This document shows positions 1 to 64,000 of a DNA stretch of 64,000 nucleotides, piece by piece; the stretch's first letter is position 1, and each line of letters starts with the position of its first letter. Source of the stretch: Methanotrichaceae archaeon (GTDB lineage: Archaea > Halobacteriota > Methanosarcinia > Methanotrichales > Methanotrichaceae). Below the pieces are notes generated by a model, which did not search any database, was not told the DNA's origin, and was given only the letters and a program-made list of their open reading frames with translations. Both the position numbers and the translations under genes were made by a program. The stretch lies in contig CAVVKN010000021.1 of assembly GCA_963748825.1 (NCBI GenBank), positions 1 to 64,000 of the forward strand, written 5' to 3'.

Positions 1-48
1 AAGAACTAGACTGACAATCGCAATGCTAGGCATGATGGGGCGCATCAT
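1..48 (-). CDS. probable 5' end of a secreted/membrane protein gene running off the window
   Basis: reverse strand reads MMRPIMPSIAIVSLVL, signal-peptide-like, with an AT-rich TATA-like stretch upstream. Confidence 0.35.
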   Translation of the reverse strand, partial: MMRPIMPSIAIVSLVL

Positions 49-160
49 CTACCCTAAGGGATAGAAGATGTATAAAATCCCCATGATCGCAAAAGCCGGC
101 CTTGGCGGGGGAATGAATCTAAAATTCCCCTGCCAATTAAATCCATCATTTTTTTAGAAT

Positions 161-736
161 TTACTCTTCTGTGACATACTCAAGTGTCGGCTTATTCCCG
201 GAAGCCTTACTGGATACGAATCCTACCGTAGCGTCATCCTCTGCCACTAATACGATGGTGTATGGGCACCCTTCTGTGCAGGTCTCCACTGCCTTCTTGA
301 TGATCGATGTTACATTCATGGTGTAGCTTCCCACTTTTTCAACATCTACGGGGGAAGAGGATACCTCGGTGTTATAATCCGTCTTATCAGACCAGGTCAT
401 TGTATCAAAAGTAGCTTCATGCAAGAAGTAAGCTGTAATCTTGCCGGGCTTGTCAACCTGGGCGGCATCAAGAGTCAATGTTGCTGAAGCAATCTGATCC
501 GGATTGAAGACACCCTGCGTGCCGAACATATTGATAACGCTCAAGTAGACCAGTTTTGTGGGCTCGTTGTCCTGGGAAGCGGCCCAGAGTAGATCGCTAT
601 CTTCAAAGCTCTGGTTGGCATTGTTCGCATCCACATAGGTCTCAACGTCCATCTCTGCTTTAAAGCTCCCCGCGGCGGCAGTGGCGGCCAGCAGCAGGAG
701 CATCCCCATAAGTGCATACAAATATCTCAAATTCAT
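161..736 (-). CDS. secreted protein, DNRLRE/CBM96-like beta-sandwich domain
   Basis: signal peptide MNLRYLYALMGMLLLLAATAAA; TYVDA...SATLTL...TW...F.S......P.L pattern typical of DNRLRE domains. Confidence 0.55.
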   Translation of the reverse strand: MNLRYLYALMGMLLLLAATAAAGSFKAEMDVETYVDANNANQSFEDSDLLWAASQDNEPTKLVYLSVINMFGTQGVFNPDQIASATLTLDAAQVDKPGKITAYFLHEATFDTMTWSDKTDYNTEVSSSPVDVEKVGSYTMNVTSIIKKAVETCTEGCPYTIVLVAEDDATVGFVSSKASGNKPTLEYVTEE

Positions 737-832
737 TTCCTCCACGAGAGTACCTGTGATCGAACAAATAAAAAGACTTATGTTCATATGGATCTTATGT
801 AGGCAATCTTTTCCCTACATGATCTGCACATT

Positions 833-1741
833 TTAGAGATCCTCCTTCCTAAACGTCCACACCCCTTCCAGCGTCACCTTCTCCACCATCCCTCCAAAGC
901 TCGCCCCCAGGATCAGCTCCCCGATCTCCTCCTTCATCACCCTGGCAATGCCGATGATGGACGTGGTCGGCCGGGCGTTTACATCTACTGCCCAGGGCCG
1001 TTCCCCCAGCACAAAGTCGATTCCCGCATACCCGGAGAGGCCTAGGGCGACAGCCGCCGCTCTAGTTTCAGCCCAGATCTCATCGGCGCGGGGCGTGTTG
1101 TAGGGTACCTGGCTTCCCTGGTAGCTAATGCCCTCGCCCTGAAAGTCGATGAGCTGGCGGTTGATGGTGAGCGGCAAAAAGCCCCCCACCCCCACGATGA
1201 AGCTGGCGGACAGGTGCAGTCCTTCATGGTATCGGGTGACGATCTCCCCGGGACCTGCCCGGGCAAAAGAGGTGACGCGCACGCCCTCTGAGCCGCAGCC
1301 TGTGCGCGGCTTTACCACATAGCGATGGCAGCCCTTCTCCACAGGATCGGGCCTGTCCACGATCTCGGCCACGGGAACGCCCGCCTGCGCCAGCGCCCGA
1401 GTGCAGAGCAGCTTGTCGGCGCATAGACGCGCCGCAGCGGGACTTGCCCCCAGGTTCACAGTGTTTTTCTCCAGGATCTCCAAAAGATGCGGCTGCATGC
1501 CGTCCGGCGCGATCAAGAGCCCAGCGTCCGCTTTGCAGTCCAGGACGCCTTCAAACTCCTTTTCTCCCTTTATGAGAATGGGCCGGCCCGCGCCTACGAT
1601 GGTCCCTGATGTGGGATAGTGCACCTCATGCCCGGCCCTCTCGAAGCTGCTCGCGAGAGTGGCCAGCATGGCCCGGCCCTCCAACTCGCACGTGCCGCCC
1701 AGGCCAAGAGCGGAGGCGTACTCGGCAATAAGAATCTTCAT
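833..1741 (-). CDS. mfnD: ATP-grasp protein, tyramine--L-glutamate ligase (methanofuran biosynthesis)
   Basis: MKILIAEYA N-terminus, LEGRAML, IAPD, ADKL, VVKPRTGCGSEG, GYAGIDFV, VDVNARPTTS motifs. Confidence 0.8.
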   Translation of the reverse strand: MKILIAEYASALGLGGTCELEGRAMLATLASSFERAGHEVHYPTSGTIVGAGRPILIKGEKEFEGVLDCKADAGLLIAPDGMQPHLLEILEKNTVNLGASPAAARLCADKLLCTRALAQAGVPVAEIVDRPDPVEKGCHRYVVKPRTGCGSEGVRVTSFARAGPGEIVTRYHEGLHLSASFIVGVGGFLPLTINRQLIDFQGEGISYQGSQVPYNTPRADEIWAETRAAAVALGLSGYAGIDFVLGERPWAVDVNARPTTSIIGIARVMKEEIGELILGASFGGMVEKVTLEGVWTFRKEDL

Positions 1742-1848
1742 GAAAAGTCAGGATTGTATTGCGGTGCAAACGTACTTAATCCTAAGCTTCATACTCGCTC
1801 GAAGTTGATCTGAGCCGTATTAGCTCGTGCCTGGATACCGGAACAAGT

Positions 1849-2106
1849 TTACTCGACAACCGCCACCGGCTCCAGAGACACAAATATTGCATGGCCATCG
1901 ATCGACGGGATGGGGTGTCCCATTCGGAGGCCCAGTACAATCCATCCTTCAATTGTGCTGATGAGTTCCCTGCGGCATTCTTCAAAGGTCTTGCCGGTGG
2001 CCCACACTCTCGGCAGCCCGGGAACTGAGGCATAATACGGCTCAGGTTCATCGATTATTTCATATTTCGCTCGCTCCAGGGCGGCTGCGATGTATTCGGC
2101 GAACAT
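1849..2106 (-). CDS. hicB: HicB-family antitoxin (no adjacent hicA)
   Basis: YASVPGLPRVWATGKTFEECRRELISTIEGW RNase H-like HicB signature. Confidence 0.8.
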   Translation of the reverse strand: MFAEYIAAALERAKYEIIDEPEPYYASVPGLPRVWATGKTFEECRRELISTIEGWIVLGLRMGHPIPSIDGHAIFVSLEPVAVVE

Positions 2107-2181
2107 GTTAAGAGATATTATGCGTACTGTTAGGATTTAACCTTTCTTTCCGGCATGACGACCGCCATCAGAATCCACTCC

Positions 2182-2245
2182 CGCCCGGCTGGGCCCGCTC
2201 GCGCGCGCGTGCACTCGTGCTCGGGAGCGCGGGAGGCCCGTGGGA
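2182..2245. repeat. GC-rich intergenic repeat, partial copy of repeat R; reverse complement resembles the 3' end of repeat A at 61-64 kb
   Basis: cgcccggctgggcccgctcgcgcgcgcgtg shared with 3112 and 3947; reverse complement aligns by eye with 63620-63690. Confidence 0.6.
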
Positions 2246-2463
2246 CTACTGTGGGTCAGGTAGCACTGAATATCTACAATGCAACTTTCTGCTATCAAGA
2301 AGCTCACAAAGGACGCACAAAGGCTTTTTTGCCTGATGTAAAAATTGATCGCATCCTGGCTTGATTAGACGCAGTCACACACAGACGGCGTACGGCCCTG
2401 GGCAGCCTCCACTTTCCCACTCCATGCAGAAAATATATCTTAATGGTCCACATAATATGATCT

Positions 2464-2727
2464 ATGATCAATTGGCAAGACCGCATCTCTCTGGACCCAA
2501 AAATCCTTGTGGGAAAACCCGTGATCAAAGGCACGCGCCTGGCGGTGGAATTCGTTATCGACCTTCTGGCCAGTGGCTGGACAGAGTCCGAGATACTCCA
2601 GAACTACCCAAGATTAGTTCATGAAGACATTCAGGCCTGTCTCTGCTACGCCAGCTCCTTGATGAAATCGGAACGTGTCTATCTAAATACAGCCTTGCAG
2701 GATGGCCTTAATGCGGCTTCTGGCTGA
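2464..2727 (+). CDS. DUF433 family antitoxin
   Basis: RISLDPKILVGKPVIKGTRLAVEFVIDLLASG...EDIQACL. Confidence 0.9.
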   Translation: MINWQDRISLDPKILVGKPVIKGTRLAVEFVIDLLASGWTESEILQNYPRLVHEDIQACLCYASSLMKSERVYLNTALQDGLNAASG

Positions 2728-3061
2728 CGAAAATATACCCTTCCTGGCCATCGAATTGTTGCGAAGAAAGGGGAATGATGTTCTGGCCATCGCCGAAAGC
2801 ACGCCCGGTATTTGCGATGAAGATGTCATGTTTCTTGCTGAGGATGAAGGGCGCATTCTGCTGACCTTTGACAAAGACTTCGGAGAGCTGGCTTACAGTT
2901 CCAAGCCGCGCCCGTCTTGCGGCATCATCCTGTTTCGCATACCACTGCGGTCTGCCGACTACATTGCGAAGATGATTGCCGAGGTATTGGATTCAAGATG
3001 CGATTGGCCCGGCCATTTCGCTGTTGTGGAACCGGGACGAATTCGTTTGCGTGAGCTTTAG
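2711..3061 (+). CDS. DUF5615 family PIN-like toxin
   Basis: MRLLADENIP...D..V...A..EGRILLTFDKDFGEL; overlaps the DUF433 gene. Confidence 0.9.
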   Translation: MRLLADENIPFLAIELLRRKGNDVLAIAESTPGICDEDVMFLAEDEGRILLTFDKDFGELAYSSKPRPSCGIILFRIPLRSADYIAKMIAEVLDSRCDWPGHFAVVEPGRIRLREL

Positions 3062-3111
3062 AATCTCTGTTTTCGAACATCTACCGGGCTGAGGAAGTGG
3101 CCGCGGCTGCT

Positions 3112-3219
3112 CGCCCGGCCGGCCCCGCTCGCGCGCGCGTTGGTGTTGGTCGGCCCTGAGCAGCCTCTCGGCCAGGCGGCCCCAGGACCGCGGGCGGGAG
3201 CCGGTCGCAATGCTGCAAG
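3112..3219. repeat. GC-rich repeat R, copy preceding the RelBE-like module
   Basis: aligns over ~105 bp with 3947-4052. Confidence 0.85.
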
Positions 3220-3304
3220 GTCGCCTGGATTTAGGTCGCATGTGCCTGTAACTGGCCATCTTCTTTTCTAAATCCTTATAGCCTAAGGCGTAAGATTGGA
3301 TACC

Positions 3305-3469
3305 ATGCCTGCTGTTGTGAAAGCTCCTGAGAGAAAAACCAGTCGGGCCAATCCCGAAGAAGATGACATCGCCACAGGCATTATCAAAGGACTCAGGGAC
3401 TTTAAAGAAGGACGATTTACCCGCCTCAAGAATGCTGATGAGCTGGCAGAGCATTTCCGAAGCCTCTAG
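3305..3469 (+). CDS. small antitoxin (54 aa, below the ORF-track cut-off)
   Basis: MPAVVKAPERK...IATGIIKGLRDFKEGRFTRLKNADELAEHFRSL, ending just before a RelE-like gene; GL.D.KEGR motif of RelB-like partners. Confidence 0.7.
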   Translation: MPAVVKAPERKTSRANPEEDDIATGIIKGLRDFKEGRFTRLKNADELAEHFRSL

Positions 3470-3475
3470 ATCGCT

Positions 3476-3852
3476 ATGGCTTTCCAGACCATAACAACGT
3501 ACTACTTTGATAAAAAATTTAAAAAGCTGACTAAAAAAGATGGATTATTAAACGAGCGAGTTATCCGGAAGCTCCAGGAGATCAGCGTCAATCCGGAAAT
3601 CGGAGAGCCCAACGTCACGCCCTCAGAGGGCTTCGCAGTGAGCATCTTGATCCATTTGTTATTATCTATGCTATTATCAAAGATGTAGTTTTATTAATAA
3701 ACTTCGATAATCATGATAAAGCATATGATTCAACTCCTCAGATACTGGATAGGCTACTCAGCGATCCCAGGACAATTGAAGCCCTGGAAAGCGCCGGTAT
3801 AAAGGCCGAAGAATACATCCACTTCGTGAAGTCCATTGGAAAAACGAAATGA
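3476..3852 (+). CDS. RelE/ParE-family toxin, split by a 1-nt deletion near 3611
   Basis: FDKKFKKL...RVIRKLQEISVNPEIGEP then in a shifted frame RHALRGLRSEHLDPFVIIYAI...NFDNHDKAY. Confidence 0.7.
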
Positions 3853-3946
3853 CGCAGGAAGCGACCAAGATCCGCCGGGTAGTCAGAGGCTCCCTGCATC
3901 GAAGGATGATGAAGAACCATCAATCGCGGGATCGGCTCCTTCAGCA

Positions 3947-4052
3947 CGCCCGGCTGGGCCCGCTTGCACATGCGTGGGCGGCGGTTGGCCCTGGGCAGCC
4001 TCTCAGCATGCGGCAACAGGTCCGCTGGCGGAGCCGGTCGCCATGCTGCAAG
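3947..4052. repeat. GC-rich repeat R, copy following the RelE gene
   Basis: aligns with 3112-3219. Confidence 0.85.
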
Positions 4053-4149
4053 ATTGGATCCTAGATTCGACTGGCAAGTCCATTTCGCCGTTGTTGAACC
4101 GGGACGAATTCGTTTGCCGGAGCTTTAGGATCTCTCTTTCGAACATCTA
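4053..4149 (+). pseudogene. diverged duplicate of the DUF5615 toxin 3' end and trailer
   Basis: aligns with 2986-3083 (gaaccgggacgaattcgtttgc...tttcgaacatcta). Confidence 0.85.
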
Positions 4150-6589
4150 TTCTCCCTCCACCTTCTTCTTCCTCTCTCCTGCCTCTTTCGCTGCCGCCTC
4201 CTTGCCCAGCACGCGCGCCACCGACTCGATAGCCTCCAGGTAGCGCACCATCTGGTCCAGCCAATTAATCAGATCTCCCTGGTAGGCGTACATCCCGTAC
4301 CTATCACTGAAGTGCTCGATGATTTCATCCGGGCTCTTGCCTTCCGCCCGCAGATCCAGAATGCGTAGCGAGATGCTCTTCTGGACACAGCCGCAGTAGG
4401 GCGATTCTTTGCAAGTGCAGCGCAAAAAGTCACGGGAGAAGTCCATGCAGTACCTCTGCAGCTTGTTATCCAGCTCCCGCAGGTCAGCGCTGGAAAGCAG
4501 GTCCAAAAAGGAGCCGTGCAAAGCCCTCTGGGAGATCTGCATGTGCAATTTGATGGAGATGCGCTCGGCAAACTTGAGGTAGAGGGCCTCAAAGCTCTCC
4601 AGCGCCACCGCCACCTCCAGGGGGCTCTTGCCCTTGCCGAGCAACTTGACAATGGTGGCCACCTGCTCCGGGGCCAGGAAGTGGGCCGCTGCGGCTTCTC
4701 CCATGCTTGGTGGGTACAATGCCCTTTACCAGCCCCGCCTTCTCCAGGGAGGAGAGGGAGCTGTTCAGGTCATCCAGGCCCACGGTGAGGGCGTGCAGCC
4801 GCTCCAGCTCTTCTCTTGAACGGGCAGCCACAGCATTGGCCAGCACCTCCTCTTGTTGCTGCGCCTCGGAAAATTCAGGTGCCACATCTTCCATCTGGCC
4901 GTTTAGCAAGGCGAGGGCCATCTCATCTTCCGACTCGCTCCTCCCGGAAGAGAAGCGACGGCCAGGCTCGGCCAGGATGTAAACCAGGCCCTTGTCATGG
5001 TAGCCCGGCCTGCCGGCGCGGCCCAGCATCTGATTGAACTCATGCACATTCAGCCACTCGATGCCCATGGCTAAAGATTCGAAGACCACCTGCGAGGCGG
5101 GAAAGTCCACGCCTGCCGCCAGAGCGGCCGTGGTGACCACGGTGTGAATCTTTCCCGCCCCGAACAGCTCCTCGACCTTCTTTCTCTCCGGGTACTGCAG
5201 GCCCGCATGATAGGCGGCAGCGCCGGGAATGGCATCGGCCAGGTTGTAGCAGTTCTTCCTGGAGTTGGTGAATATGATGGTCTGGCCCCGGTAGCCCGTG
5301 GAGGAGGTAAGGGCCTGGGCCTCTTTGGACAGCTCCCTGAGGAGCTTGCGCTTCTCCGGCCCGGAGGTGAAGATGAGGTGCCGCTCGATGGGCACCGGTC
5401 GCAATGAATACTCCACAAGCGTCGCGCCCAGGCGCTTGGCGAGCGCTGCGGGATTGCCTACTGTAGCGGAGAGGAAGATGAACTGGGCTTTGGGTGCGGC
5501 ATTCTTCAGCCGGGCGATCATGCCTGCCAGCCTGTGCCCTCGCTCGGCATCTTCCAGCATGTGCACCTCGTCAATGACGACCGTGCCCACGCGCCCCAGG
5601 CTCTTCTTGGTGCGAATCACCTGGTCTATGCCCTCATAAGTTCCGGAAATGATGTCGGCCTGCAGACTTTGCGCAATATTGCGCCCCTTTCCCAAACGGA
5701 TGCGGCTTACTCCTACCCGGATGGATGTTTGAAAGCCCAACTCCCGGTAGGCGCTGAGCTGATCGAACTTCTGATTGGCCAACGCCACGAGCGGCACCAA
5801 AAAGAGCAGCTTTCCCCTATTCTCCAGCAGATTCTTGACTCCGGCCATCTCACCGATGAGGCTCTTGCCTGTGGCCGTGGCTGAGACGACAAGCTGATTT
5901 CGTCCTTCTAAAAGGCCCGCCTTCACCGATCGGGACTGCACCGGCAAAAGCCTGGTCAGCCTGCGCAGCAGCAGCTCCATGAGGGCTTTGGGCAGGGCGA
6001 TGGACTCTAAGGGCAGGGTCGGCTCCTCTTTGCTCGCGGGGATGGTGTCAAAGCGGGTCAGCTCCGGCTCCAGCCTCTGCAAAGATAGCAGGCTCACTAC
6101 ATCGTCTAAGCTGCGCCTCGTCTTCAAGATCCTGGCCAGATGAGTCTTGGCAGCGCGGCCCAGGCCTCGAAAGTCCGCCTCGCGCAAAAGCTCGGCCGCC
6201 GCGCAGTTCTCGCAGATGCGTCGGCCCTTGTAGGTTATGGCATCTTGCTCAACGTAAGTGACTCTCCTCTGGCCGAGGCAATGGTTGCAGACCTGTACGA
6301 ACCTGTATCCGAGCTGATAGGACTCTAAAAGCTCAATGAACTTCTTTTCCTGTACGCTGTCGCCTCGGGCAAGATAAATGGCCCCTGCTTTGCGCAGCAT
6401 TCGCAAAGCGTCCTCAGGAGGAAGAAATTTCTCGGCCTCCTCGCCTTTCTTCACCAGGAATTTGAAGACCCTCGGTCCCTGGGGCATATCCTTTAAACGC
6501 AGATATCCCTCAAAAAGAACCTTGCTGCCGCTCTGAGGCAGTAATAGTATGCGGGACCTGTCCGCCTGAGCCAAAACCTGAAAAGTCAT
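4147..6589 (-). CDS. DEAD/DEAH-box helicase with C-terminal Cys-containing (DUF5814-like) domain; +1 frameshift near 4705
   Basis: SATATGKS, DEVH, SAT, QMLGRAGR motifs; C-terminal CTCKESPYCGC part is ORF 4147-4719; removing one base gives PTKLGEAAAAHF. Confidence 0.85.
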
Positions 6590-6601
6590 TCTTAAAAAGA
6601 T

Positions 6602-7390
6602 TTATCCTAAAGTAAGGTCGATAAGCTCGTACTTCAGGCCCTCCGACTCCAGGCGCGTAAGAAGCCCCGGAATCTGCTCATCCACACTGACGATCACGGA
6701 GCTGATGCCGTGATATGCCGCCTCTACTGCGAACTCCTTGGCTCCGAAGATGATGTCCGGCTCGCGCCCCACTTTTCGCAGCGCCACCAATGCCTCGATA
6801 CCAAGGCAGCCCACGTTCTTCACTCTGGCGAGCTGAACTTGCAGTGCCGGCAAATCGACCTTGCCAGAGCCCCCATTCTGCACTCGCGGCACCTTGCAGA
6901 GAAGAATCCTTCCTTCATCAAGGCTTATCAGTCCCCGCAAATCTGATACACCCACATCTTCTCCGGACAGCGCATCGGCAATGACAACTCCGCTTGCCTC
7001 TATCCCTTCTTTTTTATTAGCATACAGAAGGCCGCTACGCATCTCCAGGGATACTCGTTCGCCCTCCGCCAGATCAGCTTCAGCGATGGCCGCCCAGACA
7101 GAGACGTGGCTGATGATCTCCTCCATCACCACTCGTGCATAGCGCTTCAGCTCGGCTGCACTCTCCAGCAGCCACTCCACTCCCTCTTTGGTGATGCTAT
7201 AGCGCATCCGTCCATCTGTGGTCACCAGCCCATCCGCTACCAGCTCCTTGATGTACTCGGATATGGCCTGGGGAGTGACGCCCAGACTCTCAGCCACTTC
7301 CTTTTGCCGAAGGTTTGGCTGATGGGCAGCTATTTCCACAAGAATTTGAAAACGAGAGCTTTCCCGCTTGCTCTGCAGGACATTGGCCAT
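6602..7390 (-). CDS. winged-helix transcriptional regulator (conserved euryarchaeal family)
   Basis: QPNLRQKEVAESLGVTPQAISEYIKELVADG HTH. Confidence 0.8.
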   Translation of the reverse strand: MANVLQSKRESSRFQILVEIAAHQPNLRQKEVAESLGVTPQAISEYIKELVADGLVTTDGRMRYSITKEGVEWLLESAAELKRYARVVMEEIISHVSVWAAIAEADLAEGERVSLEMRSGLLYANKKEGIEASGVVIADALSGEDVGVSDLRGLISLDEGRILLCKVPRVQNGGSGKVDLPALQVQLARVKNVGCLGIEALVALRKVGREPDIIFGAKEFAVEAAYHGISSVIVSVDEQIPGLLTRLESEGLKYELIDLTLG

Positions 7391-7939
7391 TTAGAAGTCC
7401 TCAACGTAAGGCTCAATGCGCTGGCCTCTCACTGCTAGGCCCTCCGCTCTCTTGGCCACGCCTCGAATAAATATTTGGCTGAGTCCCAGCTCCCGAGAAA
7501 GGTTGGATAGACTATTATTGCCACCATTGACCATCGTCTGCAATTTCTCGATCACTGTACGCAACTCCTCGTCGGACATGAAGGTGAGGCTGATCAGCTC
7601 ACTGAGATCCTCCATGGTAGCCCCGAAGCTGGCCTGCACGCGAGAGTAAGTGGAATGATACTCTTTCTCGGGGCTTGCTCCAGGTTCTGGCACCCTCCAC
7701 TTGGTCTCGATGAGGCCGCTCTTCCGCAGTAGTGCCACGCTTCTGTGAACGCTTGCTTCATCGCCGATGAGCGTTTCCAGCTCGCGCTCAGTATGCCATT
7801 CTCGACTCAATTCGTCAAAGATCTTCTTATGGACCTCGGAGCCGAAGGCCTGCAACAATGGGACCAGATCTGATGGATCGTTAATAATCCGCGTTCTCTT
7901 TCCCGTCACAAAGAACCTCGCATTGGTATAATCTCTCAA
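7391..7939 (-). CDS. ArsR-like winged-helix regulator
   Basis: RTRIINDPSDLVPLL...LIETKWRVPEPG.SPEKEYH; family usually found next to aCPSF1. Confidence 0.7.
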   Translation of the reverse strand: MRDYTNARFFVTGKRTRIINDPSDLVPLLQAFGSEVHKKIFDELSREWHTERELETLIGDEASVHRSVALLRKSGLIETKWRVPEPGASPEKEYHSTYSRVQASFGATMEDLSELISLTFMSDEELRTVIEKLQTMVNGGNNSLSNLSRELGLSQIFIRGVAKRAEGLAVRGQRIEPYVEDF

Positions 7940-7972
7940 ATTTGATAAAGCTTTTGAAGATCAAAGCGTTCT

Positions 7973-9880
7973 TCAAATCAGCCTGACGGTCTCCAGATTC
8001 ATGGGCGCCATGGTCGGTATCCTGTACCTCTTGTAAATGGAACTGGCTAAATCGAGGCAATTGCCTTCTTCGCCGTGGTTGGTGATGACCCGGCCCGGCT
8101 TGGGATAGATGCGACGCATGTATTCCATGAGCTGCTGGCGATCGGAGTGCCCGGAAAAGCCGTCTACCGTGGTTACCTCAAGGTTAATCTTTACCGTCTG
8201 TGTCTTGCCCTCTACGGAGAGGGGCAATTCCTTCCATCCTTTCTGAATGCGCCTTCCTAAAGTTCCCTCTGCCTGGTATCCTACAATTACCAGCGTATTC
8301 TTCTCATCCGGGCCCAGGCGCTTGAGATACTCGAGAACCGGCCCACCGTTAAGCATGCCGCTTGTCGCCAGTATCACACAGGGCGGCCCTTCTATTATCT
8401 CCGTCCTCTGCTTGGGGCTCTCCACCTTCACAAAACACTGGGCCAGGAAGGGATTGATTCCTTTGTGGAAGATGAGATCCCGAAGATCGTTATTGAGGTA
8501 CTCGGGATATGTGGTATGGATGGCGGTAGCCTCGTAGATCATTCCATCCAGACAGACCGGCACCTCATCTATGACCTTCTTTCGGATGGCCTCCTCCAAG
8601 ACAACCATGACCTCCTGGCTGCGGCCCACAGAGAAGGCGGGAATGATGACTTTGCCGCCCTTGCTGATGGTTTCCTTGACCACGTTTATCAAAGTGACTT
8701 CCGCGTCTTTGCGGGAGGGTTGAATGCTGTTAGTTCCCCCGTAGGTGGCCTCTGTCACCAGCGTTTCCAATCGCGGAAAATTGCATACAGCCGGATCGAA
8801 GAGCCTGGTTCGTTCGAATTTTTGGTCTCCGGTAAAAGCTACATTGTAAAGGCCGTCTCCAATGTGAAAGTGGGCAATGGAGGAGCCCAGGATGTGGCCG
8901 GCATTGTGCATTGTCAATTTGGTGTCGGGAGCAATGTCGGTTACATCTCCGTAGTTGAGGGTGATAGTATGCTTGAGAGCCTCGCGAACCATTGTAGAGT
9001 CGTATGGCAGCCTTTTTCCCTCGCGTCCGGCTATCTCAATATAATCGAGCTGCAAAAGCACAGCCAAATCCCTGGTAGGCGGAGTGCAGTAAATAGGTCC
9101 TTCGTAGCCGTATTTGTAGAGCATGGGAACAAGACCGGCATGGTCCAGGTGAGCATGCGTCAAGACCACGGCATCGATCTGATTTAGTGGATAGACCTCA
9201 GGCACATAGAGATAGGGAGTTGCTGAGTCGTCCGATCCCACGTTTACGCCGCAGTCGATGATGATGCGTGACTCGGGTGTGGAGAGAAGCATGCAGCTTC
9301 TGCCTACCTCGCGACAGCCTCCCAGTGTGGTGATTCGCACCCACTGATCCTTGGAAGCTATATCTCGGTGGATCTTGCGGCCCACCGTGCGCAAGATGGT
9401 CTTTCTCTCCGTCTGAACACTGCGCAGATAATCCTTAATGTTGGCGATGGTCGTCGAGCGTACTGGTGGAGTTCTGACCACTTTGGGAGTCCAGCCGATC
9501 AGCTTGGTTATCTCGCGTAGTGTTGCCCCATGGCGACCTATAACCAGGCCCGGCTTTTCCGCTTCGATCTGCACTTCACCGGTCTCGCCGTCAAAGTAAT
9601 AGTTGGTGAGGACCGCTTCCTTGGGCACAACCTCCTGAATCTTGATTATGGAAATTTCAGGTTCTGCCAATACCTTCAGGTCTGGACGCACCACCACGCG
9701 CTTCCTGAGCTCCTTGGCCAGGTTACGTATGATATCGCCATCGTCCGCTAGTTTCTTGGGGTCGTCTGTATAAATGACCAGCTCCGGACCCTCAAATTCC
9801 AGCCCCGTGACATTGATGTCCGGAGGCAGCTTGCTCTGCACCTTGCGTTTGAGCTCAAAAAGTACTTCTTCTACAGACAA
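7973..9880 (-). CDS. fttA: beta-CASP ribonuclease aCPSF1 / transcription termination factor FttA
   Basis: N-terminal KH domains, [30 protein letters not shown]. Confidence 0.95.
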
Positions 9881-9900
9881 TCGAACACATCCAAAAAAGA

Positions 9901-10521
9901 TTAAAGGAGCTTCATAATCTCTGAAAACTCCGGCTCGCCTACCTCCTGGTATTTATCGGTGATTCTGACGAGCTCTATTTTATCGCCTGAAGCGGAATCG
10001 CGCTTCATGGCATTATGAATTGCCCTGGCGGCCAGCACCGTTCCATCCTCAATGCTTATGCCGGGCTTGTACATGGATTCCAGCACGCCGTAGGCTATGG
10101 GAGATCCTGAACCGGTGGCCACAACCTCACGCTCTTCGATCTGCCCGCCCAATGCATCAAGTGAATAGATCCTGGGGCCGTATCTGTCTACTCCGCCCAT
10201 GACGAGCTGCACCATGAAGGGATAGTAGCGACGGGAAGAGAGTATATTGGCCAGCATGGAAGTTACAGCTTTAACGGTCATGCGCTCGCCCCTTTGCATC
10301 TTGTAGAGCCTTGCCTCAACCTGAACCATTCTAACCAGTGATTGAGCATCTCCTACCGCACCTGCCGTAGTCAGACCCACCAGGTCGTCGACCTGATAAA
10401 TCTTCTTGGCGCTGCTGCTGGCTATGAAGCTGCCCATGGTAGCACGGCTCTCCGATGCAAGGACTACACCTCCATCGCAGAGTACACCTACCGTAGTTGT
10501 ACCTTTGAACACCTCGACCAT
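9901..10521 (-). CDS. psmB: proteasome subunit beta
   Basis: GTTTVG propeptide junction, TGSGSP, RDSASGD. Confidence 0.95.
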
Positions 10522-10660
10522 CTAATTACCTCAACTAAAATCAGAAAACGGACATGACGCTTTTTACTTCTGATATATAAATACTTTCCGCCGCCGTATT
10601 AAATTGAGGAGATAAAAGGCACACGGTTCCTAGAAATATGAGGCCGTACAAGAACTTAAT

Positions 10661-11494
10661 GTGAACGACTTTGCCGACCTTGACGGCCTTGCTTCTTTTG
10701 TCCACAAATACTACATCGATCCCATAATCTACGATACCAGCTATAACCCTGTGGATACCATCACCTGGGCGATAATCCTGGGCCTTGCCATCCTCGGCTT
10801 GATAAAACTGCTTCGCCGCTGGGATGTTTTAATGGATGAGCGGCTGTTGCTCTCTACCCTGCCTTACATCCTGGCCGGTTCGAGCTTGCGGGTAATCGAG
10901 GACGCCGATCTGGTCGCTGCACCCTGGAGATATTTTCTAATCACGCCGCTCATATTCTTCCTGGTTTTTCTAATCACGGCTGTCTGTTTGATCATCACCC
11001 GGAAGATCTGGGGCGAGAAGTTTCATGCAAGATATGCCGCCATCGGCTTTCTCTGGACCTTTTTCAATCTGGCCGTTCTTTCCACGCTCGGATTTAGGAA
11101 CACCTGGGTCATTGCCGCTGTCTTCCTGCTGGGCTCAGCCCTCACAGGAGGCATACTTTTTTGCGGGCGCCGTCTGTCTGCTCTGAAGTTTTTGGACGAT
11201 AGATTCAATCAAATGATCATCTACGCCCATATGCTGGACGCCAGCTCAACCTACTTCGGCGTGGACTGGTTCTACTACTACGAAAAGCACGTCGTTCCTA
11301 CTTTTCTCATAAACCTGACCGGCTCCGCAGCTATTATGTTTCCTCTCAAGCTGGCGATACTCCTGCCCGTGCTCTACATGATAGACAAATCACTGCAGGA
11401 GCCATCCCTGCGAAATCTCACCAAACTGACCTTGATCACCCTGGGCCTGGCGCCTGCCATCCGAAATACGCTACGACTGGCCCTGGGAATCTGA
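10661..11494 (+). CDS. DUF63 family membrane protein
   Basis: YNPVDT, LRVIEDA, AHMLDA, YYEKH, GLAPAIRN motifs, multi-TM. Confidence 0.85.
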   Translation: MNDFADLDGLASFVHKYYIDPIIYDTSYNPVDTITWAIILGLAILGLIKLLRRWDVLMDERLLLSTLPYILAGSSLRVIEDADLVAAPWRYFLITPLIFFLVFLITAVCLIITRKIWGEKFHARYAAIGFLWTFFNLAVLSTLGFRNTWVIAAVFLLGSALTGGILFCGRRLSALKFLDDRFNQMIIYAHMLDASSTYFGVDWFYYYEKHVVPTFLINLTGSAAIMFPLKLAILLPVLYMIDKSLQEPSLRNLTKLTLITLGLAPAIRNTLRLALGI

Positions 11495-11528
11495 ATTACA
11501 AAAAAAGGCCCATTGCTTGATGATGAAG

Positions 11529-11596
11529 CTCTGGTGGTTTACAGAATAAAACCACAGAGTCACAGAGCGCCCAGAGGACGAACGGACGGAGGACTG
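11529..11596. repeat. palindromic CAGAG-type 9-mer intergenic element
   Basis: ctctggtggttt...aaaccacagag hairpin then cacagagtcacagagcgcccagaggacgaacggacggag, the reverse complement of 63468-63510. Confidence 0.7.
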
Positions 11597-11690
11597 TGGT
11601 AATACCGTAAGCATAGGCGAAGATACAAAAAAAGCAAAATACAAAAAAATCCAGAGGAAGGGGAAGCCCCTAACTCAAAATCTATCTTTT

Positions 11691-12260
11691 TCAGCTGATC
11701 CTGCGCACGTCACTTCTGCCGCCAGAGACCGTCCCTTTCACCGGTGCCTCGCCCGTAGGCAGGTAGAGTGTGAAGGCTCCCGATGTGCTGTTGCCGTCAG
11801 CGCTATTGAGAGTCATCCGGTAAAGGAAGACGTTGTCCAGGGATACGACATTCAGGATCATGGCGTTTCCTTCTAGAAGAGAGCCCTCCGCTGTGGCGAT
11901 CTGCTGGTTTAAGCCCTGCTTGAAGACTCCTGTGCCAAAGAGAGCCGCTTCCGACTGGTAGAGTCGCAGCTCAATGTCGCCGATGGGAATGGATTTCATG
12001 TTTTTCAGCTCAAAGCTCCAATTGCCGGCCAGATTGCGGCCATATGTTTGCAGGCCGGGCTTCGCTGTGCCGCCCGTCATTTCCATGTATTCTGCCGTGT
12101 GCTCCGGATCGGATATCTGCATTCCATCCAGGGACAGGTCCATACCGTCTGGCTCTATGACTCTTGGAGTGGGCGCGGCGATGGCACCAACCATAATGCA
12201 GGCAATAGCGGCCAGCATTAACAAGATGTTTCTCGAATTGATCATTAACAAAACCTCCAC
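11691..12260 (-). CDS. secreted hypothetical protein (beta-barrel-like, resembles 49357-50004)
   Basis: signal peptide, G.W strand and Q.....FG.G.F pattern. Confidence 0.6.
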   Translation of the reverse strand: MEVLLMINSRNILLMLAAIACIMVGAIAAPTPRVIEPDGMDLSLDGMQISDPEHTAEYMEMTGGTAKPGLQTYGRNLAGNWSFELKNMKSIPIGDIELRLYQSEAALFGTGVFKQGLNQQIATAEGSLLEGNAMILNVVSLDNVFLYRMTLNSADGNSTSGAFTLYLPTGEAPVKGTVSGGRSDVRRIS

Positions 12261-12399
12261 TAAAATCCAGGGAAAACTCCAGGGGAATTTTCCCGTTTGC
12301 AGTCTTTCAGTCTATGGCGTAAGGATAAATCTAACGCTTGCCGATAATTAGTTTAAACTTTTTATGTTAATTATATTATCTTATTACTAGGTATCGTTG

Positions 12400-13539
12400 C
12401 TATCTCCCCAGTATCTTGCGGTGCGCTTCTCTGAACTTTTGGTCCCTCATCTGGCAGGAGCATCTTCCCTGGAACCATTGATAGCGAGTCATCTCCTTCC
12501 AGATCTCCTTCAGACTCTTTTCTTTGATATTTCCAAAGCCAAGTGGCATGTAAGCGCAGGGCAAGGCCTCGCCTGCTCCATCCACGTGAATCCACCTTCT
12601 CCCGGCAAAGCATCCGAACATCTCCGGGCCGAGCAGATAGGGCAGAGCCGAGACCCTGGGTCCTGCGGACCGGTTCTTCTCCTTGTGGAAGCGCTCCAGC
12701 CGCAGGACATCATCGTTTGTCAGCACCTCATCCTCATGCGATGCCCAGCGGCCCACGGCCACAATCTCATAAAAGGAGAGCTCATGCACGCCCAGATCCG
12801 TGGCCAGAGAAAAGGCATCCTCCAGATGGTCGATGTTGTGAGGAGAAGTTACCATGAAGAGGTCGACCAGGAGACCCGCTTCCAGCGCGTTTTTGACGCC
12901 GTCGAGCGCATCGTAAAAGGCGCCCTCACGGCCCCGTACCCGGTCGTGCTCCTTTTCGAAGGGGCTGTCGATGCTGATTCGCACGGCATAAAGCCCGGCC
13001 TGCTTAAGCTGCTTCGCCCTCTCTGCCGTGAGATGGTAGCCGCTGGTGAATGTCGTGGCAATGGCCCGTTCGTCCACAGACGAGACCAGATCGGGCAGAT
13101 CCTTTCTCAGCATGGGCTCGCCCCCGTCAAAAGTTATTAGGTAAGAACCCATATCCAGGGCCTGGGATATCGCCCCTTTCACGACACCGCTCTCCAGTAT
13201 CTCTCCCTGACGCGAGGGGGCGCTGCAGTGGATGCAGTCATTGGGACAGGCCCTCATGACGGCTATGGAAAACTGATCGGGAACTGGGCGGCGGGTCAAA
13301 GCCGCCACCTGGGCGGAGAGCATGCGATCGAAGGCAAGGCTTGGCGCAGGCGGAATCCAGGTGGAGAAGATGAACTTGTCCGGGCCGCAGCTGATTGGCT
13401 TCTCATCGGCGAAGATCTTATTGATCCTGTCCATGACCGGTCTTGCCAAGGGCGCGAGCGCCCCCCGGGCACTCAGACGGATGCCTCTTCCTTCCGGGAA
13501 GGCATCAATTCTCAGCAGAGGCTTTTTTGCGATCTGCAT
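12400..13539 (-). CDS. radical SAM protein with SPASM/twitch domain
   Basis: CPNDCIHC, DGGEP, ISIDS, GCFAGRRWIHVDGAGEALPC. Confidence 0.9.
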   Translation of the reverse strand: MQIAKKPLLRIDAFPEGRGIRLSARGALAPLARPVMDRINKIFADEKPISCGPDKFIFSTWIPPAPSLAFDRMLSAQVAALTRRPVPDQFSIAVMRACPNDCIHCSAPSRQGEILESGVVKGAISQALDMGSYLITFDGGEPMLRKDLPDLVSSVDERAIATTFTSGYHLTAERAKQLKQAGLYAVRISIDSPFEKEHDRVRGREGAFYDALDGVKNALEAGLLVDLFMVTSPHNIDHLEDAFSLATDLGVHELSFYEIVAVGRWASHEDEVLTNDDVLRLERFHKEKNRSAGPRVSALPYLLGPEMFGCFAGRRWIHVDGAGEALPCAYMPLGFGNIKEKSLKEIWKEMTRYQWFQGRCSCQMRDQKFREAHRKILGR

Positions 13540-14381
13540 CTCTCTAGTCCCCGGTGCGTCATCTCGTCCACGATGCTCTCCAGGCGAGACAGCATTTCAT
13601 TGCGTCCTGTTGAGAGAAAAAGAGCTTTCTTTGCGAGGCCGCTGTGATCATCAATGACCTTAATGCACATCTGCCTCACGACATCATCCGGATAGTGGTT
13701 GCTGTAGATTATGGGAAGAGTAACAGAAGTCTTCTTGGACGATTTTCCTTGATCCAGCCCCAGGAATTCCTCCAGGTCATCGAGTACTTGATAGCTCAGG
13801 CCCAGGTGCGTCCCATAACTCTCAAACCTGGCTACATCCTCTTCACCAGCTCCGGCTATGAGTCCGCCCATCTTGGCGGATGCGGAAAAGAGAGAGGCGG
13901 TTTTCTTGGAGACGCATTGGTAGTAATCATCCGGGGAGGAGGCGGAAGACAAATCCATCAGTTCTCCCTCAGACATGTCCATGCAGGCGGAGGCAAAAGT
14001 GCTTATTACCGGCTGGCTATAATGAGATATCAAATCTATAGATCGGGATATGAGCCAGTCCCCTGCGAGAAGAGAGGCTTCCGGACCAAAACGCTGCAGC
14101 GCGCTTTGCGAACCTCTCCGCTCTACACCATGATCGAGAATGTCGTCATGCACCAGGGAGGCAGCATGCACCAGCTCAATAGCCAGAGCCGCGTTCATGG
14201 CCGAGGGCGCGTTGCCACCCATTGCCTGTGCAGAGAAAATCAGGATAAGGGGACGAACCCTCTTTCCTGAAGAGGAGAGCACATAGCTGATTATCTCTCC
14301 CAGGGGAGAATCAGGCAGGCTTCTCACCAGTTCGGCGAGTTGCTTGTTTATGAGGTTGTATTCATCCCAGCCGGAGAACAT
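13512..14381 (-). CDS. polyprenyl diphosphate synthase (probably geranylfarnesyl-diphosphate type)
   Basis: GKRVRP, HAASLVHDDILD (FARM), KTASLF, YQVLDDLEE (SARM). Confidence 0.85.
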   Translation of the reverse strand: MFSGWDEYNLINKQLAELVRSLPDSPLGEIISYVLSSSGKRVRPLILIFSAQAMGGNAPSAMNAALAIELVHAASLVHDDILDHGVERRGSQSALQRFGPEASLLAGDWLISRSIDLISHYSQPVISTFASACMDMSEGELMDLSSASSPDDYYQCVSKKTASLFSASAKMGGLIAGAGEEDVARFESYGTHLGLSYQVLDDLEEFLGLDQGKSSKKTSVTLPIIYSNHYPDDVVRQMCIKVIDDHSGLAKKALFLSTGRNEMLSRLESIVDEMTHRGLERCRSQKSLC

Positions 14382-14525
14382 CGAATGGGTACTGCCGGCC
14401 TGGCTATTTAGCTTTTGCTAATGCGAATATTTTCATTAGTGATGAATATGAAGCGAAAGCCTTTTAGGTTAACAATAGTTAATTCAGGGTATTGAAAAGT
14501 GCTTGAAAAATTGGTGATAAGAGAT

Positions 14526-14930
14526 ATGAAGATTTTGCATTTAATTTTAATGGCGTGTCTTTTAGCAATATTCTCAACAGCAGCTGCCCAAAATCCTCTT
14601 GAGGCTGCTGCCAGTTCCCTCCAGGAACAGATGAATACTGCCGGACAACAGCTTCAGGAGAAAGCTGCAAAGCACGTTCTAGAAGGAAATCTAACCCAAG
14701 AGCATATTGCCCAAGATCTCAATGCCACCAAAGGTAATCTGACGGCGCAAGCAAGAGAAAAAATCAACCAGATGAATCTGAACCTATCTCCCGAGCAGCT
14801 TCAACAAAAGGCAGCAGAAGAGCTGAAGAAGCAGGTAAGTGAACAGATTAAACAGCAACCGGGATTTGAGGCCGCTTTAGCCATTTTGGCCACACTGACC
14901 GCGGTTGTCTTGATTCGGCGAAGAAACTAA
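14526..14930 (+). CDS. secreted PGF-CTERM protein (archaeosortase substrate)
   Basis: signal peptide; C-terminal QPGF + hydrophobic helix + RRRN. Confidence 0.8.
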   Translation: MKILHLILMACLLAIFSTAAAQNPLEAAASSLQEQMNTAGQQLQEKAAKHVLEGNLTQEHIAQDLNATKGNLTAQAREKINQMNLNLSPEQLQQKAAEELKKQVSEQIKQQPGFEAALAILATLTAVVLIRRRN

Positions 14931-14987
14931 GAGAATAATTTAATCATCTTTTTTTTGTTCCAGGCAGAACCAATATATACTAACACG

Positions 14988-15006
14988 ATGACTGACCGTC
15001 AGTCAT
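14988..15006. promoter_or_regulatory. perfect palindromic operator, probably for the downstream TetR
   Basis: ATGACTGAC-C-GTCAGTCAT just downstream of TATA-like aatatata and 18 bp before the CDF start. Confidence 0.7.
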
Positions 15007-15024
15007 AAAGTAAGGGAAAGAAAT

Positions 15025-16044
15025 ATGGAAATCAATGATGCAGAAAGAAATAAGCGAAAGTCAAATGTGGCTCTGCTTTCCGTAATCTCGAATACCAGCC
15101 TTGTGATTCTCAAACTTGTTGTAGGAACGATGATCGGATCGGTCTCTGTAATATCCGAGGCCATTCATTCGGGAGTGGACCTGTTGGCGGCCATGATTGC
15201 CTTGTTTGCTGTGAGAAAATCCGGCAAACCGGCAGACGAGGACCATCCCTTCGGGCACGGCAAGGTTGAGAATATATCCGGAACTGTTGAGGCTTTGCTT
15301 ATCTTCCTTGCAGCTGGCTGGATCATCTTTGAGGCAGTAAAGAAGCTGACAAATCCCGAACCAATGGAAGATGCCTGGCTTGGCATTGTCGTGATGCTGA
15401 TTTCCGTCATGGCAAATATCATAGTTTCCAAGAATCTTTTTAAAGTAGGCAAAGAAACGGACTCTATAGCTCTGATGGCGGATGCATGGCATCTGCGAAC
15501 AGATGTATACACTTCGCTTGGCGTTTTCGGCGGTCTGGCCGTTATCTTTGCAGGAGGGCTCGTTCTTCCCGGTGTAGATTTGCGATGGGTGGACCCAGTA
15601 GCCGCGATAGGAGTCGCTCTGTTAATCATAAGGGCTGCCTATCATCTGACCGTTGAATCTGCCCGCGACCTGGTGGATGTGGGCCTTCCTTTTGAAGAGG
15701 TGGACGATATGCGTAGGCACATAAGGGCTTTTGCCCCAACCATCCGGGGATTTCATCGCCTACGCACGCGAAAAGCTGGGTCCAGTCGCTTCGTGGAGTT
15801 TCACATCAGAGTCGATGCATCAATGTCGGTGGACGAATCCCATCGCATTGCTGACATGATAACCTGCTCTATCAAACAGCACTATCCTGGGACTACAGTT
15901 ACCATTCATATCGAGCCCTGCAATTGCGCCATGGCGAAAGAAGGCTCTTGCGGCTGCCTGCTCAGTGAGCAAGAGAAAAAAGAGCTTAAAACGAATATCA
16001 AGGCACAAGAGCCATGTCGGGCAAACACTCAGCGATCGGAATGA
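15025..16044 (+). CDS. cation diffusion facilitator (FieF-like) transporter
   Basis: SEAIHSGVD, PADEDHPFGHGKVE, ADAWHLRTD, IHIEP. Confidence 0.93.
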   Translation: MEINDAERNKRKSNVALLSVISNTSLVILKLVVGTMIGSVSVISEAIHSGVDLLAAMIALFAVRKSGKPADEDHPFGHGKVENISGTVEALLIFLAAGWIIFEAVKKLTNPEPMEDAWLGIVVMLISVMANIIVSKNLFKVGKETDSIALMADAWHLRTDVYTSLGVFGGLAVIFAGGLVLPGVDLRWVDPVAAIGVALLIIRAAYHLTVESARDLVDVGLPFEEVDDMRRHIRAFAPTIRGFHRLRTRKAGSSRFVEFHIRVDASMSVDESHRIADMITCSIKQHYPGTTVTIHIEPCNCAMAKEGSCGCLLSEQEKKELKTNIKAQEPCRANTQRSE

Positions 16045-16098
16045 GGCTCATGTCTGGTTTTAACCTCTTGGACAAAATCATTTGCGAGGTATGACCAT

Positions 16099-16545
16099 AT
16101 GCTGAAAAAGATATTGGTGGCCACGGATGGATCGGAGACAAGCATGCGTGCCGCGGAGAATGCCGTTAGTATCGGTAAAAAAGCAGGAGCCGCAGTAACG
16201 GCTGTCTATGTTGTAGATGTGCATAGACTGGCTCAGCTTCCCGGCTATACGGCAATGCCCGGTATTAAAGACAATCTCATGGAACTCATGTTCAAGGAAG
16301 GCGGCGAGGCTTTAGAGGAAATTGAGGATATGGCCCGGGATGTCGGAGTGGCTTATGAAAGAGTGATAGCTGAGGGTGATCCCGGTGAGGAGCTGCTCAC
16401 GCTCTGCAGCGATCGGGGATTTGACCTGATAGTGCTTGGTACCATCGGAAAGAGTGGTCTGAAGAGGTTCCTCTTGGGCAGCGTAGCAGAGAAAGTAGTG
16501 CGTCACTCCCATGTGCCGGTTCTAGTGGTGCCTGCAATAGAGTGA
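16099..16545 (+). CDS. universal stress protein
   Basis: KKILVATDGS, DLIVLGTIG, LLGSVAEKVVRHSHVPVLVV. Confidence 0.93.
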   Translation: MLKKILVATDGSETSMRAAENAVSIGKKAGAAVTAVYVVDVHRLAQLPGYTAMPGIKDNLMELMFKEGGEALEEIEDMARDVGVAYERVIAEGDPGEELLTLCSDRGFDLIVLGTIGKSGLKRFLLGSVAEKVVRHSHVPVLVVPAIE

Positions 16546-17165
16546 AAAAGATGAAACGAATTACAAAAGGCCCCGAAGAAAGAAGACGAGAATTGATCGA
16601 TACGGCTGAGCGTCTCTTCATGGAGAAGGGATACGAGCATACAGCAATTAGCGATATTGTCAAAGAGCTCAATATTGCCCAGGGAACTCTCTACTACTAC
16701 TTTCGCTCCAAAGAAGATATATTGGAAGCAGTTGTGGAGAAGAGCATTGCCGTCTTGGAGCAGAATGTTATCCAGCTCATTCAAGATGAAGAGGTCGATG
16801 AGGCAACCAGGCTCAATGCCGCGATTAATGGAATTCTCGGGTTCGTTTCCCAAAGGAATGACTTCATTGACTTTCTCCATCAAGACATAAATGCTGTAAT
16901 GCATGCAAAGCTGGAAAAGGCAACTGTGGAGCGAATAGTTCCTATCTTATCTGAGTTAGTGGCCAAAGGAAATGCTAAGGATCGTTTCAATATCGAAAAT
17001 CCCACCGAGACGGTTGAGTTTCTGAGTACCGCCCTGGTCTATATCTTCCACCAGCCGGATATCAACACCGACCAACAACGTCGTGAGAAGCTATGTCGGT
17101 CTCTGGAGACAATACTAAACAAGGTTCTGGTGGCCAAGAATTATAGCTTCATGCTAAAAATTTGA
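16542..17165 (+). CDS. TetR/AcrR family regulator
   Basis: LIDTAERLFMEKGYEHTAISDIVKELNIAQGTLYYYFRSKEDI. Confidence 0.93.
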   Translation: MKKMKRITKGPEERRRELIDTAERLFMEKGYEHTAISDIVKELNIAQGTLYYYFRSKEDILEAVVEKSIAVLEQNVIQLIQDEEVDEATRLNAAINGILGFVSQRNDFIDFLHQDINAVMHAKLEKATVERIVPILSELVAKGNAKDRFNIENPTETVEFLSTALVYIFHQPDINTDQQRREKLCRSLETILNKVLVAKNYSFMLKI

Positions 17166-17182
17166 TAAAAATTAAAAATAAT

Positions 17183-17599
17183 TCAGAGCAATCGGCTGGA
17201 TTCTATTTTGGCGCATCTTCCTGCTACAACGCTGTATCCTTCTTTATCCAGCTTCTTTATGGCCTCCGGGCTTTCTGTGCCCGGCTGCATCCAGAAGACC
17301 TTGAAGCCTTTCTGCTTGGCCTCTTCAGCCAGAGCCGGCACAGCAGAGGGCCTTCGGAATACATCCACAATATCTATCTCATCCGGTATGTCATGCATGG
17401 AGGCGTAGACCTTCTCGCCCAGGATGATCTTGCCGGCATAATTGGGATTGACGAGATAGAGCTTGAAGCCGCGGCTTTGCAGGACGTCGGAGACGAAATA
17501 GCTGGGCTTGTAGGGATCAGGGGAGATGCCGACCACGCAGATGGTGCGGCAGCTTGTCAGGGCCTCTTTCAGGTCCTTATCTTCTCGAAGGATGGGCAT
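17183..17599 (-). CDS. CoA-binding protein (YccU-like)
   Basis: ICVVGISPDPYKPS, VNP, IDIVDVFRR, WMQPG. Confidence 0.9.
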   Translation of the reverse strand: MPILREDKDLKEALTSCRTICVVGISPDPYKPSYFVSDVLQSRGFKLYLVNPNYAGKIILGEKVYASMHDIPDEIDIVDVFRRPSAVPALAEEAKQKGFKVFWMQPGTESPEAIKKLDKEGYSVVAGRCAKIESSRLL

Positions 17600-17720
17600 G
17601 ATAAGTATATGGGCATTCTTGGGATAAATAGTTGAACTTATTCTTAATTATCACTCTGTCTTCTTGCCCGGCGTTCTCGCATTTATCTCGTGGGGTAACG
17701 GAGTAACAGGGATAGAGAAG

Positions 17721-17880
17721 ATCCCAGACTTCAGTGGGGGATGAATCGTACACCTGTCATAATTACTTTCGCTACGCTCTAATTGACTTAATATAGTATG
17801 GAACTACCATATTTAAATCAACATGAAGACTGCCTACAAGTTCCGGCTATACCCAAACAAGCAAAAAGAAGCACAATATG
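17721..17880 (+). mobile_element. IS200/IS605-family left-end remnant with truncated tnpB
   Basis: imperfect hairpin ATCCCAGACTTCAGTGGGGGAT; ORF from 17823 MKTAYKFRLYPNKQKEA matches the TnpB N-terminal motif and then ends. Confidence 0.7.
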
Positions 17881-17908
17881 CCTGGGAAAATTCTTTAATC
17901 CTGATGTC

Positions 17909-18604
17909 ATGCCTGCAATAGTGATTGAGGATCGAAAGCTGCACGATAGGACGGGAGTATACCGTGATCGAGATGATGCGGGAGAATACTTAGCCCGGTC
18001 GCTGGAGCAGCTTCGGGGAAAGGATGCCTTCGTCCTGGCCATACCCTCGGGTGGAGTGCCAGTAGGTCTGGCCGTCTCCTCTCGCCTAGATCTGCCGTTT
18101 GATCTCCTGATAATAAGGAAGATTCCCATTCCCGGATACACCGAGTCTGGCTTTGCAGCGGTCAGCCTGGAGGGTGATATGGTTCTAAACGAGCCGTTAG
18201 TTAGAGAGCTGGGCCTCACCCCGGAGGAGATTGAGGTGCTGGCAGAGCCGGTGCAGGAAGAGCTTTTGGCCAGAAACCGCATCTTTCGAGAAAACCGCCC
18301 CTGGCCACAGCTTGCAGGCAAGACAGTAATATTAGTAGACGATGGGCTGGCCTCCGGCTATACCATGCTGGCTGCCGTTCGTGCCGTGCGCAGGCGTAAG
18401 CCCTCTCAGATGGTAGTGGCCGTTCCTACCGCATCCGCAAGCACTATCAAGCTCCTTGCCCCCCAGGTGGACACTATCGTCTGCCCAAATATCCGGAGCG
18501 GCTACAGCTTTGCCGTCGCAGATGCTTACCGAAACTGGTATGACCTTGACCGGACCGAGGTGATAAATTTGCTTAAGTCTCACGGGCTATTAGCCAAAAA
18601 ATAG
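17909..18604 (+). CDS. phosphoribosyltransferase
   Basis: RDRDDAGEYLA, LAIPSGGVPV, ILVDDGLASGYT. Confidence 0.9.
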   Translation: MPAIVIEDRKLHDRTGVYRDRDDAGEYLARSLEQLRGKDAFVLAIPSGGVPVGLAVSSRLDLPFDLLIIRKIPIPGYTESGFAAVSLEGDMVLNEPLVRELGLTPEEIEVLAEPVQEELLARNRIFRENRPWPQLAGKTVILVDDGLASGYTMLAAVRAVRRRKPSQMVVAVPTASASTIKLLAPQVDTIVCPNIRSGYSFAVADAYRNWYDLDRTEVINLLKSHGLLAKK

Positions 18605-18685
18605 GCCTAATATGCTCTTATTTTCTCAGGTTTCTCCCATAAGTTTATATCCTATGAATTTTAATTATTGTTTGAGATTATCAAA

Positions 18686-18931
18686 ATGAACCTGCTCCAT
18701 TTGCTTTCTATCTTGCTGGAGGCGGTCGTGGCTGCCTTGGGCATAATGCTGGCCATCAGCAAGAAGAAAATATACGGCTGGTGCATCGCACTCACTTTTG
18801 TACTCTACGTTGTCTATGATCTGGCAAATCTTCTGGCTTTGAATATTTCCCAGGATACTCTGTATATGATATTCTTCGTGGCCACCCTTTCCATTCTCTG
18901 GGCGGTCTGGAACATCTTCCTGGAAGCTTAA
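18686..18931 (+). CDS. small membrane protein (3 TM)
   Basis: hydrophobic ORF with good codon pattern. Confidence 0.7.
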   Translation: MNLLHLLSILLEAVVAALGIMLAISKKKIYGWCIALTFVLYVVYDLANLLALNISQDTLYMIFFVATLSILWAVWNIFLEA

Positions 18932-18976
18932 GGCCAATAGTCAGCCTTTTGAAGAAAGCGCACTAATAATAACGAG

Positions 18977-19537
18977 ATGATCTCCAAAGTCTACATCTCC
19001 CACAGCCCTGCTGATGAGGAGATGGCCCTGCAGCTCTCCCGTGCCCTCTGGAGAGTAGGCCTGGAAAGCTACGTTGCTCTCTATAATCTGTCACCGGCCA
19101 TCTCTTTAGCCGAGCGTGCTTCTTTTGGGCTGCGCAATTCTGAGTGCCTGGTGGCCCTGCTGACCGTTGAAGGCTCCTTTTCTCCAGAGGTCTGCCAGGA
19201 GATCGGCCTGGCCCGGGGACTGGATCTGCTCATCATCCCCATGCTGGAGGAGGGGGCAAAGCTGCCCTTCCTCATCGAGCACCTGCGGCCCCTGGTCTTC
19301 CGGGAGGAGAAATATGCCGATGTTGTTGGACTGCTGATCAAGACCATTCGGGAGCTGTCCCGGCTGGAGTGGCTGAAGGTGACCTGTCCCAAATGCGGGG
19401 AGGAGATGACCCAGTATCTCACGCTCCAGGAGGATGTGGAGGAGGCATTGAAGAAGGGCACTTTTTTGGAGACGATCTGCAGCTATTGCCAGAATAAGAT
19501 CCGGCTGGATGCGAGGACGTTTGAGCCGAGGCTGTGA
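18977..19537 (+). CDS. TIR-domain protein with C-terminal Zn ribbon
   Basis: VYISHS..D, SECLVALLT, SPEVCQEIGLA (catalytic Glu), IIP; CPKC...CSYC. Confidence 0.8.
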   Translation: MISKVYISHSPADEEMALQLSRALWRVGLESYVALYNLSPAISLAERASFGLRNSECLVALLTVEGSFSPEVCQEIGLARGLDLLIIPMLEEGAKLPFLIEHLRPLVFREEKYADVVGLLIKTIRELSRLEWLKVTCPKCGEEMTQYLTLQEDVEEALKKGTFLETICSYCQNKIRLDARTFEPRL

Positions 19538-19564
19538 TAGATTGTCCTTTCCGGTGCGGAGAAC

Positions 19565-19957
19565 TCAGGGCGAGACGGCCTTTAATCCAGGTACTCGCCG
19601 GAAATGGGTGTCTCCTGAGACAATTACTGCCCCATTGGCCAAAGCAATAGATGCAATGAGTTCATCAAAGTCACCGATCGCCTCCCCCCTCCTTCTGAGT
19701 TCGGAGGATAGTTCCCCAAACATATCATAGACGTCTTCATCTATGGAGAGGATGACGAAAGCATCGAGCAGCTTCTTGACCTTTTGCAATCCCCTCTCCG
19801 ACCTGATGGGGCTATAAACTCCCTTGTAAAGCTCCAGCACATTTATCTGCGTCGTGCATAGTGTTTCACCTGTTTCCTCCAGCTCTAGAATCTTTCTCAA
19901 AGCGGCTTGCTTTCTATGAAGTGCATCAATCAGGACGGATGTGTCGATGACTATCAT
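19565..19957 (-). CDS. vapC: VapC/PIN toxin
   Basis: IVIDTSVLID, VLEL..G, GDFDELIA, SGDTHFRRV. Confidence 0.9.
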   Translation of the reverse strand: MIVIDTSVLIDALHRKQAALRKILELEETGETLCTTQINVLELYKGVYSPIRSERGLQKVKKLLDAFVILSIDEDVYDMFGELSSELRRRGEAIGDFDELIASIALANGAVIVSGDTHFRRVPGLKAVSP

Positions 19958-20181
19958 TACACCTCTACGTTGCGCATTTTTGACTGGCGCATCTCTCTAG
20001 AGGCAGCTTCAATTCTATCTGCCAGCTCGTCATCTCTGCCAATTTCGTCCAGGATCTCGGAGAGCTTTCTCTTAGCGGGGAAATTGTGGAGGATGGCCTC
20101 GGAGAAGCTCTGGTTCTCGCCTTTTCGACTCTTCAGGCGCTCGTATGCCTCTTCGGTTATGGTGATGGTCTTGGTGGACAT
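19957..20181 (-). CDS. vapB: VapB-family antitoxin
   Basis: [31 protein letters not shown]; translationally coupled to vapC. Confidence 0.88.
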
Positions 20182-20347
20182 TAGCAATGTACGTGTATTT
20201 ACTTGTATATCCCTTTTCCCTGCGTGGTGGTGCCAATACAGCGGTTCTGAAGGTCTATGCTGGAACTGCAATTAGTGAGTCGTCTCATGCTTGCATAATT
20301 GCAGAAGGCTTATTATCTAATAAATCATTTGTCAATTGAGGATTCAG

Positions 20348-20551
20348 ATGAGGCTAAAGGTTCTGATCAGTGAAGGAGAAGATGGATGGCTTGTCGTGGA
20401 ATGTCCGTCTATTCCTGGCTGCATCTCCCAGGGAAAGACCCTGGAAGAAGCCCTTGACAATATCAAAGAGGCCATAGAAGGCTGTATGGAAGTGATGGAA
20501 GAAAGGGTCAAGGCAATTAGTGGCAAGCAAATGATGGAAGTAGTCGTCTGA
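20348..20551 (+). CDS. hicB: HicB antitoxin
   Basis: EDGWLVVECPSIPGCISQGKTLEEALDNIKEAI. Confidence 0.92.
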   Translation: MRLKVLISEGEDGWLVVECPSIPGCISQGKTLEEALDNIKEAIEGCMEVMEERVKAISGKQMMEVVV

Positions 20552-20772
20552 TGTCCAGACTGCCGAACATATCAGGAAGGGAAGCAGTCAAGGCCTTCAG
20601 CAAAGCTGGATGGATTATTTCCAGACAAAAAAGCAGCCATATGATTATGACTAAATCGGACTCGATTGTTATCCTTTCCGTCCCGCTTCATGATGATCTG
20701 GATAGAGGAACACTGAGAGGACTAATCGGGCTGGCTGGATTGACCGTCGAAGAGTTCGTAGAGCTTTTGTGA
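20551..20772 (+). CDS. hicA: HicA toxin
   Basis: SGREAVKAFSKAGW...RQKSSH...VPLH..L.RGTL. Confidence 0.9.
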   Translation: MSRLPNISGREAVKAFSKAGWIISRQKSSHMIMTKSDSIVILSVPLHDDLDRGTLRGLIGLAGLTVEEFVELL

Positions 20773-20891
20773 GCGATCTCTCAACCACACGGACCCAGTT
20801 GCACGTTTTAGCTCATGACTCTCGGAGTGCGGCTATTGCTGGCGGCCTGAATATGCCCAATTTCTGGCCGTCCCGGTTGTGGGCTTTCTTG

Positions 20892-21188
20892 GCAGATGCA
20901 GCTGGCCTGCTGATCAAGACCATTCGGGAGCTGTCCCGGCTGGAGTGGCTGAAGGTGACCTGTCCCAAATGCGGGGAGGAGATGACCCAGTATCTCACGC
21001 CCCAGGAGGATGTGGAGGAGGCGCTGGCGAAGGGCACTTTTTTGGAGACGATCTGCAGCTACTGCCAGAACAGGATCCGGCTGGATGCGAGGACGTTTGA
21101 GCCGAGGATTTGATGAAGAATAATCCTTCCCGAGCAGATGAACTCAGGGAGAGACGGCCTTTAACCCCGGAACGCGCCGAAAATGGCC
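20892..21188 (+). pseudogene. duplicate of the TIR gene 3' end plus the vapC 3' end
   Basis: aligns with 19316-19608; GLLIKTIRELSRLEWLKVTCPKCGEEM repeated. Confidence 0.9.
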
Positions 21189-21219
21189 ATATTCGAGACA
21201 ATTGCAAAGAGAGGAAGAG

Positions 21220-21468
21220 ATGAATTCAATGACTTTTGAACAATGCCCGGTCTGCGGCGGCGATCTGGTTGAAAAAGAAGTCGAGAAGATCCTGCGTGGT
21301 GGTGCCAATACCGCGGTTCTGAAGGTCTGCGCTGAGGTCTGCCTGCGTTGCGGAGAGAGGTTGTACTCGCTGGAGATTGTGAGGAGATTCGAGCAGATCA
21401 GGGCCAAGCTGGAGCGCCAGGAAACTGAGGAGTTCAGGGCGATCGGAGTCTCATACCAGGTGGCGTAG
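21220..21468 (+). CDS. YgiT/MqsA-type zinc-finger protein (orphan antitoxin-like)
   Basis: CPVCGG...KV.AEVCLRCGERLYS. Confidence 0.85.
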   Translation: MNSMTFEQCPVCGGDLVEKEVEKILRGGANTAVLKVCAEVCLRCGERLYSLEIVRRFEQIRAKLERQETEEFRAIGVSYQVA

Positions 21469-21545
21469 TTTCGGAGAACGATCGTGAACCTTATTAGCTA
21501 TCCTGAAATGTTGCTTCTGGAATCTTCACTGGAGGAGGCAAGACC

Positions 21546-24500
21546 ATGGGCCAAGAGCCAACCATCACATTATCCATAAAAGAATCAGGAGTGCGTCCCA
21601 ACACCACTTATCTCTTTCATGTCATGCTCGATGGAAACAGCTCTCACCAGCAACCAAAGCCTTTCACTGCCGGAGTCCCAGGCAGTGCGTGAGATCTCCC
21701 GCAGCTTCAGCTCCCTTTTCGAGCAGGGCGGCAGGCCCGAAAAAGATGTTGACGCCCAGCAAGCCCTGGGAAAGCAGCTCTTTGATCTCTGGCTGGCTTC
21801 GTCCTGGGAAAAGATCGAGGCCGCGGTTCCTGTGGGCTCTCTGCGATTCTTGGTCATCGCCTCGGAGATCCCTGAGATCCTTAACCTCCCCTGGGAACTC
21901 CTGCTTCCACCTGACAGTGACTTCCTCGGCATTAATCCCCTTTTCCGAATCCGCCGCTTTCCCTCCTCCGCCAAGCAGATGGCCCCCTTCACAGGAGAGC
22001 TACGGCCCAGGCCCCTGCGTCTGCTCTTTATGGCTTGCTCTCCCTCGGATCAGCCGACTCTGGACTACGAAAGGGAAGAGGAAGCATTATTTCGGGCCAT
22101 TTACGGTCAGGACGTAGCCTTTGATTCTTGCGATCTGGGCACCTTTGAGGAGCTAAAGGAGAAAGTGAGCGAGTTCAAACCTCATATCGTCCACCTGACC
22201 GGCCACGGCGCTGTTCTGAAGGGCCAGGGCCGCTTTGCCTTTGAGAAAGAAGACGGTACTGCCGATCTCGTTCCTTCGGAAGATCTGCGCCGGTTCCTGG
22301 CTGGCTCAGGCGTGCAGTGCGTCTTTGTGAGCGGCTGCCAGTCGGGCAAGGCGCCCTTGCAGTCTTTGAGCGGCATCTGCCAGGCCCTTGTGGGCGCCGA
22401 GGTGCCTCTGGCCGTGGGCTGGGCTGCTTCCATCGCCGACGACCTGGCCACCAACTTCGCCCGGACATTTTACAGAACGCTCAAAGACGGCCAGCCGGTA
22501 GACCGGTCTCTTCTCCTGGCTCGTCAAGAGGCCTGGAAGGCCTGCCAGGAGCGCGGCGACCCATCCTGGACCTTGCCCGTTCTTTATTCTGCCACAATCC
22601 AGATGCATGATCTTCGATCCCAACAAGACACCCGAAGTCTTGACTCGGCAAAACATGGTTCTGGATGCCCTGCCCGGCATGAAGGAGGGCTACGCCGAGC
22701 ACTTTGTTGGTCGCAGGCGCGAGCAGCAGCGGCTTCTTCCCGCTCTGCGAAGTGGTGATCTGCAGGTCTTGATCATCACCGGCTTGGGAGGCAGCGGCAA
22801 GAGCACTCTGGCCACCAGACTGGCTCGCAAGCTGGAAACCAGCGGTTTCATCCCTATCCCTGTCGCCAGCTCCATAGAGAATCCTTTGAACTCGGCTCGT
22901 CTCCTGCAGGCCTTTGGTGATGCCTTCCGGAATGCGGCAAGAAAGCATAAAGCTCGGGGAAATACGCAAAAGGCCGATGAGCTTGCAGCCCTGGCTGAGG
23001 ATCTGAATAATCCCAAGATCTCGGTGGAAAGCAGACTGCATGACGCAGTGCCGCTCTGAATGAAGGACAGCTTCCTCCTGCTGCTCGACAACTTCGAGTC
23101 TAACCTGGACGAGGCCGACCTGCACATCCTGGACTCGGAGATATCCGGCTTTTATCAGATATCTTCTCGAAAGCCTTGTCCGGAGGCTCTCGTGCCATCA
23201 TTACCACCCGCTATCCACCCTCTGATGTGTCAGTCCTTCCGCCCAAGGTCCGTCGGGAGGATCTGAGCGACTTCCCCGAATCCTCTTTCCTAAAGATCCT
23301 GCAGCGTGACCCTGAGGTGGAGCGGCGCAGCCGGTCTGGCGAGCTTCCCATGGCGCTCTTGAGGGAGCTGTACAAGAAGTTCGGCGGGACGCCTCGCTTC
23401 CTCCTCCAGATCCGTGAGGCCATCAAGGAAATGGATGCCGAATTATTGAAAGCGGAGCTGGCCAAGGTGGAGCTGCCCGCTGGCACAGAGCCGGGCGAGC
23501 TTCAGAAATTGCGGGACAAATACTTTGGAGACATCTTCACCGAGCGGCTTTACGGCTACCTCAGTCCCGAGTCGCAAAAGGCTCTCTGTCGGTCGGCAGT
23601 TTATGGTGTCCCTGTGACCCTGGAGGGCCTGGCAGCCGTCGCCGGGGAGCCTCTGGACAGAGTGCAGGCATTCGCCCAAAGCTGGCAGGATCGGGCCTTT
23701 GCCTACCAGGAGAATGGAAAATCTAAGGAACCTCTTTGGATTGTCTATGGTCTGCTGCGGGGCTGGCTCTGGCCAAGCTCTCTCACTGAAGAGCAAAAGG
23801 ATGCCCACAAGGCAGCAGGCGATTTCCTGGTCGAGATGGAACTCGGCAGAAACCGAGTGAGCGAGCTTGGATCTATCCTGGGTGGACTGTTTGATGGAAG
23901 CGCGGTCCCAGTATCTTGCAGGCGAAGGAGCTTGAACACGCCAGAAGTGTGACGGATCGTCTGTCAGGCTTCCTTGTGAGAAGCGGATTTTATGATGGCT
24001 GTTGAGGCAGCTCAATTTTGAGTTGCTGAATTATGAGAATGCATCCCGTCTCCGATGAACTGGATAGCGTAGAACCTACATAGATCAAGGGGAGTATGAT
24101 TCTGCCCGAATTTGGTATCAACGCGCATCGATGCTTCGTGGGCTTCGAATCAAGAAGAAGATGCGGCAGATCGCCTTGACATGGTCTAGGCCATATCGAC
24201 CTGTCGATCAAGGGCGAGAACGAAGCGGCGCGCGAGAAGTTCGAGAAGGCCATGAAAATCAGACAGCAGATCGGGGATCAGGACGGAGAAGCTGCGACCT
24301 GGCATGCTCTGGCCTCGATCGACCTGCAAGAAGGGCGACTACGAAGCGGCGCGGGAAAGCTTCTGAGAAGGCCATGAAAATCAAGCGGCAGATCGGAGAC
24401 CGGGCGGGCGAAGCTGCGACCTGGCATCAACTGGCCACGATCGACTTCGAACAAGGCGACTACAAGCGGCGCAGAGAGAAGTTCGAGAAGGCCATGGAGA

Positions 24501-24920
24501 TCAGGCAGCAGATCGGGGACCGGAGCTGGCGAAGCTGCGACCTGGCATGATCTGGCCTCGATCGACCTGAACAAGGGCGACTACGAAGCGGCGCGGGAGA
24601 ATTCGAGAAGGCCATGAAAATCAGGCAGCAGATCGGCGACAGGGCAGGCGAGGCTGCGACATTCTACCAGCTTGGCATTACTGGCTGGAAGTCAGGGCAG
24701 AGCTCAGGAGGGTTTGAGTTGGTGGCCCTTGGCTACTTGATGCTTGCTTCTATTGGCCACGCAGATGCCAAGAAGTGATTTTAAGAGTCTCTCAATGTAT
24801 CGCTTCTCGAACTAAAATATTCACAAGAGCAGTTTGATGCACTTATTGTGGAAGTAGCCGAATGCTTATCAGAAGGACCGTGGCCACGGACTGATCGAGG
24901 CAGCCTTCCCCAAAGCCTGA
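21546..24920 (+). pseudogene. CHAT (caspase-like) protease - STAND P-loop NTPase - TPR protein, multiply frameshifted
   Basis: LPWELL, HLTGHG and FVSGC catalytic dyad; FVGR, GLGGSGKS Walker A, LLLLDNFE Walker B; TPR units; spread over 8 or more reading-frame segments. Confidence 0.8.
24190..24680 (+). repeat. ~120-bp tandem repeats encoding TPR units
   Basis: gagaaggccatg(a/g)a(a/g)atca...cagatcgg recurs near 24244, 24366, 24485 and 24604. Confidence 0.85.
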
Positions 24921-25001
24921 TCCTGATCTCACTGCTGCTCTGATCATAATGCTCCTCTCATCGCTTCCAGCACGGTCCTCTTCATTCTCCCTCTCCAAAC
25001 C

Positions 25002-25009
25002 TTTTTATA
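25002..25009 (+). promoter_or_regulatory. putative TATA box for the SPOUT/ribosomal protein operon
   Basis: tttttata ~30 bp upstream of ATG 25040. Confidence 0.45.
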
Positions 25010-25039
25010 CCTCCTCTCTCTTCAGAGTAGGGAAACCTG

Positions 25040-25885
25040 ATGACCGGACAGCGCGAGAGAGCCATCCTTATCCCGTCCTCTCTCAACATGGAGAGTAGGG
25101 ATCGGCGTGAGAGCACGCTCAAAGTTGGCCAAATCGCCCGGGCAGCAGCAGTCTTCCAATACAACCGCATCGTGATCTATCGCGATCCAGAGCACAATGA
25201 CTCGCGGTTCATGGCCATGGTGCTGCGCTACATGGATACACCGCAGTACCTGCGACGTATGCTCATCCCGCGCCGGGAGGAGCTACGCCATGTCGGAATG
25301 CTGCCGCCGCTACGTACGGCTCATCATCCAATAAACTCAAAATCAGAATCGCTCAAGATTGGCGAGTTTCGCGTCGGAGCAGTCGTTGAAAGCGTCGGAT
25401 CTGATAGCGGCGTCTGGGTGGAAATCGGAATCAATCGCCCTATTCCCCTTCGTACCGGTGATAGTTACTCGGTGGGGCAGCGCCTAAATGTCAGAATCTT
25501 TTCGCATGAACCGCTCGCCGCTGAGCCTGTGGACCCGAAGGATATCCCTCATTACTGGGGGTACGAGACCGAGATAGTGGAGAGCCTAGAAGGCTACCTG
25601 GCTGCAAAGCATGAGCAAGGTGCCTATGTGGTCCTTACTTCGCGGTACGGAAAAGGCCTGACGCCTGAAATCCTCTCAAACATGGGACACATAGGCCAAA
25701 AGCGCGACCTTGCGGTGGTGTTCGGTTCACCGGCACGAGGCGTAGACGCATTCTTGAGTAAGGAATCAATGGACAGATATGAAATGATCAACACCATCCC
25801 GCATCAAGGAACTGAGACGGTTCGCGTGGAAGAGGCTGTCTTTGCCACTTTAGCCCTGCTCAACCTTGTGCGTTTGGAGGACTAA
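25040..25885 (+). CDS. SPOUT-class RNA methyltransferase (DUF171 family)
   Basis: GQIARAAAVF, TPQYLR, VVFGSP..G, NTIPHQGTETVRVEEA; conserved upstream of rpl3. Confidence 0.88.
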   Translation: MTGQRERAILIPSSLNMESRDRRESTLKVGQIARAAAVFQYNRIVIYRDPEHNDSRFMAMVLRYMDTPQYLRRMLIPRREELRHVGMLPPLRTAHHPINSKSESLKIGEFRVGAVVESVGSDSGVWVEIGINRPIPLRTGDSYSVGQRLNVRIFSHEPLAAEPVDPKDIPHYWGYETEIVESLEGYLAAKHEQGAYVVLTSRYGKGLTPEILSNMGHIGQKRDLAVVFGSPARGVDAFLSKESMDRYEMINTIPHQGTETVRVEEAVFATLALLNLVRLED

Positions 25886-26891
25886 ATGGCAACAATACAC
25901 CGACCAAGACGAGGTTCGCTGGCCTACAGCCCAAGAAAGAGGGCCAAGAGCGAGGTCCCCAGAATAAGAAGCTGGCCCGAGGAGGACAAGGCCAGGATGG
26001 CAGGTTTTGCCGGTTACAAGGCCGGCATGACCCACATCATGATGATCGACGACCGACCGCAAGAGCCTCACCGAGGGCGTGGAGATCTCCATGCCCGTAA
26101 CAGTTCTGGAGGTGCCCCCCATGAATGTGGTGGCTGTGCGCGCCTACGAGAACTACAACGGCGGCCTTCGGCCGGCGGGCGAGGCCTGGTCTGAGAACCT
26201 GAGCCCCGATTTAGCTCGGGCTCTCACCGTTCCCAAGAAGACTCGCGGGACTTCAGCCGACGACCTGCGGGCTCTGGGCGACGATATCGTAGATGTTAGA
26301 GTAGTGGTGCACACCAATCCCATGCTCATAACCGGAATTCCCAAGAAGGTTCCAGAGCTCATGGAGATGCCCATCAACGGCGGCTCCATGCTGGATCGTC
26401 TCGCTTTTGCGCATAAGTTGCTGGGACAGCAGGTCCCCATCTCCAGCGTCTTTGAGCTGGGAGATCTAATGGATGCCTCCGCAGTCACCAAAGGCAAGGG
26501 CACCCAGGGTCCAGTGCGACGCTGGGGAATTGCCATGGCCAAGAGAAAGCACGCCCGAACCGGCAAATTGCGGCACGTGGGCAACCTCGGTCCCTGGCAT
26601 CCATCTCATATCAGCTGGCGCGTACCGCAGCTTGGCCAGATGGGCTACCACCAGAGGACGGAGTTCAATAAAAGACTCATGTTCATCGGAACCGACAGCG
26701 CACAAATAAATCCGAAAGGCGGATTTCCCGGCTATGGCCTAGTTAGAAATCAATATATCCTGATCAAGGGAAGCGTTCCCGGTCCCATCAAGAGGATGGT
26801 CAGAATAAGACACGCTATAAGACCCGGAAAGAACTTTGTAAAGGCGCCGGAGTTCCTCTACGTGAGCCAAGAGTCCAAGCAGGGGGTCTAG
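25886..26891 (+). CDS. rpl3: 50S ribosomal protein L3 (+1 frameshift near 26060)
   Basis: [42 protein letters not shown]; removing one base gives [12 protein letters not shown]. Confidence 0.93.
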
Positions 26892-26894
26892 GCG

Positions 26895-27668
26895 ATGAAG
26901 GCAAATATCATTGATCTATCAGGAAACGCAAGCGGCCAGATAGAGCTTCCTCTCGTCTTTGAGGAGGAATACCGGCCGGATATCATCAAGAGGGCCGTCT
27001 TAGCCGCACAGGCCAACAGGCTCCAGGCCTATGGACCTCACTTCTACGCGGGTATGAATACCTCTGCTCTATCCTGGGGTCCGGGACATGGCGTCTCCAG
27101 AGTTCCCAGATTGAAGAACGGCAGAAAGGCTGCAGGCGTTCCCATGGCCGTAGGCGGCCGCAGGTCCCACGCTCCCCAGCCCAATGCAGACTATACCGAA
27201 AAGGTCAACAAAAAGGAGAGGCGCAAAGCCATCCGCTCTGCGATCGCCGCTACGGCCTCATCGGGACTGGTCGAGGCAAGAGGCCACAGGTTTACGAGAG
27301 AGTTGCCTGTTGTGGCCAAGAACGACCTCGAATCCTTGAGCAAGACCACAGACGTCATCAAGTTCCTGGTGGCAGCTGGCCTTTGGGATGACGTTGAAAG
27401 GGCAAAGGACGGAAGACATATTCGTGCCGGCAAGGGCAAACTGCGGGGAAGAAAATATAAAAGCCGCAAGAGCGTGCTCATAGTCGCCGGAGACGATTTG
27501 GGACTAGGAAAAGCCGCACGAAATCTTCCCGGCGTGGACTTCGTCACCGTGGAGAGGCTGAACGCTGAGCTGCTTGCCCCCGGAACCAAAGCCGGAAGGC
27601 TGACCGTCTGGACTGAGTCTTCCCTGGAAAAGCTGGCTAAAAAGGGCAGAGCGGAGGCAGTACAATGA
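26895..27668 (+). CDS. rpl4: 50S ribosomal protein L4
   Basis: [28 protein letters not shown]. Confidence 0.97.
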
Positions 27669-27913
27669 TTATCAAGAGTCCCTACGTCACAGAAAAGGTC
27701 ACCGGCATGATTGACGCCAATGATACCATTGAGTTTCTGGTGAACATGAAATCCACCAAGCCGGAGATCAAAAAGGCCCTGGAAGAGCTTTATGATATAG
27801 ATGTCCTGGCAGTCAGGACCATGATAACCTCCCAGGGAGAAAAGAAGGCCATCGTGAAGCTGGCGAAAGAGGGCAGTGCGAACGAGCTTGCCACAAGGCT
27901 AGGACTACTGTAG
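27665..27913 (+). CDS. rpl23: 50S ribosomal protein L23
   Basis: PYVTEK, KPEIKKA, KKAIVKL; operon position. Confidence 0.95.
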
Positions 27914-27924
27914 GTGGGTAAAAT

Positions 27925-28638
27925 ATGGGACATCGAATCATATCTCAGAATAGAGGTGCAGGTGGTCCTACGTACAGGGCACCCTCTCACAGGTACAGGG
28001 CGGACATCAAGCACATAAAGGTCGATAGCGATGAGACCATAACTGGCGTGGTCCAGGAAATAATGCGTGATCCCGCTAGAACGGCTCCTGTTGCGCTCAT
28101 GGCCTTGAGCAACGGTGAGATGAGATACATCCTGGTTCCCGAGGGCATGTATGTGGGCCAGGAAGTCTCATGCGGTATATCGGCCCCCATAGAGCCGGGA
28201 AACACTCTGCATCTGGCAGAGATTCCCGAGGGCATACCAATCTGTAACGTTGAATCGCAGCCGGGTCACGGCGGCCAGTTTGCCCGAGCTTCAGGAGTTT
28301 GCGCCATTCTCGTAGCTCATGATGCAGGCCAAACAGTCGTCCAGTTGCCCAGCGGTGAGATGAAGTGGCTTTCCCCGAAATGCATGGCGACCATAGGGGT
28401 CGTTGCCGGAGGAGGCCGTCTGGACAAGCCTCTGGTCAAAGCAGGCAAGAGCTTCTTTAAGTTCCAGTCCAAGGCCAAGAAATGGCCCATCGTCAGAGGC
28501 GTTGCAATGAACGCCGTAGACCACCCCTTCGGTGGCGGCGGACGTCAGCATCCAGGGCGGCCAAAGACAGTTAGCAGGAATGCGCCCCCTGGCCGAAAGG
28601 TAGGTTCAATTGCCGCAAGGAAGACCGGTAAGCGCTAG
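27925..28638 (+). CDS. rpl2: 50S ribosomal protein L2
   Basis: VRGVAMNAVDHPFGGG. Confidence 0.97.
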   Translation: MGHRIISQNRGAGGPTYRAPSHRYRADIKHIKVDSDETITGVVQEIMRDPARTAPVALMALSNGEMRYILVPEGMYVGQEVSCGISAPIEPGNTLHLAEIPEGIPICNVESQPGHGGQFARASGVCAILVAHDAGQTVVQLPSGEMKWLSPKCMATIGVVAGGGRLDKPLVKAGKSFFKFQSKAKKWPIVRGVAMNAVDHPFGGGGRQHPGRPKTVSRNAPPGRKVGSIAARKTGKR

Positions 28639-28648
28639 GTGATAGGTT

Positions 28649-29059
28649 TTGGCTAAAAAAGCAGGGTCCAAGCTTCCTAAGAGAAAGGAAGAATTCTTGT
28701 ATCGGGGCCGGAAGGTTGCCGACCTCGCCAAGTTGAGTATAGAGGAGCTTGCCGGGCTCTTACCAGCGCGGCAACGCAGATCGATCAAAAGAGGCCTTGT
28801 CAAGGAGAACAAGAATCTCCTGGCAAGCCTGAAGAACAAGGACTCGGTTCGAACCCACATCAGGAATATGATAGTTATGCCTGATATGGTGGGCAAGAAT
28901 CTCGAGATCTACAACGGCAAGAGCTTCGAAAAGGTAGAGGTCATGCCCGAGATGATCGGGCACTTCTTCGGTGAGTTCGCGCTCACGCGCGGTCGCGTGC
29001 AGCACGGTGCCGCAGGCGTGGGCGCTACCAGATCAAGCAAGTATGTGCCGCTGAAGTGA
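28649..29059 (+). CDS. rps19: 30S ribosomal protein S19
   Basis: RTHIRNM, YNGK, MIGHFFGEF. Confidence 0.97.
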   Translation: MAKKAGSKLPKRKEEFLYRGRKVADLAKLSIEELAGLLPARQRRSIKRGLVKENKNLLASLKNKDSVRTHIRNMIVMPDMVGKNLEIYNGKSFEKVEVMPEMIGHFFGEFALTRGRVQHGAAGVGATRSSKYVPLK

Positions 29060-29062
29060 GGT

Positions 29063-29530
29063 GTGAGATTGGGCAGATTGAATTATTCGCTTACGCCTGC
29101 AGGACGCTCTTCAAGGGCCATGGGGATGGAGCTTCACATCTCACCTAAGCACGCCCACGAGATCTGCAGGACACTGAAGGGCATGAGGGCAAGTCTAGCT
29201 CGTGCCTATCTGGAAGATGTAATAGCCTTGAAGAGGGCTATTCCCTTCAAACGCTACAGAAGAAATGTAGCCCACAGGCATGGAGTAGTAGGATGGGATG
29301 CCGGCAGATTTCCTGAAAAGGCCGCCAAGGCAGTCTTGATCGTACTGGATAACGCACTTGCCAATGCCGAGTACAAGGGAATGGAGTCCGAGAAGATGAG
29401 GATCTTCCATGCCGGTACAAAGAAGGGCAGAACCATCCAGGGATGGATGCCTCGCGCTATGGGAAGAGCCACCCCCAAGAACACAGAGACGGTCTCTGTG
29501 GAGATGGTCCTCACTGAGGTGAAGAGCTGA
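29063..29530 (+). CDS. rpl22: 50S ribosomal protein L22
   Basis: [20 protein letters not shown]. Confidence 0.96.
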
Positions 29531-30345
29531 TGTCCGTAGAAAAGAAGTTCGTGGCAGAGGGCCTCTCCAAAGCTCTCGTCAATGAGTATCTGGCGGAAGA
29601 GCTGGAGCGCGCAGGATATGGCGGCATGGTCATGAACCGCACTCCTATGGGCACCCAGATCACGGTCTATGCAGAAAAGCCGGGCATGGTCATAGGAAAA
29701 GGCGGCAAGTTGATCAGGAAGATCACTCGCGACCTGGATCGCAAATTCCATCTGGACAATCCCCAGATTGATGTGCAGGATGTGGGCCGCGGCGACTTGA
29801 ACGGTAGAGTTGTGGCCAATCGTCTCGCGTCCTCTCTGGAGCGCGGCTGGTACTTCCGAAAGGCAGGCCAGTCCATGATGAGAAGAGTGATGGATGCGGG
29901 CGCTTTAGGCTGCGAGATTGTGATCAGCGGCAAGCTGACGGGCCCACGCTCTCGAACCGAGAAATTCATCTCCGGATACATCAAGCACTCTGGAAAGCCG
30001 GCCATCGATCTCGTGGATAAAGGCTACTCCGTAGCCGTAAAGAAGCTGGGTGTCATTGGCTGCCAGGTCAGAATCATACCGCCCGACGTGCGGCTTCCCG
30101 ACGACTTCCGGATTGAAAAGCCGCCGGTCGCAACCCCGGTCGTGGAAACGAAACCCGTGGCTAAGCCGCCTGTGGCTGCACCAGGCTCCTCCGAGACGAA
30201 GAGCGATCTGGATCAGCTCTTAGAGTCTGAGCCCGTGGCTGCGCCCGCCCCCCTGGATGAGCCGGCAAGAGCCGAGGGCGTGGCAGAGGATGTTCCCCTC
30301 CCCGAAGAGAAGGCAGATATTGAGCCTTGCGCCAAGGAAGAGTGA
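29530..30345 (+). CDS. rps3: 30S ribosomal protein S3
   Basis: [20 protein letters not shown]; Pro/Glu-rich tail. Confidence 0.97.
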
Positions 30346-30351
30346 TCCGAT

Positions 30352-30582
30352 ATGGCGATCTTTAAGATTGATGAGATTAGAAACATGAACGCGGAAGAGA
30401 TTGCTGAAGAGCTAAAGAAGCTCGAAAGCGAAATCATCCGAGAGAGAGGCATCGTTACTGCAGGTGGCGCCCCGGAAAAGCCTGGGAGAATCAGAGACAT
30501 CCGCAGAACGGTCGCCAGGATCAAGACGGTTCAAACTGAGCGAAGGGGATCAAGGCGATCCAAACGGAGCGAAGTCAAGTGA
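30352..30582 (+). CDS. rpl29: 50S ribosomal protein L29
   Basis: [16 protein letters not shown]. Confidence 0.95.
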
Positions 30583-30872
30583 ACCTGAATCCTGAAAATC
30601 TGGCAAGGCACGAGCTGATCGGCCTTGAGGTGCGAGTTGTTACAAGCAGCAACTCGAGCCAGATCGGGCTTTCAGGCCAAGTTGTGGACGAGACCAGGAA
30701 TACATTCCTTTTGGAGACGAAAGCCAAGGTTTTGCGCGTCGCCAAAAAGAATACGAACCTAATATTCACATTGCCCGATGAACAAAACGTGAGGGTCTAC
30801 GGCTCAATCTTGATCTCACAGCCAGAGAACAGAATAAGCAAGAGAATGCAGAGAACGAGGTGGAAGTTATGA
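30579..30872 (+). CDS. rnp1: ribonuclease P protein component 1 (Rpp29)
   Basis: [15 protein letters not shown]. Confidence 0.93.
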
Positions 30873-31189
30873 GGGATATCGGACTGGACGTTAGCGCGCC
30901 GGAAAAGGAGTGCAATGATCCAAAATGTCCCTTCCATGGTACTCTCCCTGTACGCGGCCAGGTCTTCAGTTGCACCGTGGTCAGCGACAAGATGGACTGT
31001 ACTGTGGTAGTCATGCGTAAGTTCGAGAAGAAAGCAACGAAGTATGAACGATTCGAGAAGAGGCAGTCCAAAATCCATGCGCACAACCCCCCTTGCATTG
31101 ATGCCAAGGCAGGGGATCGTGTCAAGATAGCGGAGTGTAGGCCCCTTTCCAGGACCAAATCCTACGTAGTAGTGGAGGTCTTGAAATGA
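30869..31189 (+). CDS. rps17: 30S ribosomal protein S17
   Basis: [22 protein letters not shown]. Confidence 0.96.
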
Positions 31190-31584
31190 AAGGACAAAAG
31201 GCCAAGATCCCAAGGGCGATCAACACTGGCGCATACCTGGATTGTGTAGACAATACAGGTGCGCGGACGCTACACGTCATCGCAGTCAAGAACTATCGAG
31301 GCGTGAAAAATAGACAGCCCTGCGCAGGGATTGGAGACGTAGTCGTAGTATCTGTGAAAAAGGGAAGCCCGGAGATGAGAAAGCAGATATTTAAAGCTGT
31401 CATCATCCGCCAGAGAAAAGAGTTTCGAAGGCCCGATGGCCTCAGGGTAAAATTTGAGGATAATGCCGCTGTTATCGTAGATGACGAGGGCGTTCCCAAG
31501 GGCTCTGAGGTTAAGGGACCAGTGGCCCGCGAGGTAGCGGAAAGATTTAGCAAGATCGCTTCCGCGGCATCCATGATTGTGTGA
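31186..31584 (+). CDS. rpl14: 50S ribosomal protein L14
   Basis: [20 protein letters not shown]. Confidence 0.97.
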
Positions 31585-31949
31585 TGATTATGATTACAAA
31601 ACAGCCAAGGAAGCAGCGGAAAGCGAGGTATACCGCACCGCTGCATAAGCGTCAAAAGTACATGCACGCACCCTTGAGCAAAGCTTTGCGTGAGGAGCTG
31701 AAGAGGCGCAATGCACAGCTTCGCAAGGGCGACACCGTCAAGGTTATGCGTGGCGATCACGCCGGCACCGAAGGAGAGATCGAGGATGTGGATCTTAAGA
31801 GGTGCACCATCAAAGTGGCAGGCGTGAGCAACTACCGGGCTGACGGAACTGAAGTACCGAGAACTATCCATCCCTCCAACGTCATGATAATCAAGCTCGT
31901 TCTTGAAGACGCAGAGAGGGAAAAGATCTTCGCGAGGCGATCAGAATGA
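31581..31949 (+). CDS. rpl24: 50S ribosomal protein L24
   Basis: [24 protein letters not shown]. Confidence 0.96.
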
Positions 31950-32650
31950 GCAGACATCAAAAAAGAATAACGGTTCCCGTTAGCTGGCCCATTGCAAAAA
32001 AGACCCACACATGGGTTGCCAAGACCAGCCCCGGGCCTCATTCCGCTGGGGATAGCATGCCTCTCGTGATGGTAGTCCGAGACATGCTTAAGCTGGTAGA
32101 TAATGCCCGCGAGGCAAAGAGGGCTCTGTACGAGGGCAAGGTATTGGTGGATGGAAAAATCCAGAAGGATTACAAGCTGCCTATAGGCATATTCGATGTC
32201 ATATCCGTTCCCTCTAGCAGCCAGCAATACAGAATGCTCAAAGATGAGAAGGGAATGTTCTATCTCAGCTCTCTCGAGGAGGGCAAGGTAAGAAAGCTGG
32301 CCCGAATTGATAATAAAACCTTCATTAAGGGCAAAAAGCAACAGCTTAACTTATCCGACGGCTCAAATAAGCTGGCAGAAGGCGAGTTTAAGGTTGGCGA
32401 TTCTCTGGTCCTCTCACTGCCCGATAAGAATATTGAGGATAGGATCGGCTTTGAGATCGGCAATCTGGCCATGGTCATAGGCGGAAAGCATACCGGCCAA
32501 ATGGGGAAGATCAAAGAGATCATAACCGTGAAGAGCTCCCAGAATAATCGCATCATCATCTCGGGCGACGAGGAGTTTGAGACCATCAAGGATTACGTTT
32601 ACATGATCGGAAAAGATCAGCCTGTCATCAAGCTGGGGGCTGTTAGATGA
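31946..32650 (+). CDS. rps4e: 30S ribosomal protein S4e
   Basis: HQKR, PGPH, GGKHTG. Confidence 0.96.
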
Positions 32651-33162
32651 ATGCCAATCTAATTCCCCGTGTTGACAAGGTTGTCGTGCATGTGGGCGTA
32701 GGAGAGAGCGGACAGAGGCTGGTAAATGCTGAAACCATCATGAAAACCATTACCAAGCAACGGCCTGTTCGTTCCATTGCCAAGAAGACTCTGCCTACCT
32801 TCGGGATCAAAAAAAATGAGCCCATAGGTGCAAAGCTTACCTTGCGAGGAAAAGCGGCTGAGGATTTCCTTGTCATAGCCCTGAAGGCTGCAGGAAATAC
32901 CCTAAAAAAGAGCCAGTTCGACATGCAAGGCAACTTCTCTTTCGGCATTGAGGAGCACACCGACTTTCCAGGCATGAGATACGATCCAGATATAGGCATA
33001 TTCGGCATGGACGTATCTGTAGCCTTGAAGAGGGCCGGCTATCGGATTGCAATGCGGCGCGTGGCGCAAAAGAAACTTCCCAGCCGACAGAGGCTGAATA
33101 AAGACGAAACAGCAGAGTTCGTCTCAAAGAAGTTCGGCATTGAGATCTTGGAGGCAGCATGA
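32647..33162 (+). CDS. rpl5: 50S ribosomal protein L5
   Basis: [27 protein letters not shown]. Confidence 0.97.
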
Positions 33163-33311
33163 AGAAAGGAAAAAAGGTCTTCGGAAGAGGTTCAAACCCG
33201 TGCAAGCGCTGTGGAAATAAAAACGGCCTGATAAGAAAGTACGGGATATACATTTGCCGGCAGTGCTTCCGAGAGATCGCCCCTGAGATGGGTTTTGAAA
33301 AATATTCGTAG
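33159..33311 (+). CDS. rps14: 30S ribosomal protein S14 (zinc type; not in ORF track)
   Basis: [19 protein letters not shown]...[19 protein letters not shown]. Confidence 0.95.
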
Positions 33312-33710
33312 GTGGTTGCATTGTTATTGGATCCACTGGCCGATGCCCTATCCGTAATAAAGAATGCGGAGAGCGTAGGCAAGCCTGAATGTATCATTCA
33401 TCCCGCCTCCAAGCTCATAGGAAGAGCTCTGAAGGTTATGGCGGATAGAGGATACATAGGCGAGTTCGAATTTGTTGACGACGGAAAGTCGGGAATGTTC
33501 CGAGTAAAGCTCCTGGGAAGGATCAACCGATGCGGCGTAATTAAGCCCCGGTTTTCGACCAAGGTGACCGAGATGGAGAAATGGGAGAAGCGATTCCTCC
33601 CCGCCAGGAACTTCGGTGTTCTGATACTGAGCACCAGTAAGGGAGTCATGGCCCATTCTGATGCCAGGTCCCAATTCCTGGGCGGTCAGCTCCTGGCTTA
33701 CGTATACTAG
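33312..33710 (+). CDS. rps8: 30S ribosomal protein S8
   Basis: [24 protein letters not shown]. Confidence 0.96.
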
Positions 33711-33719
33711 GTGGTCGCA

Positions 33720-34250
33720 ATGGTCAAAGAGATTGCACGACAGGTAGAGATTCCAGAAGGAGTTGCCGTAACTGTAGACGGGAATACCGTCACGGTTAAG
33801 GGGCCGAAAGGTGAGGTCAGCAGGCAGCTTTGCTATCCTGAGATAGAGATCAAGAAAGAGGAATCTCAACTGATCGTGAATTCCAGGCTCGATAGAAAGC
33901 AGCACCGAGCAATGGTGGGGACACTGGCCGCGCACATCAGCAATATGATTGCAGGCGTAAGCCGGGGTTATGAGTACAAGATGAAGGTCGTGTACTCTCA
34001 CTTCCCCATACAGCTCAAGGAAGCTTCCAACGAGCTCATCATAAACAACTTCCTGGGCGAAAGGAAGTCTCGATCCGCCAAGATTCTACCTGGTGCGAAG
34101 GTCGAGATCGGCAAAGATGAAGTAACGATCACAGGCATCGACAAGGAGCAGGTTGGCCAGACCATGGCCAATATTGAGCAGGCTACCAGGGTGCATGGTT
34201 TCGATATCAGGATATTCCAAGACGGAATATACCTGGTGGACAAGAGGTGA
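33720..34250 (+). CDS. rpl6: 50S ribosomal protein L6
   Basis: VKGPKG, YSHFP, NFLGE, FQDGIY. Confidence 0.96.
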   Translation: MVKEIARQVEIPEGVAVTVDGNTVTVKGPKGEVSRQLCYPEIEIKKEESQLIVNSRLDRKQHRAMVGTLAAHISNMIAGVSRGYEYKMKVVYSHFPIQLKEASNELIINNFLGERKSRSAKILPGAKVEIGKDEVTITGIDKEQVGQTMANIEQATRVHGFDIRIFQDGIYLVDKR

Positions 34251-34255
34251 CGAGG

Positions 34256-34630
34256 ATGGCAGAGAGGTTGCTGAGAGTTAGAACCCGGCAAAAATCAAAG
34301 AAGCCTGAGTTCAACTTACATGATTCACATAAAAAGAAGCGGCTTAGCACCAGCTGGCGAAAGCCTCGCGGCCTGCACAACAAGCTCCGGCAGCAGATTG
34401 CTGCTAAAGGCAAGCTGGTTAGAGTCGGCTATGGAAGCCCCAAGGCGGTTAAGGGATTTCATCCCTGCGGCCTTCCTGAGGTACTGGTTAATAATGTAGC
34501 AGAGGTGCTGAAGGCGCAGGGCTCTGTGGTACGCATAGCATCAGGTGTTGGCATGAAGAAGCGCCTGGAGATGCAGGCTAAAGCGGCTGAGGCTGGCCTT
34601 AGGGTGCTCAATCCCAAGGGTGGTGCCTAG
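34256..34630 (+). CDS. rpl32e: 50S ribosomal protein L32e
   Basis: WRKPRG, GYGSP, HPCG. Confidence 0.95.
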   Translation: MAERLLRVRTRQKSKKPEFNLHDSHKKKRLSTSWRKPRGLHNKLRQQIAAKGKLVRVGYGSPKAVKGFHPCGLPEVLVNNVAEVLKAQGSVVRIASGVGMKKRLEMQAKAAEAGLRVLNPKGGA

Positions 34631-34632
34631 AA

Positions 34633-35094
34633 ATGCCGGGCTTAACAACGCAGCGGCGCCTCGCCGCAGCGGAGCTTAAAATCGGCGAGAGCCGGGTCTG
34701 GATCAATCCCGATCCAGAGGTGGCAAGCGAGCTTTCCGATGCCATTACCCGAGAGGACATTCGCTCCCAGGTAGAGGCAGGAAATATCAAGGCCAAGCCC
34801 AAGAAGGGCAACAGCCGAGGCAGAATTAGGGCCAGAGCAGCAAAGCGCGCCTATGGTCACTGCAAAGGAGCGGGACATAGAAGAGGTGCCAAAGGTGCCC
34901 GATGCCCGAGAAAAGAGCAGTGGATGACCAAAATCCGGGCTCTGCGAAAGAAGCTTCGGGAGCTTCGTGAAGGCGGCCAGATAGATCGCCATGCCTACCG
35001 CTTGCTTTATCGCAAATCCAAAGGCGGCGAGTATAGGAGTTTGGCGCACATGAACTCTTTCATCAAGGCTAAGGGCCTTGCCAGGAGTGAATAA
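34633..35094 (+). CDS. rpl19e: 50S ribosomal protein L19e
   Basis: QRRLAA, GESRVW, AITREDI, LYRKSKGG. Confidence 0.96.
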   Translation: MPGLTTQRRLAAAELKIGESRVWINPDPEVASELSDAITREDIRSQVEAGNIKAKPKKGNSRGRIRARAAKRAYGHCKGAGHRRGAKGARCPRKEQWMTKIRALRKKLRELREGGQIDRHAYRLLYRKSKGGEYRSLAHMNSFIKAKGLARSE

Positions 35095-35095
35095 C

Positions 35096-35605
35096 TTGGC
35101 TACAGGACCGAGATATAGAGTCCCCTTCCGAAGAAGAAGAGAGGGCAAGACCAACTATCACGTCAGATATAAGCTAATACTATCGAAGAAACCCCGCGTT
35201 GTTGTCAGGAAGAGCAATGCCAACACATTGCTGCAATTGGTGCTGGCGGAGCAAAAAGGCGATAAAACCCTCCTGACGGTTAATTCCCTAGAGCTGCAGG
35301 ACTATGGATATACCTTTAGCAGGAGCAATATACCTGCTGCCTACCTTACCGGCCTTCTCTTCGGCAAGAAGATGCTGGCCCTGGGCATTGATGAGGGTAT
35401 CGCAGATATTGGTCTGCATGCCTCCACTAAAGGCAACAGAATCTATGCTGCCATCAAAGGCATCGTAGATGCAGGTGTAAATGTGCCTCATGGCCCGGAG
35501 ATCTTCCCCGATGAGAAGAGGATTTGTGGCGAGCACATAAAGAAACACACGGGAGCAGATATCGTGGCCCAATTCGAGCAGGTTCGAGAGAAGATACTGG
35601 GGTGA
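35096..35605 (+). CDS. rpl18: 50S ribosomal protein L18
   Basis: [26 protein letters not shown]. Confidence 0.96.
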
Positions 35606-35609
35606 ACTT

Positions 35610-36233
35610 ATGGATCGGAAAAAGAAGCGTGATTTTTACCAGGAAGAGTGGGTCCCCAGGACAAGGCTGGGCAAGCTCGTCTTTGAGGGCCAAATAACCT
35701 CTTTCGATGAGGCAATTGCCTCAGGTCTGCCCATTAAGGAGGCCGGCCTGATAGATGCATTGATACCGGGACTTGAGGATGAAGTTCTGGATATCAACAT
35801 GGTTCAGAGGATGACGGACTCCGGAAGGAGAGTCAAATTCAGAACCACGGTAATTGTGGGAAACAGAGACGGCTATATTGGACTTGGCGAAGGAAAGGAT
35901 GTTCAGGTGGGCAAAGCCATCAAGAAGGGCATCGATAGTGCCAAGCGAAATATCGTGAAGGTGAAGCGAGGTTGCGGAAGCTGGGAATGCGGCTGCGGCC
36001 AGGCGCACACTGTGCCTTATCAGGTAATCGGCGAGTCAGGAAGCGTCAGGGTAGTACTTATCCCAGCGCCCCGGGGCTTGGGCATCGCTGCAGGCGATAC
36101 ATCCAAGAAGGTCATGGACATGGCCGGCATCAAGGATGTGTGGACAAGAACGGCAGGTTCGACCAGGACGACTATCAATTTCGCCAAGGCCACCTACAAT
36201 GCACTCATCAATACCGTAACTGTGAGGGCTTGA
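35610..36233 (+). CDS. rps5: 30S ribosomal protein S5
   Basis: [27 protein letters not shown]. Confidence 0.97.
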
Positions 36234-36235
36234 AG

Positions 36236-36691
36236 ATGTTTGCCATAGTGAGATTGAGAGGCGAGGTGAACGTTCGGCCAGGGATCAAGTCCACTTTAGC
36301 GATGCTGCATATGCACAGAGTCAACCATTGCATCGTCGTCAAGGAAGATGAGCATTACCGGGGCATGATCCAGAAGGTAAAGGACTATGTTGCCTGGGGC
36401 AAGATAGACGATGATACTCTGGCCTTGCTCCTCGAGAAGCGGGGACGGCTGAGTGCAAACAGGCGGCTGACAGAGCAGTTCTTGAAAGAGAATACATCCT
36501 ATAGCTCCTTCAAGGAATTGGCCAGTGCTATCACCTCTGGGGCCACAAGCCTGAAGGATCTGGAAATCAAGCCCATATTCCGGCTCCATCCGGCTCGCAA
36601 GGGTTTAAAGACCATCAAGAAGACCGCGCAACAGGGCGGAGATCTGGGCTTCCGCGCGGATTTGGCGGATCTTATCAAGAGGATGAGGTAA
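36236..36691 (+). CDS. rpl30: 50S ribosomal protein L30
   Basis: MFAIVRLRG, KVKDYVAWG, RLHPARKG. Confidence 0.95.
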   Translation: MFAIVRLRGEVNVRPGIKSTLAMLHMHRVNHCIVVKEDEHYRGMIQKVKDYVAWGKIDDDTLALLLEKRGRLSANRRLTEQFLKENTSYSSFKELASAITSGATSLKDLEIKPIFRLHPARKGLKTIKKTAQQGGDLGFRADLADLIKRMR

Positions 36692-36697
36692 GAAACC

Positions 36698-37075
36698 ATG
36701 GTTAGACCAAAGACGAAGGAAAAGAGAGGGCATAGAACCTACCACGGCAAGCATAAGAATGCGCGCGGAGGCGGGTCTCGCGGCGGCCGTGGAGATTCAG
36801 GGAAGTGCAAACATCACTTCATGCGCTCTATGCTTCTCGGAACTCAGATGGGCAAGCATGGATTCGTCAAGCTGCCTCTTTCCGAGGAGCTTGAAGTGGT
36901 CAACGTGGACGTGCTGGACCAGATGGCAGGCCCGGATGGCAAAATTGAGCTTTCCGAGATGAAGGTTCTGGGTCGCGGCAAGGTAACTAGAACGCTTAAC
37001 GTTAGCGCGGCTGGATTCACTGCGACGGCGAAAAGCAAAATTGAGGCTGCTGGTGGTCAGGCAGTAGTAGTATGA
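36698..37075 (+). CDS. rpl15: 50S ribosomal protein L15
   Basis: RGGGSRGGRG, KVLGRG, KIEAAGG. Confidence 0.95.
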   Translation: MVRPKTKEKRGHRTYHGKHKNARGGGSRGGRGDSGKCKHHFMRSMLLGTQMGKHGFVKLPLSEELEVVNVDVLDQMAGPDGKIELSEMKVLGRGKVTRTLNVSAAGFTATAKSKIEAAGGQAVVV

Positions 37076-38683
37076 ACCAGCAGAGTTTCTTTTATGCGAT
37101 AGAGCCCTTTGTGCGCCGGCTCCCCTCCGTGGAGCGGCCCACTGGGCACGTCCATTTTAAGAGAAAGCTAAGCTGGACTTTAGCCATACTGATTCTCTAC
37201 TTCACCCTGGGAAACATACCCCTCTTTGGGCTTTCCACAGCATCCATAGATATTTTCAGTGCTTATCGTGCCTTCTTTGCCGGATCCTTCGGCTCGATGA
37301 TGCTCCTTGGCATCGGTCCAATTGTTACTGCATCCATCGTATTGCAGCTTCTCGTGGGCGCCCAGATCATCAAGCTCAATCTGAGCGAACCCCGCGATCA
37401 GGCTATTTATCAGGGCACGCAAAAAGCGCTGGTATTCGTTATGGTCGCAGTTGAGGCCCTTCCGCAGGTGTTGGGTGGCTATCTGCTACCTGATGCCGGT
37501 TTAGCTGGGACTCTCGGCGTTTCCCTGGGCATGATATCATTATTGATCTTTATTCAGGTCTTCGTAGGCGGATCACTCATCGTTTATATGGATGAGGTCG
37601 TCTCAAAATGGGGCGTCGGCTCGGGAGTGGGGCTCTTTATCGTAGCTGGAATAAGCCAGCAGCTGGTCACGGGCATCATCAATCCGGCAAGCGGCGATGC
37701 TGGGCTTCCTGTGGGCATCATACCCAAATGGATCGATATCATCAGGCTGCAGCTCATCGGCTTTGATACCCTCTTCACATCGGAAGGGCTGAGATTCATT
37801 CTGGTCACGGGCGGAATTTTGGCGCTCATATCTACTATAACGATCATTTTACTGGTCGTTTTGGTGGAGTCCACCAGAATTGAGATCCCACTGGCCCACA
37901 GCCGTGTGCGGGGCGCGCGGGGACGGTTCCCTGTCAAGCTGGTTTACGCCTCAGTTCTTCCCATGATCCTGGTGCGGGCCATTCAGGCCAACATCGAGAT
38001 GATTGGTGCATTGCTGGCAGGCAAGATCGGCACAATAACCTCGGCCACGGTAACCGGCCAGGGCGTAACCACGATTTATACCGGCTACTCCAGCATTCTG
38101 GGAACACTTCATCTCGGAAGCTAAAATTAATTCAGCTACGGGAGCGGCCATGAGCGGCTCTTCGCCTCAGCCGGTATCGGGCTTGATGTACTATCTATCT
38201 GCCTTGCGAGGTCCCAGTGACTGGATGCCGGGAATGGTACAGAACCATCCAGGCATGACGGAATTGGGATTCGCGGCTCTGGCCGGCTGGCAGATATTTC
38301 TGCATGTGCTCGTGGACGCTTCATTCTTGATCATTGGCGGCATTATCTTCGCCATCTTCTGGATTGAGACCACGGGCATGGGCCCCAAGAGCGTGGCTGC
38401 CAAGATCCACAACTCTGGCCTACAGGTTCCGGGCTACAGAAGAAACCCGGCCTCCATTGAGAAGCTGATGGAGAGGTATATTCCCAAGGTGACTGTGATT
38501 GGCGGCGTGATCATAGGCGTTTTAACCTTGATCGCCAGCCTATTGGGCACACTGGGAGGCGCGGGCGGCACGGGACTGCTCTTGGCTGTGAGCATTGTCT
38601 ATCGGCTCTATGAGCAGGTAGCCAGCGAGCAGATCCAGGAGATGTACCCCATGATGCAGAAGTTCTTCGGAGCGTCGGCATGA
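37072..38683 (+). CDS. secY: preprotein translocase SecY (+1 frameshift near 38104)
   Basis: LGIGPIVTASI, GVGSGVGLFI, FPVKLVYAS, PGYRRNP, GGTGLLL; removing one base rejoins the two ORFs. Confidence 0.93.
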
Positions 38684-39288
38684 ATGCCCAGCTGACCAAG
38701 TCCCTGGACAAAGCCGCCATGGCGGTGGGCTTTGTCCTCTTTTTTGGGGTAATGATCAGCACTGAACTTAGAACTGGCCTGGGAGAGGCTACAGGTTTCT
38801 TGCTGGGATGGCTACCAGAAATTCTGCCTTTCCACGTGGTGCTCTTCATTTTGGCTGCCATCACAGGCCTATACGCCAGCCTGATTCAGAAATACACCAT
38901 GGACTGGGAGTTCCTGCGCAGCTCGCAAGAGAGGATGAAGAAGCTGCAAAGAAATATGAAAGAAGCGCAGCTATCCGGAGATCAGTCCAGGATTCAAGCC
39001 GCGCAAAACGAGCAGATGAAGGCGGTGGCCGATCAGGGCAAGATGATGCAGATGCAGTTCAAACCCATGCTCTACATCGGTATCGTCTCCATACCACTCT
39101 TCATGTGGGCTTACAGTTACATATCCGCTAACCCTAACATGATGATGACCTTTCCCTTTTGGGGGACGCATCCTATCAATTCCACGGTCTTGGGGCCGAT
39201 CCTTTACTGGTTCTACTGGTACTTTATCTGCTCACTGCCTGTATCGCAGATTATCCGTAAGGCTCTGGACATTGGGAGCATGAGCTAG
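38680..39288 (+). CDS. DUF106 / EMC3-TMCO1 (Oxa1 superfamily) membrane protein
   Basis: coiled coil then QFKPM, W..WYFICS. Confidence 0.9.
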   Translation: MNAQLTKSLDKAAMAVGFVLFFGVMISTELRTGLGEATGFLLGWLPEILPFHVVLFILAAITGLYASLIQKYTMDWEFLRSSQERMKKLQRNMKEAQLSGDQSRIQAAQNEQMKAVADQGKMMQMQFKPMLYIGIVSIPLFMWAYSYISANPNMMMTFPFWGTHPINSTVLGPILYWFYWYFICSLPVSQIIRKALDIGSMS

Positions 39289-39290
39289 AG

Positions 39291-39806
39291 ATGATAGTAA
39301 CCATCAGCGGTGCGCCGGGAACGGGCACCTCAACTCTTGCTCGCTCTCTCTCCGCGCAGCTAAAACTGCGCTGGGTAAACTCCGGGGATCTTTTTCGCAA
39401 GATCGCAGGCGAGAAGAATATCTCCGTTCGGGATATGAACCGTCTGGCCGAGAAGGGTCCGGAGATCGACTATCTCATTGATGATGCCCAAAAGGCCCTG
39501 GCTAAAGAGGGGGACGGCATCTTTGAGGGCCGGCTGTCCGGGCATCTGCTGCCGGCTGATTTGAAGGTTCTTTTAAAGGCTGATTTGCGCACAAGAGCTG
39601 AGCGCATCGCCAAACGCGAGGCAAAGCTGACTGAGGACGCCATGCAGGAGACACGCGTTCGAGAGGAGAGCGAGGCCCGGCGGTATAAGATGTACTACAA
39701 TATTGATATCAGCGACTTTTCCGCTTATGATCTTGTAGTGGATAGCGGCAAGCTCGATGAAGCAGCCACGCTGGCAATTGTGCTGGCAGCAGTGAGGGGC
39801 CGTTAG
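39291..39806 (+). CDS. cmk: cytidylate kinase
   Basis: ISGAPGTGTST, EGRLSG, RYKMYY.ID. Confidence 0.93.
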   Translation: MIVTISGAPGTGTSTLARSLSAQLKLRWVNSGDLFRKIAGEKNISVRDMNRLAEKGPEIDYLIDDAQKALAKEGDGIFEGRLSGHLLPADLKVLLKADLRTRAERIAKREAKLTEDAMQETRVREESEARRYKMYYNIDISDFSAYDLVVDSGKLDEAATLAIVLAAVRGR

Positions 39807-40981
39807 TGTCCGTGATCCATCGCGCTGAGAGGGCTGAGAAAGCTGAGAAAAGACCTGAACGCGGATCACCGCGCTATTCAGCTAGCTCGCCCGCTGCCTC
39901 CTCCTCATCTACTCCATCACCTACTACCTCGTCTGCTTCCACATATCCGCAAATTCTTCCTTCTGACAAGGTCAGGTCCGTGCTGATAAAGCGAAGCGGC
40001 AAGACCAATTCTTCCTATGGCATCCCGCCCGAGAAGCGCAGCCTAGAGATGCACATGTCTTTAGGGGCCATCAATCTGGACAAGACCTCTGGGCCGACCA
40101 GCCACGAAGTGGCCGCCTGGGTGAAACGCATTTTGGAAGTAGAGAAAGCGGGGCACAGCGGTACTCTTGACCCAAAGGTGACGGGAATTCTGCCTGTTCT
40201 CCTGGGAGACGCAACGAGGATTATGGATACTCTTCTCCTGGCGGGAAAGGAGTACATCTGCCTCATGCGTGTGCATAAGCCCCAGCCAAAGAAGCGCCTC
40301 TCCGATGTATGCGGAGAGTTCATGGGCCCCATTTTCCAAAAGCCGCCCCTGAAGAGCTCGGTGGTAAAGGAACTACGCATTCGCACCATTTATTATCTGG
40401 ATGTCCTGGAGATTGAGGAGCAGCGTGTGCTCATGCGCGTGGGCTGCCAGGCGGGCACCTACATCCGCAAGCTTTGCTTTGATATTGGTCTGGCTTTAGG
40501 CACGGGCGCGAACATGGAGGAGCTGCGCCGCACGCGCGCGGGGCCATTCCGGGAGGATGAGACGCTGGTCACGCTGCATCAACTCATTGATGCCTATGCC
40601 GCCTGGAAGGAGACCGGCGATGAGTCTGGCCTTCGGCGTGTCATTTTGCCAGTGGAGGCGGCTTTGCGGCATCTGCCCCGGCTGGTTATTGCTGATAATG
40701 CCGTGGATGCCATCTGTCACGGCGCGCCCCTGGCCCTGCCCGGGCTCCTTCGCCTGGAGACAGATATTAGTAAGGGCGACATTGTTGCCCTCTTTACCCT
40801 GAAAGGAGAAGCTGTGGGCATTGGTCGGGCCGATATGAACAGCCGGGAGATGCTCGACGGCAAGACGGGCATTGCCGTTCTGACCGAAAGGGTAATAATG
40901 GAGCCGGGCACGTATCCCAAGGCGTGGAAGCTGGCCGAGAGGGAAGCTTCCGAGGCAGCGAAAAGAGCTGCCAAGCGCTAA
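39806..40981 (+). CDS. truB: H/ACA pseudouridine synthase Cbf5 / TruB
   Basis: DKTSGPTSH, GHSGTLDPKVTG, GTYIRKLC, PUA domain. Confidence 0.95.
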   Translation: MSVIHRAERAEKAEKRPERGSPRYSASSPAASSSSTPSPTTSSASTYPQILPSDKVRSVLIKRSGKTNSSYGIPPEKRSLEMHMSLGAINLDKTSGPTSHEVAAWVKRILEVEKAGHSGTLDPKVTGILPVLLGDATRIMDTLLLAGKEYICLMRVHKPQPKKRLSDVCGEFMGPIFQKPPLKSSVVKELRIRTIYYLDVLEIEEQRVLMRVGCQAGTYIRKLCFDIGLALGTGANMEELRRTRAGPFREDETLVTLHQLIDAYAAWKETGDESGLRRVILPVEAALRHLPRLVIADNAVDAICHGAPLALPGLLRLETDISKGDIVALFTLKGEAVGIGRADMNSREMLDGKTGIAVLTERVIMEPGTYPKAWKLAEREASEAAKRAAKR

Positions 40982-41001
40982 AACCTGAAATCTAAATCTG
41001 T

Positions 41002-41100
41002 GCCGAGGTCGTCTAGCGGTAGGGCGCCAGCCTGGAGTGAGTTCTCCTAGATAGCTGGTGATCCGCAAGGGTCTCGTGAGTTCGAATCTCACCCTCGGCG
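41002..41100 (+). tRNA. tRNA-Ser(GGA) with 15-nt canonical intron at 41038-41052
   Basis: GCCGAGG/CCTCGGC acceptor stem, anticodon GGA, long variable arm, GTTCGAATC T-loop; BHB motif AG^T / CTGG:CTAG / AT^A. Confidence 0.93.
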
Positions 41101-41318
41101 CTTTTCTTATCTGCAGGCAACAGTTGACTTTTTCAGAGTTTTTCTGAGCGCAGGCAATCGCGGTTTTTCATACCACGGCTTGGCAGTGTCTTGTGAAATA
41201 TGCCCCCCCGTCTCCAAATTTGCCACCATCTCTTTTCCCATGGCCGGTGAATAAGAGCGCTTGCAGGCCCATTCCCACAAATTTTCCTAATGCTCCGGTT
41301 CCGTCGTAAAATGGGTAT

Positions 41319-41432
41319 CTATTCTTTCTCATTATGGTCGCTGTGGTGCTTCTTTTTCACGAACCACAAGAGAGCCAGCAAACCAATCACGAATAGCTTT
41401 ATTTTTATAATCTTCTTGATAAGTTTTAACAT
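41319..41432 (-). CDS. small cationic membrane peptide (37 aa)
   Basis: MLKLIKKIIKIKLFVIGLLALLWFVKKKHH..., TATA-like sequence ~25-30 bp upstream. Confidence 0.45.
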   Translation of the reverse strand: MLKLIKKIIKIKLFVIGLLALLWFVKKKHHSDHNEKE

Positions 41433-41914
41433 AATCGATTTCACCAGAGCTATATACGTCTTAAAACTATAAAAATGTGACCTCTTCATGGCCTGCTTGG
41501 TCCGGGCTGCCCACAGCGTCATAAACATTATCGCCCATATCCAATCGGCCCTGGGCCTCATGCTATTTCTTCAAATAGTTTGATTTTTTCCGGGCCATAA
41601 TCGAAAAGAAAATAATTCATGTTTGTTGCTTAGAGATTCTTGGTGGAGAGGGACTTATATTCCCCTATCCAAGTCGTCCCTCCTCTCCATCCGCCCCCGT
41701 ACCTGTTAAGTCGCCCATGGCCGTGGTCCGGTAGTTCATCAGTCAGGAGATCAAGAGCATCAAGGCTGGAGTCCGCATTAAGAAGGCTTTAGTCCGTTTC
41801 ATGGTTTCATTCATTTCTTTGTATCTTATTCAAGCTCTCCCTTTATGTAAAAATGCTTTCCTGCTATCTTTTTCCGGCGAAGGTACTTATTCTTACACGT
41901 AGGATAGACATACT

Positions 41915-42142
41915 ATGACAGGAGTCCTCGAGCAGCTAATAAGGCCACAAAAGAAGGCTATGCATCGCTCTGATCTAAAGGCTATGGAACTCCAGACAGC
42001 CAAGGAGATCCTAGCCGAGGTCTTCCGGGTCAGGCTCTCTGAAGTGGATGAGATGATCCAGAACCGATTTGAAGCCGACGGTTCCAAAGGTATAGTCGCT
42101 AAAGAAGAGGGCCTATGGCCGCAGGAGTTCTGGCTGGATTAG
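41915..42142 (+). CDS. hypothetical protein
   Basis: 75-aa ORF with protein-like composition (AKEILAEVFRVRLSEVDEMI). Confidence 0.5.
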   Translation: MTGVLEQLIRPQKKAMHRSDLKAMELQTAKEILAEVFRVRLSEVDEMIQNRFEADGSKGIVAKEEGLWPQEFWLD

Positions 42143-42318
42143 CTTCTGCTATCTTTCTTTTAAGATTATCATCACTTTGCCTGTCGGTAAGGATTGCTGG
42201 ATGATCCGGCCTTCCTTCTCGAGATCTTCTGGGATCGGGTCTCAGATCGCTCCACACCATATTTCTTGTGCTATTCGCAAGCGTCCAAAGGATACGATCA
42301 CGCGGAGACTGTGAATAT

Positions 42319-42774
42319 TTAGGTACACCTCTCACCTTTCAATTTCTTCCACTCATTGTATAGTGCTTGGATTTGCCTATCCCTGATCATAATGAGGGTT
42401 TTTATATCTGGAATCAAGAAGGTTATGCCATCAAATGTGAGCGAATCGCAATGGGCCGCTTCCAGAAGTTGGTACTCATCGCCCATCCATATTTCTCTAA
42501 TGAAGATCTGCACTGAGAATGATTTAAAAATTATTCTAAGGAAATGAGTATCATTGATTCCGGTGACCGACTCCATATTACCGAACATCCTGAGTGCAGA
42601 TATAACCCTATCTGCTTCTTCATATGAGCAACAGATATCGATATCTTTAGTGGCATCTTTCAAGCCATGCCACATAAAAGCTGCACCTGCGAATACGTAC
42701 ACATTGGTTTTTGCTTGAACTTTCGAGCCAATGTAGGCCAAATCGGCCAAGAGCTGTGCCTTATTTTCGATCAT
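42319..42774 (-). CDS. DUF6036-like nucleotidyltransferase
   Basis: VYVFAGAAFMWHGLKDATKDIDI (G-A...T.D.D pol-beta superfamily motif). Confidence 0.65.
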   Translation of the reverse strand: MIENKAQLLADLAYIGSKVQAKTNVYVFAGAAFMWHGLKDATKDIDICCSYEEADRVISALRMFGNMESVTGINDTHFLRIIFKSFSVQIFIREIWMGDEYQLLEAAHCDSLTFDGITFLIPDIKTLIMIRDRQIQALYNEWKKLKGERCT

Positions 42775-42859
42775 GTTTCTCCTACCACCTGAGATTGTCT
42801 ATATCGGGTAATTGCTGTTCATTCATAGGCACGCATCTTTCCATGCTTTTTTCATTTTC

Positions 42860-43138
42860 TCAAACTCCCAAATATCTGCCTTGCATCCTCTTGGATGATC
42901 CAGGATGATCCACCAGATCAATCGTGGCAATGGCGTGCTTGAAGACCAGTAGTTGCCCTTTTACCGTCTGGAACAGGATCTCATAGGGGTTGCTTATCCT
43001 TCTTGGGTCCCTGTAACTGGCCTGCCTCCTGAAATTAGGCATATAGATACCTTCTTGCCTTTGCGCTTTGGGATAAACTGGGGGGCCTTGCGTTGTTGTC
43101 TTCTTCTCCTCTTCGTTCATCAGGGACAATTTGGACAT
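42860..43138 (-). pseudogene. Hfq-like Sm-fold protein with two compensating frameshifts
   Basis: C-terminal LLVFKHAIATI (Hfq Sm2 motif); Sm1-like KGKKVSICLISGGRPVTG lies in the shifted frame. Confidence 0.65.
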
Positions 43139-43144
43139 TTGGAA

Positions 43145-43378
43145 TCACTTCAGAACCGACGTATCCTCTTCTGCCATCCTCTTTTGTGCTGCAGCGCTAG
43201 CTAAGGCTATTCTCTCGATATCCTTCTTGCTCAGTTCGTGTTTTACATCACCGAGGAGCCCGGCATGAAATGCGCTTATAAACCCAAATCCGAGATAGCC
43301 CAATCCTAACGTGAAGATCCCTATAGAGAACGCGAGGATGAGGTAAAGAAATCCCCATCCCCAACGGCCTTGTGCCAT
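43145..43378 (-). CDS. small membrane protein
   Basis: two Gly-rich hydrophobic segments. Confidence 0.5.
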   Translation of the reverse strand: MAQGRWGWGFLYLILAFSIGIFTLGLGYLGFGFISAFHAGLLGDVKHELSKKDIERIALASAAAQKRMAEEDTSVLK

Positions 43379-43546
43379 GAAGCCCGATCCAGGAACGAGT
43401 ATGTTAAGGATAATGCCTTTAATTCTGCCAGACGTATCAATCCCTCACAATCTACTTCAAGATTGAAGGATCTAATGAAAAAGGTTTGGGTCATACCTGT
43501 CAAAAATGTGGCCCGGAGAAGGACCGCTCCAAGGAATCAGCCTAAC

Positions 43547-43886
43547 TCACATCCCCTAAACAATCCTGATCTCCTCTTCCGTCATCCCATCAAGCTCGTA
43601 GACCAGGGCGTCTATCTGGCGGTCGGTGGCCTTTATGTCTACGGACGGCTTTTTTGTCTAAAGGAAGAATTTGCGCTGGCCGCCAGCGAAAAGAGTAATT
43701 CGGGATGGTGGCTGCTCCTCCCTCGATGGTGTCCTCGTGGATGACGTCCTTGTAGGCCTCGGAAAAACTTTGTTCGTTGTCCATATCCCACCCCAGGGCC
43801 TTGAAGAAAGGATCAACGAATTTTCTTCTGACTTGAGTTTCATTTTTACCCCAATACCCCGATGTTTGCATCGGGGATAACGGCAT
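43547..43886 (-). pseudogene. internally deleted type IIG (Eco57I-like) restriction-modification gene
   Basis: N-terminal NETQVRRKFVDPFFKALGWD joined almost directly to C-terminal ATDRQIDALVYEL.G.TEEEIRIV. Confidence 0.7.
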
Positions 43887-44615
43887 GAGTATTCAACTTA
43901 GGTTTAGATCTGCTTATCCTGATTCCGCTTACGCGAAATAGTATTGGGTAACACCTGTCAAAAAGCGAACCCGAAAGATCGCCTCTTTCAAGGATTAAGG
44001 TAATTCACTGTCGCTGTGGTACAGACCTCTTCCGGGCTGATCGGTGCTGTCTCACTTTCTTTGCTTCCTGTTTCGTTGCCTGGGCCGCTTGCTTTGCCGC
44101 CTTCTTTTCCACTTCAGTCATTTTCATAACATCTCTGATTAGGTCCTATCTGTCTCCATCTATCATTTCCGTCACGTGCCGCCAAATATCTCTCCCTCGA
44201 GTGCTACTACCATCGCTCACACGAAAAAGCTTGCGGAGGAAAATCTCTTTGAAACATAGCCATGAGCTAATTTAAACTTGATCCGCTGGACCACACGGCT
44301 GCGTGTCTAGGCTCAAAGGATTACTTTTCGCTTTGGTGCTTTGGTTTAGGTTATATTATTATTTGACAATTATGCGCCTTTGAAGGATTTAGGTTTTTTC
44401 CTGGTGGCCTTCATATTTAGCTAAAATTATCCCTGGATGAAAATATCCCTTTGCGCAAGTATGTGGTCAAAAAATCTTTAATACCTTTGGCAGTCTAACT
44501 ACAATGTGTCCGGCATTACTATTAGCTTTGGCTTCTCACCCAGGCCACTTTGATTTCAGATTAAAGGCCTGTACGAAAGTAATATTGCCCTCAGTTCTCC
44601 CAGGTTTAACCGTCT

Positions 44616-45125
44616 TTAGCTTTGCCCCTGCTTAGTCTGGCTTTTTGCCTTGGCAGGAGTTGCCAATGGTTTCGCCGCCTGGGAAAAGACGTTCTGCGTG
44701 GCTGTTACATTATAAAAAGTCCTGACCCGCCCTCCCGGATACACAACCGAGAACCGGGCAATTCCTTCCTTCAGGGGCTTATCCTTGCTGCCGAAGGGCA
44801 TGGAATCGAAAAGATAATAGCCGCTATTATATTTGCCTGCACCCACTACCTGCAGGGCCGCGCTGTCAATATCTGCCTTAACCAGCCTGACATCGCCGTA
44901 TCCTCCCAGGAAGGAGATCAATTCCGGCTCCAGATATCTGCATCCCAGAGTCGTGACATAGAAGCGAGTAAAAGTATCCAGGGTGTAGTTCAGCTCAAAA
45001 GTGGCATTGTCGCCCTCCAGGCGCATGGTCACTTCCTTTATGTCGACGTACTCGCTGCCGACGGCTGAGCCGGCAGATAAGGCGCAGAGAGTGAGAACGG
45101 CAAAGATTGCAGCTAGGTAACGCAT
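44616..45125 (-). CDS. secreted hypothetical protein
   Basis: signal peptide, 169-aa ORF. Confidence 0.7.
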   Translation of the reverse strand: MRYLAAIFAVLTLCALSAGSAVGSEYVDIKEVTMRLEGDNATFELNYTLDTFTRFYVTTLGCRYLEPELISFLGGYGDVRLVKADIDSAALQVVGAGKYNSGYYLFDSMPFGSKDKPLKEGIARFSVVYPGGRVRTFYNVTATQNVFSQAAKPLATPAKAKSQTKQGQS

Positions 45126-45128
45126 CCT

Positions 45129-45323
45129 TCACCCATACATCTTAAGGATTGACGGCAGGAACAAAACCAGTCCCATTATGGCAAGAAATACCAGGAAAAG
45201 CAACTGCTGCTTTCTTTGAGCCGATTTGAACTTCGACTCGCATATCTCGTCGCAGAAGTTCTCGTCCGGGCGTACGGCATTGCCGCAGACCATGCAGTGT
45301 TTATGCGGCATAATATCTGTCAT
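45129..45323 (-). CDS. DUF2116 family Zn-ribbon membrane protein
   Basis: PHKHCMVCG.....E.FC...C plus C-terminal TM helix. Confidence 0.85.
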   Translation of the reverse strand: MTDIMPHKHCMVCGNAVRPDENFCDEICESKFKSAQRKQQLLFLVFLAIMGLVLFLPSILKMYG

Positions 45324-45793
45324 CCTATCACCATAAACGGTTTTGGAAGAGAGAGTAAATAAGGTTTTGCCTGGGCCACATACATTCTTGGGCCGGGAAA
45401 AGTGGCTCTGCAAGTGAAGTAATGTGTCAAGTCGAGCTGAGAATTGATTGATAGACGTTAGGGCCATGGATTTTGAATATTTCAGACATTTTATTTCCGC
45501 TGTGGCAGGAGGCGGGTTGTAGCATTAATTGAAAGTCGCGAAAGCCATTCTTTTTCCTGATTGCTGCCCTATCCGGATGGAAAAGTCCTGTAGTCATGCT
45601 TATAAGATATATAACTTTTAAAATAACATTATTATCACGAACATGCAGTTTGATTCTTTTCGAGGCTGTCTCTTATCCAAGGACGAAAAAATTCGAGGTT
45701 TATTTTTCCACTGGAAATAAAGGGGTCAATGCAGGGGATATCCTCCCCGGATTTTGCATTAACTATAAAAGGTTCCTGGCAAATTAGCTTCTC

Positions 45794-47788
45794 ATGCTTA
45801 GAATTCAGATGATCATCTTCATGGCCTTGCTCATATGGCTTATGCCAATTGAAGGAGCAAGAACGTATATCGTTGACGACAGCGGCTTTGCTAATTTTAA
45901 TACTATCCAAGAGGCCGTTGTTGCTGCCAGTAATGGAGATACCATATACATCAAGCCGGGAGAGTACAATGAAGAGGTAATCCTGAACAGGAGCCTGACG
46001 CTAATGCCTCTCACCGGCGAGAACGGGCCTATAATCCTCAAAGGAGATGGCCTGGAGACGGGGATCACAATAACCGCAGAGGGCTGCTCTCTGCAGGGCT
46101 TGACTATACAAGACTTTGCCGGGCCAGCAATATATGTTCAATCCAGCCGAAACTCCATCAAGAAAAACGTGTTTAAAAACGCCAATCCGGCCATACTGGT
46201 GCGCGGTTCGCACGAGAACACTATTGCCGGAAACACAATAATTGACAGTCAGGGGGCAGTGGCCCTCTGGGAGAACTCCAGCGATAACCTGGTTTCAGAA
46301 AACGATATCTTGGGATGCAATGTATCCATTATCGTACGGGAAGCTGCGAAAAATGAAATCCTCAGCAACAAAATATCTGATGCTTACTGGGGCATCTGGC
46401 TTGAAAATGCTGCAAGCTGCCAGATCGAAAGCAACGATGTAAAAAGCAAAAGGTTCGGCATCTGGCTTTTAAACAGCAGCACCATCAATGTTTCCCAAAA
46501 TAAAGTTCGCATCGACAATTCTGCCTCCAGCATCACGAACGGCATAAATCTCGCGAATGCCAGCGGAGCTCTATTGCAGAGCAATGAAATCAATGGTGGT
46601 GCAATCGGGCTGCTAATTTCGAGCAGCAAGAACAGCAGAATGATAGATAACTCAATTTCCGGCAGCACAAATGCCATCTTTATCAAGGACTCATACTCAC
46701 AAGAGCTGAAGAATAACCGCATCAGTGCAGCGGAATACGGCATAAGAATGGAAAATTCCAGCAAAAATTCCCTAATTCAAAATAGGATAGAAAACGGCAC
46801 CATTGGCTTTGAACTGGGCATGAGCCGACAGAACAATATTTCCGAAAACCAGCTCTCCGGCATAACGGACACGGCTGTGCAGATTTCATCCTCTAACGAA
46901 AACACCCTCTCCGGCAATCAGATCGCTGATAGTCCTAAAGGAATCATCTTATTGGAATCATCCGCCAATCGACTGACGGCTAATCGCTTCCAGAATGTGG
47001 AGTGGAGCCTTTACGCAGAGGCTGAGACCAAGGAGGGCTTTAATAATTCCATAGATGAATCCAACGTAGTGGATTCTGTCCCCATAGTCTATCTCTTTGG
47101 CCGTTTTGGCGGGCAGATTCAGGATAGGGATATCGCTCATCTCACTTTAGCATACTGTGAAAATGTCACAGTAAAGAATACTGCCATCACCAACGATGCC
47201 GTATTTCTCTTCGATTCAAAGAAAAACAGGATCCAGGAGAACAACATATCCGGGAGCTTTGGCATGCGTCTCGTGCAGTCCGATGAAAATGAGATATCAG
47301 GCAACCGCCTGCTGGGCAATAAATTTAGCGGCATGTTCCTGTATGCCTCGGATTTGAATCAAATTGCAGGAAATGATGCCTCGCGAAACAGCCAGAACGG
47401 CATATCGCTCCTATCCTGCAACCAGAACATCATTCGCGACAATGTGGTAGATGAAAACGCTGCCACAGGTATCTGGCTAAACCTTTCCCATGATAACCAG
47501 GTATATCAGAATAACATCAGTCGCAATCCATTGGGTCTGCAGGTAATGCTCTCCACAGGAAACAAAATATTCCACAATAACTTCCTCGGCAATAAGGAGC
47601 ATTCGCAAGATCTAGGCGGCAACAATAGTTGGGACAAAGGCAATGTCACAGGCGGCAACTACTGGGAGGGTCACGTGGCCAAAGGCAATCCCAGCCAGAA
47701 TTGGCCAAGGATGATCAAAGGCGGAAGCATGCTGGACGGCTATCCCTTCCAGGATGAGAGCGGCTGGCTGAGGGCAGCCGCCGCTTGA
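45794..47788 (+). CDS. secreted parallel beta-helix (NosD/CASH) repeat protein
   Basis: TIQEAVVAA..GDTIYIKPGEY, many GI.L..S..N.I..N repeats, GGNYW. Confidence 0.88.
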   Translation: MLRIQMIIFMALLIWLMPIEGARTYIVDDSGFANFNTIQEAVVAASNGDTIYIKPGEYNEEVILNRSLTLMPLTGENGPIILKGDGLETGITITAEGCSLQGLTIQDFAGPAIYVQSSRNSIKKNVFKNANPAILVRGSHENTIAGNTIIDSQGAVALWENSSDNLVSENDILGCNVSIIVREAAKNEILSNKISDAYWGIWLENAASCQIESNDVKSKRFGIWLLNSSTINVSQNKVRIDNSASSITNGINLANASGALLQSNEINGGAIGLLISSSKNSRMIDNSISGSTNAIFIKDSYSQELKNNRISAAEYGIRMENSSKNSLIQNRIENGTIGFELGMSRQNNISENQLSGITDTAVQISSSNENTLSGNQIADSPKGIILLESSANRLTANRFQNVEWSLYAEAETKEGFNNSIDESNVVDSVPIVYLFGRFGGQIQDRDIAHLTLAYCENVTVKNTAITNDAVFLFDSKKNRIQENNISGSFGMRLVQSDENEISGNRLLGNKFSGMFLYASDLNQIAGNDASRNSQNGISLLSCNQNIIRDNVVDENAATGIWLNLSHDNQVYQNNISRNPLGLQVMLSTGNKIFHNNFLGNKEHSQDLGGNNSWDKGNVTGGNYWEGHVAKGNPSQNWPRMIKGGSMLDGYPFQDESGWLRAAAA

Positions 47789-47829
47789 AGCCGCAATACT
47801 TAAGATGATGAAGAAAGAAGGAGATAGAT

Positions 47830-48003
47830 ATGGCAAAGAATAAGAATGAAGGCAGCGGTCTTCAGTCATCAGCAGGCCTCATGAGGTACTTCGAGGCTGA
47901 TGATACTGCAATAAAGCTCAATCCTAAGATGGTGCTCGGAGCCTGTATAGGTGCAGGTGCAGTAGTAATGGGACTTAATATCGCCTTTGGCCTCTGGCCT
48001 TAG
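47830..48003 (+). CDS. secG: preprotein translocase Sec61-beta subunit (not in ORF track)
   Basis: GLQSSAGLMRYFEADDTAIKLNPKMV + TM helix. Confidence 0.9.
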   Translation: MAKNKNEGSGLQSSAGLMRYFEADDTAIKLNPKMVLGACIGAGAVVMGLNIAFGLWP

Positions 48004-48168
48004 GCAATAATGCTTTTTCATCCACTGGATTTCCCAGGATTAGCTTCCTTATTTTGCACTTAGCACACCTGATGAGGTCGCAGCCCAAGGAACTGCCAAG
48101 CCGTGCCTAGCTTTGTCTTTGAACTTTGCCCTTTTGTAGCTTGTATTTGTAGCTTGCAAGGGGAATCT

Positions 48169-48480
48169 TCATCGAGGCGATGAAGTCTCGGCTGCCATCT
48201 CATCGACCTCTTTTGCTCCCTTTGCCAGCAGAGCATCTTCGTCTCCTGTGAGAATTGAGATCAGCCGGGCAAACTCACCTGCATGAACCCGTTCCTCATT
48301 GGCGATATCTATCAGCACCTTCTTGGCGAGAGGGTTGTCCGTGGCCTCGGCGTGAGCCATGTAGAGGTGAACTGCTTCATGCTCTGCGGCCAGATCAAGT
48401 CGGATGGCTCGGATCAGTTCTTGCATGGTCAGCTTTCTTTCTGGCACTTTACCGCTGAATGGGTTAAGAAACTCTGGCAT
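48169..48480 (-). CDS. short ferritin-like / rubrerythrin-family protein
   Basis: RAIRLDLAAEHEAVHLY, DIANEERVHAGE diiron motifs. Confidence 0.85.
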   Translation of the reverse strand: MPEFLNPFSGKVPERKLTMQELIRAIRLDLAAEHEAVHLYMAHAEATDNPLAKKVLIDIANEERVHAGEFARLISILTGDEDALLAKGAKEVDEMAAETSSPR

Positions 48481-48738
48481 TATTTTATCTCCTCGCTTGC
48501 GCTGCCTGGGAGTGGATTATTCATTGTAGGTTTCGGATCCATTTCCGCCAGGCTCAATGATTTGCCTATAATAGAAATAGCCCAAAGTAAATATGTCTTT
48601 TGGGGTGTGGTTTTGGCTTTCCCAAGGCTCTATTAAGGCTCTATTGCCTCCTTTATGGGGTAGAAGGAAATGAGTAATAATAAATAAAAACGTGTTGTGT
48701 CCAATCAGCTTGATGCTCAAACCAGCCCCTGTTTTCCG

Positions 48739-49356
48739 CTACTTTATCTGCTTGATTTTAACCGAATTAATAAATCGTTCTGTGGCTTCTTGACTATAGG
48801 TGGAGAGAATCAATCCTACTGCCGTGGATGCCAGAACGCCTCCCGGTCGATCCAGATGATATTCTACAGGATAGACCGCAACGTAGACCGGCTCACTCAT
48901 TGGACACTTTAGGCCACTGGCAAATATCCCTGATTGACCGTCTATCACTCTCTCAGCTATATTGATCTCTTTGCATACTTTGGATTTGGTGAGGGTACCA
49001 TTGGCAAGGGCTTTCAAGCTGGATTGGTTGATAAGAGATACATCGTTTTTGGAGTACATTATGACCGAGACCTTCAGGATCTTGGCCTTATCAGATGCCG
49101 ACGCCAGTGTCAAAGCATCTGTCGCGATGGCCACTTTTCCGGAGGCGCTGTCTCCATGCGACACGCTGCTTTTGTACTCATCCATCTCCGACCAGTTGAA
49201 GCTTACCTTCCACTTGCCGCTGTCCTCTGAGACGGAGGTGACGGACAATTCATCCATCATAAAGCCATGCCCCTGCATGGTAAGCAAGAGTGCCATGCCA
49301 AGTGCCAGACCGAGCATGAAAAGCTTTGAGCAATATTTGTCCCTCACCAATAACAC
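48739..49356 (-). CDS. secreted hypothetical protein
   Basis: signal peptide, 205-aa ORF. Confidence 0.65.
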   Translation of the reverse strand: MLLVRDKYCSKLFMLGLALGMALLLTMQGHGFMMDELSVTSVSEDSGKWKVSFNWSEMDEYKSSVSHGDSASGKVAIATDALTLASASDKAKILKVSVIMYSKNDVSLINQSSLKALANGTLTKSKVCKEINIAERVIDGQSGIFASGLKCPMSEPVYVAVYPVEYHLDRPGGVLASTAVGLILSTYSQEATERFINSVKIKQIK

Positions 49357-50004
49357 CTACAGTGGAGCCATCCGGGGCAATATGTTGGGATTGATTCCCT
49401 TTGCCAGCTTTGTAACATCCTTGAATCTGCTCGCACTCTCCAAAATAGCGGTCGGCTCTTCCTTGGAGGGTACCTCATTCATCTGCTCAGTGCTAACTTG
49501 CTCCGTCTGGACTGCCGGCATAGGAGCAGTTGTGACCACGGCTGGGGTGTAGCTGGATGTATCCGGGCTGATCATGATAGCGGTGAAATCGCCCCGGCTG
49601 GCTTTTCCGTTGCTGTCCGATCGGATGAAAAATCCATTCATGGTGTCGCCTTCCAGGGTAGCGCTAATGTAGGTGGATGCCAGCACCCCGACCTCCATGG
49701 CTGCCAGGGAAAAGGAGACTGCATTTGCAGAAAGTGATCCTGCTATAGCTGCATTCCAGGGATTGTCGCCCTCGAATTTAGCCAGGCCGAAGACGGATTG
49801 GGCAGATTGGTTCACGGCCATGATAATCTCCTTCTCTCCTAAAGTGGCTTTCCAGATGCCCTGCACGCTGGCTGAAGCCGTGGCCGTGCCCTCTTCGGTT
49901 GTCGCATTATTTTCCATTGATGAGGAATCCGAAGCCGGTACCAAAGATATGGACGCGGAGAGTGTCAAAAGAAGAATTGCCATCAAACAAAAATTTCTGA
50001 TCAT
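49357..50004 (-). CDS. secreted hypothetical protein
   Basis: signal peptide from MIRNFCL; G.W beta-barrel-like core, Thr/Glu-rich linker. Confidence 0.65.
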   Translation of the reverse strand: MIRNFCLMAILLLTLSASISLVPASDSSSMENNATTEEGTATASASVQGIWKATLGEKEIIMAVNQSAQSVFGLAKFEGDNPWNAAIAGSLSANAVSFSLAAMEVGVLASTYISATLEGDTMNGFFIRSDSNGKASRGDFTAIMISPDTSSYTPAVVTTAPMPAVQTEQVSTEQMNEVPSKEEPTAILESASRFKDVTKLAKGINPNILPRMAPL

Positions 50005-50292
50005 CAAGCCCCAAACCTCCATTATTGTCATTTGAGCCAGGTCTAATTGAGTCCTTATCATATTAATATAGATTGCCGATTGCCGAAGCGAAAAGAAGTG
50101 CCGAGGCAAAAATAGGGGAATTCTGCTATGACGAGTCTCCAGGGCTGGGGCCCTCTGGCATTTCGATTCTGTTAGTGCTGCAGTCAATAGCATCTTCGAT
50201 AAATCCAGGCATGTCGAAACTCTCGCACCATCAGCTGCTATCTGCCCTTACCGATCCCACAAGCTAAATATATGAATCGAACTTATTGATAG

Positions 50293-51165
50293 ATGATGGA
50301 TCCACTTCAAGCCCAGATAGGCGGAGAATTCACCAGTGTTCTGATCAACAATATCTGGTTTCTCTTATTCATATTCCTCTTTCTGGTTCCCATGGTGCAG
50401 AGGTACTACCTGCAGACGGCGAGAAAGAGCGTCCTGGCAAAGCTGGGCAAGACGCGGGGCACGCAGGTCATAACGCTAATTCATCGCCAGGAGACTATCA
50501 GCTTTCTTGGCATCCCTTTAGCCCGCTACATTGATATCGATGACAGCGAGCGGGTAATGCGGGCCATTCGTGCAGCTCAGAAGGATGTGCCCATCGACAT
50601 CATTCTGCATACACCGGGAGGGCTTGCTCTGGCAGCCACGCAAATCGCCATGGCGCTAAAGGCCCATCCCGCCAAGAAGACGGTAATTGTGCCCCATTAC
50701 GCCATGAGCGGCGGAACTCTCATTGCATTTGCCGCCGACAAGATAATCATGGACCCACATGCTGCCCTGGGTCCGGTGGACCCGCAACTGGGAGATATGC
50801 AGGGCAGTTATCCGGCGACATCGCTCATCGCGGTCGTAGGCAAGAAGAAGATTGACGAGATAGACGACAAGACTCTCATCTACGCCGAAGAGGCGCGAAA
50901 AGCCATGAGCCAGATGAGGAATCTCTTGAAAAAGATACTGGAGGGAAAGTGTGGCGGCGAGAAGATGGATGGCATCATCGAGGAGTTTGTCTCGGGAAAA
51001 TATACTCACGACCATCCCTTTATGGCCGAGCAGGCCCAATCTCTCCTGGGCGAATGCGTACAGACCGATGTCCCGGAAGAGGTCTATGCCCTGATGGACC
51101 TATATCGCATGGAAGCAGGAAGGAGCCGCCCGGGCGTAGAGTATGTGCCCCTGATAAAGCATTAG
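50293..51165 (+). CDS. SDH-family ClpP-fold serine protease
   Basis: LIHRQE, LHTPGG, VPHYAMSGGTLIA, LGPVDPQ, THDHP. Confidence 0.9.
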   Translation: MMDPLQAQIGGEFTSVLINNIWFLLFIFLFLVPMVQRYYLQTARKSVLAKLGKTRGTQVITLIHRQETISFLGIPLARYIDIDDSERVMRAIRAAQKDVPIDIILHTPGGLALAATQIAMALKAHPAKKTVIVPHYAMSGGTLIAFAADKIIMDPHAALGPVDPQLGDMQGSYPATSLIAVVGKKKIDEIDDKTLIYAEEARKAMSQMRNLLKKILEGKCGGEKMDGIIEEFVSGKYTHDHPFMAEQAQSLLGECVQTDVPEEVYALMDLYRMEAGRSRPGVEYVPLIKH

Positions 51166-51696
51166 GGGATTTCAACTCTAACGCGGCTGATTAGCGCCTC
51201 TGGTATTGATTCATTCGGGATCTACTGCATAGACTTGCGCCTCGGAATATCTCCTTGTGTTCCAATCGTGGAGAATCAGGCATTGCTCGTATGTTTTGTC
51301 ATCCATCCAACCTCGTTATACGCGTGAAATTCTTCTTCGAAAATCTCCCTCCAGTTAACGAGGACTTTTTTCGAATTTGATTCGCTTTGCGATCTCTTGA
51401 GCCATTCAAATGGATGTTCGTCTACTACAATGCTATCGAAAAGTTGCTTTACCAAATCGCTTATTTATATATGTTATAATATTAATCAATTGAACGTATT
51501 TCATAAGAAGCCTTTTGATGAAAGCTGGATTTTAAGGGTCTCCAATCTCAGAAAAAAATCTTACAAAATCCCCTACATATATTATTAGGGAAAAGTGTAC
51601 GATCTTTATCCGGGATATTGAAGTGCGATTCCTTGGTTGGCTAATCCTATATCAGTCAATTGACTTAAATATAATCAAGACTAAATAGTTGCAGAG

Positions 51697-51879
51697 GTGT
51701 TTGAAATGGTGTTTGAAATGGTCGGAGCATGTCCCAGATGCGGGAAAGATACAAGTGTGGAAATTGGAGAGTCCCTTCTTAAAATTGGAAAGACAAGGGA
51801 GCAACCTGTAAGGATTGCATCATGTGGTAACTGTGGGCTGATCTTCTACGAGATGATCGATAAAATAAAGGAGTTCTGA
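51697..51879 (+). CDS. small Zn-ribbon protein
   Basis: CPRCG...CGNCGLIFYE. Confidence 0.6.
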   Translation: MFEMVFEMVGACPRCGKDTSVEIGESLLKIGKTREQPVRIASCGNCGLIFYEMIDKIKEF

Positions 51880-51981
51880 AAGGAACTCCCTACTCATATC
51901 ATAGACGTGTGGGGTTCCTATCCCCGCACTGGTACTATCTCCCGAAGCGATCATGAGTACAACCCGGTACCACGTGTCCGC

Positions 51982-52170
51982 TTAATTCGCGACGATATTT
52001 GCCGATTGGGACATGATATCTATATCGGCGAGGCGTCCTTCTACTTCCATAGAATCCCCGAAGATGCCTTCCATGAGCACCTTGCCGTTGTGGGCCATTA
52101 GCCTGACTACGCCTTCCATTGCCTTTTCGCGGGCATTGCCTTTCAAAATGTAAACTGTAAGTTCGCACAT
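51982..52170 (-). CDS. CooT family nickel-binding protein
   Basis: MCE start, ME.V, IFG motif. Confidence 0.8.
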   Translation of the reverse strand: MCELTVYILKGNAREKAMEGVVRLMAHNGKVLMEGIFGDSMEVEGRLADIDIMSQSANIVAN

Positions 52171-52202
52171 AGTCCCTCTTAAAATGATAATTATAATAAT
52201 AA

Positions 52203-52279
<77 letters not shown>

Positions 52280-52290
52280 GCAAATGGATT

Positions 52291-52653
52291 TTAGCCGCCC
52301 TTGGGCGGCATCTGACCTAATGACATTTTGAGCTGCTCTTGAAGCTGAGTGAACCGGCCCTGAATGCGCTCTTCTTGCTTGGCCATGGTCTTCAGCCGGA
52401 TATCCATCATATCCTTTCTCTCTTTAAGCTCCTCTGTCAGCTTGGGCTTATCAGCCTTAAAGAAGAGTTCCCCGACGCTCTTGTATATAACTGCGTCGTC
52501 TGCGCTCTTCTCCAGTTCTTTAAGCGCCGCCTCAGTCTCCCTGATCAGACCCTCGATCTGACCCTTCTGAGTCATAACGGCCTGCGCCTGCTGCTGAAGC
52601 TGCTGGAGCTGAGCCAACTGATTTTGTATCTGCGGAGGCAATTCGCCACTCAT
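52291..52653 (-). CDS. pfdB: prefoldin beta subunit
   Basis: LPPQIQ..LAQLQQ, IYKSVG. Confidence 0.95.
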   Translation of the reverse strand: MSGELPPQIQNQLAQLQQLQQQAQAVMTQKGQIEGLIRETEAALKELEKSADDAVIYKSVGELFFKADKPKLTEELKERKDMMDIRLKTMAKQEERIQGRFTQLQEQLKMSLGQMPPKGG

Positions 52654-52877
52654 AAACTCACCATCTCAAACGCGATCTTAACCAACCTTATCCAGGTATT
52701 TAAGGCTGCCCGGAGAGAGACTGTATCCTCGCCCCGGATCTTCAATCGAATAGAACCGTCTTCCAGGCCCAGCAATACATTGGACCGATGCAGCTCGTCT
52801 TCAAGTTCGGGTGCAAGCGCCTGATAGATCACTCCGGCATGATTGCTTTCAAACACGAACTCTGCACAGCCTTTCAT
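52650..52877 (-). CDS. pcc1: KEOPS complex subunit Pcc1
   Basis: ALAPE, D..SLRAALNTWIRL. Confidence 0.9.
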   Translation of the reverse strand: MKGCAEFVFESNHAGVIYQALAPELEDELHRSNVLLGLEDGSIRLKIRGEDTVSLRAALNTWIRLVKIAFEMVSL

Positions 52878-53287
52878 ATCTTCAGCCTGAATTTGGCCTG
52901 GCCCTCATCGATGAAATCGATATTACTAGATGCAACCCAGATTATGCGCCCCTGAGCCGGGACGGCCTCGCCGAGCCACTCCAGCTCAAAGAACTGTGCA
53001 AGCGGAAGAGCAACTATGCCCTCGCCGGCAACCTTCGGCAAGCTCCTCTTGAGCCGTCTTGCTTCCGTTTCTCCAGAGAGCCGGAAGTTCAATTGCTCCT
53101 CTTTTTCCGAGGAGCGTTTGACCAGACCTGCCGGATTGCCGTGATCCTCTATCACCACCAGCCATGTTTCGTCCTCTCCCGTCTTTTGCTTTCCTCTATT
53201 CACATAAGGCAGAGACAGGAACGAAGCCAGAGCCCTGGCAAACCGCCTTGCCTTCGCAGACGGGTCTCGCGAAGTGGTGACGATCAT
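52874..53287 (-). CDS. Brix-domain ribosomal biogenesis protein
   Basis: [19 protein letters not shown]. Confidence 0.85.
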   Translation of the reverse strand: MIVTTSRDPSAKARRFARALASFLSLPYVNRGKQKTGEDETWLVVIEDHGNPAGLVKRSSEKEEQLNFRLSGETEARRLKRSLPKVAGEGIVALPLAQFFELEWLGEAVPAQGRIIWVASSNIDFIDEGQAKFRLKI

Positions 53288-53424
53288 CAGACGGCTTTCA
53301 TCTTCTTGACCGTGGTGGGCCGCTCCTTCATCAGGATCCTATGCCCGCAATAAGGACAGCGTATGCCGCTGTACTCGTAATCTATCTCCACGGTCTTCTT
53401 GCATCTGGTGCATTTATAAGCCAT
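53287..53424 (-). CDS. rpoP: RNA polymerase subunit Rpo12 (P) (not in ORF track)
   Basis: MAYKCTRC...[15 protein letters not shown]. Confidence 0.95.
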
Positions 53425-53427
53425 CTT

Positions 53428-53709
53428 CTAATCAGCCTCAAGAGTCTTCTTGAGAGACCTTAGCACTGAGCGGCCCAAAGACGTTTCAGGCAGGAAAGAG
53501 CCGCCGGCAAAGGTGTAGCCGCATTTGCTGCAGCTCCAGATGGCTGTACTTGTCCTTCTTACTCTATTCCGATTGCACGAAGGGCAGTCATACGAAGCCT
53601 TGCTCTTTTCTTCCAAATCTGCAACGAGCTTTCGTGATTTGCGGCCGTACCTGGGACCAAACCGGGCTGCGGACCTGCTCTTCCTTCCTTTTGTAGTCTG
53701 CTTTGCCAT
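53428..53709 (-). CDS. rpl37ae: 50S ribosomal protein L37Ae
   Basis: RFGPRYG, CPSC, IWSCSKC...AGG. Confidence 0.95.
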
Positions 53710-53724
53710 GATCGTAACTTCCGT

Positions 53725-54507
53725 TTATGCTTCCAGAAACTTTTCCCGGATTTCTTTCGCCTTCTCACATGCTATATCAATGATGCGGTAGACCTGCTCA
53801 GGTTTGAGCATTCCTGTGCCGCTCTTCTGCGAGCCGCAGATGTTGCCATTCATCGTAGATATAATTGTGAGACGGGTGTTGGCAATGGCCTCTTCATCCA
53901 CACCGGGATCAAACATCAAGACGTCATTGAACTCAATAGCCGTCGTAGCTATGGGAAGATCCCTTATGGGCAAGATGTAGTCCTCGCCCAGGCCATACCG
54001 GGCTGCCGGCACCTTGGTGGACAGCAGCGCGGCGATAGCGCCAAGCGACGCTGCATCGAGTATATTTCCGCAGTCATCCAAGACATGCACATCGATGAAT
54101 ATAATCCAGACCTGCTTGCCGGGCACAATGCAAAGCGCCTCCAGATCCACTGCCTTGGATTCGCGCACGCCGCGATCCACGAGGCGTGCCAGCTCAATTC
54201 CCACCTCATTGGGCGGACCCGGCTCAAAGGAGGGTGAGGCAAGCGGCACCAGCTCGGCATTGGTGATGATAACACCCTTATTGGGCGTATCCTGGAAAGG
54301 CTCTCCTGGCTGCATCTTCACGCCCACCAGCACCTGGCTGGAGCCTAATTTAACAAGCGCACTGCCTTCCGCCTTGCGGATCACATCCCTCTGGATGGAT
54401 ATCTCTCTGTACTGATCAAAGGTACGGCCATCGATCCTCTCTCCTTTGAGCAGCAGATTGTAAATAAAGTCCTTTTTTATCTCGGAGATGACGTTAGTCA
54501 CAGACAT
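53725..54507 (-). CDS. rrp42: exosome subunit Rrp42
   Basis: [28 protein letters not shown]. Confidence 0.95.
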
Positions 54508-55246
54508 GCACCTCCTCTCGCCCGGGCTGTTCTACCATCTGGCTGTATTTCTTCACCAGGGCATCTCTTTGCAGCTCGTAGATGTCTTTCGCTCCCTTCA
54601 TGGCCATCTCCACTGCCCTCTGAAACTCGTCCGTAGTGAGGTTGCCGTCCATTTGCAGCAAGGTGATGTCTCCGCCCGGAGTCATGGCAATGGGCAGGTC
54701 AGCCTGGCCGAAGTTGTCTTCCTCTTTCATGGGATCAAGAATTATGGTATCTGCCACTTTCCCTGCAGCACAGGACGATATCATGCTCTTCATGGGAATT
54801 CCCGCATCAGCTAGAGCCACTGCAGCTGCATTTATACCGGCAGTCCTGGTTCCCGCATCGGCCTGAAGCACCTCTACAAAGACGTCTATGACCGATCGGG
54901 GGAAGAAGCTGGTCAGAATCACGGGCTCCAGTGCCTCCCGGCTGACCTTGGAAAGCTCTTGTGACCTTCGGTCCGGCCCCGGTCGTTTTCGGTCCTCAAC
55001 GGAGAAGGAGGCCATATTGTACCGGAAGCGCACAATGGCCCTGGTTGATTCCTGCAAGTGTCTGGGATGTACCTCCCTGGGCCCGTATACTGCCGCAATG
55101 ACCTTATTTCCACCCATCTCGATGTAGCATGAGCCGTCTGCTCTGGCCAGGACTCCCACCTCGATTTTCACAGGTCGGAGCTGATCTGCCCTTCGGCCAT
55201 CCAGGCGCAGTCCATCTTTGAAAAATGATATATCAGTCTCATCCAT
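54494..55246 (-). CDS. rrp41: exosome subunit Rrp41
   Basis: RLDGR, ADGS, YGPRE, QADAGTR. Confidence 0.95.
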
Positions 55247-55251
55247 AGCGA

Positions 55252-55917
55252 TCAACTTCTGGCCCCTTTCTCCGTCTTTAGGAAGTCCACAACCCTGTCC
55301 GTGAGACCATTGGTATGGGCTTCTCTCTCAATCAGAGTTATGGTCTTCAGAGCCAGATCCATATCCTCTGCACCCCCGTAGATCCAGATTCTGCCGTTCT
55401 GGCCAACGAAGATGTTGCAGTTTACCTCTTTCTTCAGCATGCTGATCATGGAGCCGCCCTTGCCGATGAGCCTGGGAACTCTAGTATGACTTATTTCGAT
55501 GACCTGGCCGGCTTTGATCTCGCCGAGCTTTTTGTCATTCAAAGTAAGCTCCACCTTCATTGTGGGATCTACATCAGACACACGTGTCATGATAGAGCTG
55601 CCGATGCGCAAATGCTTGGACATCTCATCCGATTCGATCCTTTTCGGGAACTCAGAGATGTGCAGCAGCCCGTCGTAGGGCGAATTTATATCCACGATCC
55701 AATTGGAGAAGGTTATATCCTTCACCACACCTATGACGTTGTCCCCCGGTCCGGGTACATACTTTCCCGCCAGGGGTATGACATTTATCTTATCCCTAAA
55801 GTTCGCAAGACCATATAGCAAGGAGTAGACGCTTCCATTCTTTACATACGTCCCCTCGCCCGACCTCTTGGCATCCTCAGAGAGAAGATCACCTGGTACT
55901 ACCACCTTGCGATCCAT
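55252..55917 (-). CDS. rrp4: exosome RNA-binding subunit Rrp4
   Basis: VVPGD, S1 domain, [18 protein letters not shown]. Confidence 0.95.
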
Positions 55918-55936
55918 GCGCTTTTAACTCCCACCT

Positions 55937-56635
55937 TCAATGCTTAAGAAGCTTCGTCTCAGCTTCGCCTTTGGTCAGCCGGTTGATAAGGGCGTAGAAT
56001 TCTGTCTGCATGCCCGCCGGTATCTCGACCACGCCGATCCAAGAGCCATCGTTCTGCCATGCCTCCCGACTGAGCTTGCCAAAGGCTGCAACTTCGCCGT
56101 AAGCCTTGGGAGCATACGCGGGAGGGATTTTTACCGCCACATCTACCACCTCGAATCTTATGGGGATGAGGGGGCGGATGGCCTTCATGGCGATCTTGAC
56201 CAACTCATCGATGGATTTCGTGGGGTCTATATTGACGCGAGCCTCGGTCATGGCCTGCTCGATCCTCGTCGGCGGGTGAGGTGTTTTGGTCTGGGGATTG
56301 ATAGCATTTCTGGCTATGACCTCGATGACCTGGCGACGTTTATTCTCGATGAACTGCTTTCTCTGCTCAGCCGTCAGGCTGATATCGCCCTTTTTAATGA
56401 TGATCTCGGCAATGGGCAGGACTTCCAACGTGCCGAAGGCCTTTTGCAGATCTTCTTCCGGGCTTCTGTCTCCGCGGGAGGCATTTTCGAAGATATCTTC
56501 TACTGCCAGGATATCTTCCAGGTTGACGCGCTCTCCCCTCTTCAGGGCCAGGGCCCCATCGGGATCCACCAAAACCTCAAAGGTGGTGCCGTGGGTCTTG
56601 AGTCTGGCAGGAACGGCGTCATCCAGTCTGACCAT
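55937..56635 (-). CDS. ribosome maturation factor SBDS
   Basis: FEVLVDP, INPQTKTPHP, PLIPIRFE. Confidence 0.95.
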   Translation of the reverse strand: MVRLDDAVPARLKTHGTTFEVLVDPDGALALKRGERVNLEDILAVEDIFENASRGDRSPEEDLQKAFGTLEVLPIAEIIIKKGDISLTAEQRKQFIENKRRQVIEVIARNAINPQTKTPHPPTRIEQAMTEARVNIDPTKSIDELVKIAMKAIRPLIPIRFEVVDVAVKIPPAYAPKAYGEVAAFGKLSREAWQNDGSWIGVVEIPAGMQTEFYALINRLTKGEAETKLLKH

Positions 56636-56637
56636 TC

Positions 56638-57405
56638 CTATGCCTCTCCTTTTTCTCCCTTCTCAACTTTGCCGGCGGCGACGGCAGCCTTCATCCTTTC
56701 AACGTAAGAGGCTACTTCTTTCTCAGTCAGCTTGTAAAACTTCTTGTCGCCCAATTTGATGATGCCAATCTCTGTTGTGGCCGCTTCTACTTTGCCTTCC
56801 GCGGCCTTGTAGAGCGCCTCCAGGCCCATGAGCACGGCTTCATCCATGTTCAGGTCTTCTCTGTACTTCTCCTCGAAGAGCTCCATCACTGCCGATCTGC
56901 CGGCTCCAATGCCCGTAGCCTTGTATTCCAATAAAGCGCCGGACGGGTCGGTCTCAAAGAGGCGAGTTCTATCCTCCTCTGCGCCAATGATGAGCAGCGC
57001 CGTTCCAAAGGGCCGAACTCCGCCGTACTGAGTATATTGCTGCTTGAAGTCGCAGATCTTCTTGGCCAGGGCCTCTACACCAATGGGCTCGTCGTAGACC
57101 AGTCGGTTTATCTGGCTCTCTACCCTGGCTCTGTCGATCAGGACTCTGGCGTCTGCTACCAGGCCTGAGGTGGCGGCGCCGATGTGCGTGTCTATCTGAA
57201 AGATCTTCTCAATGGACTTGGGCTCCATGAGCCTGCTGGTGATCCTCTTGTCTACCAGCACAGCCACGCCGTCTTTTCCCTTGATGCCCACAGCCGTCGT
57301 TCCTCTTCGCACGGCCTCGCGGGCATATTCAACTTGAAATAATCTGCCGTCAGGGCTGAATACGGTAATAGCCCTGTCATAACCCATCTGCGGTGCCATC
57401 TGCAT
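56638..57405 (-). CDS. psmA: proteasome subunit alpha
   Basis: [21 protein letters not shown]. Confidence 0.97.
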
Positions 57406-57916
57406 CCTCGTGTCCTCCACTTAAATCAAAAGAGGTCAGCCCCAGGTATTGGGTGTCTGATCCTATGCACTTATTGCGGTCGTCCGGGCAGAGATCGACT
57501 TTTACACCATGGGTGCGGATAATACACCCGGAAACGTCTTTCAGCTCGATTCTTCTTCCGTCGCTTTCAGCACATATTTTACTCAGTCTTGGTAAATACT
57601 TTTCTGTAGCGGATTTGATTGTTCCCGAGACGCCTTTTGTATGGAGAGCGACTCGGATCCCGTGAATGGAATGAACCACGGCCAGTGTCGCTCGTGTCTC
57701 CTGGTCATGAATATGGGAAAAACGGATCAGGCCATAGCGGCCATTGAAAGCGATCATTTTGAGCCGGTTTTTCGCCGCCCCCTCATCTCCAAAAAGGGAA
57801 AACTGAGTTGAGTAAATCTCGTTCATCAGATCTTTGGGTGAAATTTCGCCTTCAGACTGCAGCTCGAAGATCATGTACCGTCTTCTGCCCCGCAGCACGG
57901 GAAGTCTGCTTCTCAT
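57377..57916 (-). CDS. rnp2: ribonuclease P protein component 2 (Pop5/Rpp14)
   Basis: LP.LR.RRRY, LFGD.G, GVSGTIK. Confidence 0.9.
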
Positions 57917-58590
57917 AGAAGCTCTACTCCCGGGCCCACCCATTTTCTGCGATTGAGTGCCAGCAGTATTCCCGGCCGACGGAGAGCTTCTTGTGCCTCA
58001 TCCTGCTCAAAGCCTGCTACCTGTGCCATAGCGACCAGGTCGCGGGGAGAGTGCAGGTCAAGGTGAGAATTCGCGCTCGCGGTGATAACCGGGTGTAGCT
58101 CGAACTTTCTTACCAGCTGCAGATTGCGCCGAACAGCTTCCAGCCAGCGAGCACGCGGGTTGCCGCGAAGACGCACCAGGGGACTCAGGTCAAAGCCGAT
58201 AGAGACCTGATTTAGCTTAGCCGCCCGCGCTGTGGCAATGCCCAAAGGGCGCCGTACTTCGCAGGGGTGTATGAGAAGGTCCACATTGGGGTCTTCAGAG
58301 GCTACCCGGATTGTCTCCTCTGTCGCGGCCCGAACCACGAGAAATGGATATCTGGCACGTAGAGCCGAGATGCGGCTTTTGAGTGCCTTGCTGCCGGAGG
58401 CGGTCACCTCTACGCCGAAGGCCACTTCAATTCCCTTGATCATCTCGGTTGCCTGGGGCATGAAGATCCTGCCCGGTTCGCAGTTGCAGATGATTATGCC
58501 CTGATAGCCCAGCCCCTTTGCAGTCAGGGCCATGCGGCTGGCAGAGGCTGCACCTTCGGGAAAGGCTCTAAGGCATTCGTAAAAGCTCAT
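57913..58590 (-). CDS. rnp3: ribonuclease P protein component 3 (Rpp30)
   Basis: PHP-like fold, A..LGY, VDLL.HP, S.A.SHLDL.SPRD. Confidence 0.9.
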   Translation of the reverse strand: MSFYECLRAFPEGAASASRMALTAKGLGYQGIIICNCEPGRIFMPQATEMIKGIEVAFGVEVTASGSKALKSRISALRARYPFLVVRAATEETIRVASEDPNVDLLIHPCEVRRPLGIATARAAKLNQVSIGFDLSPLVRLRGNPRARWLEAVRRNLQLVRKFELHPVITASANSHLDLHSPRDLVAMAQVAGFEQDEAQEALRRPGILLALNRRKWVGPGVELL

Positions 58591-59003
58591 ATGAGCTCGC
58601 TGATGATCTTCAAGGCAGACTCGCGCCTGGCTGGATAGGTTTTGACGAGAATTGTTGTGTCCAGGGCGTCCTTGGAGTCGGTCAGGCGCAGCAGCCCTTT
58701 GTAGGCGGCCTGTTTGTCCAGGCGCAGGTGGAAGTGGCTTTCGCCCTCCAACCGGTCCGGGATCTCCCGGCGCAGCCGCTGTAAGTCTTCTGCGGGGAGC
58801 TGCTCGCGAAGAATTTGAAAGAAGGCGGCAGCCTCACGCTTTCGTAGCGCCGCCTCCAGTATTTTTATCTCGTTTCCGAAATGGCCTTCTGCAGTGAGTG
58901 CGGATATCCTGTCCAGAGGAACGAAGACGGCGAGCGCCTCGCGCACGCGGCCCTCGTCTTCCGTTGCTGCCACAAAGGCCCGGAAAGAGACCTTGTCAAT
59001 CAC
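58587..59003 (-). CDS. exosome-associated RNA-binding protein (COG1325-like)
   Basis: ATED..RV, EGHFGN.I, LRLDKQAA. Confidence 0.88.
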   Translation of the reverse strand: MIDKVSFRAFVAATEDEGRVREALAVFVPLDRISALTAEGHFGNEIKILEAALRKREAAAFFQILREQLPAEDLQRLRREIPDRLEGESHFHLRLDKQAAYKGLLRLTDSKDALDTTILVKTYPARRESALKIISELI

Positions 59004-59591
59004 TTACTTTCCTTTTCCGTCGTGGGCTCTGATGCCGGGCCTGGTCTTCTCAGTGCCGAAGCCCTTGTGCCTCTGGCCTCTGCCCTTGCGACCGGCTGAG
59101 GTTTTGCCGCGTACTGCTCTACCGCGATGAACATCATTGCAGACCCAGTTAAGGTTCTTATCATTCATGATGGAGGGAGCGCACGGGTCCACTAAAATGA
59201 CCTCGTAGAACTTCTGCTTGCCGTCCTCTGCCACCCAGTAAGAGTTAAGGACTTCCATGTTGCGGTACCGCCTTCCGGCCCTTTCCTCGGCGATCCTCTG
59301 AATGGACTTGCCCATGCTGATGGCGTTCACGCCCATCTTGCTGGTCTTTCTGTTTCTCTCGTAACGGGACTTCTTGCGGCCACCGCGTCTTACCTTGACA
59401 CGTGCCACGATAATGCCCTGCTTGGCCTTGTAGCCGAGAGCGCGCGCTCTGTCCAGGCGAGTGGGCCTCTCGATCCTCTGCACGGTGCTTTCCTGGCGCC
59501 AGGCCTTGAGCCTTTCCTGCCGCAGTGCGCCCACGTATCCCTCTCGGGGAGAGGACCAGGCATCACTGATATAACCGTAAAAAGACTTCAT
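59004..59591 (-). CDS. rpl15e: 50S ribosomal protein L15e
   Basis: [33 protein letters not shown]. Confidence 0.97.
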
Positions 59592-59605
59592 TTCTTTTCA
59601 CCTTT

Positions 59606-59636
59606 ACCGGTTCGACCAAATGGTCACATTCCGGAA
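59606..59636 (-). promoter_or_regulatory. structured 5' leader of rpl15e (candidate eL15 ribosomal leader)
   Basis: CCGG-aatgt-GACC-attt-GGTC-gaa-CCGG nested hairpin immediately before the GGTGA RBS. Confidence 0.55.
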
Positions 59637-60392
59637 CTAGAGGGGGGAAGAGGTGATAGGAGATAAAGGTTTGGGAGATGGTAACGCATTAGGGTTCGAC
59701 GGGGATCTTAAGGCATTTAGAAATTCGTCTCGATGTTCAAAAATCAATCTATCTAATTCCCAGCCCTCTATTCCCGCTTCTTTTGCAATATTCAAATAGA
59801 ATTTTTCATGATCCGAGTACCTTTTTAGATTCAGCCCCAACTCGCTTGATATGGACCGGATGCGTGAATCGAGCGCTATCTTCTCATGGAAAAAAGGATG
59901 ATAGCAATCCATCATAATATTGTTCGCATACTTCGGACCTATTCCCGGAAAATCGTCCAGGAATTGCGTCATTTCTGCTGCGCATTTTTTATTGAGTAGT
60001 ATTTCATTGGCCTGCTCTAATCCACCCATCTCTTCAATTTTCTCAAAGCATAGCGCAAGCATCGGAGCTTTTTTCTTATAGTAGTGTACCTTTGCATCTT
60101 TCATGATTTGCCGCAGCCTATTCACACGGTCTTCATTGCTGAGGTTCTTCAGTTCAGCATAAGTGATCTGTTGATTTTTATTTTTGTCTGTGACCATATC
60201 TTCGTTTCTGCTTATGCCGCCCCAAGTTGAATAACTCACTAATAACTCATGCCACAAGAAATCAGGTCTCTTGAGTATAGCATGTCCTTTTTCCTTCTTG
60301 CACTCCAATTCACCTTTATATTTGTTTTGAAGATTTTTGGCCATTGCCACTAAAGTCTCAACTTGTTGATCCGTTGCATCAGCAATTGTCAT
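59637..60392 (-). CDS. HhH DNA glycosylase-like protein (OGG2/8-oxoguanine glycosylase-like)
   Basis: FPGIGPKYA HhH with Lys, IALDSRI Asp, C-terminal Y...E..Y..IA.E.GI...ELDRL. Confidence 0.55.
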   Translation of the reverse strand: MTIADATDQQVETLVAMAKNLQNKYKGELECKKEKGHAILKRPDFLWHELLVSYSTWGGISRNEDMVTDKNKNQQITYAELKNLSNEDRVNRLRQIMKDAKVHYYKKKAPMLALCFEKIEEMGGLEQANEILLNKKCAAEMTQFLDDFPGIGPKYANNIMMDCYHPFFHEKIALDSRIRSISSELGLNLKRYSDHEKFYLNIAKEAGIEGWELDRLIFEHRDEFLNALRSPSNPNALPSPKPLSPITSSPL

Positions 60393-60500
60393 GAAGTTCA
60401 CTTCATATCGCAAAGCTTTAAAATGTTTTCATGAATGGCCTTAATGCAATCACTTTAACTTTTCATATCTGTATGGGCAATGCAACAGAGAGGATAAAAA

Positions 60501-61235
60501 ATGAAGGTTGCCATAACTACAGTCGGGTGCAAAGGGCCTGAAGATGAATCCAAAAATGAAGGACGACTAAAAGCCGGAAAACTGGCGATAGCAAAGGCGA
60601 AATCATTGGGTGCTGATATATTAGTACTTCCCGGGGGATTCGTAGTTGGTAATGACTCTAGATCAAGGCAACGAATATCGGATGCACTCATAGATGAAGC
60701 TCGTAGCTTAGAGCTTGCGGTGGTTTTTGGCGTGGACGATCATAGTTGGCCCCAAGCATATGGATATGCCTGGAGTCCAGTTGACAAAATGGCATATAGT
60801 TGGGAACAAAGATCATCTACCAGACACTGGAATAAACGGAGTGAGCAGCCAATTACACTAACCGACAATCAATGGGAAGCCAAACTGAAGAGTTACGATG
60901 ATGTTCGTCTTCTTACGACAGAGGGTGGGGTTGTTGGTGTTCTGCTATGTGGCGAACTTTTCAATGAACGCATAAGGGATGCATTGATAAAAAGGAGGCC
61001 TAAGATTGTTGTTGATCTCATTCATAGAGGCCATGGCTTCAGATCAACGGGCGCAATGAAGAGGCTCTGTCATTATGGCATTACATCGGCTTGTTCTGCA
61101 CACGTACAGAAAGTTGGTGCTATGAAGCGCTGCTATATTCCAGGTAAAGGAAATGATGGAAATGCATCCACCATAGGATTAGATGACAGAATCGAAGGAC
61201 CACCAAGGATAGAACTCAAGCTATTTGAGGTTTGA
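60501..61235 (+). CDS. divergent carbon-nitrogen hydrolase (nitrilase-fold) protein
   Basis: A...GADILVLP and VGVLLCGELF; the usual catalytic Glu after LP is Gly. Confidence 0.55.
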   Translation: MKVAITTVGCKGPEDESKNEGRLKAGKLAIAKAKSLGADILVLPGGFVVGNDSRSRQRISDALIDEARSLELAVVFGVDDHSWPQAYGYAWSPVDKMAYSWEQRSSTRHWNKRSEQPITLTDNQWEAKLKSYDDVRLLTTEGGVVGVLLCGELFNERIRDALIKRRPKIVVDLIHRGHGFRSTGAMKRLCHYGITSACSAHVQKVGAMKRCYIPGKGNDGNASTIGLDDRIEGPPRIELKLFEV

Positions 61236-61240
61236 AGGAA

Positions 61241-61463
61241 GTCTCGAACCTTCGTTAAGGGGTCGTCTCTGTGCGTCCTCCGTGCGCTCTGTGCCTCTGT
61301 GGTGGGATCGTTAGTTGTTCTGTTATAATTATCGGCTAATAGTAATGGCGAGATGCAGCATCTTCCAAAATCCCGCGCCCGGAAAAGCACCCAGCCAAGC
61401 CCACAGCAGGCTACCCACGCGGGCACAAGCGTCCCCGCACGAGCGCACGCATGCGGGGCCGAT
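61241..61463 (+). repeat. repeat A copy 1
   Basis: near-identical to 62218-62443. Confidence 0.92.
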
Positions 61464-61557
61464 CCTTTTCTCGTGTTGCCAAGGTGTGGAATCGCATCTT
61501 TGTACGCGCAGACATCATTGAGTAGTATTATATGCAAATAGGACTAAGTAATTCCTG

Positions 61558-61788
61558 ATGAAACGCCTTTATGACTACACAATAGTGCTCCGTCCTGAAG
61601 ACAACGGCACCTATGCAGCCTACGTCCCTGCTATTCCAGGCTGCCACTCCTGGGGCCAAACACCCGAAGAGGCACAATCTGAGCTGATAAACGTCTTCGA
61701 GATGATCCTGGAAGAGTACAACGAAGAAGGTCGCATGCTTCCGGAAGATATCGATGTGAAGGCCGTTCATGCCTGCCAAAGCTCGTGA
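61558..61788 (+). CDS. hicB: HicB antitoxin
   Basis: YAAYVPAIPGCHSWGQTPEEA. Confidence 0.92.
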   Translation: MKRLYDYTIVLRPEDNGTYAAYVPAIPGCHSWGQTPEEAQSELINVFEMILEEYNEEGRMLPEDIDVKAVHACQSS

Positions 61789-61984
61789 CCTGCAAAAGGT
61801 CGCAAAGAAGCTCGGATTTCATATGGTGAGGCAGAAAGGAAGCCACGCCAGATGGAAGCATCCCGATGGTCGAGCGACAACGATTCCTATCCACGGCAAT
61901 AGCGAAATAGGCAACTGGCTGTTCTACGAAATTCTCAAGCAGTTGGACATAACTGAAGAGGATTTCTTGAAGCATCTCGGATAG
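61769..61984 (+). CDS. hicA: HicA toxin
   Basis: LGFHMVRQKGSHARWKHPDGRATTIPIH. Confidence 0.93.
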   Translation: MPAKARDLQKVAKKLGFHMVRQKGSHARWKHPDGRATTIPIHGNSEIGNWLFYEILKQLDITEEDFLKHLG

Positions 61985-62016
61985 CATCAATTCGAAAGAC
62001 ATATTTCAACCTGGCA

Positions 62017-62212
62017 TCGGGGCCCAACCGGCCTCCTGCCCTCCAGAAAGACCGCCGCATGCATCCCGGCCCGCCTGGCGAGCAGCGCCGCAGTCCCGGA
62101 TGGCCCGGCCCTCGGACAACGGACAAGATGCCCAGCCGGAACCCGGTCAAAGATGCTGCCCACAGGCTGTCGGACACTGCTTCCGGTAGCCCGCAAGGAT
62201 CGTCAAGCTGGA
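62017..62212 (+). repeat. repeat B copy 1
   Basis: aligns with 63143-63340 (ggcgagcagcgccgcagtc, ggtagcccgcaaggatcgtcaagctg). Confidence 0.9.
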
Positions 62213-62217
62213 GAACG

Positions 62218-62443
62218 GTCCCGAACCTTTGTTATAGGGAGTCGTCTCTGTGCGTCCTCCGTGCGCTCTGTGCCTCTGTGGTGGGATCGTTAGTTGTTCT
62301 GTTATAATTATCGGCTAATAGTAATGGCGAGATGCAGCATCTTCCAAATCCCGCGCCCGGAAAAGCACCCAGTCAAGCCCACGGGCGGCTGCCCATGCGG
62401 GCAGCAGCGCCCCCCCCGCACGAGCGCACGCACATGGGCCGAT
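62218..62443 (+). repeat. repeat A copy 2
   Basis: near-identical to 61241-61463. Confidence 0.92.
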
Positions 62444-62512
62444 GTCTACTGCAAAATGGTTCTCCGCCCAAGGGTTAAACACTTAAATAAAAAGAGAGCA
62501 ACATATGTTCCC

Positions 62513-63097
62513 ATGCAAAGGCTAACCGCTTACATCTCCGGCAAGGTCCAGAAGACCGGCTACAGAGCCAGAGTTCTCACCATTGCTCGTGACTTCGGTC
62601 TGAAGGGTTACGTGCAGAACCTGGATGATGGGCGAGTCAAGGTGGTAGCGGAGGGCGAAATCGGTGATCTGGAGAGCTTGCTCGGGGCCTTGGATATCAA
62701 GAACACAATTATCAATGTGGTTGATATCAAGAGCGAGTATTCTTCTGCAACAGGGGATTTTGACAGCTTCGTCAAGGTTGTATCCGGAGGCGAGACGGAT
62801 CAGAGACTCGATGTGGCTGCAGAATTGCTCACGAAGCTTATCGTAGTAAACGAAAAGATATTAGATGAAATCCGGGCGACTCGCCAGGAATTGACGGAGA
62901 CCCATAAAGAATTGACGGCTACCCATCAAGAACTGACGGGGACTCACGAAGACCTTAATGGGGCGATTAATGAGTCGCGTGATGCCATTGTAAACGAGAT
63001 TAGAGAGCTTCGCATTGATTTAAAGGAAAACCTGGAAGGCAGGTTGATAAGAATAGAATCCGACGTCTCCCAAATAAAAGCAAAGATCGCCCTCTAG
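62513..63097 (+). CDS. acylphosphatase domain fused to a coiled-coil tail
   Basis: ISGKVQKTGYR, GYVQNLDDGRV..AEG; 21-bp repeats QELTETH/KELTATH/QELTGTH at 62876-62950. Confidence 0.88.
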   Translation: MQRLTAYISGKVQKTGYRARVLTIARDFGLKGYVQNLDDGRVKVVAEGEIGDLESLLGALDIKNTIINVVDIKSEYSSATGDFDSFVKVVSGGETDQRLDVAAELLTKLIVVNEKILDEIRATRQELTETHKELTATHQELTGTHEDLNGAINESRDAIVNEIRELRIDLKENLEGRLIRIESDVSQIKAKIAL

Positions 63098-63142
63098 TTA
63101 TTTATTTTAGTGATCTGCAGCTTTCCTTAAGCGCCTCCTGAT

Positions 63143-63340
63143 CCCGGCCCGCCCGGCCTCCTTCCCCCCGAAGAGACGGTCGCATGCATCCGGTCCCACC
63201 AGGCGAGCAGCGCCGCAGTCTCGGATGGCCCGGCCCTCGGGCAACGGAACAGAAGCGCAATCGGTATCCCGCCAACGATGCCGCACGAGCGACGGGCTGC
63301 CGGGCTTCTTCTGGTAGCCCGCAAGGATCGTCAAGCTGAA
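63143..63340 (+). repeat. repeat B copy 2
   Basis: aligns with 62017-62212. Confidence 0.9.
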
Positions 63341-63464
63341 GACTGCATCGAAATCAGCTAAAACGTCTTACGATTATTAACCGCAGAGTCGCAGAGTTCG
63401 CAGAGCCGTTCAATCTGCTTATTTGTCAACACTTGAAAAAAAGGTGCTCTGCTTCTGAGCAATA

Positions 63465-63672
63465 GTCGTCTCCGTCCGTTCGTCCTCTGCGTGCTCTGCG
63501 CCTCTGCGGTTCGATCCGCAGTTGTTAGGTTATAATTATATGCTAATAGTAATAGCGAAATGCCACCGCGTCCCAAATCTTGCGCCCGGAAAAACGCCCT
63601 GCCAAGCCCACGGGCAGCTTCCCACGCGGGCACAAGCGCCCCCCGCACGAACGCACGCATGCGAATGGCCTG
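63465..63672 (+). repeat. repeat A copy 3 (more diverged)
   Basis: gttataattat..gctaatagtaat.gcga.atgc, gcgcccggaaaa, gccaagcccac, ccccgcacga.cgcacgcatgc conserved. Confidence 0.88.
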
Positions 63673-63776
63673 CGGCCCGGCAACCGCCCCTGCATCAGCA
63701 TCTTTGCCAGCTTCGATGTGCTTCAAAAAGCAATAGCGTAAGGAATATTTCCATTACCTCTCTATAGAAGCCCCAT

Positions 63777-63995
63777 ATGTTTGCCGAGTATATTGAGGCG
63801 GCTCTAGAAAGGGCTGTTTACAAAACCATCGAAGATGACGGTCCTATCTTTGTTTCAGTACCCGAGCTTCCGGGCGCCTGGGCTGCGGGCAAAACTGTTG
63901 AAGAGGCCTGCAAAGAGCTTATCTCGGTTATTGACGGCTGGATCGCTCTTAGGCTTCGGATGGTACGGTCGATTCCATCAATCGGCGGCCACTGA
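63777..63995 (+). CDS. hicB: HicB-family antitoxin (paralog of 1849-2106)
   Basis: MFAEYIEAALERA...VPELPGAWAAGKTVEEA. Confidence 0.85.
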   Translation: MFAEYIEAALERAVYKTIEDDGPIFVSVPELPGAWAAGKTVEEACKELISVIDGWIALRLRMVRSIPSIGGH

Positions 63996-64000
63996 ACGCC

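Follow-up and report, generated by a model that had tools for sequence, protein, structure and literature searches.

The reading to which somewhat better than even odds are given (a probability of about 0.55) is that the window, meaning the whole stretch of 64,000 nt analysed here (bases 1-64000 of a 98.6-kb contig), holds one end of a Methanothrix-specific tandem array of ~390-nt units with small gene cassettes between partial units, and that this cassette array is independent of an integrase and shuffled by homologous recombination inside the repeats. An earlier sequence-only reading had described unrelated cargo genes, each bracketed by two conserved non-coding repeats, A and B. Its cassette array, its distinction from integrons and its expectation of unit-wise change are supported, while a non-coding RNA platform, A + cargo + B as the unit of exchange and the restriction of A to the array are not.

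The positions of three A and two B repeats (Table 1) were borne out by repeat families, BLASTN and profile searches. As gapless families, A comprises 169 nt in three copies at 61268, 62247 and 63475 (76-79% identical, with spacings of 979 and 1228 bp) and B comprises 144 nt in two copies at 62016 and 63141 (80% identical). BLASTN gave identities of 92% over 216 nt for A1 and A2, 80% over 189 nt for A1 and A3, and 79.5% over 195 nt for B1 and B2; nhmmer matched A at 61241-61469, 62218-62449 and 63455-63675 (E 1e-69 to 1e-76) and B at 62007-62216 and 63132-63345 (E 1e-65 to 1e-67). The conserved core ascribed to A, GTTATAATTAT-NN-GCTAATAGTAAT, is present in all three A copies, and the invariant end ascribed to B is a 26-mer, GGTAGCCCGCAAGGATCGTCAAGCTG, identical in B1 and B2. 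A CAGAG tract had also been reported in A; the tract is present, but the + strand reads CTCTG, the complement of CAGAG. The array had been thought to run off the window, but no A or B follows 63675 and no B3 occurs on the 98.6-kb contig.

A and B are not two repeats but one: a non-coding unit of ~390 nt, of which A supplies the 5' part and B the 3' part. An AT-rich head (a CTCTGYG tract, in which a 9-mer is iterated fourfold, and a TATA-like core) is followed by a GC-rich body, whose end is the conserved 26-mer. In relatives the head of A continues straight into B, forming a cargo-free unit, and the 22 loci counted contain 14 full-length cargo-free units. A + cargo + B had been proposed as the unit, but the basic repeat consists of a head and a body and can be empty. 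Units are only ~70-80% identical to one another. Conservation across species is concentrated in the core of the head, the 26-mer at the 3' end and two GC-rich motifs, against drift elsewhere in the unit, and the TATA-like AT-rich core is the best-conserved block. A coding function of the repeat was considered and rejected on reading the ORFs over A and B, which agree only where the DNA is conserved and whose frames then diverge by indels.

Table 1. Repeat parts, cargo genes and boundary gene at the array end in the window
Feature	Position	Strand	Description
Left boundary gene	60501..61235	+	244-aa protein, weak CN-hydrolase-like match (Pfam CN_hydrolase E 0.008, below curated cut-off)
A1	61241..61469	+	Unit head and cargo-specific GC-rich tail; unit positions 21-154; nhmmer E 5.5e-76
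A1, CTCTGTG tract	61267-61297	+	
A1, TATA-like core	61322-61345	+	
Cargo 1a, HicB-like antitoxin	61558..61788	+	Pfam HicB_lk_antitox E 6e-9
Cargo 1b, HicA toxin	61769..61984	+	Overlaps hicB; Pfam HicA_toxin E 1e-19
B1	62005..62218	+	3' part, unit positions 169-384, conserved 26-mer at end; nhmmer E 4e-65
A2	62218..62449	+	Head and tail, abuts B1; nhmmer E 3.6e-76
Cargo 2, acylphosphatase domain and coiled coil	62513..63097	+	Pfam Acylphosphatase E 1e-17
B2	63127..63351	+	3' part, unit positions 164-390; nhmmer E 4e-67
B2-A3 insert	63352..63454	-	Inverted tract 63379-63405 of the dispersed palindromic element family (tract scan)
A3	63449..63675	+	Second head subtype (CTCTGCG tract) and UPF0150-linked tail; nhmmer E 9.7e-69
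Cargo 3, solo UPF0150/HicB-like antitoxin	63777..63995	+	Last cassette; Pfam UPF0150 E 6e-23

Regarding the cargo, Pfam agrees with the identities assigned from the letters (hicBA, an acylphosphatase-coiled coil protein and hicB). Cargo 1 and cargo 3 belong to type II toxin-antitoxin (TA) families (HicB_lk with HicA, and UPF0150/HicB-like, respectively), the latter with neither HicA nor B downstream, and cargo 2, whose coiled coil has 21-nt (7-aa) tandem repeats at 62875-62937, lies outside known TA families. Orthologues of the left boundary gene were detected in seven of the 58 other genomes of the genus (72-91% amino acid identity), with units next to them.

Matches to the unit were found in 36 of these 58 genomes and in none of 46 genomes from 15 other genera of the family. 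A search with an 18-mer pattern matched 121 loci, nine of which have units, all nine in Methanothrix/Methanotrichaceae records; most of the remaining matches are chance occurrences in bacteria, three matching viral contigs are without the unit, and the B1-A2 spacer had no match in the plasmid and phage collections. Several array-bearing contigs terminate within an array. In the genome studied, the unit body is present only at three arrays and as three single copies, and all six loci adjoin TA genes, the other two arrays carrying PIN/Phd, HicAB and MNT/HepT (Pfam). A Pfam scan of the cargo segments at 20 loci in relatives (126 non-redundant ORFs) showed that nearly all matched cargo is TA (HicA 8, HicB/UPF0150 9, HepT 4, PIN 3, DUF4258 3, MqsA 3, ParE 2, TumE 2, and others), with no transposase or integrase among the matches. 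All 131 body-containing unit copies, at 22 loci, are oriented with their locus, as repeat-to-repeat recombination predicts, and the next head begins within 60 nt of a unit end in 35 of 58 cases.

The association with TA genes and the conserved TATA-like core would also fit a unit that serves TA loci chiefly as a regulatory or transcriptional module, in which the head (core TATAATTAT) would be an archaeal promoter or protein-binding site, the body a leader, trailer or insulator between TA operons, and cassette turnover a by-product of repetition. Transcription of the repeats is weakly suggested by a 1444-nt RNA-library contig of a relative that spans A tail-acylphosphatase (AcP)-B-A-UPF0150, for which DNA carry-over is possible; in four metatranscriptome runs, represented by contigs that give no strand, start or level, hicBA is covered, and the repeats are covered in one relative's contig, stretches that lack coverage being uninformative. 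This regulatory reading is nevertheless rather unlikely. The first two cargos have, as had been noted, their own TATA-like boxes ~21-35 nt upstream of both start codons, and empty units contain nothing to regulate. TA families occur in similar numbers on the array strand (71 ORFs scanned) and the opposite strand (55 ORFs scanned), as judged from Pfam tallies per strand because calls by ORF length are unreliable (they miscalled a Pfam-supported vapBC), and therefore the head cannot be their common promoter. Nor was a conserved RNA fold detected, which also leaves the suggestion of a non-coding RNA platform unsupported: Rfam gave no match in 58000-64000 at E<=1, RNAalifold of 20 full units on the array strand gave -7.18 kcal/mol with a covariation term of -0.12 and compensatory change in two of 18 pairs, and the consensus fold of nine units on both strands was weak (about -26 kcal/mol). 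The regulatory reading is compatible with the recombination model.

Turnover of cassettes is seen at the orthologous locus, defined as the CN-hydrolase-like gene, the array and orf80-SPFH; a metagenome scan for further such loci yielded one 1.4-kb contig, which was left out of the comparison. As the sequence-only reading had expected of a cassette system, the differences between orthologous loci consist of whole repeat-bounded units and of the order of the cassettes. The genome studied (G000) has hicBA, AcP and UPF0150, and G050 has UPF0150, hicBA and AcP followed by an empty unit; in G015 precisely the hicBA period is missing, in G024 a single empty unit and a partial head are all that is present, and in G061 there are no units. 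The AcP cassette is present at this locus in G015, G050, G074, G004, G067 and G010. Between G000 and G050 the repeats are chimeric, the cargo-side part tracking the cargo and the far part tracking the position. In G050, the head of the A before UPF0150 resembles A1 (90-91% identity) more than A3 (64-75%), and its tail resembles A3 (79-88%) more than A1 (47-54%); the A before hicBA has a diverged head (72-75%) with an A1 tail at 93-100%, and the B after hicBA is a B1/B2/B1 mosaic. These crossovers fall within A and within B and do not support A + cargo + B as the unit exchanged. At the level of contigs, relatives show alternative cassette arrangements, and neither a circle nor a recombination event was observed.

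The same cargo recurs in other arrays and genomes beside different neighbours, and among the alignments listed its orientation relative to the units is kept except in two weak cases (~72%). Identity drops at the edges of recurring cargo, with left break points at unit positions 116-390 and right break points at 3-253, which vary between cargo families; among 16 recurring families, both break points were read as agreeing within ~30 nt in ~6, one side in ~7 and neither in ~3, and alignment ends that fall within motifs shared by the repeats are to some extent expected by construction. Some cassettes of G000 are 93-97% identical to those of G012, G013, G016 and G006, whose housekeeping DNA is 90-91% (G012, G013, G016) or 86% (G006) identical to that of G000. 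Cargo more alike than housekeeping genes could reflect interspecies exchange, but gene conversion or selection could also produce it, and the collinear block that G000 and G050 share at the orthologous locus is only 86.7% identical.

The head has a wider distribution than the body. The CTCTG tract and core of A also belong, as one arm, to a palindromic element dispersed over the genome, where 75 tracts were counted compared with 0 in shuffles. The tracts are often paired in inverted orientation at distances below 150 nt; one 27-nt inverted repeat (63379-63405) lies between B2 and A3 and is 89% complementary to 63485-63511. The head of A also occurs at dozens of unrelated intergenic sites, and the GC-rich body is the sole part specific to the array. 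This small palindromic element may in its own right be MITE-like. That the whole B-A spacer is a non-autonomous MITE-like transposon inserting beside TA genes, with the CTCTGYG tract as its terminal repeat, would account for a head made of one arm and the centre of this element and for the inverted tract before A3, but is very unlikely: the body is confined to the six loci, no terminal inverted repeat bounds the unit, no transposase was found among the cargo ORFs, and orthologous loci differ by entire repeat periods whose junctions fall within repeats. Random transposition is further disfavoured because it does not give co-orientation of 131 of 131 copies.

Regarding integrons, the array had been set apart from them because their recombination-site boxes are not conserved here, and this stands. 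No pairs of attC R''/R' boxes (RYYYAAC/GTTRRRY, 35-140 nt apart) were found on either strand of 61001-64000, where 0.4 were expected from 100 shuffles, and the B1-A2 spacer (528 nt, + strand, one spacer) has no single-strand hairpin, folding at -83.2 kcal/mol compared with -85.6 kcal/mol when shuffled (z +0.49). No tyrosine recombinase was detected near the array, and in the whole genome PF00589 gave two weak matches, located on contigs C20 and C5, of which one just exceeds the family cut-off and the other falls below it. The genes beside the three arrays of the genome studied are unrelated (Pfam); likewise, ten flanking or large cargo ORFs at arrays in relatives are unrelated genes, six of them without a Pfam match, the sole transposase-like ORF being a truncated TnpB. 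An integron cassette array without an integrase (CALIN) and with unusually long attC sites would share the repeat-delimited, TA-rich, tandem layout, but is extremely improbable given zero box pairs, a single-strand fold no better than shuffles, IntI not found in the PF00589 search, cargo on both strands and not in the co-oriented, mostly promoterless form of integron cassettes, and a repeat of ~390 nt, integron attC sites being far shorter. Archaeal integrons are reported in the main text of PMC9668308, where TA proteins account for 10.5% of the functionally predicted cassette proteins. Methanothrix has 0 occurrences in that main text, and no published description of these arrays was found there or in full-text literature searches.

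Most archaeal integrons identified by Ghaly et al. (2022) are, by the main text of PMC9668308, attC clusters without an integrase, whose cassettes can still be excised or captured by integrases in trans. An unlinked, unrecognised recombinase might bind conserved motifs of the unit (the CTCTGYG tract, the terminal 26-mer, or CCCGGAAAA / CAGGCCCGACCGGCCTCC) and excise and integrate cassettes as IntI does with CALINs. Such a dedicated site-specific system would fit several short motifs that hardly vary between species in an otherwise drifting unit, units that are all co-oriented, the next head within 60 nt of 35 of 58 unit ends and a fourfold 9-mer tract that resembles a multi-site protein-binding array. 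It is held to be improbable, since the break points are scattered and differ between cargo families, the crossover between G050 and G000 lies in the middle of A, away from the B|A junction, and B forms a mosaic of several patches; attC boxes and a hairpin are absent, the two weak tyrosine-recombinase matches are both on other contigs, and the ten ORFs at arrays in relatives offer only the truncated TnpB.

The preferred reading remains an integrase-independent array shuffled by homologous recombination. Co-oriented units would act as portable homology arms for cassettes that are, almost without exception, predicted to be self-contained type II TA operons with their own promoters, and recombination and gene conversion between units of the same array, of other arrays or of DNA from other Methanothrix species would delete, duplicate, reorder or replace cassettes. 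The layout of the array, its spread across the genus, the bias of its cargo, the unit-wise differences at orthologous loci and the chimeric repeats are observed, and with them the shuffling itself. As to mechanism, we infer that the engine is general homologous recombination and that circles form: a cassette looped out between direct repeats would give a circle of cargo and one unit's worth of repeat, which could re-enter at any unit in the same orientation with no dedicated integrase required. Addictive TA cargo may favour persistence of the array. Identities of ~70-80% between units are low for efficient homologous recombination, so exchange would need short conserved patches, and the conservation of motifs across species suggests a sequence-specific function (protein binding or a promoter) beyond a pure homology-arm model. 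The first capture of cargo lies outside what the homology-arm model explains. A bolder reading, speculative and judged unlikely, is that of a 'homology integron', a portable 390-nt repeat for capture, stacking, reordering and interspecies transfer of TA/defence cassettes, whose head and 3' motifs would serve a putative protein partner targeting or stimulating recombination; if true, it would add a new type of platform for cassette exchange in Archaea.

Methanothrix is a globally important acetate-using methanogen with poor genetic tools. If the recombination reading is true, the arrays would offer a simple route for the spread and build-up of TA and defence genes in this genus, and the units would be natural landing pads for Methanothrix genetics. 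The arrays would also explain fragmented Methanothrix assemblies and spurious GC-rich ORFs called over the repeats.

Gene-cassette arrays are, to our knowledge, known almost solely as integrons, which depend on IntI and attC, and chromosomal superintegrons carry VCR repeats. Like integron arrays and CALINs, including archaeal integrons (Ghaly et al., 2022), the Methanothrix array has unrelated small genes between one conserved co-oriented repeat, TA cassettes are prominent, and related genomes differ by whole cassettes and their order. In contrast, the Methanothrix array is without IntI, attC boxes or a hairpin, its repeat, at ~390 nt, combines an AT-rich head with a GC-rich body, its cargo lies on either strand with its own putative promoter, and crossovers fall at various points inside the repeat. 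The dispersed intergenic repeats REP/BIME, Correia/NEMIS and MITEs carry promoters and seed rearrangements, and they resemble the unit in that its head is shared with a dispersed palindromic element and that it is non-coding with a conserved AT-rich core; however, the full unit is not dispersed, has no bounding inverted repeats and is co-oriented beside TA genes. In the 'minimal mobile elements' of Neisseria, cassettes are exchanged by homologous recombination through conserved flanks, so that, as proposed here, alternative cassettes are swapped via homologous flanks without a dedicated recombinase. The Neisseria flanks are conserved housekeeping genes at a fixed locus, whereas the Methanothrix flank is a portable non-coding repeat that forms multi-cassette arrays at several loci. 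The Methanothrix array reaches an integron-like outcome with a far longer and different repeat and, as far as is visible, no dedicated enzyme.

Regarding the repeats at 61241-64000 of the window, which forms bases 1-64000 of C21, a 98.6-kb contig in a 2.88-Mb genome of 25 contigs (GCA_963748825.1, here G000), a repeat search recovered an A-type family of 169 nt (three copies, 76-79% identical without gaps, spaced by 979 and 1228 bp) and a B-type family of 144 nt (two copies, 80% identical), while BLASTN identities were 92% for A1/A2, 80% for A1/A3 and 79.5% for B1/B2. Together with matches to profiles made from the copies (E 1e-65 to 1e-76 for A and B together), these results bear out the repeat positions of the sequence-only reading, and the motifs quoted there were found in the sequence. 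Its three cargos were recovered by Pfam as HicB-like plus HicA (hicBA), an acylphosphatase with coiled coil (AcP) and a UPF0150/HicB-like protein, and the TATA-like boxes described for the first two are present. The array had been thought to run off the window; however, no A or B copy lies beyond 63675 on the contig, where a conserved 80-aa ORF (orf80) and then a gene for an SPFH protein follow. The number of tandem repeats in AcP varies, since an environmental relative's contig has one additional 21-nt copy after 62935.

Location of the repeats, arrays and neighbouring features in G000 (L001-L003 are extracted loci with their own coordinates)
Feature	Location	Remark
A copies	window 61241-61469, 62218-62449, 63455-63675	
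B copies	window 62007-62216, 63132-63345	
Second array	C18 58.9-62.6 kb	same repeats as C21
Third array	C25 29.3-34.7 kb	same repeats as C21
AcP tandem repeats	window 62875-62937	three, of 21 nt (7 aa)
Palindromic elements	window 11544-11592 (- strand), 63379-63405	
1648-aa ORF	L001 6437-11383 (G000:C21:66437-71383)	outside the window, 2 kb past the array; N-terminal membrane-like region, TPR-like repeat look (by eye)
Second protein resembling AcP	L001 14230-14706	by eye
508-aa SIR2_2-domain protein	L002 10885-12411 (G000:C18:62885-64411, - strand)	defence-like; directly adjoins the C18 array
Truncated hicA	L003 9478-9886 (G000:C25:33478-33886)	at fusion of two cassettes
Partial unit	G000:C22:12231-14149	beside a small two-gene pair (MazF/PemK-like by eye); 399-aa ORF there, IS200/IS605 TnpB-like by eye

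In relatives, the head of A is joined straight to B with cargo absent, which makes A the 5' part and B the 3' part of a single ~390-nt unit (393 positions in the unit model). The head consists of a fourfold CTCTGYG tract and an AT-rich core, TATAATTAT..CTAATAGTAAT, and the GC-rich body of ~270 nt has the 3' end CCGGTAGCNCGCAAGGATCG..AAGCTGGAG; mean G+C is 63% in units, 47.5% in cargo and 50.8% in the genome. The body is present in G000 only in three arrays and three single copies, all six sites adjoining toxin-antitoxin (TA) genes, and the cargo of the C18 and C25 arrays is HicAB, PIN/Phd, MNT/HepT and a RelE/ParE-like pair, the last recognized by eye only.

A small palindromic element is dispersed over the genome, and the head alone corresponds to one of its arms together with its centre. 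The genome has 75 CTCTGYG tracts vs 0 in shuffles; tract pairs less than 150 nt apart were convergent in 14 cases and divergent in 10, and 46 of the 65 unit-profile matches stop by unit position 160, four of these being the A parts of arrays. The element, located in intergenic DNA genome-wide, has the layout fourfold CTCTGYG, GGTGG, ~40 nt with GGTTATAACC, CCACC and fourfold CRCAGAG, and may be MITE- or REP-like. That the whole unit, with its shared head, is itself a MITE-like element is very unlikely, and a transposon was rejected because the units are strictly co-oriented, the body is not scattered over the genome and the cargo contains no transposase.

Array anatomy was surveyed over 23 loci. 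All 131 body-containing unit matches, counted in 22 loci, are oriented as the rest of their own locus, and 14 of them are full-length empty units. The next head begins within 60 nt of a unit end in 35/58 cases, and the cargo segments (n=58) have a median of 776 bp, 49 being at most 1 kb. A Pfam scan of 126 non-redundant cargo ORFs (62 aa or longer, genuine and spurious frames pooled) from the 20 loci of relatives matched TA families almost exclusively; the exceptions were one acylphosphatase and a few weak matches of coiled-coil type, and no transposase or integrase was matched. Genes flanking the arrays vary, including an ammonium transporter, a PLP enzyme, an AAA ATPase, a SIR2-like protein and one truncated TnpB; two large ORFs (725 and 467 aa) lie on the side of the C18 array away from its SIR2_2 gene.

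TA families are about equally frequent on both strands (71 ORFs scanned on the array strand, 55 on the opposite one), so the head is not a promoter shared by the cargo. The proposed ncRNA platform did not hold up, there being no Rfam match and neither a conserved fold nor covariation. RNA-library contigs cover hicBA, and one from a relative spans A tail-AcP-B-A-UPF0150, which is compatible with repeat transcription and proves neither transcription nor strand. A mainly regulatory module, itself compatible with homologous recombination between units, is considered unlikely. An integron or CALIN was rejected and is scarcely credible, as attC boxes (0 found vs 0.4 expected), an attC-like single-strand hairpin (z +0.49) and an integron integrase were all absent and cargo lies on both strands.

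There is no single cargo insertion point in the unit. On the left the cargo boundaries range over unit positions 116-390, and on the right over 3-253, and where the right flank starts in the body, the flanks overlap by 17-278 nt of unit in 36 of 44 segments. Alignments of 16 recurring cargo families, as read by eye, showed both break points agreeing within ~30 nt in about six, one side in about seven and neither in about three.

Comparison of orthologous loci, suggested by the sequence-only reading, revealed whole-unit differences. Between a CN-hydrolase-like gene and orf80-SPFH, G000 has hicBA, AcP and UPF0150, while among other Methanothrix genomes G050 has UPF0150, hicBA, AcP and an empty unit; G074 has UPF0150 and AcP, with 1.4 kb of other DNA behind them; G015 has AcP followed by UPF0150/HicA on one contig, with exactly the hicBA period absent and further cassettes on a second contig; G024 has one empty unit and a partial head with cargo absent; and units are absent in G061. 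The CN-hydrolase-like gene is probably a pseudogene in G024:C72 (L047) and G004:C80 (L046), where it has in-frame stops (one TGA, one TAA). Cargo types recur in other arrays and genomes beside different neighbours, in constant orientation relative to the units except for two weak matches (~72%) among the alignments listed, and with 90-100% identity per 40-nt window that drops at cargo edges.

Several C18 and C25 cassettes are 93-97% identical to cassettes of G012, G013, G016 and G006, whereas two conserved housekeeping stretches reach only 90-91% identity between G000 and G012/G013/G016, and the single matching stretch in G006 is 86% identical; this excess points either to inter-species exchange or to conversion. 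The collinear block at the C21 locus, 86.7% identical between G000 and G050, looks vertically inherited, and hicBA is conspicuous there, being 92-100% identical per 100-nt window vs 89-95% in the adjacent gene. At the C25 hicA fusion, the 3' end of the gene and the unit between the cassettes are gone, while G006 has the intact arrangement.

Alignment of A and B copies between G000 and G050 revealed chimeric repeats. The G050 A before UPF0150 has an A1/A2-type head (90-91% identity vs 64-75% to A3) and an A3-type tail (79-88% vs 47-54% to A1), and the A before hicBA has a diverged head (72-75%) and an A1-like tail (93-100%). In the B that follows hicBA, the first part is B1 (100%), a 49-nt variable segment is missing, the middle is B2-like (85% vs 73%) and the rest is again B1-like. 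Thus, cargo-side parts of the repeats move with the cargo while far parts keep their position, with crossovers within the repeats at more than one place. This pattern is the hallmark of homologous recombination, or of gene conversion, between repeats, and it differs from what a recombination site fixed at the B|A junction would produce. An unlinked site-specific recombinase could instead act on the conserved unit motifs, several of which are short and conserved beyond the need of homology arms, a weak point of the homologous-recombination reading; this alternative is improbable.

The best reading, with a probability of about 0.55, is an integrase-independent cassette array in which co-oriented units serve as portable homology arms and cassettes are rearranged by unit-to-unit recombination. 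Such recombination would loop out, re-insert, duplicate, delete and replace cassettes within and between arrays and, following DNA transfer, would exchange them between species. Rare illegitimate events may place new cargo between unit parts, which would explain the distinct break points of each cargo family. This engine is deduced from sequence comparison, with no event directly seen, and units only ~70-80% identical are a further weak point.

Regarding distribution, a B1-A2 spacer query matched, within the genus, 20 of 24 further genomes, some head-only, and 0/16 genomes of other genera; an empty-unit query (E<=1e-8) matched 36/58 and, among 15 other genera of the family, 0/46. A pattern search placed units in 9 of 121 loci, all from Methanothrix or Methanotrichaceae records, and in none of three viral pattern matches; no match was found in collections of plasmids or phages. 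Full-text literature searches, covering main texts largely outside subscription journals, turned up no account of such arrays, and the main text of an archaeal integron paper (PMC9668308) does not mention Methanothrix. The window array follows the logic of a cassette array without the parts of an integron. Known systems for comparison are the minimal mobile elements of Neisseria, VCR arrays and Correia elements.
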